64,000 bases of DNA from Lytechinus pictus (GCF_037042905.1 NC_087245.1:2480001-2544000), one strand, 5' to 3'; shown: positions 1-64,000, counted from the first letter of the stretch. Program-made: numbers and translations. Notes: generated from the letters alone by a model not told the origin.

Positions 1-1045
1 ATTAGACGAATCAGAAATAAACCGATATGACGTCACTCACGTGCACGTCGACTATGATTTAGGAGAATGAGAATGGCAGAATGAAGGTGGCAAGGTTCTC
101 AATTCTGATATTCAGCAAGGGTGAGGACGTGTTGCATGCGCAAAGCCATTGAATAATGTCATCTCGTACCAGCTGGTGAGATTCTAAAACTGCCTATTGT
201 GATTTTACAGAAACTGGCTGTTCAATTTTGATATTTTCAATGCACATATTTTGTAAGGGATAGGGATTTAACACCGTTTGTCTTATAATGCTATGTCCTA
301 AGAGTGACCTGAGTATAGTGTGCCATGTTACTGTGTATTGTGTGGTCTGACTGCTAGACTGGAACTAATCAGTATGCTTCCTCTCAAGGCTAGGATTCTA
401 CTTTATTGATTCAGTATTAAGTACTTAAATCCCTTCTTTTGTTTTCTGATAGATATGTTCAGTCAATTGAAATTGAGAAAAACAGTGCCTCATCAATAAA
501 CGTTGATTTCCTAGCATAGAAGAATGGGGGGGGGGGGGGGGGGGCATTCAAATCGCAATTGAAAAACACATATATTGTAACATTTACTTTCAGTACTATT
601 AAAATGACTTTAAAAGATACTAAGCTTGGCCTGGAAGAAAAATAACTGCATACTGCCATCTTGTGGTAACATGTTGTACAATGCAATATCATCATTGTCA
701 AAGACCATCCAGTATCATAGAGGCGGTCAACAAAGAGGAAAAGCTTCACTTTGCCTGTGTTTTTGTGTGGGGGGGGGGGAGGGGGAGCTGGTTGTTATAT
801 AGGTCCATTCTGACATGTCAGAGTAGCAGGTCCATGGTTTGACAAGCTCTGGAGACAAACAAATGTGTCAAATGATACAGTATATATATGTATTCTGTTA
901 ATGTCTTTAAACCTTTTCTAGCTGAAAGATTGTCTAAGTGCTCATCTAGACTTTAAATGAAAAAAAATTGAAGTGATAAGGACTAAAACATGGATGAAAA
1001 TCTTTTAAAGAGAATGAAATATTAAACTGATCGCTGATCTCGAGA

Positions 1046-1465
1046 CCCGGGGGGAGGCACTTCCTTAAAAAGGATTTTCCATATTCTGAAAATGCACCCC
1101 TTAACAAGTATTGGTGTGTGACACAAAATGTTACCCTTGACAAGTATTCCCTGAATTGACCCCCTAAACAAGTACAGCGATATTTTAATTGTTAAGTCAC
1201 GGATGTCAGCTCTACTTTTACTTACATTGGGTTTAGTATCGCTCCACCTCCCACACCTCACTCAAACACGTAGTGTTGGGGCAAAAAGTAGCCTACATCC
1301 TTTATAAAGCATTTCAGTCTTTTTTATACGCTCATAATTCGTAACGAAATATATACCCTTTTGTCAGTATTTTTTTTTACTACGTTCAATCTTGAAAAGG
1401 AGATCCTTTTTACGAATTTTTACGCCTGGTATCGACTCATCAATGGAAGGCCCCCCCCCCTCCAG
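1046..1465 (-). mobile_element. Degraded MITE with CCCGGGGG...CCCCC termini (same family as 5101-5704, opposite orientation)
   Basis: Shares reverse-complement blocks with 5101-5704, e.g. ttccatattctgaaaatgcaccccttaacaagtattgg and acattgggtttagta; poly-G/poly-C ends. Confidence 0.8.
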
Positions 1466-1885
1466 CCTCAAACGCAGTGAAGAATACGGATTAACTCTTG
1501 AGATCCCAAGAAAACAAGTGTTTAATCATGGTTTAATTGAGGTTTGCAATCACCTCAAAAGAGAAACAAGGTGATAGAGTATACTGTCATTGACCTATCT
1601 CTTTTGTGTCATGTTAAAGGGCAAACCTTAAATCCAAGAATTGTGAAATGTGTGGATTGGAGACTTATAGAAATTAAATAAAAAGTGAAAGTTGTCCCAT
1701 ACGTAGTAGTTCCATACTTTCAGCTGTTGATTTACATTCTAATTACTGCCATTGTAAAGATCCTATCAGAACTAAAACTGGAGTAGATTTTATATACACT
1801 ATTATGTTGTCTGTGGCAAAAAGAAGCTGCTGAAAACTGCTTATCTAAAAAAAGAGAGCCAATGGAGTAAATTAGAAAGTCAAAA

Positions 1886-1928
1886 GGGACCTAAGCTTTC
1901 GATCCTAGCAGAATCTTCGTCGGAGTCT
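1886..1928 (-). ncRNA. Degenerate minimal type-I hammerhead ribozyme motif (Penelope-like element remnant)
   Basis: Minus strand reads GACU-CCGACGA-A-GAUUCU-GCU-AGGAUC-GAAA-GCUU-AGGUC: core CUGANGA with one U>C change, stem II, GAAA, palindromic AAGCUU. Confidence 0.5.
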
Positions 1929-2100
1929 ATCAGACTCAGACAATTGCTTTCTCAACAGTGTAAAAGACAATCTTTGAAAATCTAATATTGTTGACCAAAA
2001 ACACATTGACCTTTAGTGATGATGGAAATGTTATGTTTGCTTGGCCTTTTGCTCTGTTTTAGATGTATTACATGTAGGTCTCATGTAATAATATATTTTT

Positions 2101-3377
2101 GTCTCACTCACCAGAGGTGAAGGGGAGACTAAGGGATCCAAATGTCGTCCGTTGTCTGTCTGTCTGTCAGAAACATGACATATAACTTTGCAACCATAAG
2201 TCACTTTTCAATCAGACTTGGAATGAAGATGTATTTAGGGGACCTGCGTGTTCCGGTGCAGTCAGCGGTCATGTGGTAAGGTCAAAGGTCATTGTGAGGT
2301 CAATGTTTAAGTTTAGGTGAAAGACTAGAGACCTTTCGTTTTCTGTGACAAGCCATGTGGACGTATGAGATTATGGAATTTTGGGAGCTCTGCGCATGCG
2401 CGAAGTAATCTGTGATGAGTCCTCTCCTTCTCTGCCCGTATCTGTGACTCGTATTTGAGGGTTTTGAGGTTCGGTGTCATAGTGCTTGAACGAGCTCTAG
2501 GTCGTACATGATGACGTCAACCAAACTGAGGAAAAATGAATGAAGCCGCATCAACATTTGACTTTCAGTGATTCAGCAGGGCTGGTAAACGGCAAGTTAC
2601 CAGCTTGTCTATTACATTTCGTGTGTCATGTTTTCAGCTTTTACATCACTTGAAATATCACTTCAAATTGTTGTCTACACTGTGGGATTCATATTGGTGT
2701 ATGTTCTCACATACGTAAACACGTTTTTAAGCATTCAAAGAGCAAGAGTGCAAATGCTGCACCCTCATGTCGACCCACCGGTTCGTGGCTTGATGCTACG
2801 CCTGATTCTCCGGCCGAGCATCGGCTCACGGCCCGCTGGCAGTCACGCTGGTCTATGCTGTGGCCTGGTACGGGTACGTCGACTGAAATCGAAACTGTTT
2901 TCATCAATGTACGAACGTGATACTGAACGAGCGGTGTCACCACTTCCGGTCAACTAGTGCTACGTTGCAGTCGCAGAGAATCGAAAGCTCGGAACTCTCT
3001 TATGACACATAACTCTGCAACCCTCTCTCACTTTTCCACCAAACTTCAAGTACTCTGTTCTCTTATTTTTTTCTGTAAATAATAAGCTCATTATGACACT
3101 ACATCTTTTACTATACCACAAACACATTTTAATAATCTTAACGCATAAAATATCATTGCAATAATGTCATTCATATCAAAGTGGAGGTGGTACAGAGGAA
3201 GGTGAAAGGGAATAGCATTTCATGATCTAGCCCTTTTCAAATTTTATTTTGTTTTACATTCTATACTACATATTTCATAATGAGGTTTCGATACAATTCT
3301 GCTGCGGGACAAAGGAGATTACAATATTTATTCTTATTTTCACAAGAGAGCGAGACACATTATTGCTAATACCTTGT
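2101..3377 (+). mobile_element. Diverged Helentron-associated (DINE-1/HINE-like) element, interrupted by another MITE
   Basis: T-run then gtctc...gagac 5' hairpin (2101-2129), (GTCT)n at 2154-2168, aggtcaaaggtca unit at 2279, unit sequence resumes at ~3001, gagcgagac near 3350; 3' limit approximate. Confidence 0.55.
2328..2990. mobile_element. CpG-rich MITE nested in the HINE-like element
   Basis: Imperfect TIRs gagacctttcgttttctgtgac / gtcgcagagaatcgaaagctc; abrupt CpG-rich interior. Confidence 0.55.
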
Positions 3378-4317
3378 AAGTCAGTGTCGTTTCTATTTCC
3401 TTTAAGATGATTATAATCCACAGCAGTTGTATGGCATCACCTTTATTAAAACATTTGAAGATGCGGATATTCAAAGAATGCCCACTATAATGGGGTATTC
3501 AAAACTTAAAAAAAAATGATATTTCTGATTCATGCAGGTAGGGTATAAAATTTGGATGAAATTACTTGGATTAAATTCCAATAAATGAACCATGTGATTA
3601 TGAGGAGCTATTCAACCTTTGTACAGATTAAAGCCAGCTCACTTTTAATCACTACACGTCTGTTTGGTTAATAGTAAGGAATAGGAGTGAATCATCCAGG
3701 TTCACTCATTCATTAAGTCAGCTCCCAATATTTGCCTTTCAATTTCTAAGAACACATGTCTACATACATGTTTGTTCTAGGAGTTGGCATTGGTGAAAAG
3801 GAATGCAGAAGAAAATGCATGCCTTTGAATGAGTAAGGATTCTTCCTTTGACTGATCTATGATAATTTTCATCATGTCAAATGTGTTGAGAATTTTACAA
3901 GCGAAAGTCAACTTTCAAAATTTCATACTTCTTTTAATTTTAAAAATACAAAGAGTACATGCTAACGCATAGTTCCTTTATACATGTAATATTGTAAATT
4001 ATGGATTAAAATGACGGGCAGGCCTTCACTGTGACATTAAACAAATTGTACTCCTTTTTTTAATCAGGCATGATATTCTCTTGACTAAATTCGGAATTCT
4101 GATTTTTTTAAATAATTTTTTTCAGAATTTTTTACTTAATTTTTTTTTAAATGTGAAATCCTTTGCCCAAGAACAATCTCATGCTGTTTTTTACTGCATC
4201 TTTTGTCAACTGATAAAGCTACTATGCAGACTCGCCTTGAAAAATCACTTTCAATTTCTTCACTATGTAAGAGCTTGTAACCCCGACCGGGGCGTCTCGG
4301 ACCTCGGCGGGGACTTA

Positions 4318-4653
4318 CAGACCTGCCAACCAGTACGTTTTAGCCGTATTTAGTACGTTTTTGCAACCAAAATACGGCAGTACGTTTTTTCTTTGAAAAA
4401 TAAAATTTTTGTAAAAAATAAAAAATAAAAAATAATTTTTTTATTTTTGTTTTTACTAAATCGTAATTTATTGAGAAAAATAATCTCTATATGTCTGTAT
4501 TTCATAAAACGTCACAAATATGGTTATTAGATCAATGTAATTTCAGGTAACTTGTTTTTTTTTTCAATCATTTTGTTAAAACCAGGGTGAAGATATATAC
4601 ACATGTTTTAATTTTTTTTTTCCATCTGCAAGAGCAGTGCGCATTTTAGCTTG
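4318..4653 (+). mobile_element. 3'-truncated copy of the CAGACCTGCCAAC MITE family
   Basis: Near-identical to 12657 onward; ends after gcattttagcttg and lacks the right TIR. Confidence 0.9.
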
Positions 4654-5100
4654 AGCTCAATTTAATATAAGGTGCTAAATGTCAATTTTCCATGAAATTA
4701 TAGAGCAGTACTGCACCTTTGATTATTTATGCAAAACATAATTTTGTGACCAACATTGACAATGATAATATGTTTTCAACCTTGTTTTTCTCAAAAGATA
4801 GTGGTAAAAAAAATTTGCAGAAAAAACCAACAGGCTCTTTTTATTATACTCACCTTCCCTGTCAATTTTTTTAATTTTATTTGCCCCTCCATTGAAACAA
4901 AGTTCTACAGTTTTAGATACCATTGACTAATTTTCAATATTTATGTGTGATTTGTAATTTTTGTGATCATTTAGGTTGAAAAATTATTTTACATGCAAAA
5001 TTGTTCACTCTGGCTCTGAGTTTGATGAGGGAGGCTGGTGAAGCATGAGCAGCGATGCGCAATTGGGAACCAAACGATCGGCTCTATTCTGTCACGCTGA

Positions 5101-5704
5101 CCCGGGGGGGGGGGGGCACTTACATTGACGAGTGGATACCATGCGTGACCCCAAAATCATGTAAAAGGATGTCTTTTTCAAGATAGGGCATGTTACGTAC
5201 GTAACGTAATAAGGGTGTCAAAAACACTAAAATAATGAAAAAAGGGTATCTATTTTTGCTAGGAAGCTACTTGTTTAGGGTCAAATTTGCGATGGTATAA
5301 AAAATTAAAACTAGATTGTTGTATAAAGGATGTACATTTTGCCCCAAGTGTCAACACTACGTGTTTAGAGTACAATTTGCGCGAGGTGTGGGAGGTGGTG
5401 CTGTACTAAACCCAATGATGTAGGTAAAGGTAAAACTGACAACCGACGTCTGGGCCGACGTCCGTGACAAAACAATTAAAATATTGCTGTATACTTGTTT
5501 AGGGGTTCAATTCAGGGAATACTTGCTGAGAGTATCGTTTTGTTTCCAATACTTGTTAAGGGTAGGGTTACATCACTCGCCAATACTTGTTAAGGGGTGC
5601 ATTTTCAGAATATGGAAAATATGTGTTAAGGGTGCTATTCGAGACCCCATGGTCGCGCATAGTATCCACTCCTCAACGGAAGTGGAACTCCCCCCCCCCC
5701 CAGG
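5101..5704 (+). mobile_element. Non-autonomous DNA transposon (MITE) with poly-G/C ends and ~35-bp TIRs
   Basis: Left cacttacattgacgagtggataccatgcgtgacc vs right ggtcgcgcatagtatccactcctcaacggaagtg; internal repeated aatacttgttaaggg motifs; second copy at 1046. Confidence 0.85.
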
Positions 5705-6406
5705 CACGGTGGCAAGCCCTGTTACCAGCCACATGTGATCGCGCTAACTGAAAATGCGGCAGGGTCCTTAATATTTTGTGAGTACCGATAAACTTTTAAA
5801 AAACTTTTCCCCCTCCCTTCTGTAATTTTGCTGGTGAAATATGGGAAAATTTTATAAAATATCTTTAAACACTTGCTTGACTCTAATCTCTATTTTTTGT
5901 GTGTGGAAACAATAAGGAGCTCTTTCTTTATATAAGGCACCTGACTATGGCTTGAGAAGTGCGGTAGGAGTGCATGTGCAATCGTGCTCCTAAAAAATGA
6001 AGCCCTGTAAATGATTGAAACGTACTAATGAACTTTTGTAAGATCATACTTTCGGTTGATCAAATCTGGTACCCAAGTTATGAGATGGGCACAGTGCTAA
6101 ATTCAAGAATCTGTTTGATGTCCTATTTCTAACACAAGCCATTCATGAGCTTAAACTTCTATTGCAATAACCATGTATGTTAATGAATTTGAAACTGGTA
6201 CTAGGTCCTGAAAATCTCTGCATGGAACTTCAAAGTCAATTGGAATGTTTAAATACCACTTATTAGCTCTAAAACCCCATCGTGTTTTTGCAGAAATTAA
6301 AGAGTAATGGCTCCTTCCTACTTGTAACAATTCCCTGGTGTATGATAGTGATCTATTAATGCATCTATAACATCTTGGCTTCAATCGTGATCGCCTTGTA
6401 GTTGAA

Positions 6407-6740
6407 GTCTCGTGGTGTAGCAGTTCTGACTCTTGTCTTGTAATAAGAGGGTCGTGTGTTCAAATCCCACCATGGCATAACGTCCTTTGGCAAAGCATCA
6501 ATCCACACTTTGCCACTCTCCACCCAGGTGTTGAATGGGTACCGGTAGGATATGAAAGCTTATGTAGTATGCCTAGCAATTGAGTCTTGAACTCTCGTTG
6601 GAATGCTTCTCAGGGAGTGTAGACAGTATGTTGGTATGCCAGGATCAGATGACCAGGGTGAGAATAAATTTGTAAAGCGATTATAGACGTCGTTCTGATG
6701 TATTAAGCGCTATATAAAAACGGATTTATTTTGTTATTAA
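6407..6740 (+). mobile_element. tRNA-derived SINE (SINE2) with L2-like 3' tail
   Basis: A-box-like TGGTGTAGCAG 6413, B-box GTTCAAATCC 6458, core cactctccacccaggtg..aatgggtacc, tail aagcgctatataaaaac...ttatt. Confidence 0.85.
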
Positions 6741-7479
6741 TTTCCTTTCAACACTTTCATTGAATGTCATGGGCCATCACGTATCACTTTAAAAATACCA
6801 GGAAACACTTCTGTTGAAAAAATATTCAACTTTGTTCTGCCACTCATAGGCCTATTTATCAACTGCACAATAACAAGACTCCCATTCCTGGCTCATCCCA
6901 TACATGCACATAATATTTGCCTTCCATCTCTACTGTCCACTCGTCTGGCCTGATATCATTTTCTCATTGTCCTCTCCCCGAATCATCCTCTGTCATACAG
7001 ACTATACGTACAAAGAAAAGATTTTCAAGGCTGGCAAAATATCAGAGTGTGGAAGAATGTCTATTTGAGAAATGTAAAACCCTGTCCTGCCCAGTGAGAT
7101 CTTTTATGATGTTAGTAATGTGATTGCCTTGTAGATGGTTTATCTATATTGTCAGTCATTTAAGCCATGAAATTGCATTAATTCTCTACTTCATCTCTTG
7201 TGTGTGAACATTAACTCTTTTAGATCAGCATTAATGACACATTTGTGTTGTAGAAAATGAAGTTGTTCTCTTTTGTCTGGGCTCTTATGATGTTTCAACC
7301 ATTACATCTTGATTTACTTGACTCCTTTCCCACTGATAGGCTGTTAAACCAGTCCCTAGTGTAATGCTGTCAATCAAATGAACGGTTGTAGCGATATGTT
7401 TGCTGATGAGCTATGTCAACCCAAGTGATAAACAGAGTTGGATTTATCCTACAAGTGGCTGGTTAAGCAAGACTAGTCG

Positions 7480-7550
7480 ATTGACGTCACTAACATTATA
7501 CATTCTGTGACGTAAATGTGAGCAATTAGGAGTGGAGAATTTCCCCTGGT
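7480..7550. promoter_or_regulatory. Compact CRE / CRE-like / kB-like motif cluster (candidate enhancer)
   Basis: TGACGTCA 7482-7489, TGACGTAA 7508-7515, GGAGAATTTCCCC 7534-7546 within 70 bp of non-repetitive DNA. Confidence 0.3.
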
Positions 7551-10012
7551 GTCGTGCTCTTGTATCCGAGTTTGCTGCCAAATACTGAAGGATATCCAAC
7601 CTTAAAGCTATAAATCAAGCAATTCTAAATTATTCTTTCTGATTAAAGAAATACCCAAGATCTTGAGAAGAGGATAAGACATTTTTGTGTGTCATTGCAT
7701 ATATATTGTCAGCTCTATTCTGAGAAAGGCTGTGTAGCAAGTCTTGCCACAAAAACACAATAGGTGTGTAGTAGGATGCTTTCTTACTATTTGTTTGCCA
7801 GAAGTGCTTTTCAGACTTGCTTCTTTTGTCATTGCTTCCCTATTCATGAATAGTCTTGAAGTCCTATACATGTACATGTACAATGCTTTCTTTGTACAAG
7901 TATCTCTCCTCACTTCAGTTTCATTTTTTATCTCCCCCTCTCTCTCTCTCTCTCTCTCTGCCTCTACCCCCCTCCCCATCCTTCATACCCCACTTGAGTT
8001 AATGCTGTTCATATTGGTGTTTTAGTGAGATGCCTATGCAGATCATTATGGATTCCTTTAACAATCCCCAAAACACAGTAATGATTACAAAATCTAAGCA
8101 AAGCTTGTATGTTTTTTTTCAATTCTTCCATATAGGCATACATGAGAGGTTTGAATATGGTGTCTATCGCTGGCCTGTTGAATAGTGTGTAAACCGTTTG
8201 ATGTAGGACGACTTGAGTCTCTTCAGATGAAGGAAACAGCTCTGTCTCCTAGAGACTAGCAAGATTATTTGGGAATGTTAACTTCATTTTTTTCCACTTT
8301 CCACTGCTGGTCTCTGATTGCTCCATCATTCACAGAGATGAATACTCTCCGAACTAGCTCAAGATTTGACTGGCCACAAGAGCGTTTTAGCCCTCCAATA
8401 TCTACCAATGCTAGTCTTTCACATGTCCAAGATCTAAAGATTTGTTAATGTCTAAATTATTTGGGCCAGCCGAAGTTTTATACTCTTTCCCATCAGAGTT
8501 CAATGCTTTCACATCTAACTTTTGGTTGGCCAAAAGGCTACACTGTAGATGGGATCAAAGAGGTGCAAGTTTGCAATGCTTTTCACAGAAACATTTTTGA
8601 GATGTTGCCACCAACTACTGAAATTTCTTGGAGACATTACCACAAGAGAAACCACTTAAAGAGAGTGGCAACTTTAGATTGGATTGTTTGTCACTTGGAA
8701 ATATTATGGAAAGGTTTGTTGGCTTTGGGAAAACACGTGATTTTTTGTTCTACAATTCGCAGTGACTGATGAGCCAGCAATGCATCTTATCTACTATAAG
8801 AATTGCAACTTTAGTTGGTAGACTATAGGGAGACTTAGAAAAATCAACAGATTGTAATGAAGGCCTGCCCTGCACACAATAACACAGACAACTAAAATTT
8901 ATTTTTAATGTAGACCTACACCCTGAGGCTGAAAAAGGTGTATGATCATCATGACTCTTCCCAATTTATCATAGGTACCAGATGGCAAAACAATTGTTTA
9001 CTGCGTTTTAAACAAATGGCCGTATTGTTTTGATTAGTTTATATGCATATTTCACATGGAATCAAGTTGTACATGTATGTACAATTCAAATATATGAATA
9101 TAAATGTTTACAGTAATGTAATTAAAGCACGGAAAATGAAACATTAAAATGATTTTGCTTGGATTCATATTAGCAATTGCAATTGTAATATCGGGGGGGG
9201 GGGGGGGGAGCTTAATATAATATCCCTGATATAACTATTTCACGATTACTCCATCAACAATATAAAAGAGAACATGGAAATAGAGACAATAAATCATAAG
9301 ATTACCTTGGATCTCCTTTTATTACGCAAAGCGCCCTCTTGCGCTAACAAAAATTGCACATGTACATGACACCATGCATTATGAACTTGCCCCATTTTGT
9401 TACCTCGCCTAAATCTAATAGCACAACTTTCGGTATACAAATGGTCATAACTTAAAAATGATTACTCTATCGATACAGAAGTACTTGTATACTTTTACTG
9501 AAAGGAAATCTAAGGATTACAAAAAATGGCTTTAATAAATGGGGTAGGGTAAAATGCTTGATTCTTATAACTGAATATGTTTGACTTTCGAGGACCCCCA
9601 TTGTATTTTGTTTTGAACATCCATTTTTTTCTGTATGCCTGTACCATAATTTTACTATCATATTTCTATTGCTCGTGAAATTCCCAATATAACCCAAAGG
9701 GATTTAATAATTTCATTAAGGGCATTTTGATAAGATTGTTTAAATTTTGGACATGAAATTCTGATAATTTCATCTTATTTTGTTTTTAGTTTGCATCAAA
9801 TCATTATCAATTAATGAATTTATGTGTATTGAGGTGTATTATTAAACCTTTTATGTAATGAACCTTAAAAAGAGAACATCACATGTAATATGTACCTCTC
9901 ACAAATTACACCCCACTTGTTTTTCTAGCCACATATCAAAAGTGTACTGGAGGCAGGGGGTCATCGGCATTTGTAACTTAACAAAGGCTTAGTTTTTGAA
10001 ATGGCATCATTA

Positions 10013-10915
10013 GGCGGTGCTGCACCATCCCGAGTTTGCTCAATCTCGAGATTTTAGCCCGATCGGCCCACTTCGCGATTAATCTCGAGATTCAAGAAAC
10101 CCCGTCTGCACCATCGCAAGACAGCGATTCCTGCTCGAGCGAGGCAACAAACCCGATATTCCGAGCATGCGCACTTTCGGATCTTGGAGTTTCAACGGCC
10201 CGCGCTTTTTAATAACTTCCCGCGATATGCAAGCAATGTACTCTTTTCACTAGCACTTTCGCCGAATTCGACCGGTGTTATGCAACAATCCTCTCAGCTC
10301 AGCGAGTGAAGAAGTGATGTATTCTTCGTTAAATATGATGGCGGAGTAGGAGGCAACGACAGAGAGAGAGAGAGAGGGAGAGAAGGAGGAAAGAAATGCT
10401 ATTTGCTCACATTTTGCGAAGGAATAAGACGACACTGCTGTCAGTGTTGTTATTTAATATGACCATCGTCGATGAGCGCCTCCCCCTTCGGTCTGGTCTC
10501 TCCCAAAATCCATTCACTGGTGGGACACCATCGTTGCTGATTAGGCAATTGATGAATGCTATTCGCGATAAATCTATTCGCATGTATAAAGTTGACTTTC
10601 GCACGTGTTTATGTTTTGACCAAGGCGGAAGTGGAACGCGAATTGCATTATGGACTGACGTCATGAATAAATTACCCCGAGTCCAATCTCGAGTGCGTCT
10701 GCACCTACAAATTAGCGGGATAATTCGTAAAATAGCGCGCTATTTTGCAAATAAACCCGAGTTGACTTGGGATTGCAATCTCGAGATTAATCCTACGAAC
10801 TAGCGCGATAATTGCGTCTCCACTGCAAACTATCTCGAGATTTTTCAGATCGGGATAATTTGCCGGATCAGAAATAGCGCGCTAATTTGAAAACTCGGGA
10901 TGATGCAGACGGCCC
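10013..10915. mobile_element. PIF/Harbinger-like MITE (~900 bp) nested in a HINE-unit fragment
   Basis: TIRs ggcggtgctgcaccatcccgagttt / aaactcgggatgatgcagacggccc; subterminal atctcgagat palindromes; flanks 9985-10012 and 10916-11035 rejoin into one HINE tandem unit. Confidence 0.85.
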
Positions 10916-12656
10916 TATTTTGAAAGTACATGGGTCGACTTTATGAAACTTCGGGTAATCAAGTATCACTGATCACCTTACATATGTTTTCAGTCACATG
11001 ATCAAGGTCAAAGGTTATTAAGGGGCCAATGAAATGAGTTGCAGCAATTAATGTCTAATGTATTAAGGCACTTGTCAGTCCAAATTGTTTAGTCCTTGGA
11101 GGAAAAAAATGAATAAACATTATTTCATGTAGTAAAATACAAAAGAACAAGTGGATATATGACATCAATTTCCTAATTGAATATTAGAACTGTTTCATAG
11201 AAATATTGAAAATCTTTAAAATTGACATCAATTTCCTCATTGAATATTAATTTTAAAAAGCGCATAGAACTGTTTAATCAAAATAATGCAAATCTTTTGA
11301 AATGACATAACTTTGTTATTCCTTGTCCGATTTTGATCATCAAATTGTCAGTGTTTTGTTTGTGTGTTTTTTCTTTATCTCTTCATGTCATATATACGTT
11401 TCAGCCTGGAGTATTCATTTATTATAGGTGTTTCCAGAACCACTACGAGGTGTTTCCTTGAATCGCTTTAATAGGGTAGTTCATTAAACTTTAGTGATTA
11501 ATTTTACCAGAGGCCTCAGAGCCTGGGAGAAATTTTGTTGGTAAATAAAGAATGTTGATCAATCTTTAGTATTAAAGAACACATGCATTGCCCTAACTTG
11601 ACAGATCGGGGGCCTGTTGGAAGAGAGTTGCAATCATACATGAGCGGCACTGTAGAAATAAGAAATGAAACATGGAAATACAGTCTATATGAAAGCTAGT
11701 TCTTTTCTTCCTCAGGTTGTATTCATGATTGCACAGATTCAGTGGTTATACCTGTATACCTGACCTGATGAAAGGGTACAAGGCTCAAAGAAAGAAGTCA
11801 TAAATAGAGAGGTTTAAGCAAAATGGAATACTGTGGACAATAGATAGTATTTGAGTCATTATAGAGATCACAAATGTCTTCATCCATTAATTGACACAAA
11901 TGCTAAGTTATGAGCGCTGCCTTGCATGTATACCAGGTCAGTATCGTATCAGTTCTGAGCTTCATGTAGATAAAGAAGAGAGTTTTATAACTTTTTCCTT
12001 TAGTCACTTCTTTGAAATCGATAGATAACAGCTTTATATCTAGCATGTGACGCAAGTACTCTCCGCCACAGAGGTAACAAGAGGAGGATGTTTATCCTCA
12101 CATTTTTTTTCCTTCCACTTTGCATTGTTTGAAGGTGGATGCGTATCATAGCTATATCGGACTACCGAGTCTAATTTATGCACTGGCAGGTACAATGTCT
12201 GTATTGGTTGCTAGGAGACCATTTCCTCTCCAAATGGAAAACTTTTCCTGGTTGGAAAGTTTTTCTTTTTATCGATGTACTTGTGAATTCAGTTTGAAAT
12301 GGGTCATTAGATTGCTGGGGTCATTAAAGCGACATGTCCTACCTGTTCTCGCTTGCTTGTGTATGGATAAATGGTAGTTTGATTTTTAATAAGAAGCTTG
12401 TTTAACCCATTTGTCATAGGACCTTGGCCATCCTGTGTTCATTCAAGTTATTGTTCAGTAGTGAGAGAGTTGGTGCCTTGTACATATATGCTTTGTCAGC
12501 TGGAATAAACATGGCTGGGCCTACATAATTTTACAATCAAGGTGACATTTATTCATGCACATTTCATATAAGAAAACAGGATTAAAATAAAGTACCGGCA
12601 AAACATACTTTATGTCACCACCAAGCAATTTCCAGTCGATCCAACTTTGCCTTATG

Positions 12657-13087
12657 CAGACCTGCCAACCAGTACGTTTTAGCCGTATTTAGTACGTTTT
12701 TGCAACCAAAATACGGCAGTACGTTTTTTCTTTAAAAAATACGTTTTTTTTTTTTTTATACAAAATCGTAATTTATTGAGAAAAATCATCTCTATATGTC
12801 TCTATTTCATAAAACATACACAAATATGGTTATTAGATCAATGTAATTTCAGGTAACTTGTTTTTTTTTCCAATCATTTTGTTAAAACCAGGGTGAGATA
12901 TACACAAGTTTCAATGGGTTTTTTTTTCATCTGCAAGAGCAGTGCGCATTTTAGCTTGCATGCAGCTTGAGCGCCGTGATGGGCGAGTGCGCCAAGCATT
13001 TTATTATGAAATACACTTTTTTGGGGGAAAATACATTTTTTTGTATCACAGAATACAGTTTTTCATTCCCAGAGGTTGGCAGGTCTG
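12657..13087 (+). mobile_element. Complete 431-bp MITE with 14-bp TIRs and 6-bp TSD (hAT-like)
   Basis: cagacctgccaacc ... ggttggcaggtctg; TSD CTTATG at 12651-12656 and 13088-13093. Confidence 0.95.
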
Positions 13088-13359
13088 CTTATGATATCTT
13101 ACAGCTTGGTTTCCTTGAGTTATTTTCCAGTTTCATTTTTCTAAGCTTTACAATGATGTAAGAATTATTTTTGTTTGACAAACTTAGCGTTCACGTTTAA
13201 GCTTTAAATAAACATACTTCAGACCACAAGCCAATGGCATAAGCTGTCATTATATTGGCTGGGCGTGTATACGGCTTAGCCTGACTTGTGCAAGGGGTCC
13301 AAACAGCGTTAAACACTTTAATAATGTTTTTTGTCTTTTTGTTTTGTTTGTTTGTTTTT

Positions 13360-15118
13360 GTCTCACCTGCATAGCAGAGTGAGACTAAAGGCGCCGCTTT
13401 TCCGACGGCGGCGGCGTCAACACCAAATCTTAACCGAAGGTTAAGTTTTTGAAATTACAGCATAACTTTGAAAGTTTATGGATCTGATTCATGAAACTTG
13501 GACATAATAGTAATCAAGTATTACTGAACATCCTGTGCAAGTTTGAGGTCAAATGATCAAGGTCAAAGGTCATTTAGGGTCAATGAACTTTGGCCAAATT
13601 GGGGGTATTTGTTGAATAACCATCATAACTTTGAAAGTATATTGGTCTAGTTCATAAAACTTGGACATAAGAGTAATCAAGTATCACTGAACATCCTGTG
13701 CGCATTTCAGGTCACATGACCAAGGTCAAAGGTCAATGAACTTTGGCCATAATGGGGGTATCTGTTGAATTACCATCATAACTTTGAAAGTTTATGGATC
13801 TGACTCATGAAACTTGGACATAAGAGTAATCAAGTATCACTGAACATCATGTGCGAGTTTCAGGTCACATGACCAAGGTCAAAGGTCATGTAGGGTCAAT
13901 GAACTTTGGCCATGTTTTTGTTGTTGTTGAATTACCATCATATCTCTGTAAGTTATTGGTCTAGATCATAAAACGTGGACATAAGAGTAACCAAGTATCA
14001 CTGAACATCTTGTGCAAGTTTCAGGTCACATGACCAAGGTCAAAGGTCAATGGATATTGGCTATGTTGGGGGTATTTGTTGAATTACCATCATAACTCTG
14101 TAAGTATATTGGTCTAGTTCATAAAACTTGGACATAGAGTAATCAAGTATCACTGAACATCCTGTGCGAGTTTCAGGTCACATGACCAAGGTCAAAGGTC
14201 ATGTAGGGTCAATGAACTTTGGCCATGTTTTTTTTGTTGTTGAATTACCATCATATCTCTGTAAGTTATTGGTCTAGATCATAAAACGTGGACATAAGAG
14301 TAACCAAGTATCACTGAACATCTTGTGCAAGTTTCAGGTCACATGACCAAGGTCAAAGGTCAATGGATATTGGCTATGTTGGGGGTATTTGTTGAATTAC
14401 CATCATAACTCTGTAAGTATATTGGTCTAGTTCATAAAACTTGGACATAGAGTAATCAAGTATCACTGAACATCCTGTGCGAGTTTCAGGTCACATGATC
14501 AAGGTCAAAGGTCATGTAGGGTCAATGAACTTTGGCCATGTTTTTTGTTGTTGTTGAATTACCATCATATCTCTGTAAGTTTATTGGTCTAGATCATAAA
14601 ACGTGGACATAAGAGTAATCAAGTATCACTGAACATCTTGTGCAAGTTTCAGGTCACATGACCAAGGTCAAAGGTCAATGGATATTGGCCATGTTGGGGG
14701 TATTTGTTGAATTACCATCATGACTCTGTAAGTATATTGGTCTAGTTCATAAAACTTGGACATAAGAGTTGTCAAGTATCACTGAACATCTCATGCGAGT
14801 TTCAGGTCACATGACCAAAGTCAAAGGTCATTTAAGGTCATTGAACTTAGGCCATTTTAGAGGTACATGTAATTATTAGATTGCTGTCATAACTTTCAAA
14901 GTTTATAGATATAGTGTATAAAATGTGGATATAGGGGTAATCAAGTATCACTGACAAGTTTTAGGTCACATTATCAAGGTCAAATGTCAATGAACGTAGT
15001 ATAGTATCATAAGAATGGTGTTTTTTGTGAATAATTATAAAAGGTTGTTTTTCAAAGTCAGCACTGCTGAGCTTGAATCACGTGATGCAGGTGAGACTGC
15101 CAGAGGCATTCCACTTGT
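13360..15118 (+). mobile_element. Helentron-associated (DINE-1/HINE-like) element with a 10-unit central tandem array
   Basis: Perfect 13-bp inverted termini gtctcacctgcat (13360-13372) / atgcaggtgagac (15085-15097), 5' hairpin closed by gtgagac (13379-13385), 3' mini-hairpin tgccagaggca, T-rich target with no TSD; units of 152-163 bp. Confidence 0.9.
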
Positions 15119-15139
15119 TTGTTTTTTTGTTTTTTGTTT

Positions 15140-15620
15140 TTGCTTTTTCTTCTTCTTGGGGTATACTGCCCAACACCTCACAGTGGGAGCCAACCGAGCA
15201 GGAAGTGCGTAGATGTTGATGGCGCAGAGAGAGAAGATGCTTTTTAGGCTTTACTTTGCTTTGTGTAGATTTTAAGTATGTTTCGTTTTAATGTTTTGGT
15301 TCTCTTGATTTCAATTGTTAGGGGTGTGAGGGAGTTCCAGTCTGGGATGGTTCTTGGGATGAATGAATACTTGTACCAGTTTTTGTTGGTGGCGATGGGT
15401 ATGAAGCTTAATATGGAAGAAGATTTCTGAAGGGGCCTATGGACCAGGCTCAGGACTTTTCATACTGGAATGGCTAGGCGACCGCAAGTGCCTCGCGCAA
15501 GGTTGTTACACGACTAACTTTCCGGCGCAGGTGCAGCGGTTCTCAGTCAAGCCTCTGTTTCATGGCCGAGACACTGTTATACCAAGAATAGTCTGCAGTT
15601 ACAAACCGACCTGCTCCATT
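15140..15620 (-). mobile_element. 5'-truncated CR1/L2-group LINE 3' end (ORF2 C-terminus)
   Basis: Minus-strand translation gives GAGRFVTADYSWYNSVSAMKQRL and WYKYSFIPRTIPDWNSL, typical C-terminal motifs of CR1-group ORF2 (ARFV..DY, SFFPRTI.DWN.L); (AAG)n/A-rich tail. Confidence 0.85.
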
Positions 15621-15809
15621 TGTATACCTTCAATTTGATTCAATAGTGATTGCATATGTTGTAAAAGAATTTCAGAAAATGATATTTAAATTTTCCCTTG
15701 GTGTCCCCTTTCACCATATACTTTATACATGTATAGCATTGACTCATGCATTTGACCTCAAGTTTTTTACAAATGCCTCTAAATGTGTATAACTTTGGCA
15801 AAAGCGTTC

Positions 15810-15952
15810 TAGTTTTGTGGTTCTGATTATCACCTTTCAATCAGAGGGTCGTGGGTTCGATTCTCAAACATGACTTTAATTTTCTCCAGCAAGGACTTTT
15901 TCCTCACTGTGCTGCACTCAACCCAGGTTTGGTAAAGGGTTACTTGCAGGAT
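15810..15952 (+). mobile_element. Degraded tRNA-derived SINE (5' part)
   Basis: agagggtcgtgggttcgattc B-box region and gctgcactcaacccagg core similar to the 6407 copy. Confidence 0.7.
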
Positions 15953-16458
15953 TGATCTTGGAAATGCCTCTATGGTGTAATAGGATGTGGGGCTTAATGT
16001 GGGGAGATAGTATCCAAGGCCTTTGGAGAAAAAAAAGACATAAATGAATAATGGTAATACTTTATTCATTAACTATGCTGATAATAATCAAATATATATA
16101 TTATTTATTATGTTCACAAACTCTGTACGCACAGCACCCACATGTGCCACAATTCCTCTGTATTCATTCGAGCTGTCGAATACCAGATATATGTTTTTCT
16201 TAAGTACACTCCCCAAAATTGCATTTAAATCTTGCATTTTAATTGAACTCTAATTTCCCTTTCTATTGTAGATTTGCAGGGTTCAGATGTTAGATAGTAG
16301 TATTTTTCTAGCTCATGACCTGTAAAGCAGTTTTAGATGCCTTTTCTGTTTGTTTTGTTGTTTGTTTTTTTGCTAATTTCGTAGCAAAGTTGTGGGTCGT
16401 TTAGTTTTATACTGTGAATACCGGTACAAGTGTAAACCCTACAGAACCTTCCTCTTAC

Positions 16459-17299
16459 CACGGACCTATTACGAATGGACATTCAACGAGAGCATTTTAT
16501 GACCACCACCTGTTTCCAGCTGTCAAAATCGCTGTCTAACCCTTAACTTTCTCTTTACACGGTTTTTACGACGACCGCCCGGGGCGATTGTTTACACAAG
16601 CTCCTTTCGGCCATTGATCGTCACCGATCGATCACTGGCCCTCTTTCGACCAAAGACGGTCATGTTTTAGCCCCGATCGCCAATAGGGAAAGTCCCTACA
16701 TTACCTAGAATGCAATGCGCAATTCATATCAGGTTTTTCAGTACATTATTTTAGGCTGTCTATAATGTGCGATTGTTGTCTGACCATAAAAAAAAATCCC
16801 GTTAAATTTCATCAATCCTGTGGAATTTTATGCCCAAATGAAAATCAACTTCTGACCGAAGGTAAGCGCTACTATTGACATCAATACTGTCCGAAAAGAT
16901 GAATTTTTAATGTTTTTCCGCACATTTCTCCGTCAAATTTCAACTGCGTTTTTGCCGTAGATATACGGATCTGCAAGGTGATGTCAATGCATTTCATGTG
17001 TGGTTGTTTGCGATGTACGTAAAAAATACGTTTATGCACGCCTGTTTTCTTGTTTCTGCTATCATTTTCATAGCGCTAACGTTCGCTGCTGTGCGTTGCT
17101 TTTGATAAACTGAACGAACAACATCGCAATGGGTAGGAGCAGCGTACAATTGATTTCCGCTGTCCATCAGTGAGAGCGTGTTTTACGACCGGCTTGATGG
17201 GCGTCAGCTGCCAGCGCTCTGTTTATGAAAGGATTAGCGGTGACGGTCTTCGACCCAAAGGAGGGGATTTGTTGAATGTCCATTCGTAATAGGGCCGTG
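16459..17299. mobile_element. Non-autonomous P-element-like transposon (841 bp)
   Basis: 29-bp TIRs cacggacctattacgaatggacattcaac / gttgaatgtccattcgtaatagggccgtg (1 mismatch), CA...TG ends, 7-bp TSD CTCTTAC (16452-16458; 17300-17306). Confidence 0.9.
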
Positions 17300-18399
17300 C
17301 TCTTACCTAGGAGATCGAGATCACACAAAAATGCAGACCAAGATTAGGGGAAAGGTATTCTACACGTTAGTATTTATTCTCCATAAGTAATACAGATTTT
17401 CTATGTACTTTGCCCTTTTAAAAGAAAAATCACACCTTTTCTCATTTTTTGGACAACCTTAATGCATCGCATGTCTCACTTTCAACCAAGAATAAATGAT
17501 GAAACTTGTATTTGATGTTGTATGAAACCTATGTGTTACACAGTGCACAGTGCATGCCACTATAAGTCATGATATTAGGGCTATTTCCTTGTTATTAAAT
17601 GTAATATGTCTTTATTGCATATATGACATATTATTCCCTTCTTGTTGTAGAGCTGGGTTTATTTGATCCTGGTTTCATATCGTCTTTCTCAGAAAATTAA
17701 TTTTCAGGAATCCCATTGTGTGTATGGGGATATCACATTCAGATTTAAAGTCACTTTGTTTTAGAAGTTGATGTGAAAAGTTGATATAATTATTATTCTT
17801 TGCAGATACTTGCAAAAAATTGTACAAGCTCAAATTCTGTACCTCTAGCAGATAAAAACAAACAATTGGAGGTACTGTTAAAGAAAACATCTGTAAAGAG
17901 ACTAACCCAAGTTGGGAGAGCAGGAAGTCACCGAACACATGCCACCCACATATCACTAACAGCTGCATGGGAAAGAAATAAAAAGAAAGAGAGCTTGAAC
18001 AAGCAAAGAAACTGAGACCTTGCCTTACCATACGGTATTTATGATATCCACTTTTGAACCCTAACTTGTATGACTTCTACACCCCCCCCCCCCTCCAACA
18101 AAAAGTCAGAATTATATTAAGGGTCATCTAAGGTCACAAACATGGAGCACACACTGAGACAATCTCATAACACACACACTCATGGTGTGCAGTTCAGTCT
18201 TAGCACAAACAATAGTAGTGTTTGCGATGTTTGACACGTTCCCATATATCATACACAAGCTGAGGTCCCTATTGCTTGGAAAAACATGGTTCTCTCTTTC
18301 TGGCTGAGTCTCCTAGTTTCGTTGGAAGTGACCTCGGGGACGTATTGATCCGTTTCACAGGAAGCCAATCCGCCATTTGTCTGAATAACACAAATGTTG

Positions 18400-20320
18400 G
18401 GATGGCACTGCTGGAATTTCCCCTGTGGTACTCTCAAAGATATCTGATCTAAGAATATTATGGACAGTATAATAAACCCTAATTCTAGATCTAATATTGC
18501 AATATTTACTAATCATAATTTATAGATTAACAAACTGTAATAAGTTGTAGATGTGTGTGAAAGTGTATCATGGAAGAATGATCTCCTGTTTGAAAAAAAA
18601 AACTGTGACTTGAGATGAGCTTGTTTGCTTCACTGGAAGTGTACCAAGGACTTCTTTTTATCACTCAAAGCAAACCAAACTTTGATCCTTTGTTAGCACC
18701 CCACCCCCTTCTGAATTTCTTATTCTTTCGCAAGCTTTGAGCCCTCCCCCACTCTCTTTTATACACACGTAGAAACACAAGCTGACACACCGGACAAAGA
18801 GTATTGATTTGTGTGTGTAAAAATACACATATACATCATCACGCATGGAAAAGCGGTGAACTGAATTAGGCATACACAGTCTGATCTCGTATCTTTCTCT
18901 TTCGCTCTCTCTCCCACTCCAGCACGTTTTACAGAGGAACTAGACTACCAGGAACTCTACACAAATGCAAAGCATGCCTTGACTGCCTCGCTCTCGCTTC
19001 ATTTCCAGGAAAACTACTCAACAGTCAGAGTCTAGAGGCAGACTTCACTGTTGACTCTCTCCTGAATACTGGGAAATTCTCCAGCACAGCTGCAGTCCTG
19101 TGAGTTTAAATTGATAAATACTTTACTTTCAGACACTCTGTTGATGATTTATAATGATGATTTGATATGGGAAAAGGATTGATATGATATTTAGAACTTT
19201 TAGAAAGGGCTTGTTTTCTTTTATTTCTTTGCAGCGCAGTGTGTGTGCATGTTTTGTGTGAAGAGTTTGGCCCTAATCTGTCTTTTGACTGTGTGTATAA
19301 AGTGGGCCGGTATACTGGCTGTTTCATGGACGGGGGTTTAATGGGGAGTTAGTCATACTAAAGTATTCATAAAGCAGTAGTTGAAAAGAGTTGTACTTCC
19401 TAGAATGACGGAACTCATGGGGAAGATAGAGAGTCTGTTAATCTTGTTCATTTCCCTATTGATTAATGAATGGATTGGAAATCTTGCATAATATGGTGGC
19501 ATTTCTAATATTCTGAAATATGCGTGCTAATTTAAAAGGGACTATTAAATAGGATTATACGTATGCAACTTGCAAACATGAGAGAAAGGTAAGTTATATA
19601 CTTTTATTTGATATTCTATTTTGACTTGATAAATGATTGCCAAATAGTTTGTTTTCAAAGAAAAGAAAGTCACATTTAATAATAAGCATAAAATATGTTT
19701 CATTCGTACGTTTATCAAATTTTTAATTTTCCATTTAAACAGTGGAAAAAGAATACTCCTGGCAGAAATGAGCTACGGTTTTATCATGGAAGTATAAACC
19801 AGAACCCTTTTCTTATCAAGAATTATAAAGTTGCTGAAATTCCCAACAAGTTTTATTAAGTTAGACTTTTTTAATCGAGTAGGACTATGAAATAGTTTTT
19901 CACTGTCAGGATAATTCAGAAAATTTGGTTATTAAAATAGATAATTAATGCCAATGGAGAGGGTGGGGAGCAGATATGGGCAAAATTTTTGGAGGAATAT
20001 GCTATTTAAGTTCAAACAGTCAAAATCTGGCAAAACTTCTATGGTAATTCTGCTCTCAGTGCTATTGAGATTTAGCTATTTAAGTATAACATTTTTTTGT
20101 GTGTGCTTCATTGTTTTTTTTATTTGGATGTATACTTTTCACACTTACACCTTAGATAGCCTGTATATAGTGATGGGGGGGGGGGGGTTTAAAGGTAACT
20201 GCCATTTGTGATACCTTTCTCTTAAGAAAATTTTGCTTGATCATTTCTTAGTCTTTCATTTTCACAATCCTAATTAAAACCAACTCATATAATTTTCAGG
20301 ATGGAATTCCCCATAAACAG
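18400..20320 (+). promoter_or_regulatory. Candidate promoter/first-exon region with kB and STAT-type sites
   Basis: GGAATTTCCC 18413, GGGAAATTCTCC 19071, GGAATTCCCC 20303, TTCCAGGAA 19003, TTCCTAGAA 19397; strong donors CT|gtgagt (19100) and AAG|gtaagt (19589); no recognisable TEs. Confidence 0.3.
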
Positions 20321-22250
20321 AGGTTGTGTCCGTGAATGGAAAGGGAACAAAAGGTTGAAGGGAGAGAGAGAGATAGACAGAGACACCCTTGTATCAAGAA
20401 TTGCTTTCACTTTCTAACCCACATGATGATCATTTACTAAGAACTTTCTACTTACTATATACATGTATGTGTTGTCATTGTGAGAACCTCAATTCTAAGA
20501 ACAATTATACTCGCTAACCACATGATAGTGATTTATAAGACATGGAAAGTAGAAGTCATATCAAATTGCAGTAAATTTGTGAGTGTGATATTGCATTTGA
20601 AGAAAAGAGCATCTGTCTCAGACAACATTTTTCCTAACCATACTGTTGATATCATTGCTTATAATTAATCAAATATGACCTTATATTTTACTAGTATACA
20701 TGTAGATATGAGTTACCCCTGTTACTGAAATCTATGGCCTGTAAATAAAGTAGAGCTTCAGTTTGCAGGGGGGGGGGGTAGTACATATGGGACATGAAAA
20801 CAATCTGGCAAAAACACCAAATGTTAACTTATCTAGGGATGATAATGACAATTGTATTTATGATGTTTTCTTTGATTCTACATTACGATATTGCACTTGG
20901 TACTGATAATTATTATATTTGTTAACCAAGAACTATGGATCTATTGTAATCTGGTGTTAAGGTGTGGGAAAATGCTAATTACCAAGATTTTTAGAATTTA
21001 TTTTGATGAATGTGTGAAATTGCAACATTGGCGTAGAAATACAGGTAAATGCTAAATGATACCCCCCACAAAGTTTGCTTGTATATCCTGACCGACTCAT
21101 GAAAACCCTGACACCTTTTTAATCAAATTTCATTTTTAATCACCCCAAATTAATAATAATAATGATTATAACAAATAGATAAATGAATGATAAAAATGCA
21201 AATGAAAAAAAAAATCTGTGGAACAAAGGTTTTTGTAAAAATATCAATTTTGATAGCAAGTGGTGATTTTGCTCCAAGATCAGTTGATGTTAATAATCTT
21301 GCTATGTACAAAAATGCAACCATCGTAATCGTAATATTCAGTTGCAAAATACAAAAGTAAGAAATGACTGGTTTATAATTCAGTGAATTTTGAAGCAATA
21401 TATAGATGCCATGAAAGAAACTGACATTCTTGACATTTTGTCCCAAGAAAATTAAAATTCAAGACAGCTAGGACGTACATGTAGTTGGAATGGGCTAAAA
21501 ATAGAGATGTAGAAGCAATTAATAGAGGTAAAGCAACATAATACAAAAAGAATTTAAACATTTTCAGTTTGCAAGGGTTGCAATAACCAACATCACTTAA
21601 ATGTTACTGGAATGGAAATATTGCCTCCATGTTTGAATGTGGTAATGAATAGGCACGCATCATTTACAAATGTCAAGGTCGTTGCTTGTCTTTCCTGATA
21701 GAAAAATAATGCACGTATAGATAAATTATACATATTCACCCCCAACTGCTTTCTTTCCAGATAAATCGGATGAAATGAATTATAAAAAAATTGCTTCTAA
21801 GTGAGAAGATTGGGCCTATGTGGAGAATGGATATGACCGCCCTCTGCAGAATAGTGGCATCTCTTTTTATTCACGGACAGGTTTCATGTGCGTCATGTGA
21901 ATTTACATAATTCATTGTCTACGTGAATACTGTCTTGCTCCAGTGAGTGGCTGGGGGACCACGAGCAAATGGCATGCTCTGTTTCTCATTAAACAGGAGA
22001 GCAAATTCTCATTATTGAGGAAACTAAATCTATATCTGCTATCTCTCCCTCTTACCCTCTCCTCATTTTCCTTTTTTCACGACAATATAATTTTATATTC
22101 TACATAAGTCCTCTTCAGTATACTATAATTGCTTGTTTTCATAAGCATCCTTAAAAGAGAGACAGAGAGAAAAACAAATGGGAAAGTTATGATACAAACA
22201 TGAAGAGAAAGAAAGAGAGAGGAGAAGGATCCAACATGGAGCTGGGATGA

Positions 22251-22271
22251 AAGAGAGAGAGAGAGAGAGAG
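22251..22271. repeat. (GA)n microsatellite in a purine-rich tract; (CT)n also at ~7938-7959
   Basis: Direct dinucleotide runs. Confidence 0.9.
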
Positions 22272-24280
22272 GAAAAGACTGAAGAGGAGACAAGGGAGAG
22301 AGATTGACGTCAGACTCTCTGAAGTCAAATCTTTTGTGGATGTGTGAGGAAAATATTAAAAGCACATGCTTGTCCAGCATCTAGACTTATGCTTCTTTCT
22401 CTGATGACTGTACCAGCTGTATTATTATTCAGAGCATGTATGAATAATCAGGAATAATGTGTATGGTACATGTACATATGAAATGAAATTTATACTTTGT
22501 TAGCTCTGGGTATAGCCAGGCAGGTAAACAACTGTATTCTCTGTCATCTTAACCATTGATACGATGATGAATCTCAACATTACGGTAATGCATTGCTTAT
22601 ATATTGATAATTAGTTCTGAATTGTGTATGATACAAGGGCATACACAACAACCAAGGATGTTAATTTGCTCTTCCTATGCATGCGGTGGATGCCATGTAA
22701 GTCCCATTTTGTCTCATGGGGGAATATCATAATTGAGCTGTGTTTATTCATGTATTCCTTTCAAAATGGAGACAGAGGTTGACATTAACGCAGATAGATC
22801 AGTCTGAGCTAAACACGACGCAGAAAAATTGTTTTCCAGGAAAAAGAAGCCGCTTGCCATTCCCAATGACGACAATGGTGGCATTTGCGTCTTTGTTGCG
22901 CCGTGCCTAAGAGACGGTGCGGGATATGAATCAGAGGCATCTGATTAGCGCTGAATATCAGTTTACCTCCTATTCTAGCTACTGATCAAAGGAATACTCA
23001 AAATGTGTTCTTCATTTTTAGAGGCATACAGCAGTCATTGAACAGGGTATACTTTCCTTCCCACTATTATTAACCACCCCTCCCACTCTGATTGTCCAAC
23101 CCTAATTTTATAACAAGACCTTCTTTCTGGATGCTAGGTTTCCAGTTTTTGGTTTAGGGGATGCACTCTTGTTTCATCTTTTTTACCCTTCTCTACACCC
23201 CATTCAGGGTAAAGCCCCCCCCCCCCCCCTTGACCCTTTTCATGCTTTGTTTGCTTCCACCTATCCTCTACTATTATGACTTGACAATTATGATGACTAC
23301 TACTCCAAAATATTTTCATGAGAAATTAATGATAATCATTATTTGTTTCTTGCACTATTTATGAATGCAACTGGAACTTTGAGAATAGTCACATGATCAA
23401 GAAAACTCTGGATGATTTCCTGTATTTCATTGGCTTATATTTCCTCCCTTCCCTCATCAGTCACATGAATACTTCATTTGGATCTCAAGAAAGCATTTGA
23501 AATGTCAAATTGACAAAATTTGAAGAAGCATTTCTTGAAACAGAGAATTGGTGTGTACTTTACACCTACTTTAGTTTAAAATCTAAAAGAAATCAAGTTA
23601 GTCGGTAAAAGTCAGATAAGAATGTAGGCTGAAAAAATCTCACATAGGCCCTAATGGTTTTTTTTTTCAATCTTTTGAAATTAAGTAATAAAACTGTCTT
23701 AGAGATTCATAAACCACTTTCGTTATCATCTATATGTACTTTTAAAGCTAAAGTCCTTTTAAGTTCATTATGATACAGATTTATATGATAACTCTTGTTT
23801 AGCGCCTGTACATCGTCAATGGGTTGTTAATACCTTGTATCTCAAACTTACAAAAAATCAGGAAAGCTCAGTCAAAAACCTATGTATTTTATGGCCAGTG
23901 TAATAGCTAGACCCATATTAGTGGTGGTCGCTATTTCATGGAATTACAAAATTTTTCATGCTGAGAGAGAGGTATTAAAGCCAAATGAAAAGAAACATCA
24001 ATGTAATAAAAATCTTACATGAGCAAATCTTTGAATATAAACAAATATTTTTCAAATATAAGAAAATTTAATGTAAAGTATGCAAATAAAACAAGATTAA
24101 AGATGGAAATGAATGCAAGAGCAATTCCCCTTTTCAAAGAGTTAAGTTTTGAAACACTTCATTTGAAATTGATCCTGTCATCCACCCCAGCTATAACTGT
24201 TTATGGCAATGGTGATAATGTGGTATGGTCTGAAAACAGTCTCCTTTGTTGTAGAGAACCCTTTCTAGGTAAAAGAAGGG

Positions 24281-24460
24281 ATGACACAACATTTGCTCCT
24301 TCGACAATTGCTCTGGGCTTATTTCGTCCAAGATGTAGGGTTAAGGTTGCAATAGGGTCTTTAATAGGACAGGGTAGTGTTAAACCCAGGGTTGAAATTG
24401 GTTATTTGATTACTGTGTGGAATTTAGAGCAGAAGAATTGTCGCCAGAGCAAATGTCATA
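24281..24460. mobile_element. Short MITE with TAGGGT-like internal repeats
   Basis: Imperfect TIRs acatttgctccttcgacaatt / aattgtcgccagagcaaatgt; internal tagggtta/tagggtc/cagggt motifs. Confidence 0.65.
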
Positions 24461-25717
24461 GAACCAAAAGAAACTGCCACTCATGTTTTCTAAAGATAGA
24501 TTTTTCTTAAGATGTCCTCAAAATTATTCTTTTTAGGTTTAATTGAAATGTAGAGTCCTCATTGGATATGTTTCATTAGCTTGACATTTCAAAGAATGAA
24601 TCCTAACTCTGCTGGATGTACAATGTAGGGGTGGCAAGTTTCTTGCTGAAGGATCGTCATAACACATTGCTCAATCTCAAACCATCCAAATGTGTATTGT
24701 ATCTTTTATCTTTATTAGAGTCATAATTGATTCAATAATGTTTGAATAGCAGATATCTATTAAGTAATGATGTTTTCTAGTTGAATGTCAAATGCAATTG
24801 AAAATGCTAAGTCACATTGTATTACATTTGTACTATATGTTTGCTTGTGAACTTGGTAGCTTTAAGAGGTTAAAGAGCATGATATTAGTACTCTACCTTT
24901 GTACTTTGGTACCCCCCTTTAGTATACCTTGAATTGAACAACAATTACGCTTTCCTGCACCCCACTGAACTGATTTAAAGCCATGGCTTGTTCCTCTGAG
25001 GAAGGAAGGAAGAGGCTCAAAGTTCACAAATCAATGTCTTTGTTTGTTAATGCAGATAATAGTGTAAAAAGTAAAAATTTATTTTACAAAAGAATATTTG
25101 ATGGTTGATACTACAGCTACCCTTTTTGAGCATTGCTTTTTATACACAGCTGAATTCCAAATATTTATACTTCAATACATGTACATGATTGTACACATAA
25201 TACGACCTTCTTCTTGCTACTTTATAGGTAACCAGAGAAGGCTGCAACTTGTCAGTCTTGTAGAATCGTACATGTATAATTGCAGGCTAAGAATTCTAGC
25301 ATTGGTCATCATGGATCTCAACACCCGCATATACTAAATTGTATCTTCTCTTGCGCTGTAGCTTTTGGTCTTTTAGCTACCTTGGCTACTTTTCCCTGAG
25401 CTGTTGGTCTCTTGGACTACATGTATCTTCCCCTGACCCGTTGGTCTCTTGGACTACCTTCCACTGACCTGTTGGTCATTTAAAGTACCTTCCAATGGGT
25501 AGTAAGTCTCTTGGACTACCTTCCAATGAGTACATGTAGTTACTAGTCTCTTGGATTCCCTCCCCTCAGCCATTTGTCTCTTGAACTATCTTTCCCTGAG
25601 CTGTTGGTCTCTTTGACTAACTTCCATGTGTTGGTATCTTGGACTACCTTCCAATGAGCTTTTACTCTCTTGGACTACCTTCCAATGATTCCCTTCCCCT
25701 GAGCTGTTGGTCTCTCA

Positions 25718-26125
25718 TACCCCTTTCATAAACCCAATAAAACCCAATTATGCGGCTAATAGGAGCATAATTTGGTCGTAAAATCAGAGGAGGACAAGAG
25801 TTATCCGCATTTTTCTGATGCTGCTATTATCTATTATATAATATAATAGCGGCATCGGGACAAGATTTTTAGTTTATGAACGTATTTCCAAATAATGCGG
25901 ATAATTGCCATGGTGCAGTCACAAGGTCACCCTTTTCCAACACAACCGCATCGGAGGGGGCGTGTCCAGTTGTCATGACGATTATCCGCCTTTTTCAGGA
26001 CGGGCGCTCGTAAAAATAATGTGGATAATTTTCGGAGTTTGTGAACGCAATTTTTATTGAATTATCCGCATTACTCTTACGCGGCTAATTGGAGGATAGG
26101 TTTTATTGGGTTTATGAAAGGGGTA
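25718..26125. mobile_element. PIF/Harbinger-like MITE (408 bp)
   Basis: Perfect 27-bp TIRs tacccctttcataaacccaataaaacc / ggttttattgggtttatgaaaggggta; 3-bp TSD TCA. Confidence 0.93.
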
Positions 26126-26497
26126 TCATACTAACTTCTCATTAGCTGTTAGTATATTGGACTCCCTCCCCTGAGTTGTTGGTCTATTGGATTCCCTTCC
26201 CTGACCTGTTGGTCTCTTGGACTACAATCCAATGAGTAGTTAGTCTCTTGGACACCTTCCCCCCTGAGCTGTTAGTCTCTTGGACTCCCTTCCCCGGAGC
26301 CATTGGTCTCTTGAACTATTTTTCTCTGAGCTGTTGGTCCCTTTGACTAACTTCCCTGTGCTGCTGCTCTTTTAGACTACCGTCCAGCGAGTTCTTAGTC
26401 TCTTGGACTACCTTTCAATGAGTTGTTAGTCTCTTGACTACCTTCCAATGAGTAGTTAGTCTCTTATATTCCCTTTCCCTGAGCTGTTGGTCTCTTA

Positions 26498-26946
26498 GAG
26501 GCTGTTCTCACTCAGTTCCTTAAACTAGTTTAGTGGAAACTAGTTTAACGCTAAGTGAGAACGGTCGAAGCGCTCTTGGAAGCGCTCTTCCAAACCAGTT
26601 TGGAAGACCACCTCGCGATGTAGTTTTCAAGATCGCTTCGCATCGGAAAAGTGGTTTTAGCGTAAGTGAGGACACAACCGTTCTTCGGGAAGCGATCTTC
26701 GCACATTTTGAGCGCGCTACTCCACACGACAGGTGTAGAATGCCTATGCTGCGGTTTCGAATTTCGCGCGAAACGTGTCTCCCCCACTGAGAGCGTTTCC
26801 ATAGCAACAAGAGCGCTATACGTGAAGTGATTTTGAAAACCACTTTCGTGTGATCAAGTGAGAACGCTAGCAAAGCGATCTTCCAAACTGGCTTTCTGAA
26901 CCGTTTCCCAGTAAACTAGTTTTAGGAACGTAATGAGAACAGCCTC
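26498..26946 (+). mobile_element. PIF/Harbinger-like MITE, GAGGCTGTTCTC family
   Basis: TIRs gaggctgttctca...tgagaacagcctc with subterminal taaactagttt; flanks TTA/CTA; relatives at 37211, 37612 and 40267. Confidence 0.9.
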
Positions 26947-28472
26947 CTAGACTAACTTCTCATATGCTGTAAGTCTATTGGACTCCCTTCCCTGAGTTGT
27001 TGGTCTATTGGACTCCCTTCCCTGAGGTGTTGGTCTCTTGGACTCCTTTCCCCTGAGCTGTTAATCTCTTTGACTCCCTTCAACTGAGCTGTTGGTTTCT
27101 TGGACTACAATCCAATGAGAAGTTAGTCTCTTGGACTCCCTTCCCCTGAGCTTTTGGTTTCGAGAACTACCTTCCACGATTAAAGCAGCTGGTCTTGGAG
27201 AATTCTTTCTGAGTTTGCAAACTCTTGGATTAACTTCTGAGTTTTTGGTCTCTTGAAAAACAATATCCCTGAGGTCTCTTGAACAGGAGCATATCATTGT
27301 GCACAAACAACACTGTCTGTAAATGGTATTTAAACCGCCCGGATAATATGTGACTGCGCTTGAACTAGGTTTCCCTGAGTGAGCGTTCCCATGAGTTGTT
27401 GGTACTAGACTAAATTCCCATTAGCTGTTGGTCTCTCATTTAGTTGAAAGTTTCATGTACCTCATTTGCTTTGCTCTCCTGATATCTTCACCTACCCTTT
27501 GACATATTGTGTGTATATCGAGGAGGGAGGCTTCATATTGATGTGTTCGTAACAGGTACACCAAGTTCAAATACAAAGTATACACCACTTCCTGCAGCCA
27601 TCATTGGTTTCCCTTCTGTATGAATTGCTGGTCCAAAAATGATTTTGAGGGTGCATCAGGGAAGTGCTGCTCTCTCAGGGTCATTTCCGAGAAAACACGA
27701 TTGAGCAAGAACAAGCTATTTTTATGCATCATGAATTGTCGGTTTCTTTTTTTAGTTTAACTATTTGTAATCTTAAAGTGCTTTACCACTATTGAAGGAC
27801 TACCCTTGATGTGCCTAGATGAGAAATATGAGCCTTTCATATTTTCACTTCCAGGAGATAGCGTGATCTATCATCATTATCCATTATAGTGTTGCCTAAG
27901 CCTATCTCTTCAACATTGTAGAATGAATATTGTATGAATGATGATCTTTTTTGAGGTTACAACTACTTCAATCCTGTTTTGCTTGGTCCTTACTGATTGG
28001 CCTATTGTGTGGTGCTACACTAGTGTACATGGTAGCTCACCTGTAGTAAAGTCTAACTCGGTATCATTTTATTGTCAAGATAGTTTTGCTGTATCCTGCA
28101 AGTGAAAATCTGACACGTACCGTCCCGTATAATCCAATGATTTGCAGGCGGGACCCGCTGAACCGTCGGGTTTGAACCTGGGGTTTGAACCACACAATCT
28201 ATGTCTTCTATGTGCACCCATTCAATCAAATGTGTTTACCTTGACGGGAGTGATATCCCTACACTCACATCAGGAAAAATATTTGAACTAAGCTAAAGTG
28301 AATCCACTTCCAAAATATCTGATTAATCCACTTTTATTCCATAGTTCTGTGGGTGACATTGATCAGAAATGGGTCTGTGCCGATCTCGAAGGCATTGCGT
28401 AATAACTCTCGGAGCCAATTTAATAATCACCAATTGCGACAGTGATCATTACTATTTATCTGTTATACGCTG

Positions 28473-29690
28473 CAGGCTTCTACAACAGGGCAAGTGATGA
28501 AAAAATTTGCTTGCCCGATAGAAAAAACTGCTTGCCCGATTTGTTTTTTAATTTTTTCATGACGGCACTACTCTTATCTTTAAAGGTCATACATAATAAC
28601 AACAATTGAGAATCGTGTACAGTATATTAAAATAACACATTTAAAAGGTGGCCTGAGTCATTACGTTAATTTTGGAGAAAAAAAAATCGCTATTTTATGG
28701 GCATTTAAGGTTAAAAAAAAAAACCTTCACCAAAAGTTGCTAAAATCTTATATTTTGCATATTTAAATCCACGAAATGGTTATCTGTTTGCAATATTTCC
28801 TTTGAACTGTTTTCATTAATTGGAAACTACTATAAAGAAAGCCAGTGAAAAATATTCAGCTCTTTATTGACTCAGAAAAAAAATCGTTTTATGATGAAAA
28901 AAAAATCATCATGCTAAAATTTAATATTTTGCATCTTTAAATCCATGAAATTGTATTTTTCTTATTTCCTTGAATTTTTTAAAAAATTAGTTGGAAACCA
29001 TCAAGAAAATTAAGAATATTCACCTCTTGTCTTTTCTTCATCATTTTATGATGTTGCACTCGGTCAATTCTTTTTTTTATCTACATGTACATGTTGGACT
29101 ACAATTTGTAGTCCCACATGTAGACTTTCATGTTTTTGGGGGTCAACACCATGAAAGTCTACATGTGGGACCACAATAAAAAAAAACATTTACCGAGCGT
29201 AACATCATAAATCAGAGTCAAGAAAGAGCTGAATATTCTTCATTTTTCTGTAGTTTCCAACTATATCAAAACAATTTCAAGGTAATATGGAAAATAGATG
29301 GCCATTTCATGGATTTTTGCAAAATGTGAAATATTAGCCACTTTTGGTGTTTTTTTTTGCTTCGGCAAATTGTGCAAGATAGTAGCGCATGTGCAGTCAT
29401 TGCACACATAAAGCGTAAGATGCGATGGCACGTTTTTTTTCGAACCAGGTACCTGGCGATAAATTATAGGTAATTGGCGCTGATTTTACATCAGTTTCCA
29501 CTGTTTTTTTTTTACTAGTTTGACATGATATGAGAGATAGTTGTGATAATTGGAAATTTAGAGGGTCTACTGATATTTTATTATTTCATTTCGAAAACAA
29601 CCACTTGCCCGATCGGGCAATTGACTTTGAGAAATGCTTGCCCGCACATCATTTTCACCTGCCCCGGGCAAGCGGGTTTGTCGCGCCCTG
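28473..29690. mobile_element. hAT-like non-autonomous element with apparent 5-bp TSD and internal foldback
   Basis: CAGG...CCTG ends, clustered subterminal TTGCCCG motifs at both ends, flanking CGCTG at 28468-28472 and 29691-29695. Confidence 0.65.
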
Positions 29691-31859
29691 CGCTGTTACA
29701 CATGTGCTGCAAAAACAAGCTTCCCAAATTGACAAAAATAATGAAAATCAATTGATAACCTCAGCAGCAGTGCATGCGACGATGGTAGGCACTTGTGAGG
29801 CTAATGTACGTTGAGGCGGTATTTGCCGAACCCAAACAAGACCAAAAAATGCCGGCAATTTTTTTAAAAGGAAATATCAGCATCTCTAAAATGAATCTGC
29901 CATGTAAGAAACACAGTATCCTGAGTAAATCAAACTCAATTTTCTTTTACCTTCTTTCATTTGTGTGTTATGATTTTTTTTTCTTTTCATACTAGCCGGT
30001 TTGCGGGTTTGCAGAATGAACTACCGGCTGGTTAAACCGTACTGCAAGTTTGGGTAACAGCACTACAAGATAGTGTGCAGTAGATCACAGTAAAGTTGTA
30101 GGGCCTAGTATGGTCTACTTCATTGCTGCACTTTTAGAAATAATGTACAGAGTGTCACCATGGACTTGTTTGAGTGTTTCCCAGTCTCAACTTGGCCAAA
30201 CAGTTGCCATATTCTTGAAAAAGGATCCACTCGTGCCCAACTTGCAATTTGGATGTTTGTAAAATGCACATACATGTATGTGATAAGCTACAAGTCACAA
30301 GAAGAGTCCTGATGATACTGGTCATGAACTTACAGCCAAAGAGATTCAAACATCCCTTGATATGTCACACTTCACTGAAGATGAAGGAATCGGGCATTAT
30401 CCTCCTCTGACTTTAAAAATTCTGTTTGTTTTGGATATATTTTAGATTGGATGAGAGCAGCTGTGCAGGTGTTTTTTACAATTAATTATTTTGAGCTCTT
30501 GTTAGGTTAATGCTGCAGCCTTTTATATAATTGTGTGATTTAATTAATTTAGGTTCGATGTACAGTACCTGTAATCATGGGTGTGAAGAAACCCATCAAC
30601 AAATTGATATTTTTAGTCAGTGTCAATATCATATGAAAACACAAGGTCAATATGCAATTGGTCTTACCAATATTTACAATTTTTGCTTTAGAAACAAGGG
30701 ATGTTGATTATTCTATTCATTTTCAATCCATATGGTAGATATTCATACAGAATAGCATTTGGAATTAATATCCTGCCTCTTCACTTGCCTTCACTGCTAT
30801 AGACCAAAATACCCTCATTTTGAATTGCATTGATAACACACATATTTCATGTGCAATTTGCATTTGACTAAATGCATAGTCTGGCTGAGGTTTTCGTTGC
30901 ATTTTGAATAATTTTGAACTGCATTTTATTTACCAAAATATGTTTTGAATCGCATCACTCAAATCATTAAAAAAAAACTAAAAATTATTATGGCAATTGT
31001 AGTGTATTTAATAAATTACACTTATCCTATTTACAGTGCATCATGTTCAGAATTTGAGAACACTTCTTGTATGCATGGTCTATTCTGTGGAAGTTGGAAG
31101 TGATGTGTAGAACAATTTTTCTCATTTTGCGAATATGTGCTTATACACGTAAAATGCTGACCAGTGCATTTTGGGGGAATGGATACGCTGCTCTCTTCTG
31201 TTGAACCCACTTTATGAAAGGGACAACAACCCCATTATATTTGAATTACGTAATGAATATAAATGTGATATCAAAACAAAAAACAGAGAATTCCGGCTGT
31301 CAGAACCTGCCGAGAAAATAGGAAGTGCGTGGTACCCAAGGTGCAGTATGTTCTGTAGTCAACCAATCAACATTGAGCTGGTTTACTGAGGAATCATTTC
31401 TATCTACCAATTATTTTGGTTTTGTTTTGTTCTGATGTACAGTTCATATTTTTTGTCGCCATTGCAACCTAGTTTAGTTTCCAAGAGAAGAATTGAGAGT
31501 GGGATTTATGAGTAAACTCAAAACCCAGATAGACCTTGCAATCATATCTGTTGCAAAGCTTGTGAGGCCTGGCCCTGTATATTCATTCCAAATAAAACCA
31601 CAGGTTTTGATTTTTTAATTATCAGTATTATATCAGCTACTCCTACTCACAAGATAATCTCACAGATGTTGTAACCTATTTCCCCAGACTCTCGCTCTGT
31701 ATAATGAAGGCCCAAAAGTTTGCTGTTATTGATAAGATTTGTATTTTCATCTATATTTATCTATTAATTCTTTTTCTCCTTTTTTATGGGGGAGTGAGGT
31801 ATGAAGCGATCAGGGGACTAGGTCTGAGTCTCTTGATACTAGTCACCAATAAAAATCTT

Positions 31860-32150
31860 TAATAATAATAATACATAACATTTATAAGGTGCTTACTCCT
31901 GGCATTTTGAGGCGCACTTTGTTCTGTTTATGGTTTATTCTTGGTATTAAAAGAAAATAAAAAAATGTCATGTGGGAGGGGAAAATGACACAGCTAACTA
32001 TACTAATAATTAAAAATCAAAGCTGGTGTGCACCTCCAATTGACCGACCCGCAACTGTGAATCATCTATAAAACAGGTAGGTTTTGAGTAGGGTTTTGAA
32101 CTGATTCACAGACTTGGCATTATCTTTACACAACATTGCTGTGCAGACTC
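31860..32150 (-). mobile_element. Old L2-like LINE 3' remnant
   Basis: (AAT)n followed by atttataaggtgctt (L2-type tail, reverse) and gggttttgaactgattc-type ORF2 end; heavily decayed. Confidence 0.4.
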
Positions 32151-32151
32151 A

Positions 32152-32964
32152 GGGTGCGTTTATCCGCCACTTTTTTACCCTAGAATCATGATCTGAATCA
32201 TGATTCAAATCATGATTCTGCAGAATCACGATTGCGTTTAGTCGAAATTGAATATAATCATGATTAGAATCACAAACATGAAACACGAAAAAAGGGGCGT
32301 TTGGAAAGACATTTCTGCAGAATCACGTACGAAATTGTTCGAATAAACGATATCGTGATTATAATCATGATTCTATGACCTCACTTGTAGTGTCGGGCTA
32401 CTTTCGGTTTGACTCTTGCCAAGCTCAGGGTGCTCTATATGCTCATTGTATGTACATGATTAAGTACTATGCATTTCTTGTCATGTTCAAGTTCTGTGTT
32501 GGTCATCGCATCGTCCACTACTTTTCATTTTTTGGTCATGTCTTCAACTTCAAGTTCTAGTAAATGAATTAACTGGACAGACAATGATCTCAGTTGTTGT
32601 TAAGTATAGGCCTATACAGTATCAACATTAAATTGGATCTACCCTGAAATTCACTTCCGAACACCATTTTGGATAAACTAACAAGATGAATAGAAACATA
32701 TGGACCCTATGATAGAAGTAAACAAAATGAGGTATAGACTGAATTCTGGAAGCAAATGATTTTTTGAGAGCCGAAACACGTGCGAAAAACTTCCTCTGTC
32801 AAACTGCGCACTAGTGATGCGCACTGGATTGGCCCGAATCTGAGGAGAAACAGCATTGGAATGAAGGTCGTCTAAACGCTGATTCTGTGATATTGTGATT
32901 CATGTTTGTGTTTTGAAACATGATTCAAATCATGATTCTGGCTTGAGGTCGCATAAACGCAGCC
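32152..32964 (+). mobile_element. PIF/Harbinger-like MITE with AATCATGATT subterminal repeats (813 bp)
   Basis: TIRs gggtgcgtttatccg / cgcataaacgcagcc; TSD TCA on both sides. Confidence 0.9.
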
Positions 32965-35895
32965 TCAAAGATATACAGAAGATAATTCTACTGACAAACA
33001 ATTAAATTCAACTCAATATGTGAAAACTACATGTATTGTAAATTGTAATAAACAATAATTTGTCAAATTTACAAAAAAGAATAAGCATAGCGCATTAAAT
33101 GTGAAAAGAAGAAATAGAACCATCTGAAATTTTTAGAAAAAGAATAAAGAAAGTAAAAAGAAATAATAACACACCACTTCTTGAACATGCCTTACCTTGA
33201 ACATACCTTGAAGTACCACACTTCAATCTTCATGTAGATGGATATTAGTGTGGCAGCATGGTTTGGTTGATAGTCATTTTAGCTGTTGTAGAAACTGATA
33301 TGCTGGGTTTTTTCTTCGATTTAAACTACTTATTTTATAATTATACATCGTTTTTAATTGGGAAGGGGGTATATTTGAAAAGAGTACATGTACATTATAC
33401 ATACAAAACTTTAGTTTTTTTATTTGGTTTCTGAAACTGATTCTGCAAGTTGGCAGGCAAAATTCCTAGTATGTTAAAGGGAAGTAAATTTCACAGTAAT
33501 TGACAAGACAAAAGTAAACATAGTCTTTATGACAATCAAAGAAATTTGTCCTGTTTGGTGAGCTTTATATGAGAATTTCAGTGTTCTCAATCATGCTAAA
33601 GATGGAAAACTAAATCCGAAAACTGAGCACTACACTGTAAGTGTGTATTCAACTAACTTTTTTTCAGAACAATAGTATACAATTTAGGGCTGGAAAATAT
33701 GGCCTAAACCTGTCACCAAATTTCTGGGTAGGTCTACATTGAATGCATAGAAATTAGGCCTACAGGTTTGAGACACTACACATTTGGTGCCACTATTAAG
33801 GGTATCAAAGTTTATTTATTGATTTCTCTATTTCAATATGGCAAACTCATGATCTCAAAAATTGAAAAAGAGAGTGAAGTGTCCTTAGTTAGCTCCATAT
33901 GGACATATCATTGTTTTGATTTGAATGGAACATTGATTCAAGATACTAAACTTGATTGCCACATTTTGTGTTGTACATGCAAGTTTTTTTGTTTTTTCAT
34001 TGTATAAACCTTTTTTCTTGCCACTAAATGTTGATTTCTTGATGAGAGGGTTCTGGAACTATTATCTGATCAAAGGTGATGTGAGGCATATTGTACAATA
34101 AAGCTTGTACGTAAACCAAATGGGAGGCTGAATGAGCAACATTCGTACTGTTGCGCATGTACTGTCCAAAATATAGTGTTGCACAGCTTAGGAGGTGATG
34201 TCAAAATACGATCCATCCACCTTGCCCTTAGTAAATAAATGCAGGTCCATTGCATGTGGGGTCTACTGCTTAAATGCTCATTAATATATAATGCATGCGT
34301 TTAATAGGGATTTTGCCTTTTGCTTTCAATGATTCTTTCTTCACTTTCATAGATTTAACTTAGGGAAAAAAAACGATTATTCTTATTTACGAGACAAGAA
34401 AAATAACAAATATTCTTACTTGTGCAATAATACAACATTTCATATTTGGTGAAAGAAAGAAACACTGTATGCCTCGTTGAAGAGATCATATTTCTTAATT
34501 TTCTTTCACCTCATGGGAAATCTTGTACCATCACACACATACCTACTGTATTTGCTATATGCAGTAGCATCGCATCCAAGCAGACGACCATCATGCATCA
34601 GCTATGGAGCAACTTCACAAACGATAATGTATTTCGTTCACGATAAATGTGGATGTGCATTGTAGGTTAAGAAGTTTGTGACACTAAAAATGATGTTCTT
34701 CAGGTTAATACCAGCATATTTTATTCCCAGGAAATAATAGATGAAAATAAAACAATAAAAATTCCTTTTAGTCCTCACCAATCATATCCTCTTTCTGATA
34801 AAAAATGCTTTTATTATATTCTAAAGAAAGTTTTAATGGTTGTCATTTGATATGCTTTTTATGGACAAAACCAGAGGCCACGTTCTGGGTATTCTTCAGT
34901 TTCCATAGAAAGTTTAATCAGCTTTATTAGTTCCATGGTTTTTATTTCTCAGGAATTGGGAATGGTATCTTCTTAAAACAAGTTGCGGTTTCATCTGAGA
35001 AGTTATGTGGTCAGTAGGGATGCTCTTCATCTTCTTTAATAGTGGAATGAATATTACATTTCTAGATTTATGTCCTTACATTATTACTATTTGAAGTAGT
35101 TTTGAATGAGGCCTGATATTTCCAATTGAGGGTTATTATCAGGATATCATTCCTTCATTACTCATATTTGAGGAGCGTAATGTTTATGTGATTCTGTTTC
35201 ATTTTTGTTTTACATCTGTTCTTCCAGATTGGGAGGGAATTGTTAAATCCCACAATACGGCCAAGGACTCATTTAAAAAATAATATAATAACTGCTTCTA
35301 AGGCCTGCGACATATAATTTTTTCAAGTAACTGTTGACATTGATTTCTTATTTTTATTGATATAGAGTAATGATGTCTCAACTTACATTGTACACGTTAA
35401 AACCCATGTTTGTTATGTTTTTGTTTTTTTTGTTGTTGTAGGGCCTCCAAGGACAACAGTATACCAATTACTGATGGAGCCACCCTACTAAAAAAGACTA
35501 AATAAGTAAGATAAATAAATGTACATTTTGTCAGAAACTTACAATATTGTCCCTGATATATTGGCCTGCTGCCTCCCCCTTCTGAATACTTGTTTATAGA
35601 TCTATACCAAATTGCTAGGATGCAATGACAAATTTAGTCTTTAATAGGCTTAGGCTTAGAACCTTGAAAATTGTCATTTCCACATACATGTACTAATATG
35701 AAAGAGGGTCCGTCATTTTTAAACTAGATTCAAATTTTTCAATTTCATAAAACCACTGGGCTTTTGTCTTTTAAGTTAGAATTTCTTGCTTAAAATATAT
35801 ACCGCACAATAATTTTATGCTTTCAATATTCAAAGCTTTGAAATACCACATACTAGATTACATTTTTTCAAGGTTTTTATAAAGTTACTACTACT

Positions 35896-36040
35896 CTAGG
35901 GGAGCATTTCATGAGAGGAGTAGTTAGTGATATTCCCTGACAACTGTTATAAACTATTGCTAATGCTTGCATCTGATTGGCTAAGAGCATATTGCCAAGT
36001 AAAATTCACTGACTAATCTTTTGATGAAACTCTCCCTTGG
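35896..36040. mobile_element. Short palindromic MITE with central ATTGG box (related group)
   Basis: gggagcatttcat / atgaaactctccc, gttagtcag-type arms, tctgattggct loop. Confidence 0.6.
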
Positions 36041-36864
36041 TCGCAATCTGCATTGGTTGAATCGCTGACATCCCTAGGCTACTAGCAAGAGTTGAAGTGA
36101 ACTGTGTCTGTGGGTCTGAAAAAATGAGGACCTGGATGGACTACATGTAGTATGAATTGACACGGTACCAGCAGAAAATTTATATGAAGGAAAAACCTCA
36201 AGTACCATCGATCGATATCATACCTCTTCACTATATTCACAGATCATGTTCACATATACATGTACATGTATAATACAATGTATTTATTTTTTTGCTGATT
36301 TGATAGTCCTACAGTTTCATCTGCACTGTTTAAAAGTAATCTAGTCTGCAAGCAATGCTGGATTACGGTGTAGCTGTTATTGAAAGGCAGTCGTAAGAAG
36401 GAGAAAGTGACACTAAGTAGGATTTTCCCCTAGAAATACATGTTGGATATTTGAAACAAGTGCGAACCTGGGGCTTACTGTATACTGTAGCTTCATCCAA
36501 TATTCAATATAGGATTCAAATTTCATGCATGACATTGATGAGGCATGAATTACATGTTAAGAGGGTGTATAGAGTGTAACACTTCACACGCAATAGCTAC
36601 ACCTGAAGAAGTTATCTGCTCTGGTACAACTTTTTTTTTAATGACAGTAGTCAGTGAGAAGGGGAGGATAGAAAATAATTTTTATCATAATTGCATTGCA
36701 CAAATGATCACACGTATGTACTAAATAATGGTGATAATGAGGGAGAGTAGCTTTTTTCATTGGGTGCCCTGTTGAAATATTGTTAATAGATAAATGAATA
36801 AACACCAAAATAGATAAATCAATTAACAAATAAACGGATAAGTGAATAAATAAATAAAGGTGCT

Positions 36865-36972
36865 GTTGGTGGTGATTATGATGAAATTGATGATTGATCT
36901 GATGATTATGATATTGATGATGATGATATTGATGATGATAATGATGATATTTATGATGATTATGATGATGGT
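36865..36972. repeat. Degenerate (TGA)n microsatellite
   Basis: tgatgatgatgatattgatgatgataatgatg... Confidence 0.9.
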
Positions 36973-37210
36973 AAAAGACTAGCAATGGTAAGGATATGAA
37001 TATGAAATCTGTACAGTAAAAGCTGTTGTATAGTTTTATTCTCTTTTATTTTCCAGATCTATTTGAATTGCCAAATTGATAACTTCAGGAGAGCATATTT
37101 TCAATATAAATTTGTCGTCTGTCAGATCAGACAACTTTCCAGTGATTTTGATTGGCTGAGAAGTACATTTGTCTGACTGTTGATATTAAATAGCGGATAA
37201 AGCAGACTTT

Positions 37211-37608
37211 GACACCGTTCTCACTACCTTCCTAAAAATAGTTTAACGTGTAATGATAACGGTCGAAGCGATCTTCCAAACCGGTTCAGAAAACCACCTC
37301 GTGATGTAGTATTTGAGATTGCTTTGCCTTATTAATCTGGTTTTAGCGTAAGTGAGGACACAACCATTCTTCGCACAATTTGAGCGCGCTACTCCACATG
37401 ACAAGTTAGAATGCCTACGCTGCGGTTTCGAATTTCACGCAAAATATGTCACCCCACTGAAAGCGTTTCCATAGCATAGCAACAAGATCGCTTTACGTGA
37501 AGTGATTTTGAAAACCTTTTTAGTGTGATCAAAGGGAACGCTAGCACAGCGATCTTCCAAACTGTTTTCTGAACCGGTTTCCAGTAAACTAGTTTTGGAA
37601 ACGATGTC
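37211..37608 (+). mobile_element. GAGGCTGTTCTC-family MITE (right TIR partly deleted)
   Basis: Colinear with 26498-26946; begins gacaccgttctcact and ends agttttggaaacgatgtc. Confidence 0.88.
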
Positions 37609-37611
37609 TAT

Positions 37612-38004
37612 GAGGCCGTTCTCATTACGCTTTCTAAAATTAGTTTACTGGAAACCGATTCAGGAAACCACTTTGGAAGATCGCTTTGCTAGCGTTCCCA
37701 CTGGGGTGACACGTTTTGCGCAAAATTCGAAACCGCAGCATAGGCATTCTACACCTGTCGTGTGGAGTGGCGCGTTCAAAATGTGCGAAGATCGCTTCCC
37801 GAAGAACGGTTGTGTCCTCACTTACGCTAAAACCAGTTTAACGAGGCAAAGCGATCTTGAAAACTACATCGCGAGGTGGTTTTCCAAACTGGTTTGTAAG
37901 ATCGCTTCCAAGACCGCTTCGATCGTTCTCACTACGCGTTAAACTAGTTTCCACTAAACTAGTTTCCAGTAAACCAGTTTTAGGAACGTAGTGAGAACAG
38001 CCTC
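37612..38004 (-). mobile_element. GAGGCTGTTCTC-family MITE, inverted and abutting the 37211 copy
   Basis: TIRs gaggccgttctca / tgagaacagcctc; TSD TAT at 37609-37611 and 38005-38007; interior is the reverse complement of the 26498 copy. Confidence 0.92.
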
Positions 38005-38026
38005 TATGTCTCTATAAATATCTTAC

Positions 38027-38770
38027 AATTCTCGCTACCCCAAATAGGAACAAAAATCTCATAATGCGCGAGACGAGATAATTTTCACTCCGTCGGGTCG
38101 TCATCACCACTTCCGGTTTAGAGTCATGCTCGCGCGAGGTTCGCGATACTGAGTTTTCCACCACGCTGAAATCGATGCCAATCAGCGTAATATGTACAGA
38201 GTATAATACCTTTTATTGCATTTGGTCAGTTTTGATTCCATTTGAATTATAAATAAAAATAAAAAATATATTTCACGTGAGAATAATTTTTATTCATGCT
38301 TTTATTTGGTTATAAAAAAATCAAACAAATAATGAATATCTTAAAATTTTGCATTTAGCGACCGGCCTGACATCATGATCGTATTCAACTAGACACTAAA
38401 TATATTCAGCATTCATTTCGTTCAATTTTTCGTCGACCACAAAATGGATAAAAATCAGTTTCGGAACTTAAAAAAATCTTAACTGACAGATGAATACCAT
38501 GCAATGGAAAGCGTCAGGCAGAATTAGTGACTTTAGCAGAAAAGGCTGTAAAACTGTTAGTGAAAGAGAGGGTTGTGATCACGAACTTTCCGAGCGAAAG
38601 CTACGTTGTGTTGTTGTGCATGACGGCACTGTTGATCTAAATGGCAAATGCAGTGCGTTGGACTTCCGAACAGGAAGTTGTAATACCGAAAAAGCTATCC
38701 CATAATGCAATGCACGTTACAGGGATTTTCCCGGATCTCGGCGAAATCGCTATTTGGGGTAGCGAGAATT
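38027..38770. mobile_element. Non-autonomous DNA transposon with ~20-bp TIRs
   Basis: aattctcgctacccaaatag / ctatttggggtagcgagaatt; CpG-rich subterminal regions; no clear TSD. Confidence 0.75.
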
Positions 38771-39024
38771 CCTTTAAATGCTTCCCAAGAGTACATGTGA
38801 AGTATATAAGCCTACATAGATATACTGTCATATGCTTGAAAACATACTTGTGGAATTTCTCAAGTCTGAATTTCTGAATGCAGGCCGGGTCAAAATAGTA
38901 AATTTCTGCTCTTGTGTGTCAGTAATATCATGGACCTGTTACTGAAGAAATCACTTGAGAGATAAGAATGAAAAGATAAAGAAGGATTTAATGAGGATGT
39001 TTTTCACTCTACTGTGGTAATATA

Positions 39025-39540
39025 GGCTGCGTTTATCCGACCTCAAGCCAGAATCGTGATTTGAATCATGATTGGAATCATGATTCAAATCACAAACATG
39101 AATCACAATTACTACAGAATCAGGGTTTAGACGACCTTCGTTCCAACGCTGTTTCTCCTCGGATTCGGACCGATCCAGTGCGCATCACAGTGCGCAGTTT
39201 GACCCAGGAAGTATAGGTCAACGTTGGACATTGGAGGTCGGCGACGTACATGTGATGTGACAACGTGGGGCGCGCGCCTTGGCAAGAACCGGAAATAGCT
39301 CGACACAATGACGTCATATAATCATGATTCAAATCACGATATCGTTTATCCGAACATTTTCGTACGTGATTCTGCAGAAACGTCTTTCCAAACGCCCTTT
39401 TTTTCGTAGTTCATGTTTGTGATTCTAATCATGATTATATTCAATTTCGACTAAACGCAATCGTGATTCTGCAGAATCGTGATTTGAATCATGATTGGAA
39501 TCATGATTATAGGGTAAAAAAGTGGCGGATAAACGCACCC
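39025..39540 (-). mobile_element. Shorter inverted copy of the AATCATGATT MITE (516 bp)
   Basis: TIRs ggctgcgtttatccg / cggataaacgcaccc; TSD ATA; both arms are reverse complements of 32152-32964 arms. Confidence 0.92.
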
Positions 39541-40266
39541 ATAGTCTGTATTCCAGGAAACCTGTAGTGAGAGAAGAAGCCACAAGTCCAGCAAATTGTG
39601 AGTCAATATCTTTTTAAAGGGCTACCTCCTGGGCTTTGAGGTTTCTCTCTCTTATTTCCTGGTACCTCTTTTACTGGCGAGGAATAATATTTAGTGCAAA
39701 AATTAACAGCTTATCCCAGACCAACTATCCAAACTAGTAGAGTTCAGGATTATTTGTGTAGACCCTTCTCTTAAAGATTCTTTTGACCTGTTCAGATTGG
39801 GTATTTTGTTTTCACAGTAGGGGGTCACATGAAAAACAGAATGCAATATCTTTCCAGTGCTCCTGATTTCCTGTTCAAGAGTAATTTTGATATCATTCCA
39901 TCTCACTTATTTTCATAATAATAATATATGACATTTTTTTTGGCAATTTCCAGCCATTATTTACCAGGAAACTTGTAGAATGCTGCTGACTAGAGTTCTT
40001 ATTTTTTATTCTTCACCCTTTTCACATATTGAGTAAAAGCTTTTCACTTTCCATTTTCATTCCTTCTACAAAAAACAGGTTAATTAATCATAAATGATTA
40101 GGAGTAAATAAAAAAGGGAATATTCTACAACTAATAGATCTATAATCAATTGATATTGTATAAATGGTGTCCCTCTATATATCAAAAAGTTATCAACCTT
40201 GGGATAACTAGAAATAGTGAAAAAAAATTAGGAGACTGCATCCTGTGTTTTCATTGCATGTTCAGA

Positions 40267-40708
40267 GACCCCGTTCTCATTACGCTTTCTAAAACTAGTT
40301 TACTGGAAACTGGTTCAGGAAACCAGTTTGGAAGATCGCTTTGCAAGCGTCCCCATTTGATCACACGAAAAAGGATTTCAAAATCACTTCATGTATAAAA
40401 GTGATCTTGTTGCTGTGGGAATGCTCTTAGTGGGTGACACACTTTGTGTGGAATTCGTAACTGCATCTTAGGCATTCTACACAGTACACAGAGTGTACAG
40501 TAGCTCGCTCAAAATGTGCGAAGATCGCTTCCTGAAGTGTCCTCACTAACACTTAAACCAGATTAACGAGGCAAAGCGATCTTGAAAACTACATTGCGAG
40601 GTGGTTTTATGAACCGGTTTGGAAGATTGCTTCGACCGTTCTCATTACACGTTAAACTAGTTTCCAGTAAACTAGTTTTAGAAAGGTACATGTAGTGAGA
40701 ACGGTGTC
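40267..40708 (-). mobile_element. GAGGCTGTTCTC-family MITE (diverged)
   Basis: gaccccgttctca ... tgagaacggtgtc; interior colinear with the 37612 copy. Confidence 0.88.
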
Positions 40709-42390
40709 TGAGGAAGCCTTATCAAGTATCTTCCTTTTCTGTCACAAGTATTAAAAAGTATTAAAAAGTTATCTCGTATGGCGTATTCTGAAGATTGCAT
40801 AACTATTTTGAAACACTATCCCTTTAAATCTTTGTACAAAGGGTAAATCCTAGAGCCACAAGTTTCTGGGAAAGGCTTTGCTTGTTGGATGTCATGTGCT
40901 CATGTTTTCAAGGGAAAGGGCCATCAGACATTGCCCGCAGTTATTGTTTCTTGTTACCCCTAGCAACCACAGCTCTGCCATGGAGAAGGAGAGGAAACTG
41001 ACTGCTCTTATAAGTTATAGATTTTAGTATAGAAGAGAATGTATGTGACCAACCAGAACCATGAATCATGTTAGAGATGAATACTATCCCTAACCTTCTT
41101 TCCATGAAGGTTTGTTAAATTTTATGCAAAGCACAATGCGTAGGTTGCTCGATTTGACCACTTTAGGAACTCACTTGGTCTTGGTTGCAAACTGTGTCCA
41201 TGTTCTTTTGTAAACCACATCCACTCAGTAATAATTTCCTGTTTAGCATGGTAAATCGTGGGCTATTGTATCCTGAATGAGTATATTTTGGAAATATTGA
41301 AAACAGTTAAAGAAAGAAGATACATAACATTGCTGCATCAAACTTGGGTATAACAGAAAAATACATGTATCGGCTTCAGACTTCAATATTTCTTCTGATT
41401 TGATAACCCATAATTTTGTTTTTGAAAATTTGTTACAAAGTTACCAATATTCTGACTTCTTATGCACAGCTGAAAAAGTCACACTCTACATGTAGGTTCA
41501 GTATGTTGCCACTTACATTTAAACTTAATGATGAATAAACCAAACTCACTGGTCTATTTCTTTGAACTCTTTGTGCGCTAGGCCATGAACCCCTCTGTGC
41601 TGAATTACTTTCAGGGAGGGATCAGGAGAGGTAAATGAAATGGACTTGCTCAATTCAACTAGCTATAACTTATCACTGCAACATTTTGAAGGGAGATGTT
41701 TCATAGCAAAGTTGTAGAGAATTTCACCCGCTTTCTGACTATACAATATATTTTGGAAAATAATGATTAAAAATTTGGTAAATAATGCCTAATATCACAC
41801 ATATATGTTACTATTATGGTAAACATAAATACAATGGATTGTTTGTCTGAGAGTGAAATGCAAAGTTTTTCATGGCACCGAGTGTGCATTGGTGCGAAGT
41901 ATGCGTGGAAACTGGAAAGAGTTAGATTTTTTTTTTTATAGGGCATTATGTTTCATATTAATGACTCATTCATGGGGAAGGGGTAATGGGCAATCTTTAA
42001 TGTAAGCCTGTACATGTAGGCCCCCTATATTGAAAAAAAACTACACCATTCTGTTATGTTTTGGGTTTTTTTTTTGTTTTTTTATTTTGGGATATTTTGT
42101 GTTACAGTAAATAGGGGAAAGTAGTTATGTCACAAAAAGTGATATTTTCAATACAATATTATTGATACTTGCAGTATTATCTGTTTTGAATGAAGACTTC
42201 TTAAAAGTGATCCATTGGAATACACTATAGATAGAGTTGCAAGTGACATATTAACAAGTAGGTCTGCTCTCTGCAAACAATCATTTCTCCTCCCTACGGT
42301 ATGTGGACTCCATTTTAAGGTCTGTGCAATTTCTCTGCAGATTAAAAATAGCAATATGTTTTGGAACTTTCCTCTTTTCTCCTGATACAG

Positions 42391-42496
42391 ATTACCCACC
42401 GATTCCAGGGGAAATCAGGATAAAATGGCGGAGACAATACAGGACTCTTCTGCTGTCTGAAAACAAACTTGTCTTGGGCCAGAGGATATATCTCAG
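42391..42496 (+). other. Candidate upstream (5'UTR) exon containing a short uORF
   Basis: Acceptor tttcctcttttctcctgatacag| at 42390, donor CAG|gtaaat at 42496/42497; contains aaaATGGcg (42425) with TGA at 42458-42460. No transcript evidence. Confidence 0.4.
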
Positions 42497-43228
42497 GTAA
42501 ATATGTACATCAAGTCAGCATAAGATAGGTCATGTGAAAGTAGGTTTCCAATAGGTCAGATCTTAATACATGTACCATTGTACGATCGGTTAAACCTAGG
42601 AAATGTAAGAATCATTGTAGAAAAGGTGATTGCTGCACACTTTCTGTACAAAATCCCACATGGCCAATGTTTGCAAGGATGATATCATCACTCTTCAATG
42701 AGATACCAATTTTGTGTTTTAATGTGTTCATTCTTTATGTCATGCAAAATGCATTTGCTTTCTGACTACAATGGATTAAATGATTTGGTATAAAGCTCCC
42801 ACAAATAGTTTCCCACCTTATATGACGCATGGTACAAGCATACTTTTGTCAAGTAAACCATAAAATGGGCTCCTTTAGAGTAAGAATTGATCCTCTCTTG
42901 ACAATTGTCCTCAGTGACATACTTACATGCACTTGATAAACTATAAAGCTATTTATGCATATAGAAATAGTATATCATCTCAAGATCAGGAACAATACAA
43001 GGCATCCCAGAAAAAGTGGAACGGTGTTTTTCAATCACTTTGCCAGAGAATACCAAAATCATCAATTTTTGGTGAAGTCATTCCCTTTTAATTTATGCAT
43101 ATTTTTTTTAATTCATACATGTTCAATTTTCACAAGTAAAAGCTATGAAATTTGAGGAAAAAATTGTCTTAAATTGCCTTTCATATAGATGTAAGTTATT
43201 TGAGGAACACCTGTTTATATGCCTCAAT

Positions 43229-43715
43229 AGGTGGTTTCAAACCGCCTCGATCACAAGAATCCCCGTTAAATTACGAGAACTTTTTTAGGCTGAAAAATAC
43301 CCATTAATTATTTCTGCATTCACACCGCCCTGAAACATACCCTTCGGGATAAGTTCCTGAAGTAGTTCCTGAAGTTACGAGCATGCGCAGTATGGTCTGA
43401 TAAGCAAGCAAGGCGCGAGATTCAAAATCACTAGCCCAGCAGCCACCCTGGGCGCCGCACCCAACGACACGCTGGGCTAAAAGTTCCCGTAATTTGCTTT
43501 CAGACCGCCAAAATACCCACGACCTTGGAAAAATCCCCGCGAAAGTTCTCGTAATTTCGCCAAGTACCTACTATTTATCGGGTATTTTCTTTCGGGGATA
43601 TTACGCGTAGTTTGCTTTCAGACCGCCAAAATACCTGGTATTTTCTGATCGGGGTAAATTTCCCGATCAGAGAATACCTGGAACTGGCGAACTTCGAGGC
43701 GGTCTGAAACCACCT
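43229..43715. mobile_element. PIF/Harbinger-like MITE (487 bp)
   Basis: TIRs aggtggtttcaaaccgcctcga / tcgaggcggtctgaaaccacct; 3-bp TSD AAT; internal repeats tttgctttcagaccgccaaaatacc. Confidence 0.92.
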
Positions 43716-45953
43716 AATGTGAAGCAAATAAAAGGCCTCCCTCCCCACCCGAGAAAAAACACTGTCCAGTTCATGATTATAAAAAGACACTTTGGACAAA
43801 ATTTTGTCTAAAAAATATGGATTTTTTTTCTTTAAAAAAAACATGGGAAATGCGAAATAGATTGGATTCAACGATCTGGGTATGATTTTTTGTACAAGAT
43901 GCCATAATCAATATTACGGGGGGGGGGGGGTAATAATCTTCCCTTTTTAAAGGCAAAGTACAAAATATAACTCAACCATCTCACTTTTCTGGGTCATACG
44001 GTTATGGTAAATATGGGACATATGGTTATCTACATGTATATATATTTTGGTTTTCGACATACTTAAAAAAAAAAGACATAAATCTTGAAATATTAAACAT
44101 TATGATATACCTATCTTAGTTTAATTAATAGAAAGGAAAGTGATCTGAAATATTTCTGATTCTTCAAAAGCCATTTCTTTACCTTCATAGGTATATTTCC
44201 TCCTGTTTATCCAAAGTTTCAATACTTAATACCATTTATGTTGGGAGGAATTTTTTAGGACAATACTTAACTTCAGAAGGGAAGTGCTGTAATGTACATG
44301 TAGCTAGGGCGATTCTCTTTTAATTTGTCTTTTTTCTGACCTCAAAGAGTGTAATTTAATGAAGAAATACAAGTGGCACACAATTCTGGGAAAAAGGGGT
44401 TATTATATTAAAGGATAACGTTTAAAAAGTGCTGATCATTTTGGCAGCATATTTGTATATTACACTAGGTAGTTAACACCAAAAGCTAAATGTGGGCATG
44501 TGAATCTAGCAATTGCTCTAGCTTCATTGTCTTTCGGGAGGGGGGGGGGGGGGGCAGATAAGTATGCCCATATGAAATTGGCAGTCCAGACACTCTGACA
44601 TACGTGGCATGCACATGTATTCTTTTCTCATGAACGATTGTTGGAAAAAAATAAATAACAACATACTAAGGCTTGACAGCGAAATTACTGTATGTCGCCT
44701 GACCACCATTCAACAGTAGTTTAATTAAACTGATGATGCATCAAAATGTAATTTATCCATTGAACAAGATCTTTTCCATTGCTACTCATCAGTTTTACAT
44801 AGATCAGTAATTAATTAAGTGCAGTCATGTGTGAAATTACCCAGCTAAATTGGGATCCATCCTGTATGCTTGCCTGCAAATATTAATTTTTGATACTATA
44901 CAACAAAACGGTGCCTGCTCTTGCATTTTATTTCAATTATATTTGTCTTTATTATGAGTAGTTGCATGTTACCATCATTAAAATTATTTTCACACCCCTA
45001 CTGTCCCAATAGGAGTGGCCCAAAGAACAATACCCCTGTCATCCACGAACCCTGCTCAATAGGACCATACCACTCAACCTTTGTGAAGACCAAACAGCAT
45101 CTTTCTGGAGGGAAGAGACAAGCCACAACAAAGGTCTTTGTGTGTTGCCATTTGCATTTCTATGTTTTTCCAATTGATGTTGATGGACAATATTCCATGT
45201 ATATTCCAATAAATTATATGTGAGTGATCAATTAAAACAGCGCAACTTTGTGAAAATCTTGTCAAGAAAATTATAAACAAAATTAATCAGTTATGCCAAA
45301 AGTCCTTCATGTAGTGTTGGCTCTTGAAGCTACCTTTTCCATTAATGTGTTTTGCATGGCTTTTATTTTTTGGGTGACCATTTCAGCTGTGTTTGTTACA
45401 GGTTCTACTCCGGTTTATTCTTATTTTTCCAGGCAACATAGCCTCACATTATTATCAGAGATGAAAGGAGAATTATGATTGGCTAATCTGATCTAGTCAA
45501 TTTGTGATGTGATCAGAAGCTGAAAGGCTCTCTTTATTTATTTACCCTTGGGTTTTTTGAAAGCCTTCCAGGCCCTTAAGCTCGGAAACCAAAATAATTC
45601 AGGCTTCCAAGAAATTTGGATGATTTCCTTTCAGTCCAAGATTAGCTCAATTATGGAAATGTACTCTAAAAATTGCTTTGATCAGCTAGCTTGGGTTTTT
45701 TGCATAGGAAGGGAACAACAAATGTTGACAAGACTTTTTTTATTTTAGGATTCATGATTTATGTTGTTATTGAAGCTTCCAAATATTAAAGATTGATGGG
45801 TAAGACTTCAAAAATCTGTCCTGATTTTGTAATTTTTTCATGTTATTTCAAATTGGTTTTGTTCTAGTACTAGTTATGTTCAATATACCAAACTTATATT
45901 GGCTAGCTTGAGCTGTTGTATCATTCTATCACAGGGTAATTTGACTCCAACTC

Positions 45954-46486
45954 CAGACCTGCCAACCAGTACGTTTTAGCCGTATTTAGTACGTTTATGC
46001 AACCAAAATATGGCAGTTTTTCTTTGAAAAATACATTTTTTGTAAAAAAACACAACTAAATTACTAAATCGTAATTTATTGAGAAAAATAATCTCTATAT
46101 GTCTCTATTTCATAAAACGTACAAAAATATGGTTATTAGATCAATGTTATTTCAGGTAACTTGTTTTTTTTTCAATCATTTTGTTAAAACCAGGGTGAAG
46201 ATATACACATGTTTAATGGTTTTTTTTTCATCTGCAAGAGCAGTGCGCATTTTAGCTTGCATGCAGCTTGAGCGCCGCAATGAGCGAGTGCGCCAAGCAT
46301 TTTATTATGAAATACACTTTTTTGGGGAAAAATGCAGTTTTTTTTTCACAGAATACAGTTTTTCATTCCAGAGGTTGGCAGGTGTGCATATTTATCTCAC
46401 ACGGTAAAAATACTGATTTTTTTGACAAAATACTGATTTTGGGGGATAAGAATACTGAAAATGCAAAATACAACTTGGCAGCTCTG
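45954..46486 (+). mobile_element. Extended copy of the CAGACCTGCCAAC MITE with two right-end TIRs
   Basis: Body matches 12657-13087; inner end ggttggcaggtgtg at ~46386, outer end ttggcagctctg at 46486; TSD CAACTC at 45948-45953 and 46487-46492. Confidence 0.9.
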
Positions 46487-48959
46487 CAACTCAAGTAGTA
46501 AGAAATAAAAAGAAACTTTAGGAACTCCACCATTTCATATGACCAATGAGTGAAAAACATCTTAAAATGAGTTTTATTGATTCCAGTATTATGATATCTC
46601 AGATTGACAAAGAAGATTCATAAGATCTTGGAAAAATGGAATTCAATAAATACTCTATATAAAGTGTCCTTAGAGCGGTACTCCAAGCCAAAATACTATT
46701 ATCAAAGAAGAAAAAACACTGAAAATTTCATAAGAAGTTATGGAATGTAAAATTTTCACATTATTTTGATGAAAGAGTTCTATGCAGCGAGCTGATGGCA
46801 TGATGTCTACACTTTCCTTTTCCTTTAATATTACATATGCAACAACATTTTTTCCTCAAAATACACCATAAATCACTTGTTATCCTATTTTGTTGTCTGA
46901 GAAAGGAAATTTCCTCTCTGTGCAAAAGATTTTCAGTAGATGGCTGAGCTCCACATTATGATTGCAAACAATTTGTTTTGCAAGTGTGCATGTAATGAGA
47001 TAATTTTGTGTGGGATTGTAACAGGCCATAGAGGAGTAGGATTAGAATAAATTAAAGATAAAAAAAAGCTTGAGTGTAGCATTGTAAATCAGATATGGCA
47101 GTCATGTAAACCAAGCCCATTTCTTGTTGTTTAGCCGGTGTAGTCTTGTACGCCCACATTTAATGCATCCCCTTTATTTCTGAGAATTCTAAGTATTCTT
47201 GGCCGTTGGATAGAGCTGTCTGCTCAGATTTCAATCAAATTTCTATTCCACAGACATCAGAGGTCCCTGGAAACTATACTCTCAACAAAAGTGAAGTCTA
47301 AAAATCACACCTTCAACCCTGCTTAATCTTTAATGTCATATACTGTATAGTCTATTTTTAAATATTTAATATGTTCATATTCAGAAGTATTATATATATC
47401 ATATATTTCCAATGATTATAGGTTACTTCTAAATTCATTAATTGTACTTTTCATAACATTTAAACAGAAAACTGTTTCCCATTTCTTTTTTTAATCTGCA
47501 TAAAGAATAGCCTAGCACTTTATTCTAAGAAAAAAAAGATTTATATAGCAGTAAGCATTACAAGTCTAATGCAGTCAAACAACTATTTAACTTTCTTGAT
47601 ATTTTAGTGTGGTTAGTTGACCGGAATATACACGTAGATAACAATGTATGTACACATTTTTTCTCTGAATTTCCCATTTTGATTTACCAGTAGTATTTAC
47701 TAAGTTACAAAGCCTTAAATGCAGAAGAACACAAATGAATCGTTTTATATTCTTCAGATGACCCTTTATTTTTCAATAATTTTCACTTAAATGTACTGAA
47801 TTGATTTAATTCTATGTAAGTTCTATATACTTTTAATTTCCTGTCTTGATTTATTGATTATCATCACTTTCATTACCCTTTGATAAAATATGAACTAGAA
47901 ATGGTTTTCTTGGACTTGTCATCAAATTCAAAACCAATTAGAATCATGTTTGAACAAAGAAGCAATTGGTATTTCAGTTTTGTGTTTACATTGATTTCTT
48001 TGGAGTAGCCACGGTAGCCATTTGAATATTCTGAAAGTTTGAAGTACTTTGTCATGTATTTCCTGGTTTTTTGCATTTCTTGGAAGAGATACTTTTTATG
48101 GTATTCATTTCAGAGTTAGAAGGCGTGGAGATTATTATTGATGTTATTCTTCTTTCTTGTCCGATAACTACACAGATGATCTGATATTAGGTTGTGATCC
48201 AGCACATAGCAGTCTTCTCATTTGAAGTCATCAAATCATCCTGGCTGCTATGAACTTCAATGTTTGAGCAATGATAACAGGAGATTCTTCATGTTTAAGA
48301 CAATTCACAGTAACAGTTAATGTTTTCAGCCATCAGTATATCCCAACTTTTGCATATTTGCATATTAGTCTTGTTAAGAAGTCGGTTAAGGCACTTACAT
48401 GCCGTCCAGTCTTGCTGGTGTCCTGTGGATAAGTGCTCCCTTGTAAGGAGGAAACTTTTCAAGATTGTGAAGCAGGTTTTAGAAATGGTAGATGTTTTAA
48501 TTCAATAGCTGATCATTGTTTGGTCTTTGATTTGGAAGAATATTTAAAATTTGTGTGATGATAACGTTGCTAGTTTGTTCCTGATGTTTTCTCCAAGCTT
48601 TAGTCTTTGCTGTATTTCATATTTTCATTTCAATAGTCATATGTTTAGTACAGTGCTCATGTATTGTTTAGACTCTCTCAGTATGAGCAAATGTGTTGTG
48701 AAATGTCCTCGACACACCCTCATTCTCAAACGTAAATGATAGATACAGGAAAAATGCACATTGCTTCATTGTTAAATGGACTTGCAGTGTTCAAGGTGAA
48801 ATGTCAAGTTTGAAGGACCAGTGATATTCCTTTGATATTTTGTATGAGATCAGTGGTATTTTTTTCTTGAAAAATAGTAATAATATCTTTAAGTTATATA
48901 CTGTTTTGCTAAAGGATGCAAAGCAAAACTATTATTACCCTAGATTTAGCTGGAGCTAC

Positions 48960-49131
48960 CACTTTATCAGTAGTTTTCATCGCATTCAAGGAATGAATCG
49001 TATCGATTCACCTGGGTTGAGTGCAGCACAAAGTGGATCAATTTCTTGCTGAAGGAAAACATGCCATATCATGGCTGGGACTTGTACCCTCGACCCTCTG
49101 TTTGAAAGACAAGAGTCAGAACCACTAGACC
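48960..49131 (-). mobile_element. Degraded tRNA-derived SINE just upstream of the 49207 exon
   Basis: Reverse complement reads ggtctagtggttctgactcttgtctttcaaacagagggtcg... and gtgctgcactcaacccaggtgaat, matching the other SINE copies. Confidence 0.75.
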
Positions 49132-49248
49132 TCAATAGGCATGAATAATACAAATGTTACTTTGTTAGAAAACTTGCTTTAACTGTATATGCTTATATCA
49201 TTTCAGATTCCAACCAGGTCTTCAGCTAGGAGCTGTGATTTAAGTGCA

Positions 49249-49311
49249 ATGATGGTTAAGCCAGTCAAGAAACGATTCATCCAGGAATGGAAAATGACAG
49301 AAGCAGTTCAG
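49249..49311 (+). CDS. First identified coding exon of an uncharacterised ~1273-aa zinc-finger/co-repressor-motif protein (MMVKPVKKRFIQEWKMTEAVQ); exon spans 49207-49311
   Basis: Acceptor tttcag|ATT at 49206/49207, ATGATG at 49249, donor CAG|gtatat at 49311/49312. 63 nt, phase 0, joins in frame to 52106. The 42 nt between acceptor and ATG are also open in frame, so the start is uncertain. Confidence 0.7.
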
Positions 49312-51671
49312 GTATATATTTATGTATAAAAAACAAATCATTGTTTTGTGGCAATTTCAACAATATTTGGTTTGATATATCTTAAAGTTTTATTGGTAGA
49401 TGAAGTTTGTATGACCTGCAAGAAATGAGGAGGGCAATGTTTAGATTTATTTTTATAGATTTGATGGCAAAAATGATCTCCGTGAAATCACCAAGTTCTA
49501 CATAATATGTTTAACAGAATTAAATATTTCACATAATGAAACAAAAAGAAATTTGAGTTTTTGACATCATCGGTTACATGTGCGTGCTTATCACTTGTGA
49601 TAAGCATAAGTGAAAATTTAGAATGTCATAGCTTTCTTATTTTACTACAGATTTTGCTGATGTTTGATTTTTCTCCCATGTATTAAAATGAGCACAGAGA
49701 ATTATGGGTATGTCATTTAGCACAAGATCCTTAAACAGCCGTGTATGAAATTGTGAGTTTACAAGCGACGCTTAAACAAACCACCCTGATCAAATTGTCA
49801 TCAGTTATCAGTTTCGACAAAGTCCTGTTTTGATAGATAAATAGAAACACTGGTCTCTGACTGTTTCTATGAAAACTGTACGACAACTTGTATCTGTTTA
49901 CAAGATTCATGGAATAGTGACGAGCATTTACTTTTGATTTCTATTTGATGCAGCCTTTATAGATACAGTCATGAGCAGGAGAAAACAAAACTGGAAGTAG
50001 AGGCTGTAGAAAATACCCCCAAGAGAAAAACAAACAAACAAAAAGAATAAACATGAATAGAAACAATAAATTGTCTTTATATAGCGGGAGCAAACAGAAA
50101 CTGTAGTGGTTTACTGTGGCTTTTTGTCTCACCATTAGTTGCTGATTATGCTTGCCTACTTCCTTTTTGGGATGGGTTTATTTTATGATATTTTGATTTT
50201 CATAGGAAAAATAGGAATAATTAGACAAAGTCACAACTAATTGAAATTGACCTGGTTAAAAGATTCCATATATTATTGTACACTTGGCAGCTCTTTTAGG
50301 TTTGATACTTTGTTAATTTTTTTTTTATTGATGACAAGACACATTGAAAATAAAAAGAAGCCTTTGCTTTTAATTCAAATGAGGCCTGGCTAATTTGGCT
50401 TTGTAGATGATATGGTCAGAAGGGGAAAGTGCTGGGGCGGCTACAACACCCTCCCACTCAATCTTTTTTAAAACCTTTTCCAAGTTTAGGAAAGAAGCAT
50501 AAAAGAAAGATTTGGGTGAATATCAGTGATTCTGTTAGTTATTCTTGGATTATTTATTTTCGTGATATAAAAATGTGTCTTGACTCTTTTTTTGCCTGTG
50601 ATCTTATCCTTCATATAAATATTCTGATTGTCAAGATACATGAAGAAGGAAATAATCTAATTTTCTTGGGAGTTTACAACCGAATCAAATTATTTCCAAG
50701 GAAATATGAACAATACAGGGACATTTTATAGATTTAAAATTTGATTTTTCAGCAAGTTTTTGACAATTTTTTTTTCAATTGAGTTTCCCCCAACAATAAA
50801 CCGAAACTGCCTGTTTTCCAAAACCAATGATCAACTTGATGTTTAGGTAGACTCTTGGTCTTAATGGTAAGATTTTGTAGAAATTCTTGCTACATGAAGG
50901 GAAATTAAAGAAAGCGTAACAATACATGAAGCTCGAAATATATATCACCTACCAGAAGAAAAAAACAAAAACAGGACCATATAGTATACCAGTTGTCTGG
51001 CGGTTTTGAAGATTGATTGATTTCATTCAATTGACCTACAAACAGCATGAAAAAGGTGTACCAAACTATTATTCTGGAGAATATTAGATGTATCAAAGTA
51101 AAAAAAATGGTACAATTTTCCTCTACCAGCATAAATTCAACCTGTGAGCATTTGAAATGATAAATTGTTGATTGTTAAAGGCTTCATTGGGTTTATGCAT
51201 ACCCTGCATTTAAAACAATATATATCATGACTTCATGTTTCTTTTCTTTTTGGTTATTCTCTATCTCTCTTGTAATTTATAATCTCTACCTGTTCAATCT
51301 TTTAATTTCAAGGTATTTTCATTTCATTATATTATCTCATAAAAAAAATCTATTATATAAATTTAAAAAGGAATATTATTTACATAAAGTATCTAAGTAG
51401 CTAAAGTATATAGCTCTGAAATGCTTACAGATTGTTATCATTTATCATTGCTTGTACACGTCGATTCCATTGATTGTGATATCTATCAATGAGTATGCAC
51501 AAGACTAAGAAAATATTTTTTTAAAGGAATATAAAAAAGAAGCCAGACTAGGAAGCATGATAATGGTAAAGCATGAAGTTGATTTACTGTGACAAACCTT
51601 ATTGAAAATGATAGAATCCATAGTGTGAGCTGAATCTATGATATGGGGATGATAAACATGTCCACAATAAT

Positions 51672-51826
51672 GGGCCCGTTGCATAAAGTTACTGTTATAG
51701 TAACTTTGCCATTAATGGTAACTATCATGGTAATTCTGATCAACAGCCAATCAGAATCAAGGATTCTAGCAAGTTACCACTGCATGGCAAAGTTATCATA
51801 GTAGTAAAGTTTATACAAGAGGGCCC
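51672..51826. mobile_element. Short palindromic MITE with central CCAAT box (intron 1)
   Basis: gggccc...gggccc ends, arms taactttgcca / tggcaaagtta, loop cagccaatcag; relatives at 61461 and 62535. Confidence 0.75.
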
Positions 51827-52105
51827 AGGTCAGTGCCATGCATTCAATAGGGTTCCTATCTTCAATCTACTTGTGGTCCTTTCAGAGACTAGCATAGGAG
51901 GACGAGACTCAAAACTCATTGTTTAGTAATATAAACACTGTATCCTTTTCTCATGAGTGTTCTCTATAAGTTTGATGATGATGGCCTAGATCTTATAAAA
52001 AGCAGACTGGTTTTAACTAAAATTGTGGTCATTGATATCAGTGTTAAAGTGCCAGCAGCATTCATGCAATTTCACTAGCAATTTCTATTTTTTATTCCTT
52101 CACAG

Positions 52106-52714
52106 CACAAAGAGAAGATACCAGAGCCTTCTCCTAAAGCTGTAATGAATCACGTTGAGAAGTATCCCCATACAACCACAGCAAATCTCTTGACTCAGCA
52201 ATCAGTCATGCACCCAACCCACCCATTTCGCATTACAGCCCCCGGTGTTGCATGGGGTACACCTCCTGGTGACCCCCATGTGGCCATGCGTAATCACTAC
52301 GTTGAGCCCATGTACCTACATCATCAGTCCATCCCTAGATCAACGGGACCACCCAACGTCATCATCCGTCCACCAGAGAGGCAGAATCACCCTACGATGA
52401 TCAACCCAACGGACATCACAGGCTTACCCGGTCGTGGTGCCAAGCGTCCACAGATGCCCCAGGACATGGCTGCAGTGGATGCCAAGGCAAGCAGGAAGCG
52501 ACGCAAACCAGAGGGCAAGACTGAACTTGTTATGAGTCCATTCCTGAATGGTGGCGTCAACGGCAGCGTGCATATCAATGAGAAGATTCCTCCAATCCAA
52601 CCAATTATCTTAGACTTTGAGGTGCCCCTGCCGCCTATATCACCCACCAACTTAAATCCTGATGAAAAATTGGGAGGATCCAGGGGAGACAGTAGTGAAA
52701 AAAAGAGCGCTCAG
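52106..52714 (+). CDS. Coding exon 2 (203 aa; Pro/His-rich, NLS-like SRKRRKP)
   Basis: Pyrimidine tract and cacag|CAC acceptor at 52105/52106, in frame with ORF 52145..52738; donor CAG|gttagt at 52714/52715; 609 nt, phase 0/0; GC higher than flanks. Confidence 0.9.
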
Positions 52715-52983
52715 GTTAGTTTATTATTATGTACTTAATGTCATTGAATGTACTCGCAAAGTAATGCTTCTTCGTCTTCCTTCTATTTGTTAAATATATA
52801 TATCTTCCAGTTTTCATTAAATTATTTATCAGTGATTATTCAGTATTAAAATACCATGAATTTAGGCAATCAGATTTCAAGATTATAACTTTTGGTAAGC
52901 AGATGTCTCTGGTTTTTTTTTTTTTTTTCGCAAGTTGCTACACTAATCATTGATTATACCTACCATTTGATTTTCATATGCAG

Positions 52984-54852
52984 GCCATGTCTCCTGTCCA
53001 CTCTCCTGCCAGAGAGGATGAACCAAGACATCATAATAGACATCCAAAACTTGCTGGTTTAGCTGATCGACAACCATCCAAGCCAGGAAGTGACAACCTA
53101 ACAAAGAACTCTCTCTTCAAAAAACCAGACATTGATCATTACAAGTCCAGTGTACAGACAGGTGGAACCCGTTGCTTCATCTGCCAAAACGCGATCATTC
53201 CCAATCCAAAGGACTATCCTGTTGCACCTAGTGGTCTTGTTATATGTACAAAGTGCCGAAAACTCGCAAAGTCTGGAAGTCCTGTAGCGATTGGCCCACC
53301 ACCCAAACTTCAAATACCCAGCAGAAATAACCAAGCACGGTCTCAACCTCAGCAGAGGATACCTCGTTCACCTGTCGCTAAATCCCCTGCTGCCAGCCTT
53401 ACTCTCCCTCGATCACCACTTCCCCGATCACCTTCATCTAGGTCTCCAGCTCCTACTTCCCCTAACCCAAACTCTTCGCCTAGTTCTCCTGCAAACACTT
53501 TATCCGCACCTAATTCTCCAGCTTCTACCTCTGGACTGTCTGTGCCAGGTTCACCACGATATTCTGCTCCAAACTCACCAAGGTATTCAGCACCGAATTC
53601 TCCAAGGAATTCAGCACCAAGTTCACCGATATCACGACCACCAGGTTCTCCTCTGCCAAAGCATCCTTCTATAGTAGTTTCACGATCTCCTTTTTTTAGT
53701 TCCAGCTCTCATTCACAGCCACCGTCTCCACATCCTATTGAATCTTCTAGTGGTAGAAGACACAGTATCAGTGGTACACATTTAGAGGTGCATGTTGGCA
53801 CCAGTGCTTCAAAGGCATCTCCCACCGGCAGTATCGGTGCAGTAGCAAGCCCACGGTCGGGATCTACTGCAGATTCCCCCGCCTCAATGGAAAACTTGCA
53901 TTTACCACCTGGTCGAGAAGGTGATGATACAACAATCCGTGCTCTACTGCAGCTTGGTCGTATGAAAGCAGACAGTGAATGGAGATCAGGGCTACATGGA
54001 AACAGAACTCCTGATCAGGGAGATCTTGGGTTACCACGGAATCTTGCAGATATCTCCAAGTTAGACCAAGCTCAGTTGTTAGAATTACAGCACAGACTCA
54101 GATATGCTGGGTTGCCTAGCCGTTATTTTCAGCAAGATTCACATAGATCTGCCAATCCTGATGGTATGGAGACAAAAGTTTCAACTGGCCATCAGTTATC
54201 AAAGTCATCATTGAGTCCCAATAGTGCCAAGAGTGTGATCCAGTTAGGCTATCAAAGAAATGGACCACCCTTAATGAGATCAGAAGGTGTCGTTGGCACT
54301 GCTCTTCCTATTACCGCACTACCATCAACAGAAGATGCACCTTTGAAGATCAGTCGGGTTGCTCGCAGTGCTCAAGGTAGTATGGATCACAGGAATTCTC
54401 TTTCACCTAGCGACCCTCAGAGTAGAATTGAAATGTTGCGTAGGACCGGGCGACAATGTGCTGCATCCCATTTTGAAAAATATGGAAAATACTACAAGAA
54501 AAATGGAAACAATGCAAATGCCATCATAGACCTGTTCCGAGACCGTTATTCTGTGTTCCAGTGCCACTGCTCCAGTAGTGAAGTGTTCTTCATCAGGTGT
54601 CCTGAATGTGATTTCATCTGTAATAGTATATTTGGGATGGAGCTTCATATAGCTGCCCAGAGACATGGTGAAGGTAGTGGACATCCCCCTCCACAACCTC
54701 CATCCAATGATTCAGACTATGTGTGTGATGACCAATCTTGTAAGGATAGCAGAGCCGATAGTGAAGCTTCTCATTCTTCATTTGAAACCCAATCAGCAGA
54801 CACAGAAGCTGAGGGATCAGTCAGCGGCTCACCCCCAAGAACTACCCAAGAG
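52984..54852 (+). CDS. Coding exon 3 (623 aa; C4 finger, SP-rich repeats, C2H2 finger)
   Basis: Acceptor atgcag|GCC at 52983/52984 within ORF 52978..54885; donor GAG|gtaaca at 54852/54853; 1869 nt, phase 0/0. CFIC-x20-CTKC at 53173-53256; CPEC-x12-H-x5-H at 54598-54666. Confidence 0.93.
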
Positions 54853-55253
54853 GTAACAACCTATTCTCTTGTTCCCTTTTTATAATGACTTTTATTTACC
54901 ATAGCATGAACATATAAAATTGTTTGACCAGTCTGGTTATTATGATAATTTCTATAACATTCCTAGCTCACTATTTTAGCCAGTCAAATCAAATGATTTC
55001 AGTTGCTTGAAATTTGTTAATAACAAGTTTTAATGAAATGGGCCTCAGATAGTTCACATTTTCATATAAAAGCATTTCAAAGAGGTAACCCCTTTTAGTA
55101 ATGATTCATTATAAGCAGAGGCATTAATTTCAATGTATCAATTGTTTGAGCAAATCTAATATTTTACTCTTTCATGTCGAGACTTGTTGAGACAGGATGA
55201 GACAAAGCTATGTCTCTACTGATACTCGGACAAAACTTTGATTTCAATTTTTT

Positions 55254-56281
55254 GTCTCACTTGCATAGCAGAGTGAGACTATAGGCGCCGCTTTTCCGAC
55301 GGCGGCGGCGTCATCAACACCAAATCTTAACCGAAGGTTAAGTTTTTGAAATGACAGCATAACTTAGAAAGTATATGGACCTAGTTCATGAAACTTGGCC
55401 ATAAAGTTAATCAAGTATTACTGAACATCCTGCCTGAGTTTCAGGTCACATGACCAAGGTCAAAGGTCATTTAGGGTCAATGAACTTCGACCATGTGGGG
55501 GGGGGGGGGAATCAACATCAAAATCTTAACCTGAGGTTAAGTTTTTGAAATGTCATCATAACTTAAAAAAATATATGGACCTAGTTCATGAAACTTAAAC
55601 ATAAGGTTAATCAAGTTTTACTGAACATCCTGCTTGAGTTTCACGTCACCTGACCATGGTCAAAGGTCATTTAGGGTCAATGAACTTTGGCCAAATTGGG
55701 GGTATCTGTTGAATTACCATCATAACTTCGAAAGTTTATGGATCTGATTCATGAAACTTGGACATAAGAGTAATCAAGTATCTTTGAACATCCTGTGCAA
55801 GTTTCAGGTCACATGACCATGGTCAAAGGTCAATGAACTTTGGCCATGTTGGGTGTATTTGTTGAATTACCATCATATCCCTGTAAGTGTATTGGTCTAG
55901 TTCATAAAACTTGGACATATTAAGAGTCATCAAGTATCACTGAACATCTCATGCGAGTTTTAGGTCACATGATGAAAGTCAAAGGACATTTAAGGTCATT
56001 GAACTTTGGCCATTTTAGAGGTAATTTTTATTAGATTGCTGTCATAACTTTCAAAGTTTATAGATATAGTGTATAAAATGTGGATATAGGGGTAATCAAG
56101 TATCACTGACAAGTTTTAAGTCACATGATCAAGGTCAAATATCAATGAACGTAGTACTATTGTATCATTATATGAATGGTGTTTTTTGTGAATAATTATT
56201 TTATAGTAGTTTTCAAAGTCAGCACTGCTGCTATATTGAATCGCGTGATGCAGGTGAGACTGCCAGAGGCATTCCACTTGT
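55254..56281 (+). mobile_element. Second copy of the same HINE-like family (5 tandem units) in intron 3
   Basis: Nearly identical termini (gtctcacttgcatagcagagtgagac ... atgcaggtgagactgccagaggcattccacttg) and the same repeat unit as 13360-15118; inserted in a T-run. Confidence 0.9.
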
Positions 56282-56886
56282 TTATTTTCTTTTGTTGAAT
56301 AACATTGGGGAATTTGACTGGTTCTCAGCTTTTGTTGCCAGGTGCCCCCCAAAAAGAGAGAAAAAAAATTGTTCCACTACAAGTAGTACAACATTGTTTT
56401 ATTGTCTTCTTGTATCCCTTTGACCATACAGAAAAAATGTTGCTGAGATTTGTGTGATCAAGCCATTTTGCGGTTTCATAAAACACTTCACAAAGTTCTT
56501 TATTTATAACTGTGTGATCTACTTGAATATGTTAGGCTAACATATTATTTTTGGTTGCAGTAATTTTAGTTTCACCCTAATTTGGCAACTTGAATTGCAG
56601 TCACTTTTTGATTCAATGTATGGAAGATAATGGCATAGAGTATTCTTTCTTGCAACCTTATCTTTAGGTCTGTTGAAAAGTAATTTTATGAATAATCTTA
56701 TGACACACCCTGATGTTATTGAATTGAATTCATTTATTTTCCATTTAAAAAAATGGGCAAAATCAAGAATATACAAACATAAAGTATAAAAATGAGACAT
56801 TATACAAATGACGTATCATACTATAAAATAAATGTAAAATACTTTGTTTTACATATACATATTAGGAAAATTGGATGCCCATGGAA

Positions 56887-57238
56887 GCAGTATACTTGTA
56901 GGGTTGCAGTATGCTTGTGTTCAACTTGCATTCCTTTTGTAAAACCTAGAATGTATAGAATTTATTTATTGAAACAAAAAGAGGAGGCACATTTAGGCTT
57001 CCAAGGGTTATAATATTTTTTTTTCTTAATTTACGTGTATGGACATATATATTTCATGTAGGGTTGCAGTATGCTTGTAGGGTTGCAGTATGCTTGTGTT
57101 CAACTTGCATTCCTTTTGTAAAACCTAGAATGTATAGAATTTATTTATTGAAACAAAAAGAGGAGGCACATTTAGGCTTCCAAGGGTTACAATATTTTTT
57201 TTTCTTAATTTACGTGTATGGACATATATATTTCATGA
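56887..57238. repeat. Recent 179-bp tandem duplication in intron 3
   Basis: cttgtgttcaac at 56914 and 57093; copies nearly identical. Confidence 0.95.
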
Positions 57239-57681
57239 ACAAGTAAGTATACATGACACATACTGTATTTTGCATTATACAGGCATTTATTCATATCTCA
57301 GCTGAAATGAATTTGTTTAATATGATGAAAGCAAAATTATAAATTATTGAATATTTATGCTGGTATTAGGGCTGCACGGTCTTTTACATTTGGGTTTTGG
57401 ATTATTGAAAAATTGCAACAATATGGTGATGTATAACCAATGTTCAAATTTTAAAGCAGAGTAAAGTTGGTGAGGCCTGACACTTTTGTGATTCCTTTGA
57501 CCTTGATGGAAAGAATGTTTTGAATATTCTGTTTTGTCTAAAACATTAAAATCTCAATTTTAGTACAATATCATGAGAGATTATGTATTCTGCACTCGAT
57601 TAATATTATTTGGTTATTAAAGTTTCAATGTCATGATATCTTTTCCTCTTCTTTTTCTTCCTTCAATCGTTGTCTCTGCAG

Positions 57682-58962
57682 ACCTCTCAAAATGTTTACA
57701 GTCCTTTACCTGGCAGTATTCCTGAAGCTTGGCAAGTAGCCAGTCGTGCAAGATCTGGAAGTGGAGTGGTGGACCTTGGTTCTACTGTTCCTCATGTCAA
57801 TATCCCCCGTCCTTTACCTCAGGGATTAGGGGAGCATCTGCTTCCACATCATAGGCCTGCAGAGCTTCCCAGCCCCCTAGATCTGAGTGGAAAGCGGTCA
57901 GCTGAGCAGTCACTCTTTGAGCATCGAGAAAGAAGCGGAAGTAGAGTGAGAAGAAGTCATGAAGGCAATGGTCCATTGGATCTGTCTGGCTACAAACACA
58001 TCCAGACTCCTCACAGCCAATTTGTGTCCAGCCAGAGATTGGGATCAGTTGGAAATGTGATTGAAAAGTCCATTTCTACAAGCATTCCCAGTCTTACTTT
58101 ATCTGATTCAGTTTCCCAGATACCACCAGGCATGCAAGCAGTGGGTCCCCCAGGTATTCCATTTGCCTGCAGTGCAAGCACTTCTCAACCACCTTATCCG
58201 ATTCCAACCATGCTCTATCCTTTATCAACTCTAGCAGGTACAATACCTCTCTTAACCCCTATCCAGTTCCAGTCAGCATCTGCACCACCAAGTCCAAACT
58301 ACCCAAGGCAACTAGAAATAGGCCAGCAAAGGCGTTCCTCCTTCTCCTTAGCTCCACCTTCTGAAAGATCATCAAAGAGTGCAAGCCCTGCTCCATCGAT
58401 GTCTTCACCTCAAGAACAGACACGTCAGTCACTGTCCATACCGCAGCAATCGTCACCCAAACCCTCCTCCCAAGGTGCTAAAGGAAAAGGATTGAGTTAT
58501 CAAGGTGGCACAATCACTATCCAACCATCCAGTCTATCCTCATCCATTAATCAGAAAACTGTGACATTAGATTCCCAGTTCTCCCATTCTTCCCCGGCCA
58601 CACCCCAAGGCTCCCATTCCCCTCAGACCCCAATGCCAAGCTCACCCGCACCTCTTCTCTCAAGTACTGTTCAAGCTCAACCTGTCTTGGTCAAAAGTGA
58701 ACCACAAAGTGATGAAGAAACAGACAGAGACAGAGTAATTCCAAGGTTTGGAAGGGATAAAGACACTTCAATCAACAAGGATGATGGGACAGAGAGTAAG
58801 AGTGATATGCCAGCAAGTTTAGAGGGTAAAGATACAGATGCAGATAAGGACAAAGAAAAGGAACAAGAGGTAGAGAAATCTAGTGTTAGTCCAGAAATCC
58901 CAACCTCTTCACACTACAACACCATCCCACCTGTTCAGATAAAAATTGAATCAGAAAATTAG
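57682..58962 (+). CDS. Terminal coding exon (426 aa + TAG; two PLDLS motifs, VKSE and IKIE SUMO sites)
   Basis: Long pyrimidine tract and ctgcag|ACC acceptor at 57681/57682, in frame with ORF 57670..58962; phase 0; stop TAG 58960-58962. Confidence 0.92.
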   Translation, partial: TSQNVYSPLPGSIPEAWQVASRARSGSGVVDLGSTVPHVNIPRPLPQGLGEHLLPHHRPAELPSPLDLSGKRSAEQSLFEHRERSGSRVRRSHEGNGPLDLSGYKHIQTPHSQFVSSQRLGSVGNVIEKSISTSIPSLTLSDSVSQIPPGMQAVGPPGIPFACSASTSQPPYPIPTMLYPLSTLAGTIPLLTPIQFQSASAPPSPNYPRQLEIGQQRRSSFSLAPPSERSSKSASPAPSMSSPQEQTRQSLSIPQQSSPKPSSQGAKGKGLSYQGGTITIQPSSLSSSINQKTVTLDSQFSHSSPATPQGSHSPQTPMPSSPAPLLSSTVQAQPVLVKSEPQSDEETDRDRVIPRFGRDKDTSINKDDGTESKSDMPASLEGKDTDADKDKEKEQEVEKSSVSPEIPTSSHYNTIPPVQIKIESEN

Positions 58963-61460
58963 AAGACATAGTTGATTATACTTAAGGTTGCCCCACTATG
59001 GTGTATAAAACTCTCTCATAAATACAAATCGTGCTTATATTCAGGTTTAAAACAATATTGTCTTTCTAAGCATCAAGAATTACTTGACTTATTTCATCCA
59101 TTTCAAGTGAAGGGGGCATTGAAAATCTCCACTAAATTGTTCTTCCGTATGTTCACTCAAGGTAATATCAATCACTCCATGAACTTTCAATATTATGCAT
59201 ATTGTACTCACATCACTGTTGAAATGTGCAGAGCTCATGTGGAAGGTGAATATGAACAAATAGACTACTTTATAAAGAGCTTAAGATCAATACTGGATCA
59301 AAAGTGTAGTGTGTATCTGATTGAGGATTATCATGTGCCAAGCACTGGGTAATCATATTCATTTGGAACTCACAGAGGGACTATAAAAGAACAAACATGC
59401 ATTTTCATTAAATGCTAGCTTGTAATTTCAGTGAATGCAACATCAATGCACAGAAAATATATCATTGCTGTTTTAAAGATTATTGTGTGCTCTATTTGGA
59501 GTATGCATTAAGAAGGCTGTTTCATGTTTTTTTTTTTTTTTAATTGTGTGGTAGATGGTTACTTGCAGTTTATATGATAGACATCTAGTAATCACCACCT
59601 ATTTTGAGCTGTTGTGATGGTTGTATATGCATATAACATATAAATATACATATCAATATATATATAAAGATATAGAATATCTCTATTTTACTGCTGTTGT
59701 GTTGTATCTGACTAGTAACTATTAGTGTTACCTCGTTTTTATCAATATGCTGCAATGGTATTTTTTTTTCTTCATCATAAAAAAATAAAAAATCATTGAA
59801 AAATGTTGGCAAGGTAGTAGCATTGGTTTGCTTCTCTTTGATGCTATCAAAATCTCTAAAAATAGTTTATCGGATCTGTTTGTCAACAGAACAAAAGTGC
59901 CCCCCACTCCACATTTAAATTACTTTTTAATGTAAAAAAAAATGAGGTGCTATTTTCAGTTGCAATTGTGCAAAGGTATCCCTAACCATATTGATGACTC
60001 CCTTTTTCAAATCGATTCTTCAAAAAGTGGAATTGAAGATAAATCTTGAATGGTGCTTGTTTTTCTTTGTTCTTAATGCTTTTAGTACTTTCTTCATGCC
60101 AACTGCAATGTCAGTAGGGCAATAAGATATTAGAACTCAATTTTATGAAATAAATATAATAACTTAGATGAGTCTCAGTGTTTCCACTTGAAGAGATAGA
60201 GCAGCTACCAATCTATGAATAGTGGTTTCTAGTAAATGGTATGGCAGATTCTTGGTTCAGATTAAAGCAATCAGGTTTTAAAGAAAAGGTTAATTTACCA
60301 TTGCTGCCAATAGGATTCTTGGTTCTGTTATGACAGTAAACTTTTGAGGTCAATTGATATTTCCATGGAAATCTTGATTTTGAAAGGCAAAATGAAACAA
60401 TTTTGGTTATGCACTTAAGCTGTCACCCTCAGAGGAAACTTCATAATATAGTGGGGAAGGTATTTGATTAAGTTTTCAAGCTTTCCATCAATTACATAAC
60501 CCATTTCAATTTAGTTTACTCATGTAAATCAATGCTACTAGCTTTGTCCGGCAAAAAAAAAAGTACCTCAAAAGAAGAAGAAAAAGAAAGTTATGACTTC
60601 ATCACCTGCCTCGGATTTGCCTTATGAATTATTTAATGCTTGATTTTATCAGGGACAATTAACTTGTAGCAAGTTGTGATCTGACAAGGGGTGCTTTCAG
60701 GTATGATGTTAGTGTTGGTTTTGAAAATGAGGGTGCTTCAATGAGTACCAACCGATTATGTGTTTGGTAGTGTGATACCACTTACATCATTCAGCAAGTA
60801 ATTTAATCCTGGCATTAGCCTCATTTCAAGTTACATTTGGTGATTTGTCCCCTTCACTAACACTAGCATTTCACACTGAATTGGAAATTGTTCATGGTGT
60901 TTGTTAGATTTCAATCAAGAATGTTAATGGTGTGGAGAGAACAAAACAAATACAATTGTCTATAGGAGAATGACATTAAGGCATTTAAAGAAAGGTTGGC
61001 CATGCCAATCATCAATTCTACATTTTTTTCTTTTTCTTGGGGGGATGATAACATTTTGTATTATGCAATTTCAGAAATTGTCCACTGTGCTTGACATAGT
61101 AATTGTGTTCTTGGAAAAATACATATTTTTCTATGTGATGGTAATTGTAGTATGAATACAGTAATGTCTGACATTAACATTTCTCACTAAAATCACATTT
61201 GAAAGTTGCAAAGCAAGTAATTTATAATACAGAGAAGACACTTATGTTTATATGATAAGTACATCATTTCAGATCTATTACAACACAAGTCAATTTATTT
61301 TAAGAATTCTGCAAGTTCATATAGATATTGAGATCGCTATAAAATTTGTTTACACTTACTAAGTAACAAAAAATTTGCCCTGAAGAAAGTGCTTTTCCTA
61401 AAGTTAATCAGTATTTAGCATACGATCAATATATTCTTGGTGGTATCGACACATTTGCTA

Positions 61461-61601
61461 CCAGGGCCCAGTAGCATAGGAAACTTAGTATTATGATAAC
61501 TTTGTCATTAGGAGAACTAGCATGGAAAATTTGATTTTGATTGATTGTTCAGCCCTCTTACCCATTACTATGAAAGTCACTTTTTATGCATCAGGGCCCA
61601 G
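61461..61601. mobile_element. Decayed short palindromic MITE (same group)
   Basis: ccagggccc ... gggcccag ends, taactttgtca arm. Confidence 0.55.
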
Positions 61602-62534
61602 ATTCCTATATCACACCTAGGTGTGATTGCGTTTTGTTATATCATCTCACACAACCTTTTTTTATTTTGGTTGCTGCCTCATTATTTATATTTTAGTTTA
61701 TTGTTCATATTTAATCGTCTTCAAGTACTACACATCACTGATAACTCAGTCTACAACAATATCAGTATACTGAATGCTGCTTTAGATATTATAGTAATTC
61801 TAAGATGTGTAGAGAAATCTGGTCTATCCTGTGAATTTGTTACAAGCTTGTACAAGGTCTTGGGTCATAGGTAAATAGAAAGTGTCACTGGTTAAAGGTC
61901 AAAGGTCACACAGGTATTCATCCAATCAGATGTGAGAATCATAATCACCATATGCTACATACAGCTTTCAGGAGCTTTGTACTATAAAGGTTGCAAAATG
62001 TTAAGCTAAGTCCACTGCAAACCACATGCCCAGTCTGTATCTTTATTTGAAATCGATTGCCTTTTGTACGTTTAGAAAGAAAAAACATGTCAAATCATAT
62101 TATAGTTCAGACAGTATACAGAAATGCAGATTTTTTTTTTCAAATATGTTTTTTATTAGGTTTCCATATATTTGGGTTAAAGGCAAGCATTGATTTTTAG
62201 TAAATAAGCCAAATCAGTGTGAAACTTTTAATGACTGCATTACTGCTGAGACCTCACAATGACAAAGAATTGATTTCACTTTCATACCTAAAAGGGTCTT
62301 GCAGTAGTCATGGATATCTATTGAAGCATTCTCACTCAATTCAGAAATGATGCTTATGATTTCCCATGAATACATGTAATTATTATTCATATCAATACAA
62401 TTAATAATATTTTCTGCAAGATATGGTCACGGACCATATCTCTGGGCTTTAGCATTACCCCTTAGAAGTCAGTTGGACAACAGACATGCTTTGCTCTGAC
62501 TGCTTGTGAATTCTTCAGAAATGTTTAATATGCC

Positions 62535-62691
62535 CCAGGGGCCCGTTTACTTACAACTGTTGTAACTTTGCCATAATGGCAACTGACATGGTAACAGGGC
62601 TCAGCAGCCAATCATAATCAAGGTTACCATGGTAGTTGCCATAATTGCAAAGTTAGAACAGTTGCAAGTTCTTTATGAAACGGGCCCCTGG
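62535..62691. mobile_element. Short palindromic MITE with central CCAAT box
   Basis: Perfect 14-bp inverted ends ccaggggcccgttt / aaacgggcccctgg; further paired arms; cagccaatca in the loop. Confidence 0.85.
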
Positions 62692-63512
62692 TCATGCTTC
62701 TGTATCTGATGCACTGCAATGTCTGTGACAGTGGATAAATTTGTCCAATTAACACTCTTGACCTCAACTGCTATTTCTATAAAGCTATGGGTATGATGAT
62801 ACATGTATTCCTTAGTTTGTTTATTCTATTTTGGACGGGATCACCAAAACGGGTTCAAAATTATTACAGGTTTTTACTTATCATAACATTTTAATCATCT
62901 ATGATATGCAAGGATGAGAATACAGACTCTGTTTTTATGACTTTTGAATGATAGAATTCAGTATTTTTTTTAGTGATTTCACTTTATTGCAAAATTGATT
63001 GTAAACACTAATGGTGTACTTATGCATACATTTCTGGCGATCAGGACAGAGTTCTTGTTGTATCAACTTAATTTATATGATAATTTACACCTGATTGATT
63101 TTGGTTCTGCCACATTTTTCCCCTGTAAAAATCAAGTTTATTTCAGATTTCAGTAAATATAAGATTCATGAATAAATACAAGCTGCCACAAACCTAAGTG
63201 ATGTTGATATTTTTCATTTTAATCAGACCAATTTGACAAAATTGATCCCTATCTTCCTGGAAATGTGGGCTTTTTTCTTTAGTTCCCCTAGACAGTTCTG
63301 ATTTGTGAACAAACTAAAATTCCCTCCTTAGTGACCTTGTATCTTGCATAACTTAGGTTTTTTTTACTATTGAGATCAAGAATATCATTGCAAATTTCAT
63401 TTCTTTGTGGCTTTAAACAATTGCAGTGCTCGGCATATTCCTATAAATAGCTTATGGTATCACCGGTTTTGGATTTGCAATTTTTGAGGTTTAACAACGC
63501 AACTGGACTTAA

Positions 63513-63906
63513 AGCTAAATGAACGTAGTTGCAGTAAAACACTGATTTCGTGAGAAAGTCTGTAAAACCAAGGTAAAGTATTGATATATCATCGTGGATC
63601 TAGATCTGGTACAGTTACATAAACTGAACTTTGTGAAATCATAATATCTAGCTAAAAAACGATCACACTGAAGATCGCCGACACAAATAGGCACACGTGG
63701 GACAGTGTATTATTATTGCTGGAATAAAGACCCGACGGAAGTGACCGAATCCGCGCTTATTTTGCTTATTTCTCAGCAATTACACAATTTTTTCCAGAAT
63801 CCTTTGACACATATTTTTTATTCATACAAACAGACACTTTGGTGATCATTATATTCAATTCTGTAAAAAGTCATTTTGAGATCGTTCCCAAAACTGGAAT
63901 TTACCT
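63513..63906. mobile_element. Kolobok-like non-autonomous element
   Basis: TTAA at 63509-63512 and 63907-63910; ends agctaaat... / ...atttacct (AG...CT). Confidence 0.75.
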
Positions 63907-64000
63907 TTAAGAACAAAGTGTTTCAAGCACAACAATTTCTTTAATACTTGTAAAAAATATTAGTGAGAGAAGATTGTATGTCAGATGAATTTGATTTCAG

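Follow-up and report, generated by a model that had tools for sequence, protein, structure and literature searches.

Proteins bearing the motif PxDLS bind the co-repressor CtBP, and in RAI2 two identical ALDLS copies with 21 residues between them bind CtBP simultaneously, drive its polymerisation and inactivate it (PMC11187106). Ligands of TBLR1 include the core of the MeCP2 NID, PIKKRKT, and the SETD5 peptide PLKKWKS (PMC13385800), and the SID of TET1 binds PAH1 of Sin3A through a hydrophobic face made of A893, I894, A896, L897 and L900 (PMC6168491). Here we analyse LOC129255749 of the sea urchin Lytechinus pictus within a window of 64,000 nucleotides (NC_087245.1:2480001-2544000). An earlier note on this DNA had proposed motifs of all three kinds in its product, and what it says of TBL1/TBLR1 and SIN3 PAH1 ligands agrees with the papers just cited. 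We put the probability at about 60% that the echinoderm protein is a nuclear, mostly disordered transcriptional co-repressor scaffold.

A transcribed gene with four coding exons

LOC129255749 is a real, transcribed L. pictus gene with at least one 5'UTR exon and four phase-0 coding exons (Table 1). Splicing the window at 49249-49311, 52106-52714, 52984-54852 and 57682-58962 yields 1273 codons and a stop; every coding exon has a length divisible by 3, and all introns run GT..AG. The product is identical, with 0 mismatches, to XP_054750056.2 (P0007), which RefSeq titles 'uncharacterized protein LOC129255749 [Lytechinus pictus]'. The exon phases and protein length that the earlier note had given hold. 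Contigs and reads also show every joint of that structure: raw stranded reads and two transcript contigs, 8042 and 4955 nt long, cross 49311>52106 and 52714>52984, and the loose end of the RNA past 54852 reads ACCTCTCAAAATGTTTACAGTCCTTTACCT, with which exon 4 opens at 57682.

The four coding exons had been listed correctly, but the gene also has a non-coding 5' exon, with its 3' end at 45133, that had been overlooked. In RNA contigs X1 and X2, the loose end ahead of 49205 maps uniquely to 45102-45133, with GT directly after. The frame through this segment is open in L. pictus and carries indels in S. purpuratus; in L. variegatus, TAA and TGA stand in the same frame ~60-75 nt upstream of the donor and are exonic only if the 5' boundary extends there. 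Nucleotide conservation of exon 1 with S. purpuratus starts at 49235, and MMVKPVKKR is the start of every echinoid model. Because contig X1 extends 4878 nt past exon 3, the 3'UTR would be ~3.6 kb long if unspliced.

Table 1. Features of LOC129255749, in window coordinates
Feature	Position	Strand	Evidence
Upstream non-coding (5'UTR) exon, 3' end	45102..45133	+	RNA contigs X1/X2; spliced to 49207
Exon 1: 42 nt 5'UTR, start codon 49249, residues 1-21	49207..49311	+	AG acceptor 49205-49206; RNA joint 49311>52106
KPVKKRFIQEW, conserved basic motif; NID-like TBL1 candidate or nuclear localisation signal	49258..49290	+	Ortholog conservation
Exon 2, residues 22-224	52106..52714	+	RNA supports joints at both ends
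SRKRRKP basic cluster, likely nuclear localisation signal	52490..52510	+	Aligned basic cluster in all classes
QPIILDFEVPLP, among the most conserved islands (0.92 identity); SIM-like hydrophobic-acidic (PIILDFEV)	52598..52633	+	Ortholog conservation
Exon 3, residues 225-847	52984..54852	+	Full contig coverage, 0 mismatches; donor use from loose end = exon 4
FKKPDIDHY, then CX2C-X20-CX2C zinc finger	53116..53256	+	All four Cys and FKKPD invariant
LPPGREGDDTTIRALLQLGR, conserved amphipathic motif, SIN3 PAH1 SID-like; contains DTTIRALLQLG	53902..53961	+	Ortholog alignment; TET1 register
Helix, beta-hairpin and C2H2 finger (CX2C-X12-H-X5-H), folded module	54514..54672	+	AlphaFold2; invariant columns
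HSSFETQSADTE, conserved acidic Ser/Thr island	54772..54807	+	[ED]TQSAD in 10/10 identified orthologs
Exon 4, residues 848-1273 and stop; 3'UTR runs on downstream	57682..58962	+	Loose end after 54852
PLDLS 1, canonical CtBP-binding motif, residue 912	57874..57888	+	Motif scan; ortholog conservation
PLDLS 2, residue 945, 33 residues past PLDLS 1	57973..57987	+	Motif scan; ortholog conservation
YQGGTITI, conserved island	58498..58521	+	Ortholog conservation
VKSEP, SUMO consensus then acidic residues; VKSE at residue 1184	58690..58704	+	Ortholog alignment
IKIE, SUMO consensus, residue 1267, seven residues before C-terminus	58939..58950	+	Ortholog conservation

An echinoderm family under purifying selection

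The protein is long and mostly disordered, with Ser and Pro together accounting for ~28% of its 1273 residues, and no Pfam domain reaches threshold on it. Orthologs were found in echinoids, a holothurian, asteroids and crinoids, that is, in echinoderms only. An exhaustive phmmer search with exon 3 against 1.84 billion representatives returned four relatives, each an echinoderm protein or a marine-metagenome ORF, together with one unrelated match, P0005, a protist protein whose repeats are zf-met-like. Three word-seeded searches added relatives exclusively from echinoderms, and neither approach recovered a homolog outside the phylum or any of the conserved islands in a non-echinoderm protein. 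As far as sequence can tell, this is a taxon-restricted family, detected only in echinoderms and new, though of a known functional kind; the earlier view of a protein without known assignment holds. So does its separation from BCOR, PRDM, MTA, ZEB and TRPS1: Ankyrin/PUFD, PR-SET, BAH-ELM2-SANT, homeodomain with finger clusters and GATA finger gave no Pfam match at E<=1.

By language-model features, the nearest named clusters are ZNF750-like, castor, tiptop, ZFHX3-type, TRPS1 and ZNF219 sparse-finger repressors, all at 0.83-0.85, values that serve at lead level only. TRPS1-type clusters are weak neighbours in this feature space and nothing more.

Against L. variegatus, dN/dS is 0.154 over the whole coding sequence, and the 12 changes within the conserved islands are all synonymous, with 0 nonsynonymous (dN/dS zero), showing that the gene is under purifying selection. 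Motif conservation was counted over the ten identified orthologs, which represent four echinoderm classes, the metagenome ORF (P0010) covering the large exon only, and chance occurrence over 20,000 shuffles of the window protein. PVKKRF, SRKRRKP, DTTIRALLQLG, both PLDLS, VKSEP and IKIE lie exactly where the earlier note had placed them, and they coincide with islands of conservation across the echinoderm classes. Missing from that otherwise sound inventory were two zinc fingers and the PIILDFEV, FKKPDIxxY, ETQSAD and YQGGTI islands; at the ETQSAD island the metagenome ORF has DTQSVD. Conservation of a short motif within a disordered chain can also have other causes.

A conserved pair of CtBP-binding motifs

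Both PLDLS lie in the Ser/Pro-rich portion of exon 4. All ten identified orthologs, spanning four classes, have exactly two, 27-38 residues apart from start to start, and no shuffle reproduced the pair (0/20,000). A canonical P-x-D-L-S in a disordered segment, conserved among orthologs, is what characterises CtBP partners of the PxDLS class. Docking of CtBP at this pair is well supported at the motif level, and the protein is predicted to be a CtBP partner.

The same pair could act in the opposite sense, by bridging CtBP tetramers into inactive filaments or foci and thereby relieving CtBP repression. Its constant number and spacing recall RAI2, where the paired ALDLS polymerise and inactivate CtBP (PMC11187106), but sequence homology to RAI2 is absent: Pfam SOBP/RAI2 gave no match at E<=1 with the window protein or four orthologs. 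Moreover, the remaining islands and an ancestral winged helix (see below) point to chromatin targeting. ZEB, EVI1, LCoR and Snail have several CtBP motifs, yet are ordinary repressors. We therefore consider antagonism of the RAI2 type quite unlikely and retain the co-repressor scaffold.

Candidate docking sites for TBL1 and SIN3

Residues 5-10 read PVKKRF, and PVKKRxIQxW is kept in 9 of 10 orthologs, the holothurian having PMKKR. P[ILV]KKR arises in the shuffled protein with P=0.004. The motif shares its core with PIKKRKT and PLKKWKS but continues with F/A-I where those peptides have K-T/S. It fits the published motifs and could dock TBL1, or it could just as well be a nuclear localisation signal of the SV40 type.

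In exon 3, TI[RK]ALL[QK]L is found in 10/10 identified orthologs and in the metagenome ORF. T541, I542, A544, L545, L546 and L548 are invariant, and positions 543 and 547 vary; shuffling produces [AT]I.AL..L with P=0.0015. A SID of the TET1 type is an amphipathic helix with the small-large hydrophobic face A-I-x-A-L-x-x-L. Set against TET1 AIEALTQL, TIRALLQL has the same register; it agrees at four of these five positions, none of which varies in the family, and has Thr in place of A893. This segment fits the published motif and could dock SIN3, or it could be another LxxLL-like helix.

Taken at face value, these motifs would make the protein a hub for three HDAC-linked co-repressor systems, each with a motif of its own, engaging TBL1/TBLR1 (NCoR/SMRT) via PVKKR, SIN3 PAH1 via TIRALLQL and CtBP via the two PLDLS. 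Both of the first two are rare by chance; PVKKR[AF]I retains the P-[ILV]-K-K-R of the TBLR1 ligands in 9/10 orthologs, and in TIRALLQL the counterparts of I894, A896, L897 and L900 never change while the two variable positions are on the solvent side. On the other hand, PVKKR is compatible with a nuclear localisation signal, its conserved IQxW extension has no counterpart in MeCP2 or SETD5, the K and T/S that follow the R there are unmatched, and LxxLL-like helices have many binding partners. We regard such a hub as unlikely.

Positionally conserved candidate SUMO sites

VKSE and IKIE are the only two psi-K-x-E in the window protein, and each ortholog has two or three. The VKSEP position is occupied by VKSE, VKME, IKIE or VKIE in all classes, and a psi-K-x-E falls inside the last 10 residues in 9/10 orthologs. 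The number of such sites is not enriched over shuffles (P=0.1); the support comes from positional conservation, the feature expected of SUMO substrates, and not from count. Control by SUMO is well supported at the motif level, and the protein is probably SUMOylated. Among the partner readings, those for CtBP and SUMO are the ones based on canonical consensus motifs. PIILDFEV is a candidate SUMO-interaction motif.

Zinc fingers

AlphaFold2 models the finger module with pLDDT 80-90 over residues 735-787, which also contain conserved extra cysteines (C751, C753 and C770). It matches generic C2H2/zf-met only, and no family-specific match was found for the zinc fingers; Pfam zf-C2H2_ZFHX3 is weak (E 0.03-0.16). 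Teashirt proteins have three widely spaced CX2C-X12-H-M-X4-H fingers, and a single such finger, CPEC-X12-H-I-X4-H, is present here. Membership of the ZFHX3/Teashirt type was rejected, with scores under every curated threshold.

Double-stranded RNA is a common ligand of H-x5-H fingers (zf-met/U1/JAZ type). The protein might be RNA-linked or otherwise non-transcriptional, its zf-met-type finger binding RNA or a structural partner and its motifs being incidental, and the sole non-family phmmer match is indeed the protist protein with zf-met-like repeats. This reading is very improbable: Foldseek matches to dsRNA-binding domains are poor (probability 0.1-0.16, TM ~0.2), and the strict keeping of two PLDLS across echinoderm history is hard to explain without CtBP.

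A predicted winged helix in other echinoderm classes

In sea stars, the sea cucumber and the feather star, the orthologs carry at the N-terminus a domain predicted to fold as an RFX-like winged helix; neither the window protein nor the 49 kb upstream contains it (tblastn, HMM, six frames). RFX clusters rank top for this domain by language-model features, the AlphaFold DB clusters are headed by RFX-type entries, and among PDB structures the RFX5 DNA-binding domain matches best (8zjr_M, probability 0.98). Pfam RFX_DNA_binding (PF02257), the domain that defines RFX transcription factors, was not detected, searching PDB sequences with a profile gave nothing, and the wing hairpin is shortened; the domain is assigned as RFX-like at fold level only. 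From its occurrence in non-echinoid orthologs it follows that the ancestral protein was probably a DNA-targeted repressor and not a pure adaptor. The earlier adaptor reading, which had overlooked this domain, is partly supported.

This architecture bears on whether the family is a strongly diverged ortholog of a known bilaterian one, for example the RFX5/RFX7 branch or a teashirt/ZFHX type, with a function known in outline and the loss confined to sequence similarity. The non-echinoid layout is RFX7-like, an RFX-type winged helix followed by ~1400 disordered residues; the alternative parentage would account for the CX2C-X12-H-X5-H spacing, the weak ZFHX3 matches and the Tiptop and ZFHX3-type clusters among the closest by features. 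However, RFX DNA-binding domains are normally very conserved, which sits poorly with an undetected PF02257 and a shortened wing, teashirt would bring three fingers in place of one, and the islands are absent from non-echinoderm proteins in exhaustive and seeded searches alike. We regard such descent as improbable.

A model for the echinoderm protein

The conserved short motifs, above all the PLDLS pair, suggest recruitment of gene-silencing complexes. In the scaffold that we favour, the basic cluster would bring the protein into the nucleus, where the two PLDLS, ~30 residues apart, could dock CtBP dimers or tetramers and repression would ensue. SUMO would be attached at two psi-K-x-E lysines whose positions are conserved, one of them at the very C-terminus, and the hydrophobic-acidic PIILDFEV island may read SUMO. 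The only folded parts, the CX2C-X20-CX2C finger and the helix-hairpin-C2H2 module, probably target protein or nucleic acid. Echinoids make only the winged-helix-less form, starting MMVKPVKKR.

We speculate further, and with considerable doubt, that this is an echinoderm-specific, SUMO-switched hub docking CtBP, NCoR/SMRT (TBL1) and SIN3 at once, formerly an RFX-like DNA-binding repressor whose winged helix was lost in sea urchins to leave a free adaptor or a RAI2-like CtBP sponge. If true, domain loss in sea urchins turned a transcription factor into a co-repressor adaptor or CtBP sponge.

Comparison with known systems

Ligands of single co-repressors offer partial parallels. MeCP2 and SETD5 share with the echinoderm protein the core P-[ILV]-K-K-[RW] (PIKKR and PLKKW versus PVKKR) but have K-T/S flanks in place of A/F-I-Q-x-W; in echinoids the motif is at the extreme N-terminus, and the echinoderm protein, unlike MeCP2 and SETD5, has no MBD or SET domain. 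The equivalents of I894, A896, L897 and L900 of the TET1 SID are identical and family-invariant, whereas A893 is Thr and the rest of the protein has no likeness to TET proteins. RAI2, too, is disordered and repeats one CtBP-binding pentapeptide a few tens of residues on; its linker is 21 residues against 28 in the urchin protein, its motif is ALDLS and not the canonical PLDLS, and the echinoderm protein adds two zinc fingers and many further conserved islands.

Among DNA-binding families, Teashirt/Tiptop and ZFHX3-type proteins are also long, disordered and nuclear, with a PLDLS CtBP motif and CX2C-X12-H-X5-H spacing, and clusters of the Tiptop and ZFHX3 types rank close to the echinoderm protein by language-model features; these proteins have three or more fingers against one here, and the echinoderm protein lacks a homeodomain. 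RFX5 provides the best match to the predicted N-terminal fold of the orthologs and RFX7 the parallel for their long disordered tail, but the urchin window protein is entirely without the domain, and RFX proteins are not known to carry zinc fingers. The earlier note's analogy, Drosophila Hairless, is similar in logic, being a disordered adaptor with separate short motifs for different co-repressors, CtBP included. The echinoderm protein is not homologous to it, lacks both a Su(H)-binding region and a Groucho eh1/WRPW motif, and differs further in its zinc fingers and ancestral winged helix.

A transcribed gene with four coding exons

The four coding exons proposed in the earlier note (table) splice on the + strand into a frame of 1273 codons closed by a stop. 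All exon lengths are multiples of three, GT..AG bounds every intron, and the product is letter for letter XP_054750056.2 (P0007, 'uncharacterized protein LOC129255749 [Lytechinus pictus]'). The proposed model is that of RefSeq: an annotated gene with no function assigned. The gene region, 49150-55149, was compared with L. pictus RNA in the form of two contig sets and two stranded RNA-seq runs. Two transcript contigs, 8042 and 4955 nt long, each span the joints 49311-52106 and 52714-52984; the raw reads contain both joints as well, and RNA depth is confined to the strand expected of a + strand RNA. Beyond 54852 the contigs continue with the opening 30 bases of exon 4 (57682), so that all three coding junctions, for which the earlier note had proposed junction reads as a check, are seen.

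The contigs also extend upstream of 49207. This extension maps uniquely to 45102-45133, directly followed by GT, which gives the gene at least one more exon on its 5' side. Ahead of 49205, contig X1 carries a total of 579 nt, with about 450-500 nt of 5'UTR beyond the placed part. Because the L. pictus exon is open in phase with the coding sequence, we considered whether the urchin protein extends N-terminally through it. In L. variegatus the same frame contains TAA and TGA, and the S. purpuratus sequence has indels at this place; nucleotide conservation with S. purpuratus begins only at 49235, 14 nt upstream of the ATG. The three echinoid RefSeq models share the start MMVKPVKKR. On this comparison, an extension through the upstream exon, of which only the 3' end is placed, appears unlikely, and we read the exon ending at 45133 as 5'UTR. 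At the other end of the mRNA, a scan for AATAAA was uninformative.

Intron 1 holds a MITE-like element that is covered very deeply on both strands in the RNA runs, with strand-switch joints and numerous loose ends, as expected of a multi-copy repeat transcribed elsewhere. Four non-coding blocks, placed upstream of the gene and within its 5' region, align with Strongylocentrotus purpuratus at 78-83% and are candidate cis-regulatory modules. Rfam gave no match over 44-63 kb.

A protein family detected only in echinoderms

An exhaustive phmmer search of 1.84 billion representatives, with exon 3 as the only query, returned only the protein itself, a crinoid (Antedon) and a sea-star (Patiria) relative, P0004, which is an ORF of a public run, and a single zf-met protein that is unrelated. 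The cluster mate of P0004, P0010, sits on metagenome contigs of Tara Oceans. Further relatives, from Acanthaster, Asterias, Holothuria, Strongylocentrotus, Diadema and Anneissia, came from word-seeded searches. Homologs outside echinoderms were found neither by the exon 3 phmmer search nor by the word-seeded searches, including one with the crinoid PIILDFEV/FKKPD query, and the blanks of the latter are weak because these searches overlooked known family members. Pfam assigned no family at threshold to the exons, the full protein or four orthologs, giving only sub-threshold zf-C2H2 matches, and a PDB sequence search with exon 3 yielded nothing meaningful. ESM Atlas features of exon 3 and of a full-length sea-star ortholog scored 0.83-0.88, which provides leads only. 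Composition alone accounts for public names such as 'FLO11-like', 'proline-rich protein 36-like' and 'piccolo-like'. The protein, which had been described as unrecognised, is outside every named family testable here and belongs to a phylum-restricted new family, of a functional kind already known. Literature searches by LOC identifiers, and on CtBP with PLDLS in sea urchin, retrieved no paper.

In L. variegatus the gene is annotated twice on one 96.7-Mb chromosome (L001, CM031015.1), as LOC121429427 and as LOC121429656. The two products (P0006 and P0008, 1273 aa each) differ at only 4 positions, indicating either recent duplication or haplotypes left uncollapsed. Separately, two Tara Oceans metagenome contigs (L003, L004) and a Logan run (L005) carry a single genomic ORF homologous to exon 3, probably from DNA of a planktonic echinoderm larva or gamete.

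Conserved islands in a disordered chain

Mean identity between the urchin protein and seven orthologs is 0.44, and a sliding window over the alignment isolates a series of islands (table). The motifs of the earlier note, whose coordinates all proved exact on the sequence, pass the check that it had proposed, conservation as islands in orthologs, and the comparison shows other islands absent from its list. Exactly two PLDLS motifs (the CtBP-binding type), 27-38 residues apart, were found by pattern search in 10/10 identified orthologs. The candidate SIN3 PAH1 helix, TI[RK]ALL[QK]L, is likewise present in all ten, as well as in the partial metagenome ORF P0010, and the TBL1 candidate PVKKR.IQ.W occurs in nine, the holothurian having PMKKR. 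SUMO-type psi-K-x-E sites number only two or three per ortholog; one follows the YQGGTI island, and a second falls inside the last ten residues in 9/10. Among 20,000 protein shuffles, two PLDLS never arose, and the chance of P[ILV]KKR was P=0.004 and that of [AT]I.AL..L P=0.0015; the psi-K-x-E count was not enriched (P=0.1). Compared with L. variegatus, the gene has a dS of 0.088 and a dN of 0.0136 (ratio 0.154), with 12 synonymous and 0 nonsynonymous changes in the islands; the disordered remainder is also constrained (ratio 0.186).

Features of the LOC129255749 region and conserved islands of its protein
Feature	Position	Description
Coding exon 1	49249-49311	+ strand
Coding exon 2	52106-52714	+ strand
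Coding exon 3	52984-54852	+ strand
Coding exon 4	57682-58962	+ strand
5'UTR exon within open frame	44921-45133	About 70 codons, in phase with coding sequence (L. pictus)
Conserved Cys/His stretch	54457-54666	Residues 716-785; Cys 716, 751, 753, 763, 766 and 770 (six) and His 779 and 785 (two)
MITE-like element	51676-51830	Terminal inverted repeats GGGCCCGTTGCATAAAGTT ... AACTTTATACAAGAGGGCCC
Non-coding block	40813-41112	
Non-coding block	42368-42513	
Non-coding block	45381-45695	
Non-coding block	46969-47320	
Island KPVKKRFIQ		9-residue window
Island QPIILDFEVPLP		9-residue window
Island LFKKPDIDHY, then CX2C-X20-CX2C finger		9-residue window
Island REGDDTTIRALLQLGR		9-residue window
Island C2H2 finger PECDFICNSIFGMELHIAAQR		9-residue window
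Island SSFETQSADTE		9-residue window
Islands PLDLSGK and GPLDLSGY		9-residue window
Island YQGGTITI		9-residue window

A zinc-finger module and a predicted, lineage-dependent winged helix

AlphaFold2, run on a ten-sequence alignment, reaches pLDDT 80-90 at residues 735-787, where it models a helix, a beta-hairpin bearing C751 and C753, and a beta-beta-alpha finger with ligands C763, C766, H779 and H785 (H-x5-H spacing). Foldseek searches of this module against Swiss-Prot AlphaFold models, PDB and Atlas returned generic C2H2/zf-met matches or noise; structure matches to dsRNA-binding domains had probabilities of 0.1-0.16 and were rejected. The conserved cysteines and histidines exceed the ligand need of one C2H2 site, making a second zinc site possible. 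C716 falls where confidence in the model is low, and the holothurian lacks this residue.

The sea-star, sea-cucumber and Antedon proteins carry approximately 110 extra N-terminal residues, with a domain at about residues 30-110 in asteroid, holothurian and crinoid sequences (P0003, P0009, P0011, P0012, P0013 and P0002). RFX DNA-binding domains rank first by its language-model features, and AlphaFold2 gives it a winged-helix topology. The best PDB match of the modelled domain is the RFX5 DNA-binding domain (8zjr; probability 0.98, 25% identity), and RFX-type entries lead the matching AlphaFold DB clusters. Since the likeness is invisible to sequence methods (Pfam; a winged-helix profile against PDB sequences) and the wing hairpin is shortened in the ortholog domain, the assignment holds at the level of fold only, where the models point to an RFX-type winged helix. 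In the urchin, neither tblastn nor a six-frame HMM search found exons for the winged helix over the 49 kb that precede the gene; echinoids either lost the domain or leave it unspliced to this gene. In all echinoid models, and in a second crinoid one (P0015), the protein begins immediately before KPVKKR, at a conserved Met, which suggests an internal start or an alternative promoter.

A candidate co-repressor scaffold

PxDLS is an established CtBP ligand. The earlier note had interpreted the protein as an adaptor for several co-repressors, a view that we retain in part: its best reading from conserved motifs is a CtBP-docking, SUMO-regulated nuclear scaffold (probability about 0.6). A hub for all three co-repressors, TBL1, SIN3 and CtBP, would be a reasonable extension of this reading, albeit an improbable one.

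Few developmental gene networks are as well mapped as those of sea urchins, but the co-repressor wiring in them is, to our knowledge, poorly described. The two CtBP, two SUMO and candidate TBL1 and SIN3 sites have stayed unchanged since the crinoid split from other echinoderms, and the scaffold would be a lineage-specific node recruiting generic silencing machinery. Moreover, sea stars, sea cucumbers and feather stars have the protein with the RFX-like domain, whereas sea urchins have it without, providing a natural experiment. L. pictus is now a genetic model, and motif mutants are therefore feasible.

The literature agrees with what the earlier note stated of TBL1-type motifs and of the TET1 SID. 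TBLR1 ligands defined by experiment include MeCP2 PIKKRKT and SETD5 PLKKWKS (PMC13385800); unlike either, the echinoderm PVKKR continues into a conserved IQxW extension, and it would also fit a classical nuclear localisation signal. The TET1 SID binds Sin3A PAH1 through A893, I894, A896, L897 and L900 (PMC6168491). In the family, the counterparts of I894, A896, L897 and L900 show no variation and the two solvent-side positions vary, the pattern expected of a SID-type helix. In RAI2, a pair of CtBP motifs spaced by 21 residues can cause CtBP to polymerise and lose its activity (PMC11187106). The conserved PLDLS pair could serve either to deliver CtBP or to sequester it, and would be a second candidate, after RAI2, for CtBP polymerisation by paired motifs.
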